From Harriotta raleighana (Eukaryota): a stretch of DNA of 64,000 bases. Location: the NCBI GenBank assembly GCA_050575255.1, contig JBNZDD010013673.1, positions 3,786,942-3,850,941 of the forward strand, read 5' to 3'. The translations under genes and the position numbers were made by a program. Under the pieces are notes generated by a model. The model worked only from the letters and a program-made list of their open reading frames with translations. It had not been told where the DNA came from and did not search any database. Shown here in pieces: positions 1 to 64,000 of the stretch (positions within the stretch are counted from its first letter, which is position 1; the number at the start of each line of letters is the position of its first letter).

Positions 1-158
1 GGGGGGGGAGCTGGGGGTCAGTGTGTGTGGGGGGGGAGCTGGGGGTCAGTGTGTGTGGGGGGGGGAGCTGGGGGTCAGTGTGGGGGGGGGNGGGGTGGGG
101 GGAGCTGGGGGTCAGTGTGTGTGGGGTGGGGGGAGCTGGGGGTCAGTGTGGGGGGGGG
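1..158. repeat. G-rich minisatellite, unit about GGGGGGAGCTGGGGGTCAGTGTG(TG), about 5 copies, runs off the window edge
   Basis: Repeated ggagctgggggtcagtgtg units are directly visible; contains an N at 91. Confidence 0.9.
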
Positions 159-172
159 AGAGAGACTCTCAC

Positions 173-230
173 CTTGGGGGGGGTAAGCTTCCCCTTCACT
201 CGGATGAGAATGGCGACCTCAGGACAACGT
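173..230 (-). other. Non-coding first exon of a leftward housekeeping gene, probably UQCRQ
   Basis: Minus-strand donor CCAAG|GTGAGA (exon ends at 173), no ATG in the exon, directly downstream of a classic promoter. Identity is inferred only from synteny (UQCRQ neighbours GDF9 in human and has a non-coding exon 1). The TSS is approximate. Confidence 0.55.
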
Positions 231-312
231 CACTTCCGCCGGATGTGCGTGAGGGGGGAGGGAGTGGCGCATGCGCACTGCCTCCTGGGAGGGAAAGGGC
301 TCTGATTGGCTG
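205..312 (-). promoter_or_regulatory. CpG-rich housekeeping promoter with YY1, CRE half-site, ETS/GABP, NRF1 and CCAAT motifs
   Basis: AATGGCG (YY1, 209-215), ACGTCA (227-232), ACTTCCG (232-238), CCGGATGT (239-246), GCGCATGCGC (NRF1, 267-276), ATTGG (305-309). NRF1 plus GABP is typical of nuclear-encoded respiratory-chain genes. Confidence 0.8.
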
Positions 313-857
313 AGAGACTGGACAGGGACGTGGCCGAGTGACACCAGCTCAGCATAAATTACCATAACACAGCACAGGGCTGTGTATATACTGTAATAAC
401 AATCTCTGCATTACTAATACAATAATACCAATAATAATCAGAATAATATTATAATAACAAACTTTGCATGAATAATAATACAAAATAATTAATTTACCAA
501 TAATGATGAACCCTGAATTAATAATACCAATAATATTAATAATTTATAATGATGATAATATAATAGCAATAATATAACGATATGATAACCCTTGAATTAA
601 TTATACCAATATAATACTAACATAACTTACATTAATAATATAATACCAATACTGCACTGTATAATAACAACGCTTGCAGTAACAATAATAACATTACCTT
701 TGTATAGTGTTTCCCACGTTGGAAGGGTGTCCCAAATTAATAAAAATCCTTCCTTGCATTAATAATTATCATTGCACTAAGAATAATAAAGTAATAATAG
801 TAAACATAATCCTCACATTCGATATAGCGTATTTCAAGTCTTCTAGAAGCACCAAAC

Positions 858-1300
858 TTCGCTCCCCCATTACCCGAGTCCTTGCCAGACTTCACTGGAT
901 CTCTATCCCAGAGAGGATCGATTTCAAGATCCTCACCCTTATTTTCAAATCCCTCCACTCCTCTGCACCCCCCTACCTGTCCGACCTCCTCTCTCCTCAA
1001 ATCAGCACCCGTTGCCTTCGCTCCACCGGGTCCGGCATCCTCCATGTCCTCCAAATCCTCCGTTCCACACTCAGCGACCATGCTTTCAGCCACCTATGCC
1101 CTGAGGCTCTTGAACTCCCTTCCTCACTCCCTTCGCTTTGCCCCTCGTCCCAGTTTCAAGTCTCAGCTAAAGAATTTTCTCTTTGACCGCACCTTTGGTC
1201 ACCTTTCTACCCCTGGTTCATTCTCGGGATCTGTTGTTGTGAAGCGCTCTGAGACGCGGTCCGGCATGGAGGGCGCTCTATAAATCGAAGTTGTTGTTGC
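858..1300 (+). mobile_element. L2-clade LINE 3' fragment (end of ORF2, 3' UTR and (TTG)n tail)
   Basis: Translation PITRVLARLHWISIPERIDFKILTLIFKSLH..APPYLSDLL matches the L2 ORF2 C-terminus; ends gcgctctataaatcgaagttgttgttg. Confidence 0.85.
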
Positions 1301-1850
1301 CATCTCAAAGCGCATCACAGAATATACTGTAAAGTGAAGTGACTGTATATTTTGTGGGCGAAACACAACAGCCAATTGTGCACAACAGTGTCCCATAAAC
1401 AGTCGTGGATTGAAATGACCAATTCATTTTTTTTCCCCCCCATAAGGTTTCGACCTGGCTGTAATTGAACCCAAGTATCTCATCGTGGAGCCTTGTGGCT
1501 CAGTGGTTAGAGCACTCACCTTATAAGCAAGAGAACTGGGTTCAATTCAAGACAGACTGGGCACAGGTGTTTGAGGGACAATGGGAGTACTGAAAATATT
1601 TGGATAAATTGAGTAAACTAGTCGTGTGTATTGCAAGTTTTCTGAACCTGTTTGGAATCAACTCCAGGGACCACATTANTTCAATTCAAGACAGACTGGG
1701 CACAGGTGTTTGAGGGACAATGGGAGTACAGAAAATATTTGGATAAATTGAGTAAACTACTCATGTGTATTGCAAGTTTTCTGAAGCTGTTTGGAATCAA
1801 CTCCAGGGACCACATTGCAGTGTTACCATTTAAGATTAAGCCCTGTCCAT

Positions 1851-2156
1851 GGAATCCTGTTGCCCAGTGGTTAGAGCACTTGCCTCACAAATGAGAGAAC
1901 TGGATTCAATTCCTAGCAGTGCAAAACCTTGTGCAAGTTTCCTTACTCCACATGCCTAATAATAATCAGTCCAAAAAAATCAATAAATTATTCATTTGAA
2001 TCCACAACTGTTTGTGGGACACTGTTATGCAAAATTGGTTGCTCCACTTCACCTACAAATATACACATAATTCACTTTACAGTACAGTATATTGAGTGAT
2101 GCACTTTGAGACATCTAGAAGATGTGAAACGCACTATATCAAATGCAAGGATTATT
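1851..2156 (+). mobile_element. tRNA-derived SINE, near full length
   Basis: A-box cagtggttagagc, B-box-like gattcaattcc, body gtttgtgggacactg, tail atcaaatgcaaggattatt shared with dozens of copies in the window. Confidence 0.85.
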
Positions 2157-2329
2157 GGAAGGTAAGTGCTCTAACCACTGAGCCTGTAGCTGAGACCTGA
2201 GTAGAGACTCGAGTTATAGACGTAACTCAGGTCTCTACTGATACAATAATAATCTTTTCCTTAATATAATAAATGAATCATTTCATTATTAATTAAATAA
2301 TTATAATAATCTTTGCATGAATAATAATC

Positions 2330-2862
2330 AATACATTTTGATATAGCACCTGATCACGTCTTTGAGACATCTTGTGTTTTACAGAATATGCTGTAAATGG
2401 CAGACCCAGAAAACATCACCTCTGCCAGATGTGGGAAACAGTCAAGAAGTCAAACTCTCAAGTATAGTGACTGTATATTTTTTTCTCCAATCACAACCCG
2501 CAAACTGCACTTAGCAGTGTCCCACAACAATCATGAATTGAGTTAAAACATTTTCCTTTGAATAGAAAAACAATTGCGAACACGCTTTTGTCAAATGCAA
2601 GGATTGTTGTGATATAAGGCAAGTCAAAAAGTAAGTTGTTGTGAATTGTAAAGCAGAAAGATGTAATCACATCTTGTACCTACAACCCACAAACACTTGC
2701 GGATTGAAGCGACCAATTTATTTTGAAGTCAAAACCCCCAAAAAAACAATCCACCAAATTGATGAAGAATGGAGTTCCTACTTACTGCTAGATAAACAGA
2801 GACTTCGAGTAAGGAAACTTGCCCAACATTTTGCCCTGCTCGGAATCAAACCCAGATCCTCT
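2330..2862 (-). mobile_element. tRNA-SINE long form, degraded and interrupted
   Basis: Antisense tail (ttttgatatagcacc), central module cttactgctagataaacagag and head remnant aaggaaacttgcccaa. Confidence 0.65.
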
Positions 2863-3404
2863 TAATATTTATGATTATTATATTTCATAATTGTATTTCA
2901 CTTTAAGGTGACAGTGTTTGTAAACCAAATACAGTAAATTAACTCACCATAGTTCCCAATGCTTTCAATAACTGTTGGATTAATGGAATTTTAGAATGTT
3001 TTAGAATTTTATTGTTCAGTACTTACTTTATTGCTGAACTCAAGATTTGACCAGTGACAATATCTATTGAAATTGTGAATGTTACGATATATGGTGCTCT
3101 GTACCATATGCTGGATTGCTGACAGATAAACAGCCTATCTTTCTTTGGGAAAAGGACTTAACTACGGATAAGTGTCATGTGATTGTTGAACTGTGAAACA
3201 ATTATACTGTAAACATGGAAGTCTATGTAGATTACAGAACAAGCAAGTTATCAGAGTGGTAGAAGTCAGAACATTTTGAATGTTTCTCAATATTAAGATA
3301 AATCTTCCCAGAAACTCCACTCATGATTGGGATCAAAGGCTTCTATAATTTACCCGCCTGTTTGAAGTAGTTTAAAGAATTGTTTGAAAAAAGAAAAAAA
3401 TTGT

Positions 3405-3500
3405 ATTAGGAAAGAGTGGGACTAATTGGATGGCTCCTTCAAAGAGCTGCCACAAGGCACAGTGAGCTGAATGGCCTCCTTTGCTGTAGGATTCTACAGC
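3405..3500 (+). mobile_element. CR1-type LINE 3' end remnant
   Basis: gagctgaatggcctcct...gctgtaggattcta, the typical CR1 3' hairpin/tail; same motif at 10750, 21640, 22345 and 43090. Confidence 0.6.
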
Positions 3501-4811
3501 TTCTAAAAGTGGGTAGAATCATTTAGTAATTTGCCAATACAAATCACCAAGGTCATTGAAGCCAAGCACATTCAGGTCTTAAAAAAACTCAAGAGTCTAA
3601 CAATCAGCCTTTGGGGTAGCATTGAGATATTTGCCCTGTGATAAATTCCTGCTCTGGGTCTCGAAGACAAGTGGTAATTAGATGAAGCATCTCCCAAACA
3701 GAAAAGAATAAATCTGAACACAAAAATAGTTTGCTTTTTTTTATTGAAATATATACAATTTCTGGCCATAGCCTGCATTTGTCTTCACTTAACATTTTCC
3801 ATAATGAAGTATGAATCTACCAAGATACCAGCTAGGTATTTCTTCTTTTAAACTACACGTGGTCACAGAGTTGTGCAGATAATGCTTTGTATCACTTGTG
3901 TCCTTAAAAACATATTAAAATTACATCATTTCAGGGTTTCGGTGGAATGTCTGACAGCAGAGAGATGCCTCCTAACCAATGAAGCCAACTCTCCACAATG
4001 TGTCCATCTCAAGGTTGATTAGATCTACTTCACCTGGCAGAGTGTGGAGGCATTCTCACTACTGCCTATACACACCACCAAAAATCACCCAAGTGTGAAA
4101 TCTTGCAATAAAGACACTTCGTTCATAACTCCATGAAATTTCAATTTATTTATAGCATGGAAAAATCATTTCGGAATAAATATAGCAGCCCAGTTCCTAA
4201 AAGACACTCGAATAAGATTTCAGCCAGATTACCAAATAGTCATACAAAACTACCCCGTTTTGTAGGTGGGGAAGAAAGAGAAACTAGAAGCAGTGTTTTG
4301 GGGGTCTGCAGTAAAAAGAGAGTAAATCACTTTGCCTGTATTGCCAAGAAAAATGTCATTTTTTAATATAAACACTTATATACAATATTCAAATTTATGT
4401 TCCCTTCTGAAAAAAACATAAAAACAATTAAATTTCCCCCCCACAGACAGAATGATATGGAAAACAAAGCCACCAATTGCAAACGCCAGCAAGCACTCTG
4501 CATTGATGAATTTGAGGCCATACATCTTTTTGTGCAACACTTAACTATATTCCATCACAGGATGTCAGAACAGGCCAGTTGTACCATGTTGATTACATCA
4601 ATCGGGTGTTGTTTCGCGCATCAAATTAACACAAGCTCTAAGGTATAACTACATGTCAGGAGCTAGGCACCTGGGGAAGCGATGCCACCACCTTAATGAA
4701 GTGGGATTCCATCAATTCACTTTGTATCAGCTGTAGGGAGAAACCATGGTCAAAAGCTACAACCAATGCAAAGTTGTTGTTGTTGTTGTTTTTTTAAACT
4801 TGGTTTAAAGG

Positions 4812-4817
4812 TTTATT
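4812..4817 (-). terminator. Candidate GDF9 polyadenylation signal AATAAA (a proximal ATTAAA alternative lies at 5102-5107)
   Basis: tttatt on plus is AATAAA on minus, about 410 nt after the GDF9 stop. Usage is not demonstrated. Confidence 0.4.
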
Positions 4818-5229
4818 TTTAAATATTGAAGAATTGGCCAATTTTGGAGTCTTCAATAAAGTTTTTTTTTTAATATGATAACCAGCATTCAGAGCCAGTA
4901 AGTGGAGCTCGACTTAAGCACTAGGTGTCTATGGGCAGACTTCAGTCAGCTTGCCCTGAACCCATGATGAGAGCGATGCAAAGCTAGCAAAGCATCTCGC
5001 TGTCTGCTAGCCAGCATCGCTCTACCACAGCCACCGCATCGAGGCAATGCCTGTGGGATTAGCCGTCTCATCTCACTGCAAATAAAAAAACACTAAAACA
5101 ATTTAATACATTACATTTATGGCACTTTTCTTGGCTTTGCAGGAATGATACTATTTTTCCATGCTATGCAAGTCAGCGACAGCCTTCAGACTGATTCACA
5201 TACATTTCATTCCAGAGCCCAAACATACA

Positions 5230-6188
5230 CTACCGGCAGGTACAAGCAGTAGCAATCATGTCCTCATACTCTTTGTAGGTTACAGAACCGTCATTTTCTA
5301 GCGTTAAGACACTCAGGGGGCTGTAGCTAGCGGGAACACAAGAGGGTTGAGGGATGGGGGATTTGCCTTTCTCATACAGGATGTTCTGCACTAGAGTGTG
5401 AACAGGGGAGCCATAGCGGTGACCCAAAGCCCTAGGGCAGTTTCCCCTGCAGAAACGTGGGTTGTAGTTGTGTGGGGCAATGATCCAACGATCCCATCTG
5501 AGCTGACTGAAGGCCAGCCTGAAGTCATGGAGCCGACATTCCTCCCTGGGAAGCTGCAACCGGGGGAAGCTACGCACTTTCTGGGGTGCCTTCACCAATC
5601 CTCTTCGCTTGGGACCTCTGCGTTGGCGAATAGAGCGGGAACTCGAACGCCTCACCAGCTCTCGGCTTTGATGAGAGGGGGTTTTTGCTGGTGACTGCAC
5701 CTGAGCCAGTTTGGGGTGGGCGTTGAGCTCGGTTTCACCGTACCATCGCTGATGAGCTTGTCCACGAGTGTCATTGAGGAACAAAAGTAAGGAAGGGGCC
5801 ATCAGAGACAGTTTCAATGGGCTGCCATGGCCATCTCTGCTTCTGGTGATGTTGGGGTGAGACTGGTCTGGTCTCACACACCAATAACTGAATATCACGT
5901 GAAGACTCCCCTTGTGAAACCCAATAAAGGGTTGAAGAAATGAGGTCAGATCCACTTCCACCCACTTGTGCCTCTTCCTACGCTCTAGATGCAGTAAGAA
6001 GTCATGAGATCGTTGGGTGTTGGAGCAAGTCTGCAACTGAATTATCTCGTGGTCCTTAACCTGGAGATGGCAGTTGCACAAAACTGGGAAATTAACGGAT
6101 TTGTCCACTGAGTAGAGCAGCACTGATCGCAACAGATCCTCCATCACAAAATCCAATCCATAGTACACATCCTGCTCAAACGCTTCTC
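5230..6188 (-). CDS. GDF9: Growth differentiation factor 9, exon 2 (rest of prodomain, RQRR furin site, mature TGF-beta domain)
   Basis: Acceptor ctttgttttcAG at 6190-6189, phase 1. Mature domain CRLHDFRLAFSQLRWDRWIIAPH..CRGNCPRALGHRYGSPVHT..PSCVP..YKEYEDMIATACTCR has six Cys with Ser in place of the dimerising Cys, diagnostic of GDF9/BMP15; HRYGSPVHT indicates GDF9. Confidence 0.97.
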
Positions 6189-7749
6189 CTGAAAACAAAG
6201 AAAATAGACATCAAGTCTGATTTTCCTTTATTACAGTTGATCTGACTGACAAGTCACTGTTGCACATCAGGCATCACCACTTAACATTTGGTGTTGAGAA
6301 TATAATAATCCTTATATTTGTTAGTGCCTCATTGTTGAGATGTTACAATGCACTTCAGAATATATTGCAAAGTGGATTGCCTATATAATTTATGGGTGAA
6401 ACACAGCAGCCAATTGCCCACAGCAATGTCCCACATTCAGTGGTGAATCGAGTTACAATTTTTTTGTATGTGAGGAATCAATACACCCAGAAAGCAATCT
6501 GCCAATCAACCAACAGCTGGGTTCCTACTCAAGCTAAACAGAGCAAGGAAACATTCCTAAGGTTTCACCCAACCCCCAAAACATGGTTGTAGTAAATGCC
6601 CTACATGTGGGGCATAAATAATCCTTGCATTTGATCTAGTACTTTAGCAGCTCAATCCATCTTAAAAAGTATTTTATTAGCACAGGGTAATTGGGGTTAG
6701 TTAGATACATGGGACAATAATTGCTGAGCTCTGTGGCAACAGAGAAGCTGCCCACACACAGCCACTATGTGAATGAACAAATTTATCTGGGGATTGTTGC
6801 CCAGGACACCGAGAGAAAAAACTCCCTTCTCTATTATCACCCAAATTACACCTGTATAGCGTCTTTCACATCAGGCGGACATCCCAAGGCGTTGGATACC
6901 AGCATATCTGCCGCATTTCGTAGAATTTGACAAACAGGGCAGAGAGGGAAACCTATTCAAGGCAGACTTGGCACAGGTGGGGGAGGGACAAGGGGAGTAA
7001 AGAAAATATTTGGATAATTTGGTTAACTAATATGTGAGGATCTATTGCAAGTTTTCAGGACTTGTTTGGAATCTACTCCAGGGCACCACCACTTAGTTTT
7101 AAGATCAAGCTTAAGTCCCATCCATTGAGTTTTTTTTAAAAAAAATTAAACTCAGTGGTTAGAGACCTCGCAAGTGAGAGACCTGGGTTCAATGCCAGGC
7201 AGGGCAAGTTTCCTTACCCCACACACCTGATAATCCCTCAAAAAACAGAATAACTGGGTCACTCAATCCACGACTGTTTATGGGACACTTTACAATAGAT
7301 TCTACAAAGCACATTCAAACCTCTCGAAGATTATTATTTTTATTGTTAACGGTAGCAAACAGTTTCTAAAGATAACGCCTTTGAAAAAGATTGCAAGTAT
7401 TAAGTGCACTTGTAACAGGACAGAATAATATCGAGACGGCTCTGAGTGTGTCTCTCTCTCTCCTGTCGGGTGGAAGGAATAATCCAACACCTTTTAAACA
7501 AACAAAAATTCTGGAACGAAATCACGAGAGGGAGAGACAGTAGTTTGCAAACCGAGCTATTCCAACACAGTCGCAAAACTCTTGGACGAGATTGATTTGG
7601 TGATGGATGTGGGAGGCAAGAGAAAAATATTTTAAAATAATCATAAACACTGACATTTGGTAAAGGCATTGAGCAGAGAGATGTCTAGGGGTGTATATAC
7701 TGTGTATATGTATATATATATATATATATATATTAAAGAGAGTCCTCAC

Positions 7750-8080
7750 CAGTAGTTGGGGGATACAGAGCCCGAGGAGACAGCAGGCGGACAGTGTTGT
7801 AGTGATGACCTGTGCGCTTGTTGGGCAGCCCAGCCTGGGTGGCTGACATGGTGTAGAGGCGCCTCATGTATCTCAGGTACTTGGCGTCGGGTTTCCTTGG
7901 GGAGCTGGGGCCCCTGCCCTCGGCCTCCCTCGGGATGCCGTCCACCTCGTGGCTTGGAGGCAACTGGGGGTCCGTCCAGCCGCTGGAGATGTCGCCCAAA
8001 GCCAAGGCGTTCGAAGCCAACCAGAGACCGCAGCAGAAACACACAGCCAAGCCGCCTGGCATCCACATGGTGTCCAACAT
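7750..8080 (-). CDS. GDF9: GDF9 exon 1 (signal peptide and N-terminal prodomain)
   Basis: Hydrophobic signal, then PDAKYLRYMRRLYTMSATQAGLP..HHYNTVRLLSP, matching the GDF9 prodomain. Donor G|GTGAGG at 7750/7749. 331+959=1290 nt, i.e. 429 aa plus stop in frame. The start could be a slightly downstream Met. Confidence 0.93.
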
Positions 8081-8204
8081 AACAGCCCACCTCCTCCTCT
8101 CTGTGTGTCTGTCTCACTCACTGAGGTATCCCACTCATTGACTACTATATACCACACACACGAACACCTCTTTCCCTCTCTCTCTCTCTGCGCTTTCAAA
8201 GAAT

Positions 8205-8440
8205 CCCGCGTTATAAAGGAGCTCCGACGTTTCGTAGTAACAAGTCGTCAGTACGTCTCTCTCTCCCTCCTTGTTTAACCCGTGGGGAAGGGTCTCCAAG
8301 CTTATTTAACAACCAACAAATCATCCAATGAACCTCGCAGACCATCAGCAACGGTGGGGAGATTCCACGTTGAGAATGTGAGGGGTGATTTGCCAATGCA
8401 AAGCACGAGTCACCCAACCACCACCCACCCACCTGGTGGT
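8205..8440 (-). promoter_or_regulatory. Putative GDF9 proximal promoter: TATA-like TTTATAA (about 8211-8218) and E-box CAGGTG (8430-8435)
   Basis: Motif positions relative to the ATG; oocyte promoters commonly use E-boxes. Short motifs, inference only. Confidence 0.35.
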
Positions 8441-9449
8441 GTGCTTGGTGATGGTTGGAGGGGGCTGGTGTTTTGAGTGTTGAAGCAATCAAGTGGGCAA
8501 TCTGTTCAATGAATGCCCTTTGACAACCTTGTTTGGTGATGGTGGTGCTGGGGGGAGAGGGGGGGGGTTCTTGANGAGGGCATTTGTTTTTCCATTTGGG
8601 TAATAGCCCCAAACACACACACAAATGTCCCTCCCACCCACCCACCCCTCCCCTGTTTGATCCAATTCAGAATTTCTCATGTGGCATTGTTTGAAATGCT
8701 TCGTGTGTTTGAAAACAAACAAAAGTTCCTCAATCGAGCTTTCTTTTTCTCCCCCACCAACCAGAAAGGACCTTCGATGAACTTGTTTCTGTCGGATTTT
8801 GCAAATTTTTTTTGAGAAACCTGCCTCCTTTGCACAAACTTACTGTACCTTTTAATTCCAGGTATTGTTATTCCATATTTGGCTCATGATCTCTGTTCTG
8901 TTAAACTTTAACACCCCCCCATCCCCCCAACCACCCCTCTAAATTCTGGACCATTTGGATGTCTTTTCCAGCAATTTTCCTTCCAGCACACACTTTCTCT
9001 ATGTTTTGGCTTTAGACTTCAGAGTAATTTAACAGAGTAAATTAACCAGTTGATAATAATAATCCTTGTACAGTATTTAGTATAGTGCTTTATATCTAGT
9101 TGGTAATAGACCCTTTTTTAAAAAAAAAATCCAAATATTTGTGGGACACTGCTGTGTGCAATTGGCTGCTGCGTTTTGTCCACAAAATGTACAGGTCAAT
9201 TCACTTTACAGTCCTCATAATTTGAGGAAAGTGATGATAAACAAAATCTGAAGTTCATCTTAAACTTGTGTGTGGGTATATATATAGATATATATAAAAT
9301 GTATATATCTCTATATGCTAAAATGTTGGGGCAAGGAGACAGAAATTCAGTACCAGTGTTATTTCAATGGGATTATTTCACTCCTGCAGAGGGCAGCAAA
9401 TTAACTAACAAATAAATACTGCAGTATTTGATTTTGGTCAGCCGGGTAT

Positions 9450-9700
9450 CTGAATCATAGAATTACACAGCATAGAAGGAGACCATTTTGCCCATCGTGT
9501 CTGTACCAGATCTTTGAAAAGAGCTGTCAAATCAATCCCACTCCCCACAGCTCTGCAAACCTGTCCTCCCCAAATCATTTTCCACACTCTCCTAATAATT
9601 GTCGTCAAGTTAGCTTCTACCCCCACCCAGGCAATGCATTCCAAATCCGAACAACTCGCTGTGTGCAAATATTTCTTCTCACCTCCCCTCTGTTCCTTGC
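9450..9700 (-). mobile_element. CR1-type LINE 3' fragment
   Basis: Antisense tail atcatagaattacacagcatagaaggagaccatt..., continuing into ccaggcaatgcattccaaatc (WNALP-type ORF2 end). Confidence 0.65.
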
Positions 9701-9832
9701 AGAAACCCATCACCATGCTTAAGAGTATCCAAACCAAACTGAGATCTCCAGGAATCCCACCTGCATTTAAATATCGTAGAGACTGAGCAAAACAGACATT
9801 TCTCTTTGAATCTTAAATCGATTCTTTTTTTA

Positions 9833-10075
9833 AATAATCCTTGCATTTAACGTAGCTCCTTATCACATCTTCAGGAGATCGCAAAGTAAAGTACTTCACA
9901 GAGTATACTGTAAAGTGAATTGACTGTATATTTTGTGAGTGAAACGTGGAGAGGATTATTAACCCCAGAAAGTGATCCAGCAATCGACTTAAAGCTGGAT
10001 TTCTACTTACTGCTGGGTAAACAGAGTAGAGTTAACAAATTTGCCTATGGTTTTGTACCACCCAGGGATCAAACC
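9833..10075 (-). mobile_element. tRNA-SINE long form
   Basis: aataatccttgcattt tail and central cttactgctgggtaaacagag module. Confidence 0.7.
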
Positions 10076-11769
10076 ATCATATGAAACATTTACCCAAACT
10101 GATTTCATGAGGTACTTGTAAATTATCTGAGCAGCGCCACTCAGTGGTTCATTTATTTTCACAATCTGACCCTCTAGTACAGTACATAACCTCCACGTAC
10201 TGTGAGCCCACTTTGTCAGGCCTTAGGATAAGATATGTCGTGCTGTGTAATCAATTTTTATTGAAATGATAAACATTTGAAGATAATAATTATCGCTCAC
10301 TCACTCATAAACCTGTCTATTTATAGGATGGAGGCACGGCTAGTGAACTAAAGACAAGATATGCACTTCAGTGTTTGCTAAATTACTGCTGGTGAAGTCT
10401 TTTGCAGGACAGAATCTAAGAAACAGATCTGCTTTGTACACAGTACTGCCAGCTGATTTGATGCATGTAATGCAACTTTCTGTTTATTTATTGAAGAAAA
10501 TAATTGTCTGGTATTCAGTACCACACCTAAGGAAAGATATGACCTTCGAGAGGTTACACAGCATAAATTTCACTCCCTCTTGATTCCAACCCTTGGCTTG
10601 GGTGCAAACTCTTCACTGTCCAGCACATCTTCCCAATGTGAAAGGTGCTCTATAAATGCAAGTTGTCGTTGTATCAAGAAATTTTGGTGAAAAGGTGGGT
10701 AAATGGTTTTGATCAGCCATGATCGAATAGAACGGTGGAACAGACTTGAGGGGCTGAATGGCTCACTCCTATTTATTGCGTTCCCAATGCTTTCCAATGT
10801 TTTTAAATGTAGAACAGAAGGACTTTACTTGCGTCAACATATCGCAAAAATGCTATAACTGTGACTGATGTGTCTTGTTGACTCAAAGGTTTTTCCGTTC
10901 ACGGCTTCCAAACCGTGACAATCTCCCTTTCCAATCCAAAGCACAAATTCCTTGGCCGGTCCCCGCCTATTTGTAACATGTACACCCAACAAGCACATCA
11001 TAAACATGGGTGGGATACAGTACTGTATGTAATACAAACTCACAAAAGATAGGCTAATGGGTGGATGATCCTGTGGTGCAAGTCCTGACATCCTGTTGTA
11101 ATGATACAGAACTGGGAGGAAATATTCCTTTCAACTCAGCAAAAGTATGTGATTTAGGACTGGGCATTGCTGGGTTGAGAGTAATAACTCGTGAAAGNAA
11201 CTCAGCAAAAGTATGTGATTTAGGACTGGGCATTGCTGGGTTGAGAGTGTAATAACTCGTGAAAGTGATGACACTGATGCTCATCCCATCATGTCACAGT
11301 ATTGAGCTAGTTTTCTTGGGAACCGTTTGTTCTAAGCAGTTTTGTTTTGAAGCATTACACCCTAATAACACCCTGTCAAAGGCAGCTTCTCTCTTTAAAG
11401 CTCCGCTTGAGTTTGTGTTGTCTTCATGAAAACTTGCCCACTTGATAAAATAAATAATAAATAATCCTTGCATTTGATTTAGCGCTTTTCACATCTTCTC
11501 AACGTCTCAAAGCGCTTCACAGAATATACTGTAAGGTGAATTGACTGTAGATTGAGAAATGCGACAGCCAATTAATGACATTCAGTGGAAAATCCCAGCG
11601 CCTTTAGACTAGCTTACTGATAATAATTACCGGTGTCATTTGTAAGATGTGAGTTTGAACTCCGCAGGGCTCTAAATGTTAATGTAGAGCTACTTATTGT
11701 CAGTCAGTCCAGTGACCATAGGTAACTTGAGAATCTGGAACTGGATGTTTTATTTCCCAGTCCATGAGG

Positions 11770-11890
11770 AATACTTCAGATGAGACGTTTAAACTGAGAT
11801 CCCGTCTGCCTGCTCAGATTGATGGTACAGATCCCGTGGTACTATTCGAAAAGAAAAGGCAGTTTCTTCTGGTTCCTGACCAACAATCTG
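11770..11890 (+). mobile_element. Deu-domain SINE fragment
   Basis: cagatgagacgtttaaactgagatcccgtctgcc...gatcccgtggtactattcgaa, recognisable as the Deu domain of AmnSINE/SacSINE-type elements. Confidence 0.7.
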
Positions 11891-13112
11891 GCTTACGTTC
11901 TTTGGTGGAGTAAGCGTAGCTAAATTGCCTTTGCAGTATTTAAACTACAAAGTTGTGAATCGCACAGCTTCTAAAATCTCCTGATTCAACTCAGCAGTTT
12001 GAGTCTCAATACAGTGCCATTTGCTGACATGCATTTCGCCCACAAAAAGTATATATAGGGTCAATTTATTAACTTTAATACAACAACAGCAACAAAATTA
12101 CAGTAAACATGAAGCGCTTTGAGATGTCTCAAAGACATAATAAATGCAAGGATTATTATTATAACCACGCCAGCCTTAGATTTAGCTTCTGAATCCCACA
12201 ATTGGCTTTGCAATTGTGATTTTTGTGCAGCATGTGAATGAGACCAGAAACTACCAAGAAAGTCATGCAGAGAGCGTGCCAGTTATATTCAGGATGACAA
12301 GTGAGGCGAAACCTTCCCAGTTGTCTGTAAGAAAACTGAGCACTCTCAAGTGAATCAGCCTGAAACTTGACATCGCTTGGGTTGTGTGTGATCTCTTGTG
12401 ACAAATTATTTCAGGACTACTTTGCACCAGCGCTGTCCACTAAAATAAAGATTACTGAACACTTTTCCCATGGAGATGGTGCCCCTTTAAAATGACTAGC
12501 CTCGGGAACTTTTGCAAGAACTTTAAGAGCTCGGCTATCTATCAATAGAAGCACATTGGCATCTTACACTGACTGAGCAGTGCTATTCTCTGGATAATTG
12601 TTCACATTGGCAGTAACAGTTTTAGTGTCCTGGCTCCTCTCCAGCTTCCTCCTTGTGGGACTAATGCAATTGCACAGTCCTTCTCAGCTCCCTCCAGAGA
12701 CTGGTACAGTATACAATGAAAGATTAAGTCTTGAATAGTGTGTGCTAATGAAAGTAAATGTACATGGGAGCTGCATCTTCATGTGTGTTTGTAGAACTTG
12801 CCAGGGCATGATTCCCACCCTATGTCGTTTGCACACTGTTACGCAGCCTGTTCAACTTGTACATTGGAATATTTCACTCCAGAATTTTCTTGTAACTGAA
12901 ATAAATGAAGGGATGATAATCCCTTCAAAATATAATAATTTGGTCACTCGATCTACAATTGTTTATGGGACACTGATGAGTGCAATTCTCTGCCACATTT
13001 TGTCCACAAAATATATAGTCATTACTCTTTATGGTATATTCTATGAAACGCTTTGCTCAACAATGTGGTAAGGTGCTTCATCAATGGAAGTATTAGTATT
13101 ATATTCAAGATT

Positions 13113-13510
13113 CTGGTTCTCACATTTAAAGCCCTCCACAATCTCGCCCCACCCTACATCCATGATCTCCTATCCCCTTACCAAGCTGCCCGCCCACTCC
13201 GCTCAGCAGGCTCTGGCCTGCTCCACGTACCCGACCCACCCGCCCCACCATTGGCGGGCAAGCCTTTAGCCACTCTGTCCCCAACCTCTGAAACTACATC
13301 CCACAGTCCCTCCACCTCACCCCTTCCCTGGCCTCCTTCAAGTCTTGCCTCAAGACTCTCCTCTTCGATGGACCCATCGGCAACTCCTAATCCCCTCCTT
13401 CCCTCCCCATCCCCAGCTCGCGTCTGAAGCATTGTCTGTCCAGCGCCTTGGGATGTCCTCCTGACATGAAAGGCACTAAAAAAGTGTGATTTTGTTGTTG
13501 TTGTTATTAT
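13113..13510 (+). mobile_element. L2 LINE 3' fragment with (TTG)n tail
   Basis: FKILVLTFKALHNLAPPYIHDLLSPY..ARPLRS; tail ccagcgccttgggatgtcctcctgacatgaaaggc...ttgttgttg. Confidence 0.85.
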
Positions 13511-15099
13511 TTTATATTATTATATTATGAGCACTTTGGTTTCCACAATCTTTTTGGCGAATGAAAAGATATTTCAGAAATTCACCAATAAAGCTATTTC
13601 TTGATGGTGATACCTGTATTGAGCATGGGGTGCAATTTATACATGTTGCTACTGTGCATGTTTTGGTGTACAGTTTGGTAATAGTCAAATTCAGTATTAA
13701 TTGTGAAGAAAGGAGGTAGTTGGGTACTTAATGAATATTGATTTGCAAGCTGGCTTACCTTGATCTATTACATTGATCTGTAGGAAGTCACTTGGTCAAT
13801 TAATTGTGTGTTCCATGGAACCACAGAAATTTACAGTACTGAAGTAGGTCATTTGGCCCATAATTTATGTCTGTAAAAGAGCAATCCTTTTAATCCCATT
13901 TACCTGCCTTTCTCCCTCTGTCATTTATGCCTTTTTAAATATCAAGTTACATTTTTGAAAGCTAGTATTTTATTTGTATTCTTTCTCTTTAACATCTCCC
14001 CTTACCAAGCATCAGCCCTGGTTGAGAGTTCTATACTTGGGGAAATCCTTTAACCTCTGCTCAGCAATGTCCACAAATAACATGCCAGAGATTAGTCGTA
14101 AAGTTAACAATAATTAATTGTTGCATTTGATATAGTTCCTTTGACTTTGGGAGGACAAAACAGTGCTCTGCTGTGCAATATTTTCAACAAAAAAATCTAC
14201 AGTTGATTACCATTTCTGTGATTGTTCTTTTTCTGCTGGGCGTAACGTGTACAGCAATGCATTGTGCTTCCTGGCGTCAATTTAGTCTATTTATTTTGAT
14301 TGTTATCCCTGAGTCCCTACATTTTCTTCTCTTCCTATGTTAACGTTCCCAACACTCACTTTCCCCCGTCTCATCAGCATGTCTGAATCAAAAACTGACC
14401 AATTGGAGAAAGGAATGGAATGGATTCCTGGGTGCATCTGGTCAGACCCAGTGCGCTCAGGAACATTCAGCACTATGACCTCTATTCAAAGCCTTCACGT
14501 ACAGTCTAGCTTCGCTCTGGGACTCATCCTAGGGGGAATCACAGGGGAGAGGAATGTCCCAGTACAGAAGAGGCCTATTGTGTACATCGGCATTCTTAAC
14601 CCATTGCATCTGTGAACTGCCCTATATATTTCACGCATGTAAATTTTGAAACCTCTAATTGACATTTGCATTCAAAGCAGCAATACTGTAGCAACCTGAA
14701 CTAAGTGAGAGTGCTGGGCTTCTCTGCGAGCGGTGCCCAGACGCTAGAGTAAGCTTTCCGCCACAAAGGACTATTGTTGCCAAATTGGAAAATTATCCCA
14801 ATGAATAATAGAGAAACAGAAGAAGTACTGGCTCGATCTCTCGGGTTTCATAATAAAATGGGTAAGATTACAGATCCTCCCTTTGAGGTAGACAAGTTAA
14901 ACGTTCTGCACTGTAGTTTGATTGGACCACTCTTATCAAGTAATGGTATCTGTCAAATTCCGTCTGTATCAAATGTGGTAGTGCAAAGAATCATTGCTCC
15001 GGTTTACATTTTCCCAGATTCCATTAAAAAACACATGTGATAATGCAAGATAAAAAAAAGAATCCTTCGGATTTTTCTTGGCCCTATATATATTATATT

Positions 15100-15412
15100 A
15101 GGGCTTCAAGGCCTACATTGGGACTTTGAGCATAGTCTAGGCTGGTGTACCAGTGAAGTTCTGGGGGAGCGCTGTATTGTCACAATTGCCTTCTTTCAGA
15201 TGAGATGTTAAACCGAGGTCCTGTCTGCCAGTCTAGGTGGATGACGAGCATCCCAATATGAAAAGAAAAGGGAGTTTCTCCTCTCCCAGTGTCCTGGCCG
15301 AAAAATTCCCCAGATAAAATTAGTCTGTGAGAGACAAATTGTGTGTGCAAATTGGTTACCTTAAGTCCTCGAAGACACTAACCCATGTGAAAGGTGCTAT
15401 ATAAATGCCAGT
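15100..15412 (+). mobile_element. Deu-domain SINE
   Basis: tttcagatgagatgttaaaccgaggtcctgtctgcc...gggagtttctcc...gtcctggcc. Confidence 0.75.
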
Positions 15413-15426
15413 TGATACCAATAATT

Positions 15427-15660
15427 GAGTCCTGTAGTATATTGGTTAGAGGACTTGCCTCACAAGTGAGAGGAACCGGATTAAATTCCCAGCCAGGGTG
15501 AAACCTTAGGCAACATTCCTTACTCCACACACCTCTGTTTACCTAGCAGTAAGTAAGAATCCAGTTGTTAGTCAATTGGTGGTTTGCTTTCCAGGAGTAA
15601 TAATCCCTTGAACGTTTTTTTTTTTAATTAATCACTCAATGTACAAATGTTTATTTTACA
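15427..15660 (+). mobile_element. tRNA-SINE long form (head plus central module, 3' truncated)
   Basis: Head gagtcctgtagt..ggttagagg, central cacctctgtttacctagcagtaagtaag. Confidence 0.75.
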
Positions 15661-15773
15661 GTAGTTCTATTTGCAGTTTGCCTCTGGAATTTACAGATTG
15701 CGGATATCCTTCCCCCTCCCTGCCATCCACCCACTACCTGCCTCCTGCTACCCACCCTCGTACAAAACATATA

Positions 15774-16113
15774 CAGTAAAACCTTGTTTATCCGTGACCC
15801 GATCAACTGGATTGCTCAACCCCCTCCCGGGGGAATTCCCCATGCCAGCAATCTCAAGTTTGCTCACTTTGCGCATGCGTGCGTATGCGCACTTATTAGA
15901 GTTCCGAACTTGCTTTTTTACTGATCTTTTTACCGAGTGTGTTGAACATGGTATGTTTTAAAATAAATTAATTTTTTGTGTTGGGTTTCCGGTAACTTGT
16001 TCCCCGTTTATCCGACACAGTCAATTAGTTAACCCCTTCTCCCCCCACAGCCCCCCACCCCCCACCCCCCCCCCCCCACCACCCCCCCGTGCCGGATAAA
16101 CAGGGTTTTACTG
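15774..16113. mobile_element. 340-bp Tc1/mariner-superfamily (Tigger/pogo-like) MITE
   Basis: 21-bp terminal inverted repeats CAGTAAAACCTTGTTTATCCG (15774-15794) and CGGATAAACAGGGTTTTACTG (16093-16113) with one mismatch; TA on both sides. Confidence 0.9.
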
Positions 16114-18119
16114 TATTCTCATGTTGGACAGTGTGTAATAAGACAGTGACCACTTTTTGAAGAGCTTGGAAGCAAGATGTGCTCTTCGCTCAAACCTCAG
16201 AGTAGCCATTCCCAGCTAAAGTGATGCCTTACCAGGTTTAAACCAACACAAAAGGAAGCTGTGTTGATGACTACTGTCTGAACCCTCTCTGTGAGCAATA
16301 TCACTAATAAACTTGGAACGTGAGTTCTTGCAGTTGATTTATCGCCATATCGTATCGTGAAAACTTCTATGTGCTACCTCGGATTTTGCTGTGGAGTGTA
16401 GACACTGTATTTTGTTGGCGATTGTCATATCCCTGATTTGGAACCGAGTGTGTGTTTCTGTTATAAAACTGGATTAAGATTAGAATTGAATGTAAAATGG
16501 CTTCTACATAGACAGCCTGGAATCTTTGTAAAAACCCACACAAAGCTGATTTTTTTTCTTCCTTAGCTACGTCATTTCTTGGACATCAGCATACGGCTCA
16601 GATAACTGGGCGCCACTCCCTGTGATCAGTCAACTGACTCAGCCCTCCTCTGATATCCTAGTCGATGAACTCTACAACACAATTGGGACTGACAAAGATA
16701 GGACCTGCACAAAGCTGTTGAAAATTCTCCACCCAAGTCTACGCCAAGCTGCCCCCTTCACCCAACCTATTCTGGTGAGCTCAGTTATATTGTTTGAGAG
16801 GCTGGTGCTAGTTTGCTTTGAGGGGATCTTGAAGTGTTTCTTTGTGGAGAGATGAGGTCATTGTGAAGTGCCATCCACCTTTGTATCTTCAGGTTTCTGT
16901 TTCCCCCTCCTCTCTCTCTCTCACTGTGTTACAGGTACAATGCATTGAGACTTTAGCATTAATCCTGCCCTTTGTTACCATAGCAGGGAAACTGAACAGC
17001 ATTTGCATTGTCTTTCTTTGATCCATATCTGACTGACTATAACAATCTCTGCACGTAGCACCATGTATCCCACTGACCCTATTCAGGGCAGATTCACCAG
17101 CCACCGGACCATTCACGTCACTGCAGTTCGGGGAAGTTGTTATATGCAAATCGGATGCCGCGTTTGCCCACAAAATACGCAGTCGCCGCACTTCACAGTA
17201 AATCCTGTGAAGCGCTTTGAGATGCCTTGCCGATGTGGTGAGATTCAATATCAAATGCAGGGATTGTTCAATGTGGCTTGTGTATTTCTCCATCCCAAAA
17301 TTGTTTGTGCATTGAATGTGGGGCCATCTTGGTATTCAATAGTCTTTGGAGAGGTTGAGAGTTGGAAAGCATTGAGGACACACCATCAGATCATTTCATC
17401 TTCTATAATTCACACAAACTGTACGGGCACAGTCCATTGAATCCTTGGTTGCCAAATTGCTCCTCAGTTGAGCATGTCCTGTGCTTTTGCCCTCTCTCTC
17501 CGTTAACATCCACTGGAAGGGAAGGGACACTAATAATTTATCCCTTGAGAGATCCAATGTGCATCCGTGTACAGTGTGTGAAAGTTGTGTTACAACTTTG
17601 CCATCTTTTGTTTCTGTTTGGACAGTAGCTGTTGCACCAATATTATTTATTTCCCATTGAACAGTTGCCTTTGCTCTCAGCTAGGATAAGGAGTTGGCTT
17701 TATTCAAGGACTTAGTTGCCCTTGGATAAGGCCAACTCTGCAAGGTCCATATAGGCTTTCAACATTTTGACATGGAAGGCTAGATGTTGAAGGCACTGAG
17801 ACAGAGTCTTAGCTGACTTATTTACCTTATCCAGTTTGTCCACTGCAGTTATAAGGACCTTCCCCACAGAATCTAATCTATCTGTAGTTCTTCCATCCAC
17901 AAAATATACAGTCAATTCACTTTCCAGTATATTCTGTGACGTGCTTTGAGACGTCTCGAAGATGCGATGAGGAGCGATATCAAATGTTAGGATTATTATT
18001 ATCTGGCTGGAACAAAGTTTCTGGTATTTTTGCGCCTCCTTTTCACACAGTTCAATATTTCACTTCTGATACACAAGGTTATGGGATCAATCACCATGTT
18101 AATTCTTTGAATTGTATTC

Positions 18120-18345
18120 CACGCTGACACTCCAGTGCAAAGCTGGGAAATACTGCATTGTTGGGAGACCCCATCCTTCGGGTACGATGTTAAACTAAGG
18201 TAATGTCTGTCTGTTTAGGTGGATGTTGTAGATCCCATGGCACTACTCAAACAGTAGAAATTTTCTATTCGTGTGTATGGTCAACATGATTCAAATCCTG
18301 GTTGTTGTGGGACATTGCTGTGAGTAAAGTGACTGCCTAAAAATA
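18120..18345 (+). mobile_element. Deu-domain SINE fragment
   Basis: gctgacactccagtgca...ccttcgggtacgatgttaaactaagg...gatcccatggcactac. Confidence 0.7.
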
Positions 18346-19578
18346 CACAGACCCTGCAATATCAAGCGACCGACTCACACTATTCTAATGCCGCCTAATC
18401 ACTTACTGTGGTGTCATTACATGCTGACATTGATCCTTGCACATTGTGTAAAGGGAGGAGGTTCGCAGAAAGACCCCACCACCTCAAATGTTCTGGTTCT
18501 TAAATTAGTATGAATTATTATCATATATATTATGGTTATTTCCTATTTCCTTTCTTCAGTATCTACTTTCTAGTACCGTACCTTGTGTTACCATTGCTTT
18601 ATTTTTTATCATCCACACGCTGAAGAATTCTGTGTATAGTATGGAACTGAATTTTTATATTGCTGTTCACATTGCTTTCCCATCCACAAAGGTGCCAATG
18701 ACATCGCCTTTCATTTATGGAGTTTGAATTTTAATCTCTCACTTAGTCATCATCTGTTTTATCTTGGTGGTGGCTCCTACAAAGGATTAAAGGCTGACCT
18801 TCAGTACTGGTGGATACAGAAAGGAGCCTTGTCATTCCTTGAGTAAGTAAACCATACTTTTTAATTCCAATTTATCCCCAGTAGATATTAGCTCAATGTA
18901 TTCAATGCGTGCTCAGGATAAAAATGTTTGTTCATCCAATTCTTTATGGCCTCAATTGGAATGGCCACCAAATTCACATCAAAGAAAGATTTATCATCTT
19001 ACCTTTGCACTGCCCACATGCAGAGACACATAGACGGCAGTCGCACATAATAAAAAAAAAATCAGCAAACCTAAGTCAGTTTCATTGAAAAAGAAATGTT
19101 TCTTGCAATGAAACTTGTACTAACCTGGAAAGCTACTCTGTATTTCTGCAAGGCTGACTAATTTACTCTGGGATTGTTGATTCCCTCCTACCTTTGCTTA
19201 TATATAAATGATGATGCATTGTGTACTGTATTGTTAAATCCGAGCTCAGTAGGCAAATCCTGGACTATGAAGTTCTTGCACTATCTTGCTCAGTGAATCA
19301 TTAACCTATCTTACTGCTGAATGAAACTGGGATTTCGTCCCACTGCCACGATTGGATTCTCTGCGATATATATATATATATATATATATATTTTTGTTTG
19401 CCCTCTTTACTTTGAGAGCCATGGAATGGAATGCAGTTGTAAGTACAGCAAACATTTTATTAAGTGACTTGAGTCTCCTTGGGATAAGCCCACTTTAATT
19501 CTGCCTATTTAGGGTGTTTTGGGATGATGTACTGCACCTGGTTTGTCTGGACTATTTTTCTTTCGAAAAGCATGACAG

Positions 19579-19767
19579 CTTCGAGCAGTACCAGTGTCTA
19601 TAAGTCCTTTATCAGAGTTCCCAGTTCAGGATTAAACTCGATTGGGTTTGTGGGTGTCTTTCTCAATCAGAATCTTCGAGCAGTACCAGTGTCTATAAGT
19701 CCTTTATCAGAGTTCCCAGTTCAGGATTAAACTCGATTGGGTTTGTGGGTGTCTTTCTCAATCAGAA
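19579..19767. repeat. Perfect tandem duplication of 94 bp with a 1-nt spacer
   Basis: 19579-19672 is identical to 19674-19767; no N at the junction. Confidence 0.9.
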
Positions 19768-21539
19768 CGCAAAGTCATGAATGACTTACTTTCTAGTACC
19801 GTACCTTACTGGATTGTTTTACCCTCCTATAAATGTGAATTTAGTAAATTTTTTCAGTGGTGTGACGATAAGTCTCCCTGGCTTTTCGCCTATGTGAAGC
19901 TCTTGCTATATGACAGTCTCTGGCTAGCACTTGCCTCTGTGTAGATGATATATGATGCTTTGTGTAGTTCGTTACTTGGTCTGTCTCTGGCTGTGGGTAG
20001 CAGTGGCTCACTCTTCCCAGTGACATATCTGATGCATGTGATGCTGCACGGATTGGAATACACTAACAAGGTGTGAATTGAATTGAAACTGAACTATGTA
20101 GACTTGATCACAATCATAGCATTTGAAACATTTCTGGTGGGTCAGCCGGGTGTCTGACACATGCGGAAATCCATCATCATGCCTATACCTGGAATTTCCA
20201 GAGATATTGGTCAGGATGGAATACACAATCTCTACCCGGAAATTATTAGGTGCAGGTTGGCAAAAACACAAGGCTTGGGGCCTCCAGAGTGTGTGTTGGT
20301 ATGCTGCGAGAGTCTAACCAGCTAAAACATCACCATTTGCCACTGTCAGTGAGTAGTACTTTTACGAATGATGCAACAAGTTGTAATAATTCAACAGTCA
20401 TTTGTTTTATATTCTACATTATTCTCTGTACACACTGTTTCTATTTGCCTCAGATATCAGTATCAAACTGTTTATTATGTATGTGCAGGGCTAAGTACAT
20501 ACGAACAGACAAAATTATACATTGGGAAAATGCATAAAATGCACAATTTATTGCACAACCTAAAATATCTACAGTTCCAGCAATTCTGGATTCACTAAGA
20601 ACCATTTGTAAAAACCAAAAAAATTATCTTTAAGCGCTTTGAGTTGCCTCCTGATGTGAAAGATACCATACAAATGTAAATTGTGTTCTATCCTTATAAA
20701 TGTCAATCGAATTCCTAACCAGATATTAATTGAATGTAAAAGAAATGAATAGGGGTACATACATAGTATAGTTGAGAGTCATCAAGTCTGCATCCCGCTG
20801 TTCCTGACTGAGCTCTCTATTTTTACACCTGATTAGTTAGGCTGGTTTCATTATTGTACACACCTTTCTTTNGCTGTTCCTGACTGAGCTCTCTATTTTT
20901 ACACCTGATTAGTTAGGCTGGTTTCATTACTGTACACACCTTTCTTTACCTAACGGTAAGTAGGAACCTGGTAGTTAATCATTTGATGAAGTTTTCATTA
21001 TTATTAGAAGGTATTATTTCCAAGGGTTAAAAAATACATAAATAAATGTGGTTACCCAATCCACGACTGTTTGTGGGACACTTATTAATTGGCTGCTGCG
21101 TTTCCCCCACAAAATACAGTCGATCCACTTTTACTATATTCTGTGAATAGGTCTCGATGATGTGATAAGGCACTGTATCAACTTAAATGATTGTTATTAT
21201 TATTAAAGCCCATAAAAATGGGTAGAGAAAAGATTGTTAGAAATTGAATGAAAACTAGGAAGGACAGTTTGTCTACAACAAGTCTACCTGCAAGAGAAGG
21301 GTCAATATTTCAGTTTATTTAAATATTAGACAAGAGTCATCTATTTTGTCTAATATTGAATAGAGTAATCTATCATTTTTATATCTATATACTATGTTGA
21401 TTGACACAGCACACATACTTGTCCTTGAAAGGTTTGATTTTCCCTTGGGCATCTTTAGAATGATAATAAAAATACATCAGTTAGAATAACTGGGCGGTCC
21501 TCCCTCCCGATGTGAACGGTATTTTAAAAATGGTGAATA

Positions 21540-21680
21540 GTTATTTGGGGAGGATGGATTTGCGAGGTTATGGGGAGAGAGCTGGAGAGTCAGATTGCCT
21601 TTGAATAGCTTGTTGCAAAGAGCCAGCACAGACTGGATGGACCGAATGGCTTCCTTTCGTGCTGTAAAATTCTATGGAAA
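21540..21680 (+). mobile_element. CR1-type LINE 3' end
   Basis: ggttatggggagagagctgg...gagccagcacagactggatggaccgaatggcttcc...gctgtaaaattctatg. Confidence 0.7.
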
Positions 21681-22639
21681 ATGAAATTTTGTTGTTGCTG
21701 CCAGGGCTTAGCATTATCTGTGTTCTTTATTTTGTTTCCGCCACCGCTTGGCTAAGTGTGTATTCTGTGATGCAGGATACCACAGCTCCACAATCAGCCG
21801 TTAGGTGTAATAAAAGTGCAGTACATTTTAGGTCCTAACCCATCAACAAGACAAGATCCCACAAACATATATGCCCTTGTCATTCAGCTTTTGATATCAT
21901 TCTGAATGGACAGACATTCATTGTCATTTATTAGTGTGTATATATAGATATAGTTTAATACATAATCTAGTGTTGTTGTATGTAAAGTATGTTATTTTTG
22001 TATTCTATTGTCATGCCTTCTACTTTGCAATAAATGTATCGTTTTATTATATTTTTTGGGGGGAAGACATTTCAGGAGGACAAATTTGCAAGGCTATGGG
22101 GGGAGAGGGGGACGCTGAAGTGCGTAATTGGCTGCGGTGTTTCGCCCAAACATATATACAATCATTTCACTTTACAGTATATTCTGTGAAGCACTTTGAC
22201 ACGTTGCTAAAATGTGAAAAGCTCTATATCAAATGCAAGGATTATTATTATTCTGTGAAGCACTTTGAGACATCTAGCAGACGTGAAAAGTGCTACATCA
22301 GAACGCAAGTATTATTATTATTAATTTGGCTAGAGCTGGCACAATGGGTCGAATGGCCTCCTTCTATCCCATAAGATTCTATGTCTAACTAGAGAAGCAT
22401 AGCTAACTCTAGATGATGCAGTCTGCACTGTGTGTGTCTTGTTAATGGGATGCCTTGCAAAATAAATTACTTTAGGTTTGGTTATAAATTCCATGTTCCC
22501 TTTCTTAAGATATAGTAGATACTGTCATCTGAGCCATACTCGGATGTTCTTTTCTCTACATGTAATGCAGACAGGTCCACAGTTACTTTACAGACTGGTG
22601 ACATTTCATGTGGAATTAGGAGCATCCAGCCGCTGAAAC

Positions 22640-23208
22640 CATCATCCACGCCTTTATGACATCCCGGCTCGACTATGCAAATACCCTGCATGTCAGCCTT
22701 CCCAATTCCTCCCTCCACAGCCTGCAGATGATCCAGAATTCTGTGGCCTGTGTCCTCTACCGTTCCAAACTCCATGACCCCATCCTCGCCCGACTCCATT
22801 GGCACCCCATCACCCAGAGAATCCAATTCAAGATCCTGATCCTCACATTCAAAGCCTTCCACAACCTCGCCCCACCCTTCATCCGTAACCTTCTTACCCC
22901 TTACTAACCTGCCCGCCCCCTCGGCTCAGTGGGTTCTCTCCCCCGACCCATCTGCCCCACCATTTGCCTTTAGCCACTCTGCCCCCAACCTCTGGAAATC
23001 CATTCAGGAGTCCTTCCACCTCTCCCACTCCCTGGCCTCCTTCAAATCCTGCCTTTAAACTCTCCTCTTCGATGGTCCCATCAACAATTCCTAATCCCCC
23101 CACTTCCCTCCCCACCCTGTCCCCAGCTCGGGTCTGATTGTCCAGCACTTTGAGACTTCCTCCTGATGTGAAACTCGCGATACAAGTACTATACAATTTT
23201 GTTGTTGT
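22640..23208 (+). mobile_element. L2 LINE 3' fragment
   Basis: TSRLDYANTL..LQMIQNSVACVL..PILARLHWHPITQRIQFKILILTFKAFHNLAP; (TTG)n tail at about 23200. Confidence 0.9.
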
Positions 23209-23239
23209 AAGGCGAATGCTCTAACCACCCTAGCTACAG

Positions 23240-23635
23240 AATTGCCTGATTGTAGTCCTAACATTCTGGGTTCAATCTTCACGTAGTCTAGGCTGAAACT
23301 CCAATGTTGATGCGGGGGGAGGGCAGAGGGTGGGGCTGCTGACCTTCTGATGAGAAATTAAACTGAGGTCCTGGCTGCATTTCCAATGAACATTAAAGAC
23401 CCTGGAACTTTTACTTGAAAGATTAGTGAGTTTCTCCTGCTACCCCCGGCCACCAATTCCCCGGATAAAATTGGTCTTTCACTCCATGGTTGTGTGTGGA
23501 ACATTGCTGTGTGCAAATTGGTTGCCACATTCGCCTACCAAATTGACAGTTACTACACTTTATAATAAATCATGTGAAGTGCTTTGAGATGTCCTCCTGC
23601 AGTGAAAGGTCTTGTATCAATTGCAAGGATTATAT
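23240..23635 (+). mobile_element. Deu-domain SINE with (TTA)-type tail
   Basis: ctgatgagaaattaaactgaggtcctg...gtgtgcaaattggttgcc...ttgcaaggattat. Confidence 0.7.
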
Positions 23636-24711
23636 TTACAAAATTTTCTCATTTTGTATCCCATTAACAGAATCCTCAATTAAATTTTCAGTAGAAGTTT
23701 GACCTACTTATTTACGCTCATTATTTATCAGTCATTTCCGGGCATTATCAAGGCACACTCTAAGGTGAATTAGTTACAACAAAGATTCCTTTGCTCTTAG
23801 TTCAATAAAACCTAAAGCCCTGCCTCGGACTAGTGTGACACACACAATCCTTGAATAGACCCGCCTGTAATGTTGTGGGTCAACACTCTCAACAACAACA
23901 AAATTACATTTGTATAGCTCTTTTCATGTCAGGAGGACGTCCCAAGGCGCTGAACAGTCGATGTTTCGGACCCGAGCTGGGATACACCATAACCTGTGCA
24001 TGGTTGTAGAGGAGGGTCTTGAGGTAGGACTCGAAGGAGATTGGGGAGGGGACAAGGCATTGGTCTGAAATTGCCCTGATTTGAGTTCATTTAGGATGCT
24101 TTTTGACCAGAGGGGACTTTCATCCCATGAACTGAGGCTGGAATTAAATCCCGGCTTCAGTCCAGGAAATGTAAGGATTCTGTCATCTCTGCTGCCCAAT
24201 CCTACATTTGCTGGTGTGTTCGGTCTAAAGTACACTGGATATCGGAGATATATACACACACGCACATATGGTAACTGCACACAAGGTGGATGATTCATGC
24301 CACATCTATGTAGATATCTGCTAGGTGACAGGTGTGTGCCATGGTCTGCAAAGTATTTGTCCAAACTATTAGTAAATACACGGAGACATCCGGTACAGAA
24401 ACCATACTCCTGATAAATGCACACGATCGTGAAACAGAAAGAAACCAAGCTACTAATTCAGAACGGTAAGCAAACCATTTCCTACTAGTGAGATCTTGTG
24501 ATTGTGATTAGGAGGCACTGGCAAAGGTCATCTTCCTGCCTTTCTCAAAGACATAATAAGGTATTATCTCAAATGTACATCAAAAACCAGCAGCATTATT
24601 ATTATTTCAATCCCCTATTTCAGGAGGAAACATTCTACCTAGGTCTAGATTTCTTCTATTCATCTTTTATTGATGTGGCATTTTGCTAATGGCCTGCAAT
24701 AATGATACAAA

Positions 24712-25075
24712 ATAATCCTTACATTTGATATAATGCTTTATCATGCTTTTGAAAAGCCTCAAAGCAGGTCAGAGTACACTGTAGTGTAGTCGCTGTTTTT
24801 TGTGAGCAAAACACGATAACCAATTGTACATAAAAACAGATATGGATTGAGTAACCAAAAAAAGTGTATATACTATTTGTTAATTTTTAGAGATAATGTT
24901 AACAATATTGGAAAAACATTACTCCAATCTGCTAACAGCCGGATTCTTACTTCCTGCTAGGTAAACAGAGGTGTGTGGTGTAAGGAAATTTACCAAAGAT
25001 TTTACCCCACCTAGTAATCAAACCCATGTCATCTCACTTGTGGGGTGAGTGCTCTAACCGCTGAACTAAAGGACT
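24712..25075 (-). mobile_element. tRNA-SINE long form, near full length
   Basis: Tail ataatccttacatttgatata, central cctgctaggtaaacagaggtg, head gctctaaccgctgaactaaaggact. Confidence 0.8.
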
Positions 25076-28000
25076 GCACTAGAGAATCAATGAGATGAGG
25101 CAATGGTTGGTTTAATCGTGGGTGTGGGAAAGAGAGAATTGACAAATTCAGCGATGGAGTAATCCTTAGACTCATATCTGAAATTGTAGTTGGTGGAATG
25201 GACGAAGGCGAACGAAGCTGACACTTTGTGTTTAAAAATTCAGCTAGTTCAGATCAAATGCTAATTAGAATCATGAAAAGATAATGAGCCCTTTTTGGTT
25301 TCCATTTGCCCATGGTTTTTTTTAGGACCAGTTCTTTCCAAAATCCCCGATGTGTACTGTAATTTATTGCTGGTTGCCACAAAGAGGATTACAATGACAA
25401 CGTGGCCTGTGCTACTGGAATGTTCAAAGTGTCCCAGAATCCGTGTGTTAAAAGGCTGCCAAGTCATTTATTATATACCCAGAGACAACATTCCACCCGA
25501 CTGCTTAGCCCATTGCGGCTTTTAGTGGAACAATGGCATCATTTTACTGAGATTGGGTGCTGGCGGAATGAAAGTGCAGTCCCTTACTCTTGGCACATAC
25601 TCTACCCGAGTTCCTACAGTGCTAAAAACATTTCAAGAGTATTAAAATACCAAACAACTTGAGATACTGGGAGGGAGGGCAGGTTCTCTCTTAACCCTTT
25701 GCTGTCCAGAAGTTGGTAGCGGCCAAGTTGGTTTGAAGTTCATTGTGTTGCTAATCGACGGCTTGTTTTAGTGGGGGGTTTTTTCCCCCTTATCCTTCTT
25801 CCTTGGGACGTGGGTGGGACGCAGTCTTTCCCTCCCTCCCCCACTCTCAGTTGAACCTCAACTGGAATAACCCAGGCTTCCGGTGTGTCTACAACGGATA
25901 TTTGCTGCCTCTTTGATGGTCGCCTGTGAAGTAGAATAAATAATTCTTGCATTTGATGCGGCAAGTTATCACATCAAGAGGACATTTGGAAGCGCTTCAC
26001 AGGATATACCGTAAAGTGTGGAGCTGGGGAGGCCAATCTTTATGGTTGTCCAACAAAATCAGTTTTCATGATTGAATATTTCATGATTTATGATATAAAT
26101 CAGAAATATTCAATCATAAAATATCTAAAACACCTGGACGATGGAACATGGACTTACCTAGACTTGTGGGAATATTTGGGGGGTGGATTGAGTGCCTTGC
26201 GGTCCACAGTTTGGCCACCACTCATCCAAAGAGTGAATTTACAGTGTGTTGTTGTATGACACCCAGCCTATGTCTGTGGTGTAGAGGTTGGTGAGCTGAG
26301 GACGTTTGATGTTAACAGGACGTTTAGTGTCAGAGGGCCATAATCTTCTGCTCAAATCGGGGAGCAGTGAAGAGTGTCCTTGGAGTGGAGAGCACAGGCG
26401 AGGAATGGGAAAAATAAACATGGGGTGAAAATGGGAAAGAATTTAGGAAAGATAAGCTCATGCAAGAGAGGAAGAGATGCGAGAAAACGAGAGATGGTGG
26501 ATGAAGTCATGTGAGTAACTCAGTTAGCATCTCAATGAGATGGATTTAGGAATGCACAGTAATATCAGAGAGTAGCAGTGTAGAAACATTTGTTTTAAAC
26601 ATTCAGCTGCTGAGAACCTTTACCTGCGTGATCTGAACCAAACTACGTTTACTGCAAACCCAATGTGTTTTTTTTTGTTAAATCAAATGTACCTTTGTGT
26701 TATTAAATGGATTGAAAGTCAAAGCATGCATTAAGTCAGCCTGTGCAGCAAGTGGTATGTTTAAGTAATTAGCACGGATGCTCTTGGCTGAGATAGAGAA
26801 GGGATTGCTTTTCACATTGCAAACTAACTAACCTCCAGCTGGGAACCTAAGATCCAAGATTATTTTCGGGTTCTTTGTGGCAGAGTGTGTGTATAGTGGA
26901 TCACTGCTGGTGGAATTCTGTTTATAATCTGACACACTGCTGCTGTTTGGCTGTGCTCCATCCTCACTCCAGTTGCAGTTGAACAGTAACAGGACTGTCT
27001 TACTTTGAAGTCAGCCAAGAATGCAGACTGTTTTTTTTCTTTTTCTTCTTCGTCTTTTTCTTTAAAACAAACCCCCCCCCAAAGTGTTAAATAAACCCTC
27101 GTCAGCAACAAAATATGTCATTCCAGCTTTGTGCGGATATTCAAAGGCATACGTCATCTAAGGTTTAAGTCTCCATCGCACCTCGTCTCGACCAATATTA
27201 TTTCTTCCAGGCTCTGGTGAGTTTGTGTCTCCTGTTTGTTTTTTTGCCTTGTGGTTTCTGAGAGTTTCATTTCCACAGTAACTGTGTTCGGAATGTTTTA
27301 GCATCCTAATGAAAAGTGTGATAGTACAGTACTTTGAAGATCTGATTTGCTGTAGCTAATAACTCAGGTGTAAACCGGAGAAAGGTTTGTAATTCCCAGG
27401 TTTGGTTTTATTGACCTACTCAACCATTTCTCCCCTCCCTCAATGATCAACCCTCCCGGCATCCCGCACCCCGCTCCCCTCCCCCACCACCCACCAACCT
27501 TCACTTTACACTAAAGGTATTGTCGTTGTTCTGAAAACACATTGCTGACCGGCTCACGTTTCAGCTTTGAACAGAATTGAATAGGAAGAGGAACTTTGTG
27601 GTTAGTTTAGAAAACAGCAGCATTTGCATTTGTCTGCATTTGTGCAGAAGGAAGGAAATGGTCTCAATGCCTTTTCTGGGGGTGAAATCTGACGAGCAGT
27701 CTCATTACATGAACGACATGAGAAGCTGAATATGTGAACAGGAATGGAAGCTTTTCTGTTGTTGTTTCATTATTGATTGAAATGTTGCCACTATTCAAAA
27801 AGAGAAGGGAGTTCTCCAAGCCCCCTGGCCAACAATCTGCCACTACCCCCACCAATATAAATTGGTCACTCACTCCACGGCTGCTTGTGGGACATTGTTG
27901 TGCGCAACTGACTGCTTTTAGCCGCTTTTAGCCCGCAAAATACAGTCAATCCCCATTTAATCTATCATGTGAAACGCTTCGAGGTGACTCAATGATGTGA

Positions 28001-29319
28001 TGAGGAGCTATACGAAATGTAAAAAATGATCGTGCTATTGTTAAATGTCACTGTCGCTGAGGTCCACCAGCTTAAGATGTTCTTCAGTGAAACGTGCTGG
28101 AGAAAGTGACAAGTTGCAAGCTGAGAAGGTGCTTTTTGTTGCACTGTTTTTTTTAATCAGTGAATTTACTGAGACAGTTCAGCCGACAAACCACAATACT
28201 GTTGTGTTGCAGAATCTTTCTTGACCACCTCTACTTGAGAAGTCGTTAATGTTACCCTTCTGCGTGTGATTGCCTGTGTGTAGGTGTGTGTCTGTTAATT
28301 ATTTAAAGATTAAATAATGAAACACAATATTGCAAAAGCAAAACGCATGTGATTCCCAATTACTTCTTCCAACACTGTCTTTTTTTTGTCAGTCCTCCAT
28401 ACTTAATTATCATGTCTATCCAAACACATTACTCTATTGCCTCTGTGTATAGACTCCTCTCATAGTATCTCTGTGCACAGACGCCTTTCTTAACAACAAC
28501 TTGCATGTATAGAGCGCCCCTCACAAGGGGGGAGTGTCTCAGAATGCTTGGTTCACTCATAACAATGGTGAAATGTCTGAATTTTAGCAAATTTGAATCA
28601 ATAAAGTGTGGAATAGGCCTATTTGGATGCTTGTGGAAATCGTGTGATTGCTGCTAGTTGAATGTAGCTGATCCGAGTTCACATGAGTGAGCCAGGCCAA
28701 CACACAAGCTTCCAATACAGGGTGTGATGCAGTATTGACATCCTGAAGACCCCCCACTGTCATCGTCCCCGTCGCTCCACTGTCATCGTCCCCGTCCCCC
28801 TGATTTTGCACCAAGCGCTGAGGCTGTGGAGCGCACTGGCACATAGTGTGAGGGGTGCGATTTAACTGCAAGTTGTTTTTATCTGATAATTTAACATTGT
28901 AGATATTTACCTGCAGTGGGAGCTTATATGTCTAAGTCCACAATACAGCAAAGTGCACAATTGCTCGACAACAGCTCTGAGAAGGTATGGGCTGATTGGA
29001 TTTTTGATTTTCTGTACCTTCATTACATGGTAATAAACTGACAGGGAGAGTGAGTGAGGGGCAGAGTAGTAGGACACTATTCTGGCTAATATTGCAGTGT
29101 TTTCCACAAAATTCACAGTCAAATCACTTTGCATTATATTCTATGAAACGCTTTGAGATGTCTGAACTATTTGACAAGATGAAAGATTATTATTTTTTAT
29201 TAGTATTGTTACAATCTACTATTTTATTTGGTTAGGCAAAAGCCTTTTAGTGTAAGCAGTATTCAGTTGATCAACAACACATAGAACAACACGATGAAAA
29301 GATAATATATTGGCGATGT

Positions 29320-29652
29320 GGAGCCGTGTAGCTCAGTGGTTAGAGCATTCGTGTCGCAAGCGAGAGACCTGGGTTCGATTCCCTGGAGAGCAAAATGTTG
29401 GGCAAGTTTGCTTACTCCGCATGCAGCAAATAGGATCTCAGTTGCTAGTCAAATGGTGGATGGCTTATCCAGGGGTAATAATTTCTTCCAAAAAAAAATT
29501 AAATTGGTTACTTCAATCCACGACTGTTTGTGAGCAGTGCTGTGTGGAGTTGCCACGTTTCACCCACAAAATTTAGTGTTCTGTCAAGTGCATTGAGATG
29601 TCTCGAAGACATGATAAGACGCTATATCAAATGCAAGAATTATCATTATTTT
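29320..29652 (+). mobile_element. tRNA-SINE long form, near full length
   Basis: Well-preserved A box gtagctcagtggttagagc and B box ggttcgattcc; tail atcaaatgcaagaattatcattatt. Confidence 0.85.
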
Positions 29653-30266
29653 AAATAAATCTGTTGTTTAGAATTCAGCCCACTTAGTGCTTGAAACTCT
29701 AAACCTAAATCTTGTTTTATATTTTTGGTACATGCTGCAATATTGTTCCGGGTTTATGTTTTCAAACCCATTTAAAACTTTACACACCTCAATAACATCC
29801 CCTCTGAGATGTTTTCTAAGACTGAAGAGGCCTAGCTTGTCTAATAGTTGCTCGCAGCTCTAATACTCAAGACAAACACAACAACAAAATGACATTTGTA
29901 AAGTGCCTTTCACGTCAGGAGGACGTCCCAAGGTGCGGAACACACGGGAATAATCCTCATTGCTCTACTCTGTGCTGCCTTTGCTAATTTACGCAGTTAC
30001 AACCTCATACAGTTGACTTGAATTGCCCCGAGTGTCTTATTATCAATTTATCTGAAAGAATGTGGAAACAAACTTCCAGCTTAATACAAAAAAATCTTCC
30101 TGTAAGTATAATTCTACAATCCGCACAGAAGCTGTAAATCATTTACGAGCTTTATTGTTCCCAGGTCGAACCACTCCTCTGATTATTTGCAACATGGTGT
30201 GAAAGTCTAGGAATTCTGCCAGTCTCACATGACATTCCTTAAATCAAGCCAATATACCAGGTAAGG

Positions 30267-30299
<33 letters not shown>

Positions 30300-30659
30300 G
30301 CATTTAATATAGCGCTTTTCACATTTTTTAGACGTCTCAGTTGTAATCCAGTTACAAATATTTAGGCATCAGCTAACCAAAACAGTGGTTATAGCTACAC
30401 CATTCACTGATAGGTTTGAATTCAGCACAAAGGAAAGGAAGTGAGTGATCATTACCAAATCCCCTGAATTTTTACCTTCTCAGACAGAGGTGTTCTCACT
30501 TTGATGATCAAACCACAAAGATCTGCTGGTCCTCAGGCTTGCCCACTTTCAAGCAAGATCCAATCACCAGCTTGAGGTTTTGATGCCCCTCAAACCCACA
30601 TATAAAGTCAGGAGAGTGTTAAACAGCATCTGGATGTGAATTATCATCTTTCCAAGAGA

Positions 30660-30920
30660 TACAATTTACATTTACGTAGCGCCTTTCACGTCTCAAACAA
30701 CAACCAGCAGTGTAGCATCCTAGAGTGCTTGACCATGTCGGAGCTGAAGGAGAGTGCTCCAGAGGTTTGGGGGTGTGGTAGCTCAAAATGTGGCTGCTGA
30801 AGGTGGAACAGAGAGTATGAGGGACAAGCAGGAAACTAGAGCCAGTCGAGCAGAGGCAGCACCTAGTGGATTGGGGAGTAAGTAGATCGGAAAGGTAGGG
30901 AGGTGGGAGGTGCCACGGCA
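30660..30920 (-). mobile_element. L2 LINE 3' fragment
   Basis: Minus translation PPPYLSDLLTPQSTR; tail at the left. Confidence 0.7.
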
Positions 30921-31160
30921 GGAAAGAATTTTGAGTACTCAAAGTGCTTATCACTGGCTAAGCTTAACTAAGTGCAAGATGGCCTACAATCCTTCAAGTA
31001 CGGGTAGAAAAAGAACAACTCTGAGCCGTTCTGCCATTGAGTGTTTTGTCTGAAGAGTAAGCTCAGCAATTAAATTGTGTTGATGGAATGTTGCAGTAAT
31101 TCGCCCACGAAACACACTTTATATCCTGTGAAGGGCTTTAAGACATCTTGAAGACGTGCT

Positions 31161-31485
31161 AATAATAATAATAATAATCCTTGCATTTGATATAGCGCTT
31201 TCCACGTCTTCTAGAGTCTCAAAGCACTTCACAGAATATGCTGTAAAGTGAATTGATTGTATATTTATGGGCGAAATGCGGCAGCCAATTGTGCACAGCA
31301 GCGTCCCACAAACAGTCGTGGATTGAAATGATCAATTTTATCATTGTGCTTTTTGGGGGGAGGGATTATTATTTGGCGTGTGATGTAAGGAAACTTGCCC
31401 AATGTTTCGTCCTGACCTGCCTGGATTCAAAGACAGGTCTCACAGTTGTAAGGCGAGTGCTCTAATCACTGAGCTACAGGACTCT
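31161..31485 (-). mobile_element. Full-length tRNA-SINE nested inside an older plus-strand SINE tail
   Basis: (AAT)n tail to head gagctacaggactc; the flanks gacatcttgaagacgtgct and ggtgttatatcaaatacc are two halves of another copy. Confidence 0.85.
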
Positions 31486-31794
31486 GGTGTTATATCAAAT
31501 ACCAGGAGCATTATTATCAATATTATTATTATGCAAGTAAAGGATAAGACAAACGTTTCAGGTCGTTGATCCTTTTTCAATATTGACGGTGAAGATCTTT
31601 GAGATGTCTTAAAGTGCTACATCAAATGCAAGGATTATTTTCATATTTTATGATAAAATGCTTTGAACTGTAAATCATAATATTATTTTTACCGTTCACT
31701 TTCAGGAACTGCCTTGCCCTGAATAAGCAGACAGACACCCTGTTAGGATTCGAAACCGTGAAAGATGATCGGCTGACGGAACCCAAGATGAAGC

Positions 31795-32366
31795 ATGGAC
31801 AACTGGGACCAAACACCAGCTGCTCACTCCACAGGCTGTCTCTCTCCGATCAGGTTCACCAGCTTCAAGGATCCATTCAGTCATTGTCGTGGTAAAGGAG
31901 ACTCTGGTTACAGCTCATTCTCCACCTCTTCCAATGCTCCAGAATACCTAGCTTCAGCTCACTTGCATGAGAGTGCTGGTCCGCCAGAGAAGGTGCTTTA
32001 CCGGGAGTCAGAAGTACTGAAACCGCCTAGTATGAAGGGTACAAGGATAGTCTGTGATGCTGACACCATGGGCACTGAAGAGAGAGCTTTATACCAGTCA
32101 ATGAAGAACAACGTAAGTGGTCAACATGATAGTGTCTGTCGTCGATCAGAACCACCTCCACCTCCAACCCGTCATGATAGCTTCCTAGCTACCAGGCAGC
32201 ATGAATGCCTCATCGCTTGCACCAACACCAAGGGGCAGTACAGACACAATGTGATCGAGAGGCAGCCACCAGGAATAAAGACCTTTAAATGTGACCAGCA
32301 ATCTGTAAAGGAATCGGACAGAGCATCTGAGAGAGGGCAAAGCTATTGGCGGCCTCCGTGGATGAG
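31795..32366 (+). CDS. SHROOM1: SHROOM1 coding exon 1 (exon starts at 31706; ATG at 31795)
   Basis: Acceptor cactttcAG at 31704-31705; in-frame TGA at 31789 before the ATG. MDNWDQ..CLSP..KGDSGYSSFSTSS matches the Shroom DSAYSSFS motif close to the start of SHROOM1; also PPPPPTRHDSF. Weak phase-2 donor AG|GTACTC. Confidence 0.8.
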
Positions 32367-32391
32367 GTACTCTTCAACCCCTGATCTTGTA

Positions 32392-32640
32392 GTAATAATA
32401 ACAACAATAATAATAATATTAATAATAATAATAATAATCCTTACATTTGGTATAGCACCTTATCACATCGTCGGGCCGTCTCAAAATGCTTCAATAGAAT
32501 ATACAATAGAAAATGTTGGAAAGTGGATTTTGCAGGTGAAAGACGGCAGCCAATTGCGTGCAGCAGTGTCCCACAAACCATCGGGGATTGAGTGACCAAA
32601 TTATTCTTATTTACTTACTTGTTTGTTTATTTTGAAGGGT
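32392..32640 (-). mobile_element. 5'-truncated tRNA-SINE filling a small SHROOM1 intron
   Basis: (AAT)n-ccttacatttggtatagcacc...cagccaattgcgtgcagcagtgtcccacaaac...gattgagtgaccaaattatt..ttttgaaggg. Confidence 0.9.
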
Positions 32641-34660
32641 ACCCAGACAACACCACTTGATGGAAAGCCCAGAAGCATTTACTTCCAAGAGGAGTGACAA
32701 AGCGCTTCAGAACGATTCAGTTAATCCTTACACTTCCTTTCCTCACCACGGTTCTATTGTCCCCGTCAACTGTTCCGAATCACAGAAACAGGCCTCCATC
32801 GCCTCACAGGCCCATGGAAACAAATCACTGTGGCAACCCAGCCCACAGGACTGTGAGCCACCCCCCATCCAAACACTTTGTACAGTTAATGATGGGGTTC
32901 AGAAAGCAGCAACATATTTAAGTGTCCCTCATGCGGATGCTCAGACATCTGGCAGGGAGTACAGGCCGAAAGAAGCCATCCTCACTCAGGCAAAGAGCTC
33001 AGAAAATGTTACAGACAAAATATCACACCAGAGCAAGACTGATTATAAGCCTCATCTGGACAGAAATTGTAACAACAGAACCTTGGGTACCAAAGGTGCT
33101 GCGAGACGTTCGCCAGTTCGTTTGCCAAGTGTGGATTCACCACTTTTGATCGTTGAGACCCAAACAAGAGAACCAGGATTTAACAGCAGAGGCTACACCA
33201 GCAGCCATGTATTCCACTCTGGCCCCGATGAAAATGCCCACAACCCCAGACCAGTTTCTTCAGTGCTGGAGGCTGCCCAAGCCACGAATCGCAACAAGTA
33301 TTTGAATGAAAGACGAGCAAGCGATTGCACGTCTGGCTATAACACGGAGAGCAGAGCACCTCAGCCGAATCCATATGCCAGTGCAAAGAGCTCCTATATT
33401 GTCGCAGAGGAGCCCCCTCCAAGGCCTGGGTGGCAAGATATAGCGAACGAGTATGCGATCAGTGCGGAAAACACTCCAATGCTGCACCGCCTTACCTCCG
33501 AAAGTAAGCGTTTGGCGAAGAACACAGGGGTCAATTACAAATGGCAGCTGTCTGACCCGGCAAAGGGACCACCAAAGGAAGTGCAGGGAAGCTATTTCGT
33601 GGCTGCCAACTCACACAGCGGGATCGAGTATGGTATGTCGCAGCTACGAAGAGCAAGGAGTTCCACCCAACTCTGCGATGATGGTGGCGGGATTGCCCCG
33701 AATGAAGAATCTCCAGGCCCCGCAGGCTTGTTGACCAATTGCACTAAGTCGGATTACAGAAACAAAATCAAGGACGCACAGACTAAGGTCCTGCTACAGA
33801 CCTCTTTCAAACGCAAGGACCTCCAGTTCAGCTGGCCAAACCGAATCAAGCAGAAGTCAGTGGAGAGACCAACCATCGCACATTTCCGAGCATACTCTCT
33901 ATCCGGCTCAAACCAAGCCCTCAGTGATTCAACAGTCCCATTTCCACAGGGACTGTACGAGTCACTGGACGGCATGCCCGTACTGTCCCAGCACCAGATC
34001 TCTCGCATTGGTGGGAGGAGAAGATTGACGGCAATGCAGAAGAAAATGTGCTTTTCGGAGCCCGAGAAGATAAACCAGTTGGGTTTGTCGAACAGTCAGC
34101 GGAGGTGCTCTTCCACTTTGGAGCAGGGGAAGTCCAACAACTGTCCAGATCCGCAACGAGATCTGAATTGGCTGGCGAGGAGACAGGCGTTAGAAAGTGG
34201 CAGGACTTGCTCGACGTTAAACGTCTACAAGGAGGGGATGAACCAGATTCGTCACGATGTGTTAGCCGACTACATGGAATGCAAGAAAGGCCAGAAACCC
34301 TCCGGAGGAGATCTTGCGGTTCTCGAAAAGCAAAGAGCGGAGCCTGTTCCACAGAGAAACATTTCCGACTGGAATCATAACCCGTTTCCCGGCTCTGGTG
34401 GCGAACCCAAGAAATCCAGGCGCAAATCTGCAGAGATTCTATACGAACCACCGCTGAATTACTCTATGTACCACCAAGGCTACAGTAATGTGTCAGCTGT
34501 GCATCTCTTAAAACAGCCACCAGTTGCTCGATACTTGCGCACGCAGGCAGATAGTCGGAGCTCCAGCAAGTGTGCATCTGATGAGGATCTTCTGGACCAA
34601 CTAGCATTTGATCAGTTCAGTAAACGTGCGAGGTCCAAGTCTTCTCCTCTGCTTCCACAG
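32638..34660 (+). CDS. SHROOM1: SHROOM1 large exon with the ASD1 actin-binding domain
   Basis: Open for 674 codons; ENTPMLHRL, YRNKIKDAQTKVLLQTSFKRKDL, RIGGRRRLTAMQKKMCFSEPEKINQLG (ASD1); ends RARSKSSPLLPQ|GTATAT, phase 0. Confidence 0.9.
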
Positions 34661-35004
34661 GTATATGTGATTTGTATTGATATAGCCCCCTTCGCTCACG
34701 GTAGCATCCTAGAGCGCTTGACAGTGGCGGAGCGTGACGCCAAGCCGGGGGGAGGTGATAGGGGGGAGGTAATTGTAGGCATATTCAAAGAGGAAGGTCT
34801 TCAGGCGTGAACTGAAGGCAGGAAAGAAGTGGGTGAGTAATTACGTAATTGGCTTGGTCTAGCATCAAAATTGCCCACTCCATCCATAATCTCAACCATA
34901 GTATGTCATATGGTGAGTTGGAGGGCAGGGAGAAGCTAACCAATAGGCTGGACTTTGACCTCCCCTCCCTCAGTATTGCGAGATGGGAGACCTCGAGGGA
35001 GATG

Positions 35005-35230
35005 CTAGTAATAATGATGATAATGATAATAATAATCCTTGCATTTGATATAGCACTTTTCACATCTTCTAGATATCTCAAAGCATTTCACAGAATATAC
35101 TGTAAAGTGAATTGACTATTTATTTGTGGGCGAAACGTTGCAGCCAATTGAGCACAGCAGTGTCCCACAAACAGTCATAGATTAAGATGACCAATTTTAT
35201 TATTGTTTTTTGGAGGGATTATTATTAATT
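35005..35230 (-). mobile_element. tRNA-SINE 3' two-thirds
   Basis: aataatccttgcatttgatatagcac...tgtcccacaaacagtc...ttttttggagggattatt. Confidence 0.85.
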
Positions 35231-35362
35231 AAAAAAAAGACAATTAGTTTCCTGAATGAGCACTGACAGAGGCTCGTTAGACTAAACAGCCTCTTTCTAA
35301 ATGATCATTTCTATGTTGCTTGTTGTAAATGTGTGTGGAAACCTTGGTTTTGTCTGTTACAG

Positions 35363-35448
35363 AACATTCAAAAGGATCTATCAATTGGGCTAAATTCACA
35401 AGCCTCATTGTCAAGTTGGATGAGTAACCGGGATAATGTCTCTTCCAG
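35363..35448 (+). CDS. SHROOM1: SHROOM1 small linker exon (86 nt)
   Basis: ttgtctgttacAG|AAC..TCC AG|GTCAGT; open frame NIQKDLSIGLNSQASLSSWMSNRDNVSS; phase 0 to 2, exactly what the flanking exons require. Confidence 0.75.
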
Positions 35449-35583
35449 GTCAGTGACAGAAACTACATGATTTGATAAGTCCCACCTTATCAAATTCCCT
35501 AGGGAGACTGTGAAAGTAGAAAGTGTTGATTATTTCAAAAACAAATTAGATTTCTGTTAGGAAACAAATCTTGGGATACATTA

Positions 35584-35821
35584 CACTTAATCCTCGATTA
35601 ACGTCGCACCTGCATTTCGCAGAAAGTACAACTTTAAACGAACATTCGCCAGACATTCAGAGTCCATGTATGCCTATGCTACCCAAATTAATTAGTTTCC
35701 ACCCATGCGAACGACGTAATATCGAATGTCACTACGTTAAATGAATATATGTTCCTTTATGTATCAGCAACGTTATAACTAAACAACATTGACCGAAGCA
35801 ACGTTAAACAAGGTCTACCTA
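35584..35821 (-). mobile_element. Tigger/MER2-like non-autonomous DNA element (copy 1)
   Basis: Homologous in reverse orientation to 59025-59289; TA-flanked, imperfect TIRs cacttaatcctcgattaacg / cgttaaacaaggtctacct. Confidence 0.75.
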
Positions 35822-37728
35822 TATATAGTTTGGGGCATGTGACTGCCAGAATGGTGGAAGGTGATCTGAATGGATCTTAGTCTTCCTTTTGACTCACAAT
35901 TAGTTTCATGAACAAGCACAAAGTTCTTATGATGGACTGTCTATCAAAATGCCAACAGCTAGCAATAGCAATGCTCAAAAATCTACAGTAATGGAATATC
36001 GCTAGACCTTAATATGTTTGTGAAATGAGTATTTAGTTGCAAATGTATATCATTTTATTCAGAAAGGGAGAAAGAGTTTAATAATTTTTTGGCAATGCCT
36101 CTGATCAATCAGAATTAAATAAAGCAGCTTACTGTGAATGGGCAAGATCCTGCTAGCTCACTGTAAAACAAAATGTTTTGTTCAGCCAAGTGTCTGACAC
36201 CCATCACCAGGCTTAGGAGTATCCAGACCAAGGTATGATTTCTATGCATCCCACCTACACAGAGAAATCTCAGAGATAGATTGTTGGAACGGAATTTCAC
36301 TCTCTCCCTGGAGGGACGAATCCCGTTTACCTAATTCTATAAAGTATAAGGCGCAGGTTTGCAAGAACCAAGGCTTGGGGAACCAGAGTGTGTGTTGTGG
36401 TAACTGCTGGAATCCAACCAGCGAAAACAACTTACAGTATTTTGCCATTGATATTGCTGTCCAGCAAGCTTTCTTACTGCTTGTCTAGCTAGGACCACCC
36501 TCCCTGTTAGGGCTTTGACTTGCAAAACTATGTGGGATGACTCCCTGCCCCAGTGACTTTTCTTGCCTTCCAGTTCCTGCCAATGAGCTGGGCTGTCCTG
36601 TTATCAGCAGTGCCCTGGAATAATGCAGGGTCCTGTCTGGCCAGGGAACTGATGACCAGGACCGATGATTCAGCTCCAATGAGATCCCGCTTTCCCCCCT
36701 CCCCTGTCTCCTGGAGAATATAAACCCCATAACAATTAGTCAACGTTCGGCCTCAATCCTGCTGCACCCAATCCTCAGCAGAAGGGCGATAGACAATTAT
36801 TTCAAAAAAGGCAATGTCATCCGTGGAAAATTGCACAAGTTCAGGCTGTTTCTTGTTCCTGCGATTGGGTGGGTGGGGGGGGAGATAGAAAAAGGTAACT
36901 ATTGTTGGAGAATGTTGCTGAATTGACACTGCATCACTTGTGCGTGATGTCCTGACACAACGTATCACAGCAGCTTGGCTGGATTACACCCCCCCCACCC
37001 AATCCCCCGACTCTGCTTTCGCTTGTTCTCGGAATATTGATAACACAGTAACCTTCTGATAACTCGACCCTGGCTTAACTTGTCACTACCACTCAAGCCA
37101 TCGTGCTGTCAGTATCCTGGACACACTTATTTACATACCCCTGACTTGCCACATTAGGATAATTCGTCTCTGATCTCTTTAACCCTGGAGTGAGGGTTGA
37201 TCAGGAATTTACTGTATTTACTTTTCACTCCGAATGGAGCAAAGGGTGAGGATGGGTCTATCTCTATTTTCTCGCAGAAAAGGGAGTCCACAGAGTTTCT
37301 GCAAAGAACAGAGTTTCACACATTCCCTGCCCTGACTCTGTGGTATTTAGTGCCACAGAAAATCACACATCAACCACTGAGGGGCGCTGCATCTCCATCC
37401 ACATCTTAACACAAAACTCTAGACTGACTTGACCAAGGTCTGACTCAATCAGATTTCTGTGCTGCAAAATAGGCCATTTCCTTCTCCACAGCTTATATTG
37501 TGGCATAAAACTCCCACTGAAGGAATGTGGGGCAAGGCAGATAAAAAGGCTCCTGCTACAAAATGTAAAGCCCAAGTATTTAGTCCACGGAAGCTTAAAC
37601 TATTATTAAAGGCTTGTATAAGGTTGCGTTCATTTGTGAGCTCACTTGAAGTGAGCATTCTATAAATGTTATTTTGTTGTTGTTGTTTCCAGTCACTTAA
37701 ATTAACTTCAGAGTGTTTTTTGTTTCAG

Positions 37729-38445
37729 GTCTCATGTTCCCCAAATAAACCCTGCACCAGTTTCTTATGCAATCGACAACAAAAGCACCCGCCATCACAG
37801 AGAGCTCAGCAGGGGCGCGTTTGAAAGGCAGAGAATCAAGTCTTTGGATGAATTGGAGTGTCCTGTAGTGGAATATCCGATTGTGTTGAGCAGAAGTTCT
37901 GATCAACTCCACCGTTCGGGGAAAGGTAACAGGCCAGCCAACGGACTGGCAACACAAACTGGGATTTATGGATTCCAAAGGAGAACCATCAAAGAGCTGG
38001 AAAGGGAAACCTTCCCCCCAGCTCCAGCGAGGCTTCTCTCCTCTCAGCTCAACTGGAATAAAACAAAGACAGAAAGTATCAATGAGGTCGGGTCAGGACT
38101 TGACTCTGTTTCATCTGCAGGTCCAGGCTACATGTTTGAGAGATGCTGCAATGTGTCCAAAATACACAACCAGCCCTCCGGTACAGAAACTTCTTCTCCT
38201 AAAACTCCTTCTCCACGGCCCCCTGTGCCATTCCCACCCTGGAGATCCTCATCCCAGGAAGATCAGGTGTTTTATGAGGATTCCTCCACAAAATCAGAGA
38301 GCGTTGACATTAATGTTCCCCAGGCTTCTGAAAATGCTTTGCTTAAATCTAATCTCATCAACGTACATGTGTCCAGAACATTTGATTCCTCACCCAATGA
38401 AATACCAATGGAGAATAAACTCAAGATTACACAACAAATAACCAG
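37729..38445 (+). CDS. SHROOM1: SHROOM1 exon (717 nt, Pro/Ser-rich)
   Basis: Acceptor ttttgtttcAG, donor AG|GTAAAA; phase 2-2, open throughout (RQRIKSLDEL, SRSSDQL, PSPRPPVPFPP). Confidence 0.8.
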
Positions 38446-39050
38446 GTAAAAGAAAGCAGACCTTTTAATCTAATAAATTTGTATCTCTCCTTATGAACAC
38501 ATTCTTCTTTTACACAGCACATCACTTAATCTTTGATCCTAATGTTATATTAATAATAATAATCCTTACATTTAACATAGCACCTTATCTGTGAGACTTC
38601 TCAAAGCCCTTCACAGAATATACAGTAAAGTGAATTGACTGTATTTTTTGTGGGGGAAGCATGGCAGCCAATTGTGCACAGCAGTATCCCACAAACAATT
38701 GTGAATTGAATGATCAATTTATTATTATTTTCTGTTTGAGTAAAAGAAGCGAGTTTCCTGATGAACCTCTGGCTGAATGTGAGGGTTGTATTGTCACCCA
38801 GTGGTCTCTGCCTATGTATACTTTAACACAAGATCTGCTTAAAAAAAATTACAAATTCACCCCCAACAACTCAACGTACGGGAGGGGAAGACAGTGCGGT
38901 GTATTGACGTCCAATTTGATCTACTGTGAGTGAGTAATCAGATGGAGAACTTTAACAATAAGAGGAGGGAGAAAATGAGCATTTGTATAGCACCCAACTG
39001 AGTGTTTTCACCATCAGCAGCTGATGGACACATCCATTTCTCTCTTTCAG

Positions 39051-39527
39051 TGGAAATAATTCACCATCGAATGGTGACTATCATCTGACGAGTCCTTTAG
39101 AGAATTGTGAAGAGGAACAAACGGGGACAGAGACAGTAGCTCAACTGAAGTGTCCAGTTACAAATCTTTCTCCACACCAACCCCTGTGGAGAAAAGAAGA
39201 TCTGGTGAGCGGGACAGCGTCCCACCAAGAGGAGACCAGGAAAGTGAGACCAAAACAAACTCTTGAGCCACGTGCAGAGAGCCAAGTTGAGGTGTCTCTC
39301 TCACTGAGGGTGAAGACCCCTGAGGACTTGCTAGTGGAAAGCCTTATGAAGGAAATTCTGGATCAGGACCAGTCACTGTCAGACTTGCTAGGTCCCAGCT
39401 CTGCCGAGAGAACCACATTGGATCTTGTGGAAGGATTGTTTCGAACAGACACCTGGGTGCTTGATACTTTTCAGACGAGAAAGCAAATGACCATCGAGAG
39501 AAAGGAAATGGAAACCCAGGCGAACAG
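39051..39527 (+). CDS. SHROOM1: SHROOM1 exon (477 nt)
   Basis: Acceptor tctctttcAG; KTPEDLLVESLMKEILDQDQSLSDLLGP..TTLDLVEGLF is the conserved pre-ASD2 Shroom motif; donor AG|GTAGGC. Confidence 0.88.
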
Positions 39528-40709
39528 GTAGGCAATCTGACTGAACTCGCTCCTAAATGACTCCCTGATTGAACTTTCCTTTGAGAGCAGGCAGGCGTTG
39601 GCGTAACAGTCAGGAAAGGGATTGGGAAATTCAAGCTGTGTTTTGCCATAATTTAATCAGTAGTTTGATGTCCCTCTCTCCTATGCTTCTTCATAATACC
39701 TGAGGCTCAGAATGATGGTAAGTGATCTGGTCACAGGTTTTCCACTTTGGCCCTGGTATAACCGAAAGCAATCCCTTTCTTCTGACTTTCTCTCTCTTCC
39801 TTCCTGTGAGGTGACTTGGCTTCACGAGAAGCTTCCTATAACAAGATGGATATAAATGGATCCTGTGGGTTTGCTGAATCAACAGTGTTTTCCACCAATT
39901 TCACAGAACAATTGGTGGGAAACACTTTTTGTTTACCACAAGCATTTATTCTTTGATTCAAATGTTTTAGTGCAAAAAGTGAATTCCTTAACAAAATCAA
40001 CCCTTCCTATCACCCACCATCCCACCTGTTCCCCTACTCTATATGAATGCACACTGTTGAGCAATTCAATTGATAATGATGATGATAATAATCCTTGCAT
40101 TTGATATAGCATCATTTCTTCAACACATCTTAAAGCACTTCACAGAATACATTGTAAAGTGAATTGATTGTATTTTGTGGGAAAAACGTGACAGACTATT
40201 GTGAACTACCACAAACAGTCATAGATTGAGTGGCCAAATTATTATTATTATTTTTAAAACATTTTCATACCAGTAGCTCCAGGTACTAATTTCCTGTTCC
40301 AGTAAACTAGGCTGAATGAAATGCAAGCAGACATGTCAAAGTTGACCTATGGAATATAGGGCAGAAAAGTGTTCATTCCAGGCTTCCAATGTCTCTTAGT
40401 GACACTGGAAGTTTGGTGACGGTTTGTGTCACATTGTGGATTATTACATACGGTGAACCTGTACCCGGTAGTAATTTAAATGAAATGACTCCAAACCCTA
40501 ACTACCAACTGGGAGACTTTCCATCAGTCTAATCTAAAAGTCAATCCAGGTTAAAAGGGGCAAAAAGGTTAGCATGCTCACCATCTGCATGGGTATTTGA
40601 AATGTTTGATTGCTCACTGTAAAATCACATTGTGTAAATTCTCTCCAGTTTGGTACAGTAGTGTTAATGCTGGAGATTAATCCCCTTCCTGTTCACTTCT
40701 TCCTGTCAG

Positions 40710-40839
40710 AAACAAGACAGATACTCAGGTGTCAGCATCGCCAACAGCGGGCACATGTTCCTGTCCTGAGACAAATAATCTGTCCCAGAAAAGCGTTGAG
40801 GATAAAAGGGGTCAACCAAGCAATGTAACAGGGAAGATG
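40710..40839 (+). CDS. SHROOM1: SHROOM1 exon (130 nt)
   Basis: Acceptor cttcttcctgtcAG, donor ATG|GTAAGT; phase 2 to 0, open. Confidence 0.8.
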
Positions 40840-41203
40840 GTAAGTACTGTACTTAAAGGTACTTTTTTTTTCTTTTGTCAGCCAAGTGTGCGACACATAA
40901 CACCATGTTTAAGTCTATCTGAATACACTTGAATCTGAAGCAGTAATGTCCAGCGCCATGGGACGCCCTCCTGACGGGAAAGGCGCTATACAAATGTAAT
41001 CTTGTTATTGCCAAACTCAGAATTCCATGCTTCCCACCTACACATAGAAATTCCAGAGAAAGATTGTTGGAATGGAATGCAAAAAACTCTCCCCCCTGAC
41101 TATAATAATATTATAATTCATTACAAGTCTTTGTAAGGATGTCCAGTTACTGATGTACAACGCATCGTTGAGGATCTGATATGCATTTTCCTTTCTTTCG
41201 CAG

Positions 41204-41476
41204 CGAGAGTTAATCGACGCCATTAATTGTAAACTTCGGAAGCTTCAGGAAAGGAAGGTGGCTCTAACTGCGGACATCAGAGCCAACGATCTGCTGGGGG
41301 AAGATATCGAGGCCTGGGTGGAAGGTGTCTGTGAACCCCACGAGGTGCAGAAATACAAAACCTTCATTAAAGATTTGGACAAAGTGCTGAATCTGATCTT
41401 GAGCCTGTCGAGTCGGTTGGCACGCGTGGAGAATGCTCTGAATAAAGTCAACGAGGCCACCGATTCGGAGGAGAAG
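41204..41476 (+). CDS. SHROOM1: SHROOM1 ASD2 exon (273 nt)
   Basis: RELIDAINCKLRKLQ..KYKTFIKDLDKVLNLILSLSSRLARVENAL (ASD2); acceptor tttcgcAG, donor AAG|GTTTGT. Confidence 0.95.
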
Positions 41477-41871
41477 GTTTGTCACTATATTAGAACAAAA
41501 TTGCTTGCATTTTAAAAAAAGTGCCTTGGCCCAACATCCAACTGCCTTGAAGCGCTTTGTGGGATTTTACTGTAAAGTTTAAGAAAGTGTGTATTTGTAG
41601 ATAATAATAATCCTTGCCTTTGATATAGCGCTTTCACTGTCTTCTAAATGTCTCAAAGTGCTAAACAGTATATAGTGTAAAGTGAATTGACTGTATATTT
41701 ATGGGAGAAAAGGCATCCCTGCATTTGATTTAGCGCCTTATCAAGTTACTAAGACGTCTCTAAGTGTTTCATGTATTGAAGCAAATTGTATTTTGTGGGT
41801 GAAATACTGTGTTGAACTTTGTATAGGTTTTTCCACAGTGAAATTGAGTGCAAGTTGTGTGTTTTGTTTAG

Positions 41872-42126
41872 AAATCACTGAATGAAAGGCACCATATGCT
41901 GTCTGGACAGCATGAAGATGCCAGGGGACTGAAAGAGCATCAGGATCACAGAGAGAGAATGACCTTCAATATCCTATGCAACCACCTCACTGAGACCCAG
42001 CTCCAGGACTCCCAGCAATTTATCCAGATGAAAAAAGTCTTACTAATTGAGCAAAGAGATCTCAATGAGCGCCTCAAACTCACAGAGGATCAATTAGGAT
42101 GTCTCCAGAACAGCCTCGAGTCCTGA
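41872..42126 (+). CDS. SHROOM1: SHROOM1 last coding exon (ASD2 C-terminus)
   Basis: KSLNERHHMLSGQHEDARGLKE..LLIEQRDLNERLKL..stop. The eight exons total 4533 nt, i.e. 1510 aa plus stop. Confidence 0.93.
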   Translation, partial: KSLNERHHMLSGQHEDARGLKEHQDHRERMTFNILCNHLTETQLQDSQQFIQMKKVLLIEQRDLNERLKLTEDQLGCLQNSLES

Positions 42127-42219
42127 TTCACTTTAGTTTTTTGGTACTTTTAAAAGAATAAACCACTAGATTCTGTTATAATGTACAACAACGTGGTCAT
42201 TCCTCCCCACCCACTCCAT

Positions 42220-42362
42220 TTTATCTGGCCCACCCGCTCCCTCTATAACCCATATATGTTATGTTTCTGGAAGAGAAACACAAAAATATAGCTCATGTGG
42301 CCCGCGGACATTTCTCGAACAGGACATTCAGCGCTCGGCAGACAAAAGGTTGGACCTTCCTG
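42220..42362. mobile_element. Possible hAT-type MITE end in the SHROOM1 3' UTR
   Basis: gtggcccgcgg...aaaaggttggaccttcctg resembles hAT/Charlie-type termini; no partner end or TSD found. Confidence 0.3.
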
Positions 42363-42944
42363 AAAAAGAGAATCCAAGTTGTGAGATTTCCCGAGTTTAA
42401 ATAAAACAGTCACTCAGAACTCAGTAAATATTATCAAATGTGTCCAGGTATTGATTGCACCTGAAGGAAATACGATGGTTTGGGGTTTCTAATGGAGTTT
42501 GACGCTTTGGAGTCCAAAGTTAAAGCGCCATTAGATTTTTTATTGCTGTTTTAAAACTTTGAAATGAAAATCACTCCAGTTGATAGATGTGAATCACAAT
42601 GACAAGCAAGTCTGTTCTTGGTGCATCAATGCCTGGTGTACCACAAATCCTCATTGTCTCTGCTTGTCTCTGCTTGATTTTCTTTCCTTCCCCACCCACC
42701 CAAACGCTAGTGTCTGATTCTCTCACTTCGTGATCACCGGGAAGATTGCTGAATTAGGATTTTTATCCAAAATTCCTTCTCATTAACTATTGCACTCTCT
42801 CAAAGGTATTTATTTATTTATGATTGTTTGATTTCCAATTCTACTCCTGGTCCTCTGCTCTCAACACACACCATTTTCCAGGAGCGAAGCTCTTTTGATT
42901 AATTCTGCTTCTAAGCTCATGATTGGATAATATTTTCCTTTCCT

Positions 42945-43125
42945 AGTATTTTCTAACTCAGAGTTATTGGGACATGGAATGCCCTGCCTAGGATGGTGGT
43001 AGGGTCAGTCCATTATGGGTTTCAAGAGAAAGCCTTAAAGTATAGGGGGATAAGGTAGGGCAGTGAGATTGAGAGCCTGAGTCCATGGGCTGAATGGCAT
43101 CCTTCTACGCAGTAAATTTCTGATT
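42945..43125 (+). mobile_element. CR1-type LINE 3' fragment
   Basis: cagagttattgggacatggaatgccctgcc (RV..WNALP), then atgggctgaatggcatccttct. Confidence 0.7.
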
Positions 43126-46100
43126 CAAAGCTCCTGCATTCAACAGTAATCAAAATCAAGAATAATCTTATTTTTCTCCATGGCCATGACCCATATTATT
43201 GTATGTTAACTGTGGATTATCCCATTTAATGGAAAAATATCAATCAATAAGTATGAGCTCTACAAACTCGGTCCTAAACAACAGCATATTTTGATTAGGG
43301 CTATTGAGTTGTTGGATCTATTTCTGTTTCCCTAAAGGCCAAGTCGATATGGATAAAGCACTTCTCTCGCTGAATAGATGTCTCAAAGCACTTCATAGGA
43401 GGTCCTGTAATGTTTAGTGTCTGTGCATCTTTATAGGAAAACAGTAGACAAGTTGTGCACAAGAGTAATAATTCTTGCATTATTTGGTCGAGCGCCTTAT
43501 TACGTCATTGAGATGTTTCAAAGTGCTTCATCGTAAAATAAACTGTAAAGTGAATTGACTACTAATTTCACACAGCAGCGTCCCACAAACAGCCATGAAG
43601 TGAGTGATCAATTTTATCTGGGGGTATGTTGGCCAGGACTCTGGGGGTAGAGAGAAAGTCCATTCTCTTCTCAAATTAGAGCTGATTTCAAATAAATATT
43701 TGACACATTGCTGATGTTGTCATCACTAACTGCAGGGGAGAGAGAAACGCATGCATATGCACGCTTACATTCTTTCAACCCATCCTCTCCCACCACTAAC
43801 TGCAGCTTCATTGCCAGACTGTTTTAAAAGATTAATTCCTTTCTCTCTCATTCATACTCTATCCTCCAGCAACATGGCTCCTTGAGCTATTACGGTTATA
43901 GCAATCTATCAACACATTCCCATCCAGGGTCTCGAGGAACGATGGGTGCAACTTCGTCAATGTTCTCTCTCTCTCTCTTTCTCCAGACTTGCGATGCACC
44001 CGATTCCAACCCCCTTCCCTGTTATTGGAAAGATTACATTGTGTTGTTTGGAAGGAGATAAATGACCTACCAAGGAAATTGAGAGTTTACATTTAAAAAT
44101 TTATTATAAAAATCAAAAGTGATTTGAAGGCTGAACATTGAGTCTGAGATCGGAATGATTATAAAGAATTTCAGCTTTGCATTCATCAGATTTCTTGTAA
44201 TCACTTTGAGGATGCTATTATCCTTGTAAAAAAAATTGTAATAACGTAATGTATATATTAATTATTGTTTCTTGCAGCACCTTCTAATACAGAGCAGTCT
44301 GACTGTCAGAAATCAGATGTTGTACATTGTAATATATGTGTAAAAGATTGAAAATTGCTTGTGTTTTGCCTCTGTGTGTCCATCAACAACTTGCTTTTAA
44401 ACAGCACCGTTCACATTGGAAAATGTCTCTGAGCGCTTCACAGTGGCAGGTTGTTGGGGATGGAGTTGCACGTGGAAGGAAGAGGTGAGCATTGGTGTGG
44501 TCGAAAAGAGAAATTTTATATGGGAGTTAAAGACCGATAGAGATGGGGTGGGTGGGTGTGGGGCGAAGATGAGAGGTAGAGGCAGTGAGACGCAGAGGTT
44601 ATGGTGTACTGATTGAAAGCTCAGCCTTTTAAAAAAAATGAATTAACTTGTAAATCATAAATATATATATATGCGTGTGTATGTATATATATATATATGT
44701 GTGTGTGTGTATATATATATATATATGTGAGTGTATATATATATATATATATAGATAAAATCCTTGCGTTTGATATAGTACCTTGTGTCTTTGAGATGTT
44801 TCAAGGCATATAAATAAATATATACGATTAATGCTGTTTTATTTGATCCAAATAATAAAAGGCTATTAAAGGAAATATAATTGATAAGGCAAAGACGTAG
44901 TTCAGGAAAAAAAAGTTTTTACAGGTGTTGGTGGAATTATTGCTTTAGCTCAGTGCTTGGAGCAGAGGCTGATTTGGTTTGGAGAGTCGGGAGTTAATGT
45001 GCTTGTGTTACCCTTGCCCAGTGATGCTCTAGCATGCACAGCCATTCCAGTTGGAAAGCTTAAGCTGTCAATTCCTTCATCATTCCACTCATCTACTTCA
45101 AGCTGTGATACTATAGGCTGCATTGTTTTCTAAGTGGGCCACAGTGCTCTCTGCACTGTGTGTGTTTGTGAATTCCCACAGTGGTTATGGTTTAACACTG
45201 GCTAGATCCCTAGGCAAACATCAGTCCCAATGAGAATAATGATTCCTTTGGGAGTTGCTGTGAAGCACACAAACAAGTCAGTTGATATCAAACTCACATA
45301 CATTTAAAGCATAGTCCGATCATGAAGATAACATTACAGCTTCTCATATCACTGGCCACACATCCATTACTCTTATTAAACTAGGGAGAGCCTATAATAT
45401 ACATTACCTTGAGGGCCCGGGGCGAAATCTATCACGTAACAAAGGACATTACTGCTCTTAAAAGATCAGTCACTGTGACTCTAAAAGTGCTTTCCTTCAT
45501 TATCTTGCCACAGAACCATATTATTTTATTTGTGGGTGATACACTTTTCCAGTTGCGGAAGTGAAAGATTTATGGATCTCACCTAAAACCTCAATGTGTT
45601 CTTTTCTGGTTTTAAGGCAGTCGTTGAAATCAAATTTGTATATTCACATAAACCCTGCTCTTCTGGGTGGAAACGTAACTGCCTCTGGAATGTTAAACCT
45701 GATCTTGACGTTTTGTTCTGAAATGTTATTAACCTTACCCGATATTGTGGCTTTTGCCCTGTCTAGCACCAATCACTGGATGAAAGGTCGCCAACAAAAT
45801 ACACTTTACAGTAAACCCTGTGATGCACTCTGAGATGTCTCGATGACATGGTAAGGCGTTGTATCATACAAGGATTAAATTAACTCGTTGAGTAGAATGT
45901 TGTACTCCATCCACCCAAATCTATTCTATACACGTTCATTTACATTGATTTACATGAACTCCAACCTCGCCAACCCCCTCAGCAGCTGAAGCAATGTACA
46001 AAATCAAGTGTAAAACCTTCCTTTTTAAAATAAATATAATAGTAATCATTTCATTTGATATAGCACTTTTTCCATCTTCTAGATGTTTCAAAGCTCTGTT

Positions 46101-47184
46101 GGAGATGACTTTTGTGCACCATGTCTCAGGAATCGCACTAATTAATAATACATTAAAGTGTAAACTGAAACTAGCTGGTTAAACCTACCAAATTATGATT
46201 AGGAAATTACTGAACTTGCATTTAAATGAATTAACTTCCACCGAAGTTGATTTACAGTCATCCATGTTTACAGTTTTACATTAATCTTGGGAGATCAAAT
46301 GTACAGTAGGAGTTGAAGATTACACCAAAGCGGAACGTGAGCCGCTTAGGTATTTGCAAGATATCCAGTGACTCAGGGGCATAAACGCAAGCCTTCGAGC
46401 TGTTTGGTTGGGCAGAGCAATGCGGACACACCTTAAAACACGAAACCAAGGACAGGGTGGACAACATTCCTTTCGTGCTGAACAAAGCCAAGTCTGATGG
46501 CATCATCGAATGGTTTGTATCATTTGATTTCGCTCGCTGAACCAGTCCAGGTTCTAAAACAGATTTCATTCAAAACAAATATTAGATACGGGTGAAATTG
46601 TTCATTGTAATTAGATTCCTTGCATTTGATATAGAGCCTTATCATGTCATTGAGATGTCTTCACAGAATGTCTTGTAAAGTGGATTGATGGTGTGTTTTG
46701 TAGGCAAAATGCTACAGCCAATTGCGCTCAGCAGCGTCCCACAAACAGTCGAGGATTGAGTGACCAACATTATTGATTTATTTTGGGGGGAGGAAATATT
46801 AGCCCTATAAAGCGATCCTCTAATCGACCAACAAGCGGGTTCCTACGGGACCTCTCACTTGCAAGGCGACCGCCGTGACGTCTGCGCTACGAGACCCCAC
46901 AAATAATAATAATAATCATCCTTGGATTTGATGTAGCGCTTTTCACGACTTCTAGTCTCAAAGCACTTCACAGAATATACTGAAAGTGAATTTGACTGTA
47001 TATTTGTGGGAGAAACAAATAGTAGTGGCAGGAGAGTATCGGTTTGACTTTGTTTCTTTCACCGAGGCTAGCAGCAGTTACTGACAGCACTGAAATGTAA
47101 AGAGGTGGGTGTTTGTTGTGTTGCTGTGGGAACTACTTAGCACCTTCACATGGATAGAGAGGATATACCAATGGACAATAATTA

Positions 47185-47487
47185 AATAATAATAATCTTT
47201 GCATTTGATATAGCGCTTTTCACATCTTTTAGACATCTCAAAGCTCTTCACTTTACACTGTAAAGTGAATTGACTGTATATTTGTGGGCAAAACGCGGCA
47301 GCCAATAGCAGTGTCCCACAAACAGTCGTGGATTGAAATAACCAGTTTGTTATTTTTTTTTGAGGGATTATTAACAGGCGTGTGATATAAGGAAACTTGC
47401 CCAAGGTTTCGCCCTGACCTGCCTGGATTCGAACACAGGTCTCACGCTTGTAAGGTGAGTGTTCTAACCATCGAGCTGTAGGACTCC
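47185..47487 (-). mobile_element. Full-length, low-divergence tRNA-SINE
   Basis: Tail aataatctttgcatttgatatagcgc through head ggattcgaac..ctaaccatcgagctgtaggactc. Confidence 0.9.
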
Positions 47488-47577
47488 ACTCAAATGAATT
47501 AAGGTCACAAAGTGCTTCAGCAATTTTCTCGCACTACACATACAGTATGCTCACTTAATCTTTGAACCGTCATATTT

Positions 47578-47855
47578 AGTTTGGCTTCTGAGCCAGAAGG
47601 GTGTGAGTTCATGTCTCATGTTGGGAAGAGATCACAGTCTAGGCTGCGATTCCAATGCAATACTGGGGAAGAGTTTACATTGCTAGAGATGTCTCTTTGA
47701 GATGAAATGTTAAATTTAGGGCCCGTCCGTCTGTTCGGTTGGATGAAATTTGTAGTTTCTCTATGTGTCCCGCTCAACTAGATAAAATTGCTCATTCACT
47801 TCTGTTGTTGGTGAGACATTGGTGTGAGTAAATGAACTGCCGCGATCACCCAGAT
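47578..47855 (+). mobile_element. Deu-domain SINE with tRNA-like head
   Basis: ggcttctgagccagaagggtgtgagttca head, then gatgaaatgttaaatttagggcccgtccgtctgttc. Confidence 0.7.
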
Positions 47856-48619
47856 AAAAAATCTACCAACTAAGCCAGTCGGGTTCGGAATTCAACTTGG
47901 ACTCAGTGATTAATGCAACCAACCGAATCAAAACTGCTCTTTAATTATAGAAAAATCTAACACCTATCAAAGGCTGCCTTCAGGATGGAAAAGCATTCAC
48001 ACAAAGCCGGGAGCTCTGGGTTAACAACAACAACAGTATTACACTTGTATATCGCCTTTCATGTCAGGAGGACATCACAAGGTGCTGTCAGTCTTTGTTT
48101 CAGACCCTGGGGTCAGGGAGCGTGGAGGGAAAGGGGATGGATTTGGAGTGACCGATGGGTTAATGTGTATGGAACCAAACAGTAAATACTTTCTTCCACT
48201 CTCACCAATGAACATGGGTTCCATATGTTATCTGCTTTCCAACCACCATTGTGTTAAAAATCCTGGAGGTCAAAATGGGATTTGTTATTGTTTTTCCACG
48301 ATTTCTTTAATTGAGTGACTGGGGATAATCTCCCAGATTCAGACTGTTTACTCGTCACGGATTAACCCCATTTTCAACTAATGAACCAGTGACAAAAGCA
48401 GATTAACTGCCATATTTATCCATCTGCTTCTTAATAAACAGCCAAGTCGCATTATTTTGTACAGCTGTAACTCAAAACACTGATGAAATCCAGCAAAACA
48501 ATCTTTACACCTGAAGTAGCATCTTCATGCCAGAAGCACTTTTCTAGTGTCTTTATTGTAAAGTGTGGTGACTAAGTGTTTTTCTAGGCATAAGTACTCT
48601 ACATACCATAAGTACATAC

Positions 48620-48915
48620 GAGTCCTGTAGCTTAGTAGTTGGAGCACTTGCCTTACAAGTGAGAGACCCGAGTTCAATTCCAGTCAGGGCGAAACCTTGG
48701 ACATGTTTGCTTACTCCACATTCCTAATAATCCTAAAAAAAAAATAATCAGTCATTTCAATCCATGACTGTTTGTGGGACACTGCTGTGTGTAATTGGCT
48801 GCCATGTTTCACCCACAAATATACAGTCAATTTACTTTACAGTATATTCTGTGAAGTGCTTTGAGATGTATAGAAGACGTGAAAAGTGCTATATCGAATG
48901 CAAGGATTATTATTA
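48620..48915 (+). mobile_element. Full-length tRNA-SINE
   Basis: gagtcctgtagcttagtagttggagcac...atcgaatgcaaggattattatta. Confidence 0.9.
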
Positions 48916-48959
48916 ATGTTGTAATAATAATAATGGAGCTTATACTTGGCATGTCTGAA

Positions 48960-49320
48960 GGATGTCTCAAAACTCTTCATAGTATGAACTGTAAACTGTA
49001 GAGACCATGTGTTTTGTGGATGAGCTCAGCAGCCAATTCGTACTCTGCAACACCCCACAAACAGCCACAAAGTGAATGATCAATTTTATGTGGGGGAATG
49101 TTTTGGTGATCATCGTCGAGGCCACCAGGCCAAACTCCCTTCTCTCTTTGAATAGTGCCAATGGGATCTTTAACATCCACCTGAACTGGCAGTCAGTTTA
49201 ACATCTGATTCGAAGGACGGTATCTCCAACAATGCAGCCCCATCAAGCCCTCCTCCCTCACCCCACCCCCAACACTGCATTTGAGTTTCATCTTAGACTA
49301 AGTGAGTTCAAAGTCCCAAC
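48960..49320 (-). mobile_element. Deu-domain SINE
   Basis: gaatagtgccaatgggatctttaacatccacctgaac...gtttaacatctgattcgaaggacgg is the antisense Deu domain. Confidence 0.75.
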
Positions 49321-49644
49321 TAACTCTGTAACAATGTTTTAACAGATGCCGATGACATAATGAGCTGCTGAGCAGTTAAAACAAAGTTCAGTGAAGACAA
49401 ATGATAATCACTTCACAAGACCTCCTGCCTTTTGTCTCTTATGGACCCTTATATCCCCAAAACAGGACGAGAGCAAAGACTGACAAGGACAAACGGTTCA
49501 CTGGAGGACACTGACATAATTAAAAATCCCAGAGGAGCGTTTAACAGGAGTGAGCTGGGAATCTGCAAAAGAAAGTACATTTTGTTACAGTCTGAAAAGC
49601 ATCCTTTTAGCAAAAATGCGCGTGTGTTTTTAAAAAAAATTAAT

Positions 49645-49650
49645 TTTATT
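49645..49650 (-). terminator. Candidate SOWAHA polyadenylation signal, ending a repeat-free 3' UTR of about 1.85 kb
   Basis: AATAAA on minus; 49630-51480 lacks the SINEs that saturate the flanks. Confidence 0.5.
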
Positions 49651-51480
49651 TATGGTTTTAAAATAAGTGCTTAGCATATCTTCCATTGCTTTCAAAAAAA
49701 TATAAAACCTCTCTCCACATAGGGTCAAAGTTTGTTAACCACCACATTGCAGTCACATTCAATTTTCTCTTGCGGATTAGCATATCGAGTTCAATACACA
49801 TGCTAGTTGTGTACATAAAGTGTTTGCTAACATGAAAGAGACACTTAAAAAGAATTAGCACTGCACAAAATCAGGTAGTATTCAAATATACCAGGTAACT
49901 TTCAAATTCAGTGGAGGCAAACTTTGCAGTCAGTAAGTTTTTTGAGTCGTTAGTTACGTGCCAAAGCTTGACAATAGTGTTAAAATAGTGCAGCTCCATT
50001 TCAAAACAGTTTAAAATGGTAAACTGTGTGCCTTTAGCACACCAGCAATATGTACTTTTTTTTTGCTTTGCCTGCCTCACCAATCTTTGACTAAAAATGG
50101 TCTTAAGTTTATGATTAGTGGTAACCTAGAACTAATGTTTACCCTACAATCTTGCTCAAACACACACAACAGGTCACAGCTCTAAGGTAGTTGCAATTGT
50201 TCTTCTTCAAGTAACTTAATACTGGACAGTGGATTCCAGCTACGATGCAGTATTTGGAGTGTCGGGAAAATCCCAACCAGTGCTTTAACGGGGCACAATT
50301 GACTGATGTGCGCAGGAAGTGAGGTCGCTGATGACCTGATCACCGGGAAGTTGGCCATTTTGTCTTTGTGCACTAATGGAGCCAGAGAGAACATTTTACT
50401 TAAGTCACCGTTGGCGTTCCCAACCGAATTACACAATCGGCAACGCCATGTTATATTGTGGTTTGACTGTACTTGGATGGGACTTGCATAGCAATTCTAA
50501 ACATTCTTTACCCCATAAATGTAACTTATTTACTGAAATGTTCATATCAATGAGCTGGGATGTTGGATATTACCCCATACAGTAATGGCCAGCATTCAGC
50601 TGAAAGGAAATTTTCCTTGAATTTTCCTGCCAACAAGCTGTTCGTTTCTGTTACATATTGAGTAACTAGTAATACTTGTAATGGATAGAATTATACAGAA
50701 TCTTTGCATTACCCCTCCCACCCATGTACTGCATCATATATACGCAGTTTTCAAAACACCACCCCTTCCCCACTCCACCTCAGTTATCCAGTTATTCTTT
50801 AATCAAAGTAGTTGTCCCTGGAAGTAGACACTTTGTACAAAATATTATCTTTTCTGGCATTGAAACAGTCTCAGTTCGCAGAATTAAAAAAACACTATGT
50901 TTCTGTGGTCAGTAGTTTTCAAGCACAAAACACAAAATGATAGATATTGGTCGAAGTCACATTTAAGATAATAATAAAAACGATAAGACACCATGCTGAC
51001 CAAAAACAAGGCAATTCCAGGGGAAAAAATATAGTGCCAAAGGCATGGTCGGGCAACATAAATTATGATTTTAGATTATTACAGCTAAATGCTACCATTA
51101 TATTTAATAAACCTCACCTAAGTTATATCAATGGAGTCCATGCAATCAATAAGACTTCAGCAAAAGTATGAGTTATATCAAACTTGCATAGAATATAATC
51201 TCATGAATGGGATTTGTGCAAATGAGAGATAAGGTTTAGAACTTGCACAGATCAGACTTATGTCAGTTTTACTCTAATACCACCGAAAGATAGCGCTCTG
51301 TGAATGCAATCACCCGCAAAGCATAACAAGTTCGCTCGAAGAAAAGTCTCCAGCAAAGATGACAGTAAGAAAGTAAACATCAGTAGGGAGAGGGAACACT
51401 CCTCCCCAATTACAATTTACGTTGTAGTTTTCTTTTTTATAAAAAAAACACTAACTTCAAATAAAAACCTAGAAAATCTT

Positions 51481-53124
51481 TCAGAGGAAAATCTCAGTCA
51501 CCGGTCGGCGCTTCATCACCACCTCGTCTACTCCATCCTCTTCGAGCTCCTCGTTCAAGGAGCTAAAGTTCCCACGGAGTTTGGGTCTTTTCTTGTACAT
51601 TGACGGAGCGGCGAAGAATTTGCTCAACGTGGCCGGTTTCTTCAAGGATTTGGAGATGTCCGAGAAGTTGATGTCGTCAGTCAAGGCTCCTAGAAAGGTG
51701 TTGGTGGAGCTCAGGATGGAGTGACCCGCTTTGGAATTCCTCTTGTGAAGAGGAACGGCTTCGGGGATCAAGGCATCCGGGTCTCCCAACAACTGCCTGA
51801 CCACCAGCGAGTTATCCTTGTTCAAATAGTGGTAGGGCCTTTTCCCACTGTAATCCCGGAGACTCGTTTTCGCCCCATAGACCTGCACCAGTTTAAGAAT
51901 GACGTCCTCTTTGCCGTGGATGGCGGCAATGTGCAGGGGTGTGTAGCCGCCATAGGCTTTGGAGTTGATGTCTAACTTGGTGCCTTTCTTCTCCGCCGTC
52001 TCGATGATCCAGCAAACCATCTCACTGTTGCCTGATTTGGCTGCCCAGTGGATGGCAGTGAATCCGGACATGAAGTCCCTCTTCTCGGCCAGGTTGACGT
52101 CCTTCAGCATGAGGCCACATACATGCGTCCAGTGTCCCAGTGCTGTCTTTACTATCCACTCGTGCTCCACAGGATCCAGGGGCACCTGGTCGGACAGACG
52201 CAAGTCCTCGCTTGCCTTCAGGAGCCGGGAAGACCTCTTGGACTGGGGTGAGTTGCCGGCAGCTTCCGTGGGTTGGCTCCTCTTCATTTGGGGAGTCTTG
52301 GGGTTGTCAATCAAATCTCCCGAAGAGGCCAGAGGGACCTCTGTGGACTGGGCGCAGTTTTCGATGCCTTGCTGTTGCTGCTGCTGCTGCTGCTGCTGCT
52401 TTTGCTGGCTCTGACCAGAGCTGTACCTGTTGCAGTCCGGAGGGAGTCTAAGAGGGTACATATGGGGTTTGGCTTTGCGGGCGGGCAACGCCTTGGGAGC
52501 CCCTGGCGTGTTGCTCTTGGTGTTGCCGTCCCCAGATTTGGTCTCATAATTGCCAACCTTCTGGCTGAAGCTCAGAGCGCTGAAATTGGTCTCTGCCGGA
52601 GATGGAGGGGACGAGGGCTGAGGGGGAACCAGAGAAGGGGCAACATCTGGGCCGGTGTCAGCGGGGGATGTCTGCTCTCTGGGTGGGGAGGTGGAGGAGG
52701 CAGAGGCGCTCGCGATTCGCAGTGAAGCAGCAGCGCATTCTGCCAAGGAAAGTTCGCCCTCGTTCGCAAGCTCTCGGCTTGCGGAGCGCTGCAAGGAGAA
52801 GGCTTGTGGACTCAGTTTTACCTGCTCCTCCTTCCGCCTCCTCCTCTTCTCACCGTCCTCTCCCGGTGGGGTGGGACTGCTAGCCGGGTTGGGCAGCAGG
52901 TGCTGCCATTTTTTCCTCAGCACCACAAATTTCACCCCTTCCTCCTCGCGGACCACAGCCACGCTGTTGATGTAGTGTTTGAAGAGGTCGCGGAGCTGCC
53001 GCTTGATCTGAGGGTCCTTGTGATTGAGAGCGAACCTGAAGCGATACAGCAACTCCGAGTTCCTGACCTTACCACCAGCCTCCACCACAAAGTTGATCAC
53101 AGCCTCCTGGTTCATCCCTTCCAT
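51481..53124 (-). CDS. SOWAHA: Sosondowah ankyrin repeat protein A (ANKRD43), single exon, 547 aa
   Basis: N-terminal Sowah domain (F..EAGGKVRNSELL..F..FKHYINSVAVV..GVKFVVLRKK), VPLDPVEHEWIV, and ankyrin repeats (DFMSGFTAIHWAAKSG, GGYTPLHIAAIHG, RDYSGKRP). ACCATGG Kozak at 53124; the ORF-track start at 53202 is a TTG. Paralogue A assigned by position beside SHROOM1. Confidence 0.93.
   Translation of the reverse strand: MEGMNQEAVINFVVEAGGKVRNSELLYRFRFALNHKDPQIKRQLRDLFKHYINSVAVVREEEGVKFVVLRKKWQHLLPNPASSPTPPGEDGEKRRRRKEEQVKLSPQAFSLQRSASRELANEGELSLAECAAASLRIASASASSTSPPREQTSPADTGPDVAPSLVPPQPSSPPSPAETNFSALSFSQKVGNYETKSGDGNTKSNTPGAPKALPARKAKPHMYPLRLPPDCNRYSSGQSQQKQQQQQQQQQQGIENCAQSTEVPLASSGDLIDNPKTPQMKRSQPTEAAGNSPQSKRSSRLLKASEDLRLSDQVPLDPVEHEWIVKTALGHWTHVCGLMLKDVNLAEKRDFMSGFTAIHWAAKSGNSEMVCWIIETAEKKGTKLDINSKAYGGYTPLHIAAIHGKEDVILKLVQVYGAKTSLRDYSGKRPYHYLNKDNSLVVRQLLGDPDALIPEAVPLHKRNSKAGHSILSSTNTFLGALTDDINFSDISKSLKKPATLSKFFAAPSMYKKRPKLRGNFSSLNEELEEDGVDEVVMKRRPVTEIFL
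52369..52407 (-). repeat. Coding (CAG/CAA)n polyglutamine tract in SOWAHA
   Basis: QQK followed by Q10, with 7 uninterrupted CAG. Confidence 0.9.
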
Positions 53125-54729
53125 GGTCAATTCAACTTTCCTCCTTCCTTCTTTCCTTCCTTCTCCAGCCAAAAAAAAAATTCCTCCTTCTACTCCTTCC
53201 AAAAAAAATTATATATATATATATATTTATATGTAACACTCAATGCAAAGTCAAGCAGTTAAAAAGTTACTGCATTCATTCCGACGCCTGGGTTATAGAG
53301 CTCCCTATGTTAATCACATCCTTCAATACAATGCAAAGCAAAGCTCTCCCAACTCTTGCAAGTACCTGTGATTTCCGGGACACGCATCATGTTTTGATAC
53401 ACACACACACACACCCTTTGAGCTAGATACACACACACACCCACCCTGCATATTACCATAAATTATGTGCAAACCATAGAGAGAGGAGTGTGTGTGTGTG
53501 TGTCCCAGGCAAAGAGGGAGGAGCCAGGCTTCAGAAGGTGTTTCTGGGATTTGTATTCCCATTAGTTTTATTTCTCAAGTTGTTTTAAGTTTAAGTTCAA
53601 TTTCTTTTCTCCCCTCCCGTCCAATTTTTTAANAGTTGTTTTAAGTTTAAGTTCAATTTCTTTTCTCCCCTCCCGTCCAATTTAAAAAAATNAAAATAAA
53701 CAGTCGCTCGATCGCCGACTGTCTTTTTGGACGCTGGGCTGCCGCGTTTGGGCAGCGCTCAAACCCATGTTACAATATCGTTAGTGAAGCGCTTTGAGAC
53801 GTCTCAACAATGTGATAAGGCGCTCTGTCAAATGCAAGGATTATTATCATTCTTATTCCCACCAGAGAGTTGGATTCACATCGGTGTCAATTAAATATTT
53901 TTATCCCCCAGCCGTGCTTGTGAAGAGATGTTAAACCAAGATCCTGTCTGACACAGTGACTGTCCAGCGCCTTTGGACATCCTCCTGACGTGAAAGGCGC
54001 TATACAAACATAATTTTGTTGTAGTTATTGGACGTTAAAGATCTCATGGTATTGATTGAAAAGAGAAGGATGTTTGTCTTTCCCAGAGTCAACAATCCCC
54101 CAAGTAAAATTGTTCGCTCGTTCTATGGCTGTTTGAGGAACACTGCTGTGCGCAAACTGACTGCCGCGTTTCACCCACAAAATACGCAGTCGATCCACTT
54201 TACAGCATATCCTATGATGCACTTTGAGACAAAATGACAACATGATAAGACGCTACATCAACTGCAAGCAATTATTGTGAATATTATTATTATTATGATT
54301 TTTGTATAAGCTTCTAAGGTGCCAAACTATATGTGATATTGATGAGCGGGGCTGAAGAGCGGGCAGACTGACTGCACGGCTGATTTCTGCAATTGTTCTA
54401 GTCCTGTCTCCTAGCTCTGTCTTTCAGATGCGAATAAATCTGCTGAGAATTGCAGGCAATTCTATTTCTATTGCAAGCTATTCTGAAATGCAGCAGAAAC
54501 CCTTAGCAACCAACACTTTTTGCCAGTGGGATTTCCTCTCCTGTGGCCTGGAACACTGTCTCGCTCCCAACCATCTGCAGCAACAGGGACTACTGGAGTT
54601 TGTGCAGTATTTTGGCCCCTGAAAACTCAGGAATCCACTGAACTCTGTAATATCTCTTTGTATTCTCAGAAAACACTGCAACACTATATCTCTTGGCAAT
54701 TTTGTATTCTGAGAAAACACCAGGGACAA

Positions 54730-55025
54730 TATAATAATAATAATCCTGGCATTTGATATAGCTTTTCACGTCTTCTAGTACATCTCAAAGCGCCTCACAC
54801 ATTACACTGTAAAGTGAATTGACTGTACATTTGTGGGAAAAACGCAGCAGCCAATTGCACACAGCAGTGTCCTACAAACAGTCGTGGATTGAAATAACCA
54901 ATTTATTATTGTCTTTTTGAGGGAATACTATAAGGCATGTGGCCCAACATTTCACCCTACCTGGAATTGAACCCAGGTCTCTTGTTTGTAAGGTGAGTGC
55001 TCTAACCACTGAGCTACATGACCCC
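54730..55025 (-). mobile_element. Full-length tRNA-SINE
   Basis: Tail aataatcctggcatttgatatagc to head gctctaaccactgagctac. Confidence 0.88.
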
Positions 55026-55064
55026 ACAATTTCTGCATACATCCTGTTTCCATTACAGTTGGGA

Positions 55065-55270
55065 TCCCACTCCCTAGCCTCCTTCAAGTCCCTCCTCAAG
55101 ACCTTCCTTTCAAGTGTGCCATCAGTCACCCCCACTTCTTCCCACCTTCCCTCCATCCTCCCTGATCTCGAACCCAGCTTGGGTCCGAAACACTGACTGT
55201 CCAGGATCTTGGGATATCCTCCCCCACATGAAAGGCACTATACAAATGTAATTTCGTTGTTGTTATTGTT
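55065..55270 (+). mobile_element. L2 LINE 3' UTR and tail
   Basis: SLASFKSLLKTFL followed by gaaaggcactatacaaatgtaatttcgttgttg. Confidence 0.75.
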
Positions 55271-56394
55271 GCACATAATAATAATAATAATAATCTTTGC
55301 ATTGGATATAGTGAAACATTGAAACATCTCAAAGCTCTTCACAGAATTTATTGTAAAGTAGATTGACAAGGAGTTGCAGATTAAATGACCAGATTTTTTG
55401 TGGGAGAGGGATTTTTACCCCCAGAATGTTTTTCACTAATTGACTAACAAGCAAGTTCCTACTGACTGCGAGGTAAAGCAGAGGCGTGGGTGGAGTAAGG
55501 AAACTTGCCTAAGGTTTTGCCTTAGTGTTAGCATACAAGAAAGTGAGTGTTCCTGCTAACAAGAGGGAAAATCCCACAGGCAAAAGATGTTGGTTGCTAG
55601 GAGTTACCGCTGCTTTCATGTTAGTTGGCCTTGTCTTGCCAACTAGTATTTAATGTGATGATTTCTATTAAAAGATGACATTGTTTTTTTCGCTGAGCTG
55701 TCAAACATCAGACCAATAATACCTGGAACATTATCAATTTACAGTGTTTGCAACGTGATTCCTGATATGCCTAATTGACGGTACATGATATATAAAGTAA
55801 GTTATTCAATTTTTGCAGTGTCAGATTTCTGTGACTTTGCTGCTGTGTTCCCCGAATTAGTAGAAACACATTTATCAACGGGATTTGTCCCCAGTAACTT
55901 TTGGCGAGATATAAAAGATTAGGAGTGATGAAAAGAAAAAACAACTGCAGACTTCTGAATTCAGAAATAACAACAACAAAATTAATCTGTGAAGTGCTTT
56001 GAGACGTCGATAAAATGTCAAAATCACTGTATCAAATGCAAGGATTATTATTATTACTATTACTACTTGTATAGCATCTTTCAGGTCATGAGGATGTACT
56101 AAACATGCTAAAAATTCAGAAAAAATGCATCTGAAAGCAAACGAATACTACATTGACTATCAGAAAAAACATTTGTTTTTCAAATCCAGCCTTTGTCTGG
56201 AACTTTACTCTGATACATAGATGCCACAGTCTGTGTTTACCTATGGGAGAAATGGAGGATTAACCTCTGAAACAATAAGACAACAACAAAATTACACTTG
56301 TATAGCACCTTTCATGTCAGGAGGATAACCCAATAATCGATCATCTTTAAACAAGGATCTGAACAGCAGTGCTATAATGTATGATCCCTGTGAT

Positions 56395-56704
56395 ATATCC
56401 TTGTAGCTCTGTGGTTAGAGCACGTACTTTATAAATGTGAGACCTGTGTTTCGAATCCAGTGAGGTCAGGGTGAAAGCTTGGGCAAGGTTCCTTACTCCA
56501 CATGCCTAATAATAATCCGTCCATAAAAAAAGCAATAATAAATTGGTCATTGCGGCTGTTTGTGGGACACTGCTGTGTGCAATTTGCTGCTGCGATTCAC
56601 CCAGAAATATCCAATCAAATCACTTTACAGTATATTCTGTGAAGCGCTTTGAGACGTCTAGAAGATGTGAAAAGCGCTATATCAAATGCAAAGATTATTA
56701 TTAT
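56395..56704 (+). mobile_element. Full-length tRNA-SINE
   Basis: gtagctctgtggttagagc..ttcgaatcc..aagcgctatatcaaatgcaaagattattatta. Confidence 0.9.
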
Positions 56705-57229
56705 CGTTCAGCCTCCGAACTTCAGCGAAATCTACCTCGGTGAGTTTGAGAATAATGCAAACATCACCTTCGCATATATCCAAACGGATTTGCTCAAACT
56801 GTCTCATCTCCTAAGGAATGTGCCAACCACAAATCAGACATTTAACAAGAAAATGCTCAATTAAATCTCCCCCAAATCTCTGAAGCTTTAATTGATTGAA
56901 AAACCTCAGGAAATCAATCCACCACCACAACCTGCATTATTCATCGCTGACCAGCTGCAGCCTCAGGTAACATTTCCATGATCTTTATAGCACTGTGCAG
57001 TGTCTGACCATGTATGCCTTCGCTAATTCTTGTGTCGTTCACTATCAATCTTAGCCAGATATTCATTAACTGCCTTTTAGAAGAGGGGTTCACCTGGTGA
57101 CCAGGTCAATACTCAACAACTTCCCCAGTGAAAACTGACCGTTCACTTCATGGCTGTTTGTGGCTGTGTGTAACTTGGCTATGCTGTTTGCTTTGCCTAC
57201 AAAATAAACAATTGCTAGATTAAACTTTA

Positions 57230-57736
57230 GAGTCCTATAGTTTAGTGGTTAGAGTGCTCACTTCGCAAACAAGAGACCTGGATTCGATTCGATGGCCAGG
57301 GCAAAAACTTGGGCAAGTTTCCTTACTCCACATACCTGATAATCAACCTTTCAAGAAGAAAAACAGCAAAATAATAAATTAGTCACTTCAATCCAGGACT
57401 ATTTGTGGGACACCTCTGTGCACAATTGGCTGCCGCGTTTCACCCACAAATGTAGTCAATTCACTTTACAGTATATTCTGTATATTCAATTTGATATAGC
57501 GCTTTTCACATCTTCTAGACGTCTCAAAGTGCTTTGCAGGATATACTGTAAAGTGAATTGAATATATATTTGTGGGCGAAACACAGCAGCCAATAGCGGA
57601 CAGCTTTTGGAGGGATTATTATTATTAGGCGTGTGGAGTAAAGAAACTTTACTAGGGTTTCACCTTGACCTGCCTGGATTCAAACACAGGTGTCACACTT
57701 GTAAGGCAAGTGCTCTAACCACTGAGCTAAAGGACT
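57230..57736. mobile_element. Two tRNA-SINEs tail-to-tail in inverted orientation (about 57230-57480 plus; 57490-57736 minus)
   Basis: Heads at both outer ends: gagtcctatagtttagtggttagag and ctctaaccactgagctaaaggact. Confidence 0.85.
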
Positions 57737-59024
57737 AATAATAATAATTACATAAGCTATTGTGAAAATTAAAGGGAAAATAAAATTGTTAACCTTGCTT
57801 GAAATGAATAATGACATGGAAATATGGTGATTGATTCTTCGCTTTTTTTTGCATGCGTGTGAGTGAATTCAATCACAACTATTCTGCGTTCATTTATTCA
57901 TTTCCCTTTTGAGGAAATAGTTAGATTTATATTCCTCCCTCCGTACGTATCAAACACATGGATGATAATGATAATTATTTATTTAATCATGACATAGATT
58001 TGTCAAAGAAGCTAAAGTTTACCAAAATCTGAAATTTAAAGGGAAAACCAAAATGTTGGTTAAGATGTTGTCAAAGAGCTCCGCCTAGTGGATAGGTGGC
58101 TTCTACATAGAGGCTGTCCTTTTGGGCTCTCTCCATGACAGCAGTAATTTAATGGCAATACAATACTCTAGGGCTAGGCAGTGTTGTTCAATGAACCTAC
58201 AGCCACGCAAATCCATGCTAAAATGTTTCTAAATCAACAAGAAATTATATTTAGGGTATATTCCTTTCATGCTGACTGTATGTTTGGTGGCATTTCACTC
58301 ACAAAGTTCACGGTCAATTCATTTTATACAAATGTAATCTTGTTGTTGTTTATATTAGATTCTGTGAAGCGCTTTCAGACGTCTCAGTGATGTGATAAGG
58401 CACCAAATCAAATGCAAGGATTGTTAATATCTAGGATTTAAAACTCTATTAAAGAGAGGAACTATTGTAGTCTGTTTAATCTCAGATCTTTCACCCACAA
58501 AATAATAATTCTTGCTCTTGATATACAGTGCTTTTCACATCTATATCAAATGCAAGGATCATTATCACTCAATCAAGGATTATTATCAGTCAATCACTTT
58601 ACAGGATATTCTGCAAAATGTTTTGATATATCTAGAAGAGTGAAAAGCACTATATCAAAAGCAAGGATTATTATTATTTATTATAGATCCAAGAGGTGAA
58701 AGATAATGTACAGATAACCTGCTGCTCTGCAAAAATTTTTCCTGGGATATTAAATCAATTAATGTAGACCTTCAATACTGAAATAATTAGATCTCGAAAT
58801 TACCATGATGTTGGTGCAATTTTGAGTTTAACTTTCTAATAATCCTTATATTTGATGTGGCGCCTAATCACATCACAGAGATGTCTCAAAGCGCTTCACA
58901 GAACATACAGTAAAAGTAGATTGATTGGCTGTACCCACAAAATTAAAAGACCTTTAATTCAATCCTATTCAGAGTCTTACTTGTGAGACATGGTTGTGTG
59001 CTATTGGCTGATAATTGACACATA

Positions 59025-59289
59025 CAGGTAGACCTGACTTAACGTTGCTTCTGTCAACGTTATTTTGTTGTTACGTTGCTGATACATAGGGGGACATATA
59101 TTCATTTAACGTTGTGACGTTCGCAATTGCAATACATCGTTCGCCTGCGGGTGGAAACTAACAACTTAGGATAGCGTAGGCGCATAGATGCTGAACGTCC
59201 GATACTCTTGTGCGGGTTCACGTAACGTTGTTTCGCTTAAAGTCGCACTTCTCGCAAACACAACTGCGACTTTAAGCGAGGCCTAAGTG
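59025..59289 (+). mobile_element. Tigger/MER2-like non-autonomous DNA element (copy 2)
   Basis: TA|caggtagacctgacttaacg...ctttaagcgaggcctaagtg|TA; homologous to 35584-35821. Confidence 0.78.
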
Positions 59290-59738
59290 TATTCAGTCAA
59301 TTAAATTTATGGTACTGTACATTCTTCTGAAGGGCTTTGAGGAGTCCAGAAGACGTGAGAAGCGCTATATCAGAGGCAAGGATCACTAATGATNATTATT
59401 ACTGTTACTTTTATCACTAAGGTCAAACGTGGCCCCACTTTTTTTCCGCTAAACCCGTCCCAAAACCAAAGCCCAACTGAGATGGAAATGGGAGCTTCGA
59501 GTCGCCGCGAATCCAAACTACAAGTCCCAGAAGGAGACGTAGGCACTCCGAAAGAAAAGGCCATTTCTCTGGTGGAAGTGGGGGAAATGGGAAAAGTTCT
59601 TTCTTGCAGATNTTATTATTACTGTTACTTTTATCACTAAGGTCAAACGTGGCCCCACTTTTATTTTCCGCTAAACCCGTCCCAAAACCAAAGCCCAACT
59701 GAGATGGAAATGGGAGCTTCGAGGCGCCGCGAATCCAA

Positions 59739-59755
59739 ACTACAAGTCCCAGAAG
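59739..59755 (+). promoter_or_regulatory. ZNF143/THAP11-type promoter motif ACTACAnnTCCCAGAAG (second copy at 59517-59533 is probably an assembly duplicate)
   Basis: actacaagtcccagaag matches the well-known ACTACA..TCCCA promoter element, in a CpG-containing patch about 650 bp upstream of the candidate exon at 60403. Confidence 0.65.
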
Positions 59756-60402
59756 GAGACGTAGGCACTCGGAAAGAAAAGGCCATTTCTCTGGTGGAAG
59801 TGGGGGAAATGGGAAAAGTTCTTTCTTGCAGATTCAATATGAAATCAAAAGAGGACGATCCATTTGACTGATGGGCTGGGGGGAGGGGGGGTGGGGAGGG
59901 GGCAAGATCCCATTGATTGATTTAAGGTCCCCCCCCTCTCTCTCTCTCTCCCTCCCCACCCCAAAAAAAATAACAGGTTGCTGTGAAACAAGGGTAGAGG
60001 TGGTTTGTGTGTGGAGTAGGAAGAAAGGAGCTTGATCTTTGTGTGTGTGTGTGTGTGTGTCTATCTCTGTGTGTGTGTGTGAGACTAGGCGGTAGTGCAG
60101 TTTGCTTTCCATTGAAGAGAGCAGTGTTGGGGGTGGGTTGGTTTGCTGGAACCTCTGTGTTACAGCCAGGGCTGGGGAGACAGCGGAAGACACTGAGACA
60201 CACAGACGCTTGAGATACTTTGGAGGGAGGGAGGCTGGGTGGGTGGGGGGAGGTGAAGAGGCTGTAAAGCTCTCAATACAATCCCTTCAGACTTTCTGCT
60301 GCTGTGGTGTGGTTGTTGGGTGGAAGAGGCAGAGACATATATATAGAGAGAGAGAGAGACATAGAGAGAGAGAGAGAGAGACATAGAGAGAAAAACAACG
60401 TC

Positions 60403-60432
60403 ATGGAGGTGATGGAAACAGAACCACAACCA
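60403..60432 (+). CDS. Probable first coding exon of septin 8 (MEVMETEPQP, 30 nt, phase 0)
   Basis: Strong Kozak gtcATGG, 10 codons, consensus donor GTGAGT at 60433. SEPT6-group genes begin with a phase-0 exon of about 30 nt, and SEPT8 lies head-to-head with SOWAHA in human. The peptide itself is not recognisably septin. Confidence 0.5.
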
Positions 60433-62524
60433 GTGAGTAGCTTTCAGGCCATACAAATTGACTGAATTTTTTGTGTGTGTCTGTGTCTGTGTGTGAATGT
60501 GTGGGGGGGGGGGGGAAGCTATGCCACGATGGCATTTTAACTGCAATCTCTCCTTCTTGCTGCTGTTGTTGCTGCAAAGGGCAGGGTTTGCTGGTGAATT
60601 TGGAGGAGGGGGGTGGGGGGGTAAGGATGGTATGTGTGTGTGTGTGTGCAATGTGTGTGTTCACCCACATATATACAGTCCATTCACTTCACAGTATCTT
60701 CTGTGATGCTCTTTGAGACGTTTCGAAGGCGCGATCAGACACTCTTAACAAATGCCAAGATTATTACGATGATGATGTGTTGTTTCAGTTGTTTGTTGTG
60801 AAGCTGTCTCTCTCGCACACACAAACACTCACGCACACACACAGAGAGCCTGCCTTTTATTGTATGTTATCACAACACTACATTGGGACTGAATTGGGGA
60901 GAAGATACTTGTCCATTGCTGAAACAGAATTGCTAGTGTATTCATTTACCTTGGGTTCATTTCATTGTAGCCTTTCGGCCCATCTTAAAAGGAAGATGTC
61001 AAAACCATTCAACTGCAAAATGTTAACAGGGGATTTTTTTTGAGTGGGTGGGTGAGGGGAGAGTCAGGGTAAGAAGAGAGGAAAATGAATGAAATAACTT
61101 GAGGTGATGTCTCTATTCTTCTCTTAACCTCTCTCCTCTCCCTCCTCCCTCTCCTCGTCTTCTCTGATTATTGGCTTAAATCTTAAGTTTTCCACCCTGG
61201 AACCGACCACACATGAGACTTTGTGTATTTGAATAACTGCCTTTTATTACGGTTGAAAGTGAAAGACATTGGGATCGATGGGTGTTCAGAGCCCAGCAAG
61301 TGTTTTCATTAGCAAAGAATCATTGTTGCTCTATTTCCTGGTTGAAAGAAGGGGTGGTTTTGTGTGTGTGTTTGTGTTGGGGGAGAAAATTGCTCTCATT
61401 CAAAGCTATCAAATCCCCCGCTCACTCCTATTTCTAACCCAATTCCTAGATCTGGCCTTTGCGGAGCAAATCCAATTTTTCCCCCCACCCCCATTTAATT
61501 ACTTTTTCAATCAAACTAATACCCCAAATGCTTATTCTGTTGCGGAAACCGCATCATGCATGAACCTTTGCAACACAATGAATTAATTCGTTACTTGTTC
61601 ACGAATTAATTGGAAATACNGTTGCGGAAACCGCATCATGCATGAACCTTTGCAACACAATGAATTAATTAGTTACTTGTTCACGAATTAAATGGAAATA
61701 TTTCAGACCCCATGTACTGTACTGATAATAATCCCGGAAAAAATAAATCGGTCACACTGACTGTTTGTGGGACGCTGCTGTGCGCAATTGGCTGCTGCGT
61801 TTCGCCCACAAATATACACAGTCAATTCACTTTACAGTATATTCTGCGAAGCGCTTTGAAAAGTCTAGAAGACATGAAATGCGCTATATTAAATGCAAGG
61901 ATTATTATTACTGAGCAGTCAAAACACCACTGCTTGTATTCGTACCAGGAAGAAATGAATGTTGGAACTCTTGCGTTACCATTTTTAAAAAAAGGGTTTC
62001 AGTTGACTGGGTTTTGTGATTTTATGCTATTGATCCTAGAACTTTTCTCTCTCCAATAATGCCTGTTTAATGAGTGTGTGTGTGTGTGTGTGTGTTTATG
62101 TATGTTGTCGGGAGTTGATTTGATGGAAGGGATATTGCCTTTTGTTGCCTTTCATTGCTGGAGGAGGGGGCGGAGAGGTCAGTCTCTTGTCAATGAATTT
62201 GCACATAGCACAAAAGCACTGCCCAGAATTGTGCCATTTAAAAAATAATTTAGGGAGAGTTACAAAAAGTAGCATCATACAGCATATTCATCAGATAGAA
62301 TGTTAGCGTTGTAGAATTTTTCTAACTTGTCAGATTTTAAAAAAAAATAATCATAGCGAGTTTTTTTTTCTCGATCTCTCTCTCTTCCTCTCTCTCCCTC
62401 TCTTTTCCATATCAGATTAAAAAGACAGGTGGAAGTGGTGTTTGATCTTTAGGATGTAGTTGTTCTGGGGAATTGGTTTGTGAGATGGTTCAGATAGGCC
62501 ACAGCAAGACTGAATGTGCACAGA

Positions 62525-62822
62525 ACAACAACACATTACATTTGTATTAGGGCCTTTCATGTCAGGATGACGTCCCAAGGCACTGGACAGATTTGAACCC
62601 AAGCTGGAGGTTGGAATCTGGAGGGTGGGGGCAGGAGGGTGACCAAAGGCCCAGTCAAAGAGGATGGTCAGAGACAGGCCCTGAAAGAGGTGACGGAAGG
62701 GGCAAGACCAAGGAACTGTGAGATAGTGTTCCAAATTGTGGGGGCAGAAAGGCTGGGGTGGCCTGGACAGGGTACATGGAGCAGGAAGGAGCCTGCTAAA
62801 TGGAGAGCACGGACAGGTCTAC
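62525..62822 (-). mobile_element. L2 LINE 3' fragment
   Basis: Antisense tail acaacaac..acatttgtattagggcctttcatgtcaggatgacgtcccaagg followed by the ORF2 end. Confidence 0.7.
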
Positions 62823-63094
62823 ATTAACAACAAGAACAAAATTTGTAAAGCGCCTTTCACATCGGGAAGAAGGTGATAGATCACAGAGATAGAGAGGAAC
62901 AAGGCTGCGGAGGGCTTTGAAGGCAGAATAATCTCAGGAATGGTCAGATAATTAACCAGAATGGCCAGATAATTAACCAGAATGGCATGTTATTACTGAG
63001 CTCTGCATTTTATTTTTTTTAAAAAGAAGAGCTGATACTGTTTAGAATAACGAGGCTCTGGGAGTGAATAATGGTATTTTTACTTTGCCCTTTG

Positions 63095-63603
63095 TATTGT
63101 CAGTTGTCCGCCTGGCACTTTCACCTGGGAGTCAGAATCCTGAGGACCTTTACCTCATATGTTCAACTGACCCCCACCAGCCCCCCACACCGTCCCAACC
63201 CCCCACCCCACCCCAGACTGTGTCAGGGCCGGGGGGAGCCTGCATTGTCAGAAGTGCCATCCTTTCAGTTGAGATGTGAAACCAAGGTCTCACCTGCCTG
63301 TTCAGGAGGCCAGTAAAGATCGCATGACAGTGTTCGATAAAGAGAAGGGAGGTTGTTATTTATTATTATTATTAAGAGAAGGGAGGTTCTCTATCCTGTT
63401 GTCCTGGCCAACAATCTCCCAAATAAAATTGGCCATTCACTTACTTACTTCATGGCTGCCTGTCAGACGTTGCTGTGAACAAATTGACTGCTGCGTTCTC
63501 CTATAAATACACAGACACTGTACGTCACAGCATGTCCTGTAAAGTGCTTTGAGACTTCTCAATGACATGATAAGGTGCTGTATCAAATGTAAGGATTATT
63601 ATC
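63095..63603 (+). mobile_element. Near full-length Deu-domain SINE
   Basis: Head cacctgggagtcagaa, Deu core tgcattgtcagaagtgccatcctttcagttgagatgtgaaaccaaggtc..gtaaagatc, tail atcaaatgtaaggattatta. Confidence 0.8.
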
Positions 63604-64000
63604 TGAGTGATGTCGATTGCTGTCAGTTTACCAATGGCATCTTGAGGCATCAATGTGTTTTCCACACTGCAATCCAACCCTGAATGGATAGGCCTTTAAT
63701 CTATTATAATAATAAATAATAATCATCCTTGCATTTGATACAGGACCTTATCACATCCACGGAATGTCTCACAGAGCTTCACAGAATATACTGTCAAATT
63801 AATTGACTGTGTAGTTTGAATGAAATTATAGCTTGAACAGATGAAATTCCTAGTGCTATATTCTTGTGGGTACCTGTTTTGTAACCTTTCCCCAACCCCA
63901 CCTCCAGGATCATTAGCTTTCGGAAGGACAAGGGAGTGTTTTTCTTAATTATACAGTTAAAACATTGTGTGCGTATTTAATTTGACCGGCATGCAAATTT

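Follow-up and report, generated by a model that had tools for sequence, protein, structure and literature searches.

How a large coding exon can remain intact with a SINE lying inside it is the question raised by the SHROOM1 locus in the window analyzed here, a 64-kb stretch of DNA. An earlier reading, made without database searches (hereafter the sequence-only reading), had proposed that the SINE is spliced out as a new intron, using a donor in the exon and an acceptor carried by the SINE itself. The gene is taken to be SHROOM1 of a chimaera other than C. milii (elephant shark), because the upstream half of its large exon shares 72% identity with C. milii Shroom1 and 38-47% with four shark proteins. 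Its nearest relatives are chondrichthyan Shroom1 proteins, ASD1 (PF08688) is present, and all exons through the C terminus were found. By tblastn with the C. milii protein (P0001) as the query, seven segments of the window were covered, reaching the last residue of the query. On the forward strand, these are the upstream half of the large exon (31706-32366; predicted acceptor at 31705, ATG at 31795, 190 codons plus 2 nt), its downstream half (32638-34660; 674 codons with ASD1 inside), and a block of five later coding exons (37727-42123; about 37727-38443, 39049-39528, 40708-40836, 41201-41476, and 41872-42123). The start Met of the upstream half aligned with that of all five relatives compared. 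A genome search for ASD1 gave three loci, the SHROOM1 locus and two paralogues, of which one alone is of the SHROOM1 type. The flanking open reading frames (5230-8113 and 51481-53208) may fit the GDF9-SOWAHA synteny of SHROOM1. Two of the database proteins, XP_007889714.2 of C. milii (P0007) and XP_051870867.1 of Pristis (P0029), are labelled Shroom3 and are SHROOM1 by sequence.

The two halves of the large exon are separated by a predicted GT-AG intron of 271 nt (32367-32637, forward strand), with the donor GAG/GTACTC at 32366/32367 and the acceptor TTTTGAAG/GG at 32637/32638, both in phase 2. The splice pair was found as the sequence-only reading had placed it, and its claim of intact flanking frames also held, the spliced frame running for 865 stop-free codons from the ATG at 31795 to the exon end at 34660. 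There is no N within 31600-34800; elsewhere in the window, a stretch of about 200 nt occurs on both sides of an N (59423-59833), probably an assembly artefact at the gap. The features of a U2-type intron are present, that is, GT-AG ends, a pyrimidine tract, a branch-point-like motif, and a restored frame. The donor deviates at positions +4 and +5 from the consensus, and the predicted acceptor is AAG, as compared with five CAG and one TAG at the six other SHROOM1 acceptors examined. The gap-free alignment to C. milii was seen for the 32366/32638 junction, and further candidate splice sites lie nearby.

Without splicing, the frame crosses the SINE and meets a stop at 32593-32595. A transcript retaining the intron would carry a read-through of 76 codons (32365-32595), with a hydrophobic segment, rich in isoleucine, contributed by the SINE tail repeat; such a long read-through is probably due to chance, and degradation of the transcript would be expected. 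If the segment were left unspliced, the gene would be dead, its product would be truncated at this stop, or translation would start from the ATG at 32660. The weak donor is in line with such an outcome, but the two halves and the five later exons are all undamaged and conserved to a similar degree (identity to C. milii at 141 of 191 residues in the upstream half and 510 of 674 in the downstream half), and the SHROOM1-type locus is single among the three ASD1 matches. Furthermore, neutral decay would break the upstream half: in simulations with indels, its 570 nt stayed open in none of 3000 runs at either 0.10 or 0.18 substitutions per site; at 0.05, 41 of 3000 runs left it open. When indels were omitted and substitutions kept, it survived in 125-1127 of 3000 runs, and therefore the outcome leans on the indel rate, which was derived from SINE copies. 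A dead SHROOM1 or a downstream start is thus unlikely, and the whole set of unspliced outcomes is considered very improbable. The 271-nt segment is likely to be spliced out of SHROOM1 as an intron.

The origin of this intron was considered from its composition. The SINE copy, antisense to the gene, consists of a decayed (ATT)n repeat forming its 3' tail (32392-32436, reverse strand, the start being possibly at 32389), a core of an older subfamily (32437-32599, reverse strand), and a linker with the 5' truncation point (32600-32639, reverse strand), as defined by consensus alignment. The match to the subfamily consensus extends from the tail as far as 32639, where it breaks off; the copy is therefore 5'-truncated. 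The SINE portion of the intron amounts to 246-249 nt, in agreement with the earlier claim of about 245 of the 271 nt, and the non-SINE portion to 22-25 nt; these ranges arise because GTA triplets may be counted as decayed tail, setting the SINE start at either 32389 or 32392. On the forward strand, the linker region (32600-32639) carries an AG-free T-rich tract and the AG of the acceptor (32636-32637); the first G of the exon probably belongs to it as well. A CTTAC motif in the linker, with its A at 32617, is a putative branch point, judged from its likeness to the consensus motif. Thus, one splice site, the acceptor, lies inside the element, as expected of an intron gained through a transposable element.

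The acceptor matches the linker of the SINE subfamily itself. At the position of linker and acceptor, the 39 nearest copies have TTTTGAAGGGATT as their consensus, these copies having been chosen by similarity to a query that contained the linker, with matches extending to the linker in just two of the 39. An unselected copy at window position 13093 carries the same linker, and the T-run plus GAGGGA that the sequence-only reading had pointed out in other copies was found near 47360 and 54918. Beyond the linker, the subfamily consensus runs on with a TACCC stretch resembling the first exon bases (window 32636-32650), at which sharks have V-P-E-K. Because of this resemblance, the SINE may have been truncated at a microhomology, and therefore the origin of a few exon bases is ambiguous.

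The element belongs to a tRNA-derived SINE family, of which full-length copies are composed of a tRNA-like head, a core, and an (ATT)n tail; RF00005 scored above the gathering score at two of the four loci scanned and below it at a third. The tRNA-like head is missing from the truncated SHROOM1 copy. A tRNA-derived SINE with a 3' end common to a CR1-like LINE is described in the available part of PMC1845163. At least two subfamilies exist, differing in the linker and in an internal block. A total of 296 SINE pieces were identified in 444 kb, and 67 full-length copies with (ATT)n tails were examined in the window and in further loci of the genome. No target-site duplication was detected for these 67 copies, the longest exact flank repeat being 8 nt, without excess over mismatched flanks. 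Intron gain by duplication of an AGGT target site, which would supply both splice sites, is disfavoured by this lack of a duplication signal. A latent antisense acceptor is common across the family: in 108 of 121 pooled copies, the first AG lies 8-45 nt beyond the core, and in 56 of these 108 the preceding tract is at least 70% pyrimidine. The AG-free tract of the SHROOM1 copy (36 nt) is the longest among those 56 copies, as counted within the cut-off, which left out tracts longer than 45 nt.

The state of the exon before insertion was approached by comparison with C. milii, sharks, and rays. The C. milii protein, in both RefSeq versions, aligned without gaps to the spliced form across the junction. 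In all 10 elasmobranch species aligned (P0005 and P0007 were omitted from this alignment, their species being already represented), eight extra residues are located precisely at the junction, at residue 191. This indel of eight residues is the largest of the 20 indels between holocephalans and elasmobranchs across the 865 codons, and its length is close to that of the non-SINE remnant (22-25 nt, or seven to eight codons). The exon structures of C. milii and sharks are deduced here from proteins that are gene models. For polarity, a profile of the elasmobranch junction was run against 129 further Shroom proteins, including SHROOM1 of bowfin (P0030), coelacanth (P0032), and paddlefish (P0033); the best score was 21 bits, as against 75 for C. 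milii, and inspection by eye of seven N termini gave no recognizable junction motif. Since the matches of bony fish around the junction are weak, this outgroup does not settle whether the 8-residue indel was a gain or a loss. When metagenomes were scanned with the C. milii protein, 34 pattern matches were obtained, none of them a relative.

The non-SINE remnant (32367-32391, forward strand), beginning at the GT of the donor, would represent former exon sequence of seven to eight codons turned into intron, as suggested by its position and length, both of which fit the eight residues of elasmobranchs. The sequence-only reading had gone further, taking the in-frame translation of the remnant as a sign of former coding sequence and suggesting that a YSSTPDL-like peptide be looked for in the SHROOM1 of other vertebrates. 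The first argument was discarded, because eight random codons are free of stops about 68% of the time. As for the second, homology of the remnant peptide was convincing by eye and not significant on testing. Against six shark peptides, 99 of 857 nulls in one set and 522 of 3000 in another scored at least as high as the remnant; against the 10 elasmobranchs, the corresponding nulls were 55 of 856 (seven codons plus a gap) and 264 of 856 (eight codons). Conversion of the remnant to its match in Pristiophorus takes nine base changes, as compared with an average of 5.2 for truly homologous 7-codon blocks. What agrees with the sharks is thus position and length, and long neutral drift would blur the similarity of the remnant.

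A different history of the intron follows if it is older than the SINE. An intron at or near this codon might have existed in all chondrichthyans or in stem holocephalans, and a SINE inserted later would have deleted its 3' part and supplied the acceptor, with the extra residues of sharks arising by sliding of the splice site. An intron of any content at this place would be compatible with the C. milii protein, and the coding origin of the remnant is not demonstrable from the sequence tests described above, as this history would allow. On the other hand, the two paralogues in the same genome do read continuously across this region, their uninterrupted frames (959 and 1163 codons) starting ahead of the DSAYSSFS motif and reaching the equivalent of the SHROOM1 exon end; this continuity favours a single ancestral exon, an open frame being no strict exclusion of an intron. 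In addition, just 22-25 nt of the intron are non-SINE and the context of the acceptor is that of the SINE linker, and therefore the deletion would have had to end at the old splice site, keeping both position and phase. An intron older than the SINE is accordingly regarded as unlikely.

A second alternative accepts the birth of the intron from the SINE and confines it to the present lineage. The exon of C. milii would then be continuous after an earlier 24-nt deletion, the SINE would later have struck the same codon, and the remnant would be a decayed duplication or filler. The remnant does resemble the first 27 nt or so of the downstream exon, with p of about 0.01-0.10 depending on the null: a similarity as high was found in 32 of 3000 shuffles, 144 of 3000 shuffles with AGGT fixed, and 81 of 831 exon windows. 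This marginal likeness would suit a target-site duplication, which is disfavoured by the 67 full-length copies without duplications beyond chance. A plain duplication, moreover, would have been out of frame until one more base was lost, and the insertion must have hit the lone 8-codon indel among 865 codons, a coincidence of about 0.3% (allowing one codon on either side). The age of the copy gives this alternative some room. With CpG masked, the core stands at a K2P distance of 0.18 from its own consensus (95% range, about 0.12-0.27; rank 106 among 122 local copies), and 0.129 is a lower bound for the pairwise nonsynonymous divergence between this gene and that of C. milii, so that dating is loose and these data cannot place the copy before or after the split from C. 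milii. That split would be about 187 million years old if this genome is chimaerid or equally distant, from the date given for Chimaera-Callorhinchus in the available part of PMC12952989; Ks between C. milii and another chimaera is computed in PMC10620051 and shown there in figures. Restriction of the event to this lineage is considered quite improbable, and the insertion is probably old and common to C. milii rather than recent or species-specific, because the C. milii protein follows the spliced form without a gap and the elasmobranch proteins are eight residues longer at the junction.

Taken together, we hold with fair confidence that the intron was born from the SINE, whatever its age. With a more moderate degree of confidence, we favour the reading that the SINE entered this exon in an ancestral holocephalan and has been spliced out by means of an exonic donor and a SINE acceptor, in common with C. 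milii. The SINE would have landed in antisense orientation, without target-site duplication, truncated just past its T-run and GAAGG linker; the linker would have served as the 3' splice site, and an exonic AG/GT located 22-25 nt upstream as the donor. With this pair of sites, the insertion would therefore have been removable in frame at once, the frame being kept without further mutation provided that the donor GT pre-existed. The price would have been the loss of seven to eight codons from a poorly conserved, indel-rich region, and C. milii would carry and splice the same intron. That the remnant is the 8-residue segment of elasmobranchs made intronic, with C. milii splicing likewise, appears to be the simplest account. 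Of the origin proposed by the sequence-only reading, the combination of exonic donor and SINE acceptor stands as the best reading, with C. milii colinear, target-site duplications absent, and paralogues continuous; no YSSTPDL-like peptide is significantly conserved in sharks.

Other SINE pieces were surveyed for the same arrangement. The 444 kb covered, which is 0.04% of the genome, holds 296 pieces and thus 592 piece-strand pairs. Three of these pairs were flanked on either side by 100 or more open codons, and the SHROOM1 SINE, flanked by 201 and 718 open codons, was the sole credible case. A SINE head between apparent long frames in L084 (2500-4950; G000:C13673 near 3921600) was rejected as an N-gap artefact beside LINE-like fragments. 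A SINE piece near 3984530-3984640 of G000:C13673, flanked by 113 and 103 open codons, probably owes these frames to chance. Since an abundant chimaera SINE has a ready-made antisense acceptor, more such introns may exist genome-wide, overlooked by surveys that require gap-free flanking alignment. If the present reading is true, it provides a rule for such a search: short introns covered by the chimaera SINE, with the acceptor at the linker.

Vertebrates seldom gain introns, and the sequence from which a gained intron arose can usually no longer be recognized; at SHROOM1, the source element, the splice site that it would have supplied, and the cost to the protein (seven to eight residues) are all readable. 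In the accessible part of PMC3964593, C. milii has the fewest intron gains and losses among the vertebrates compared. A literature search, with most subscription papers outside it, gave no report of the SHROOM1 intron or of a vertebrate SINE-born coding intron, and the available part of PMC3257199 added no further SINE-born coding case. This silence is weak evidence of novelty, and the intron may already be contained, unremarked, in the annotation of C. milii.

Among known systems, the closest are the Alu intronization events in last exons of human SS18L1, CWF19L1, C14orf111, and PDZD7 (Sela et al. 2007, PMC2394776), before which, according to the accessible text of that paper, SINE-born introns of vertebrates were unreported. 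As described there, insertion of a SINE into an exon likewise makes an intron, and in SS18L1 the SINE provides one splice site and the exon the second. The four Alu cases, however, lie in 3' UTRs and are alternative, with both retained and spliced forms, whereas the SHROOM1 intron would lie in coding sequence, its removal being required for the full protein at a loss of seven to eight codons, and is apparently far older. The p-SINE1-like intron of the rice catalase gene CatA, known to us from its description in the available part of PMC2394776, is likewise derived from a SINE and located in coding sequence, in a plant. Introns 3 and 5 of notothenioid slc26a2 are similar in being born from a transposable element within a vertebrate protein-coding gene, and the element, in the portion of PMC12357937 at hand, is described with putative inverted repeats and with direct repeats of 4 nt that bear GT-AG; the SHROOM1 element differs in being a non-LTR SINE without target-site duplication, with a donor that would come from the host exon. 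Introners share insertion of a transposable element as the source of introns, about 5% of those classified being non-LTR (Gozashti et al. 2025, PMC12130899, available part), but are families that produce many introns, as compared with one credible copy among 296 local pieces here. The mechanism is of a known type at a single locus and not a new kind of system. A SINE-born, coding, and apparently fixed vertebrate intron is likely what would be new, and if true, it would extend SINE intronization from alternative events in 3' UTRs to a required coding intron.
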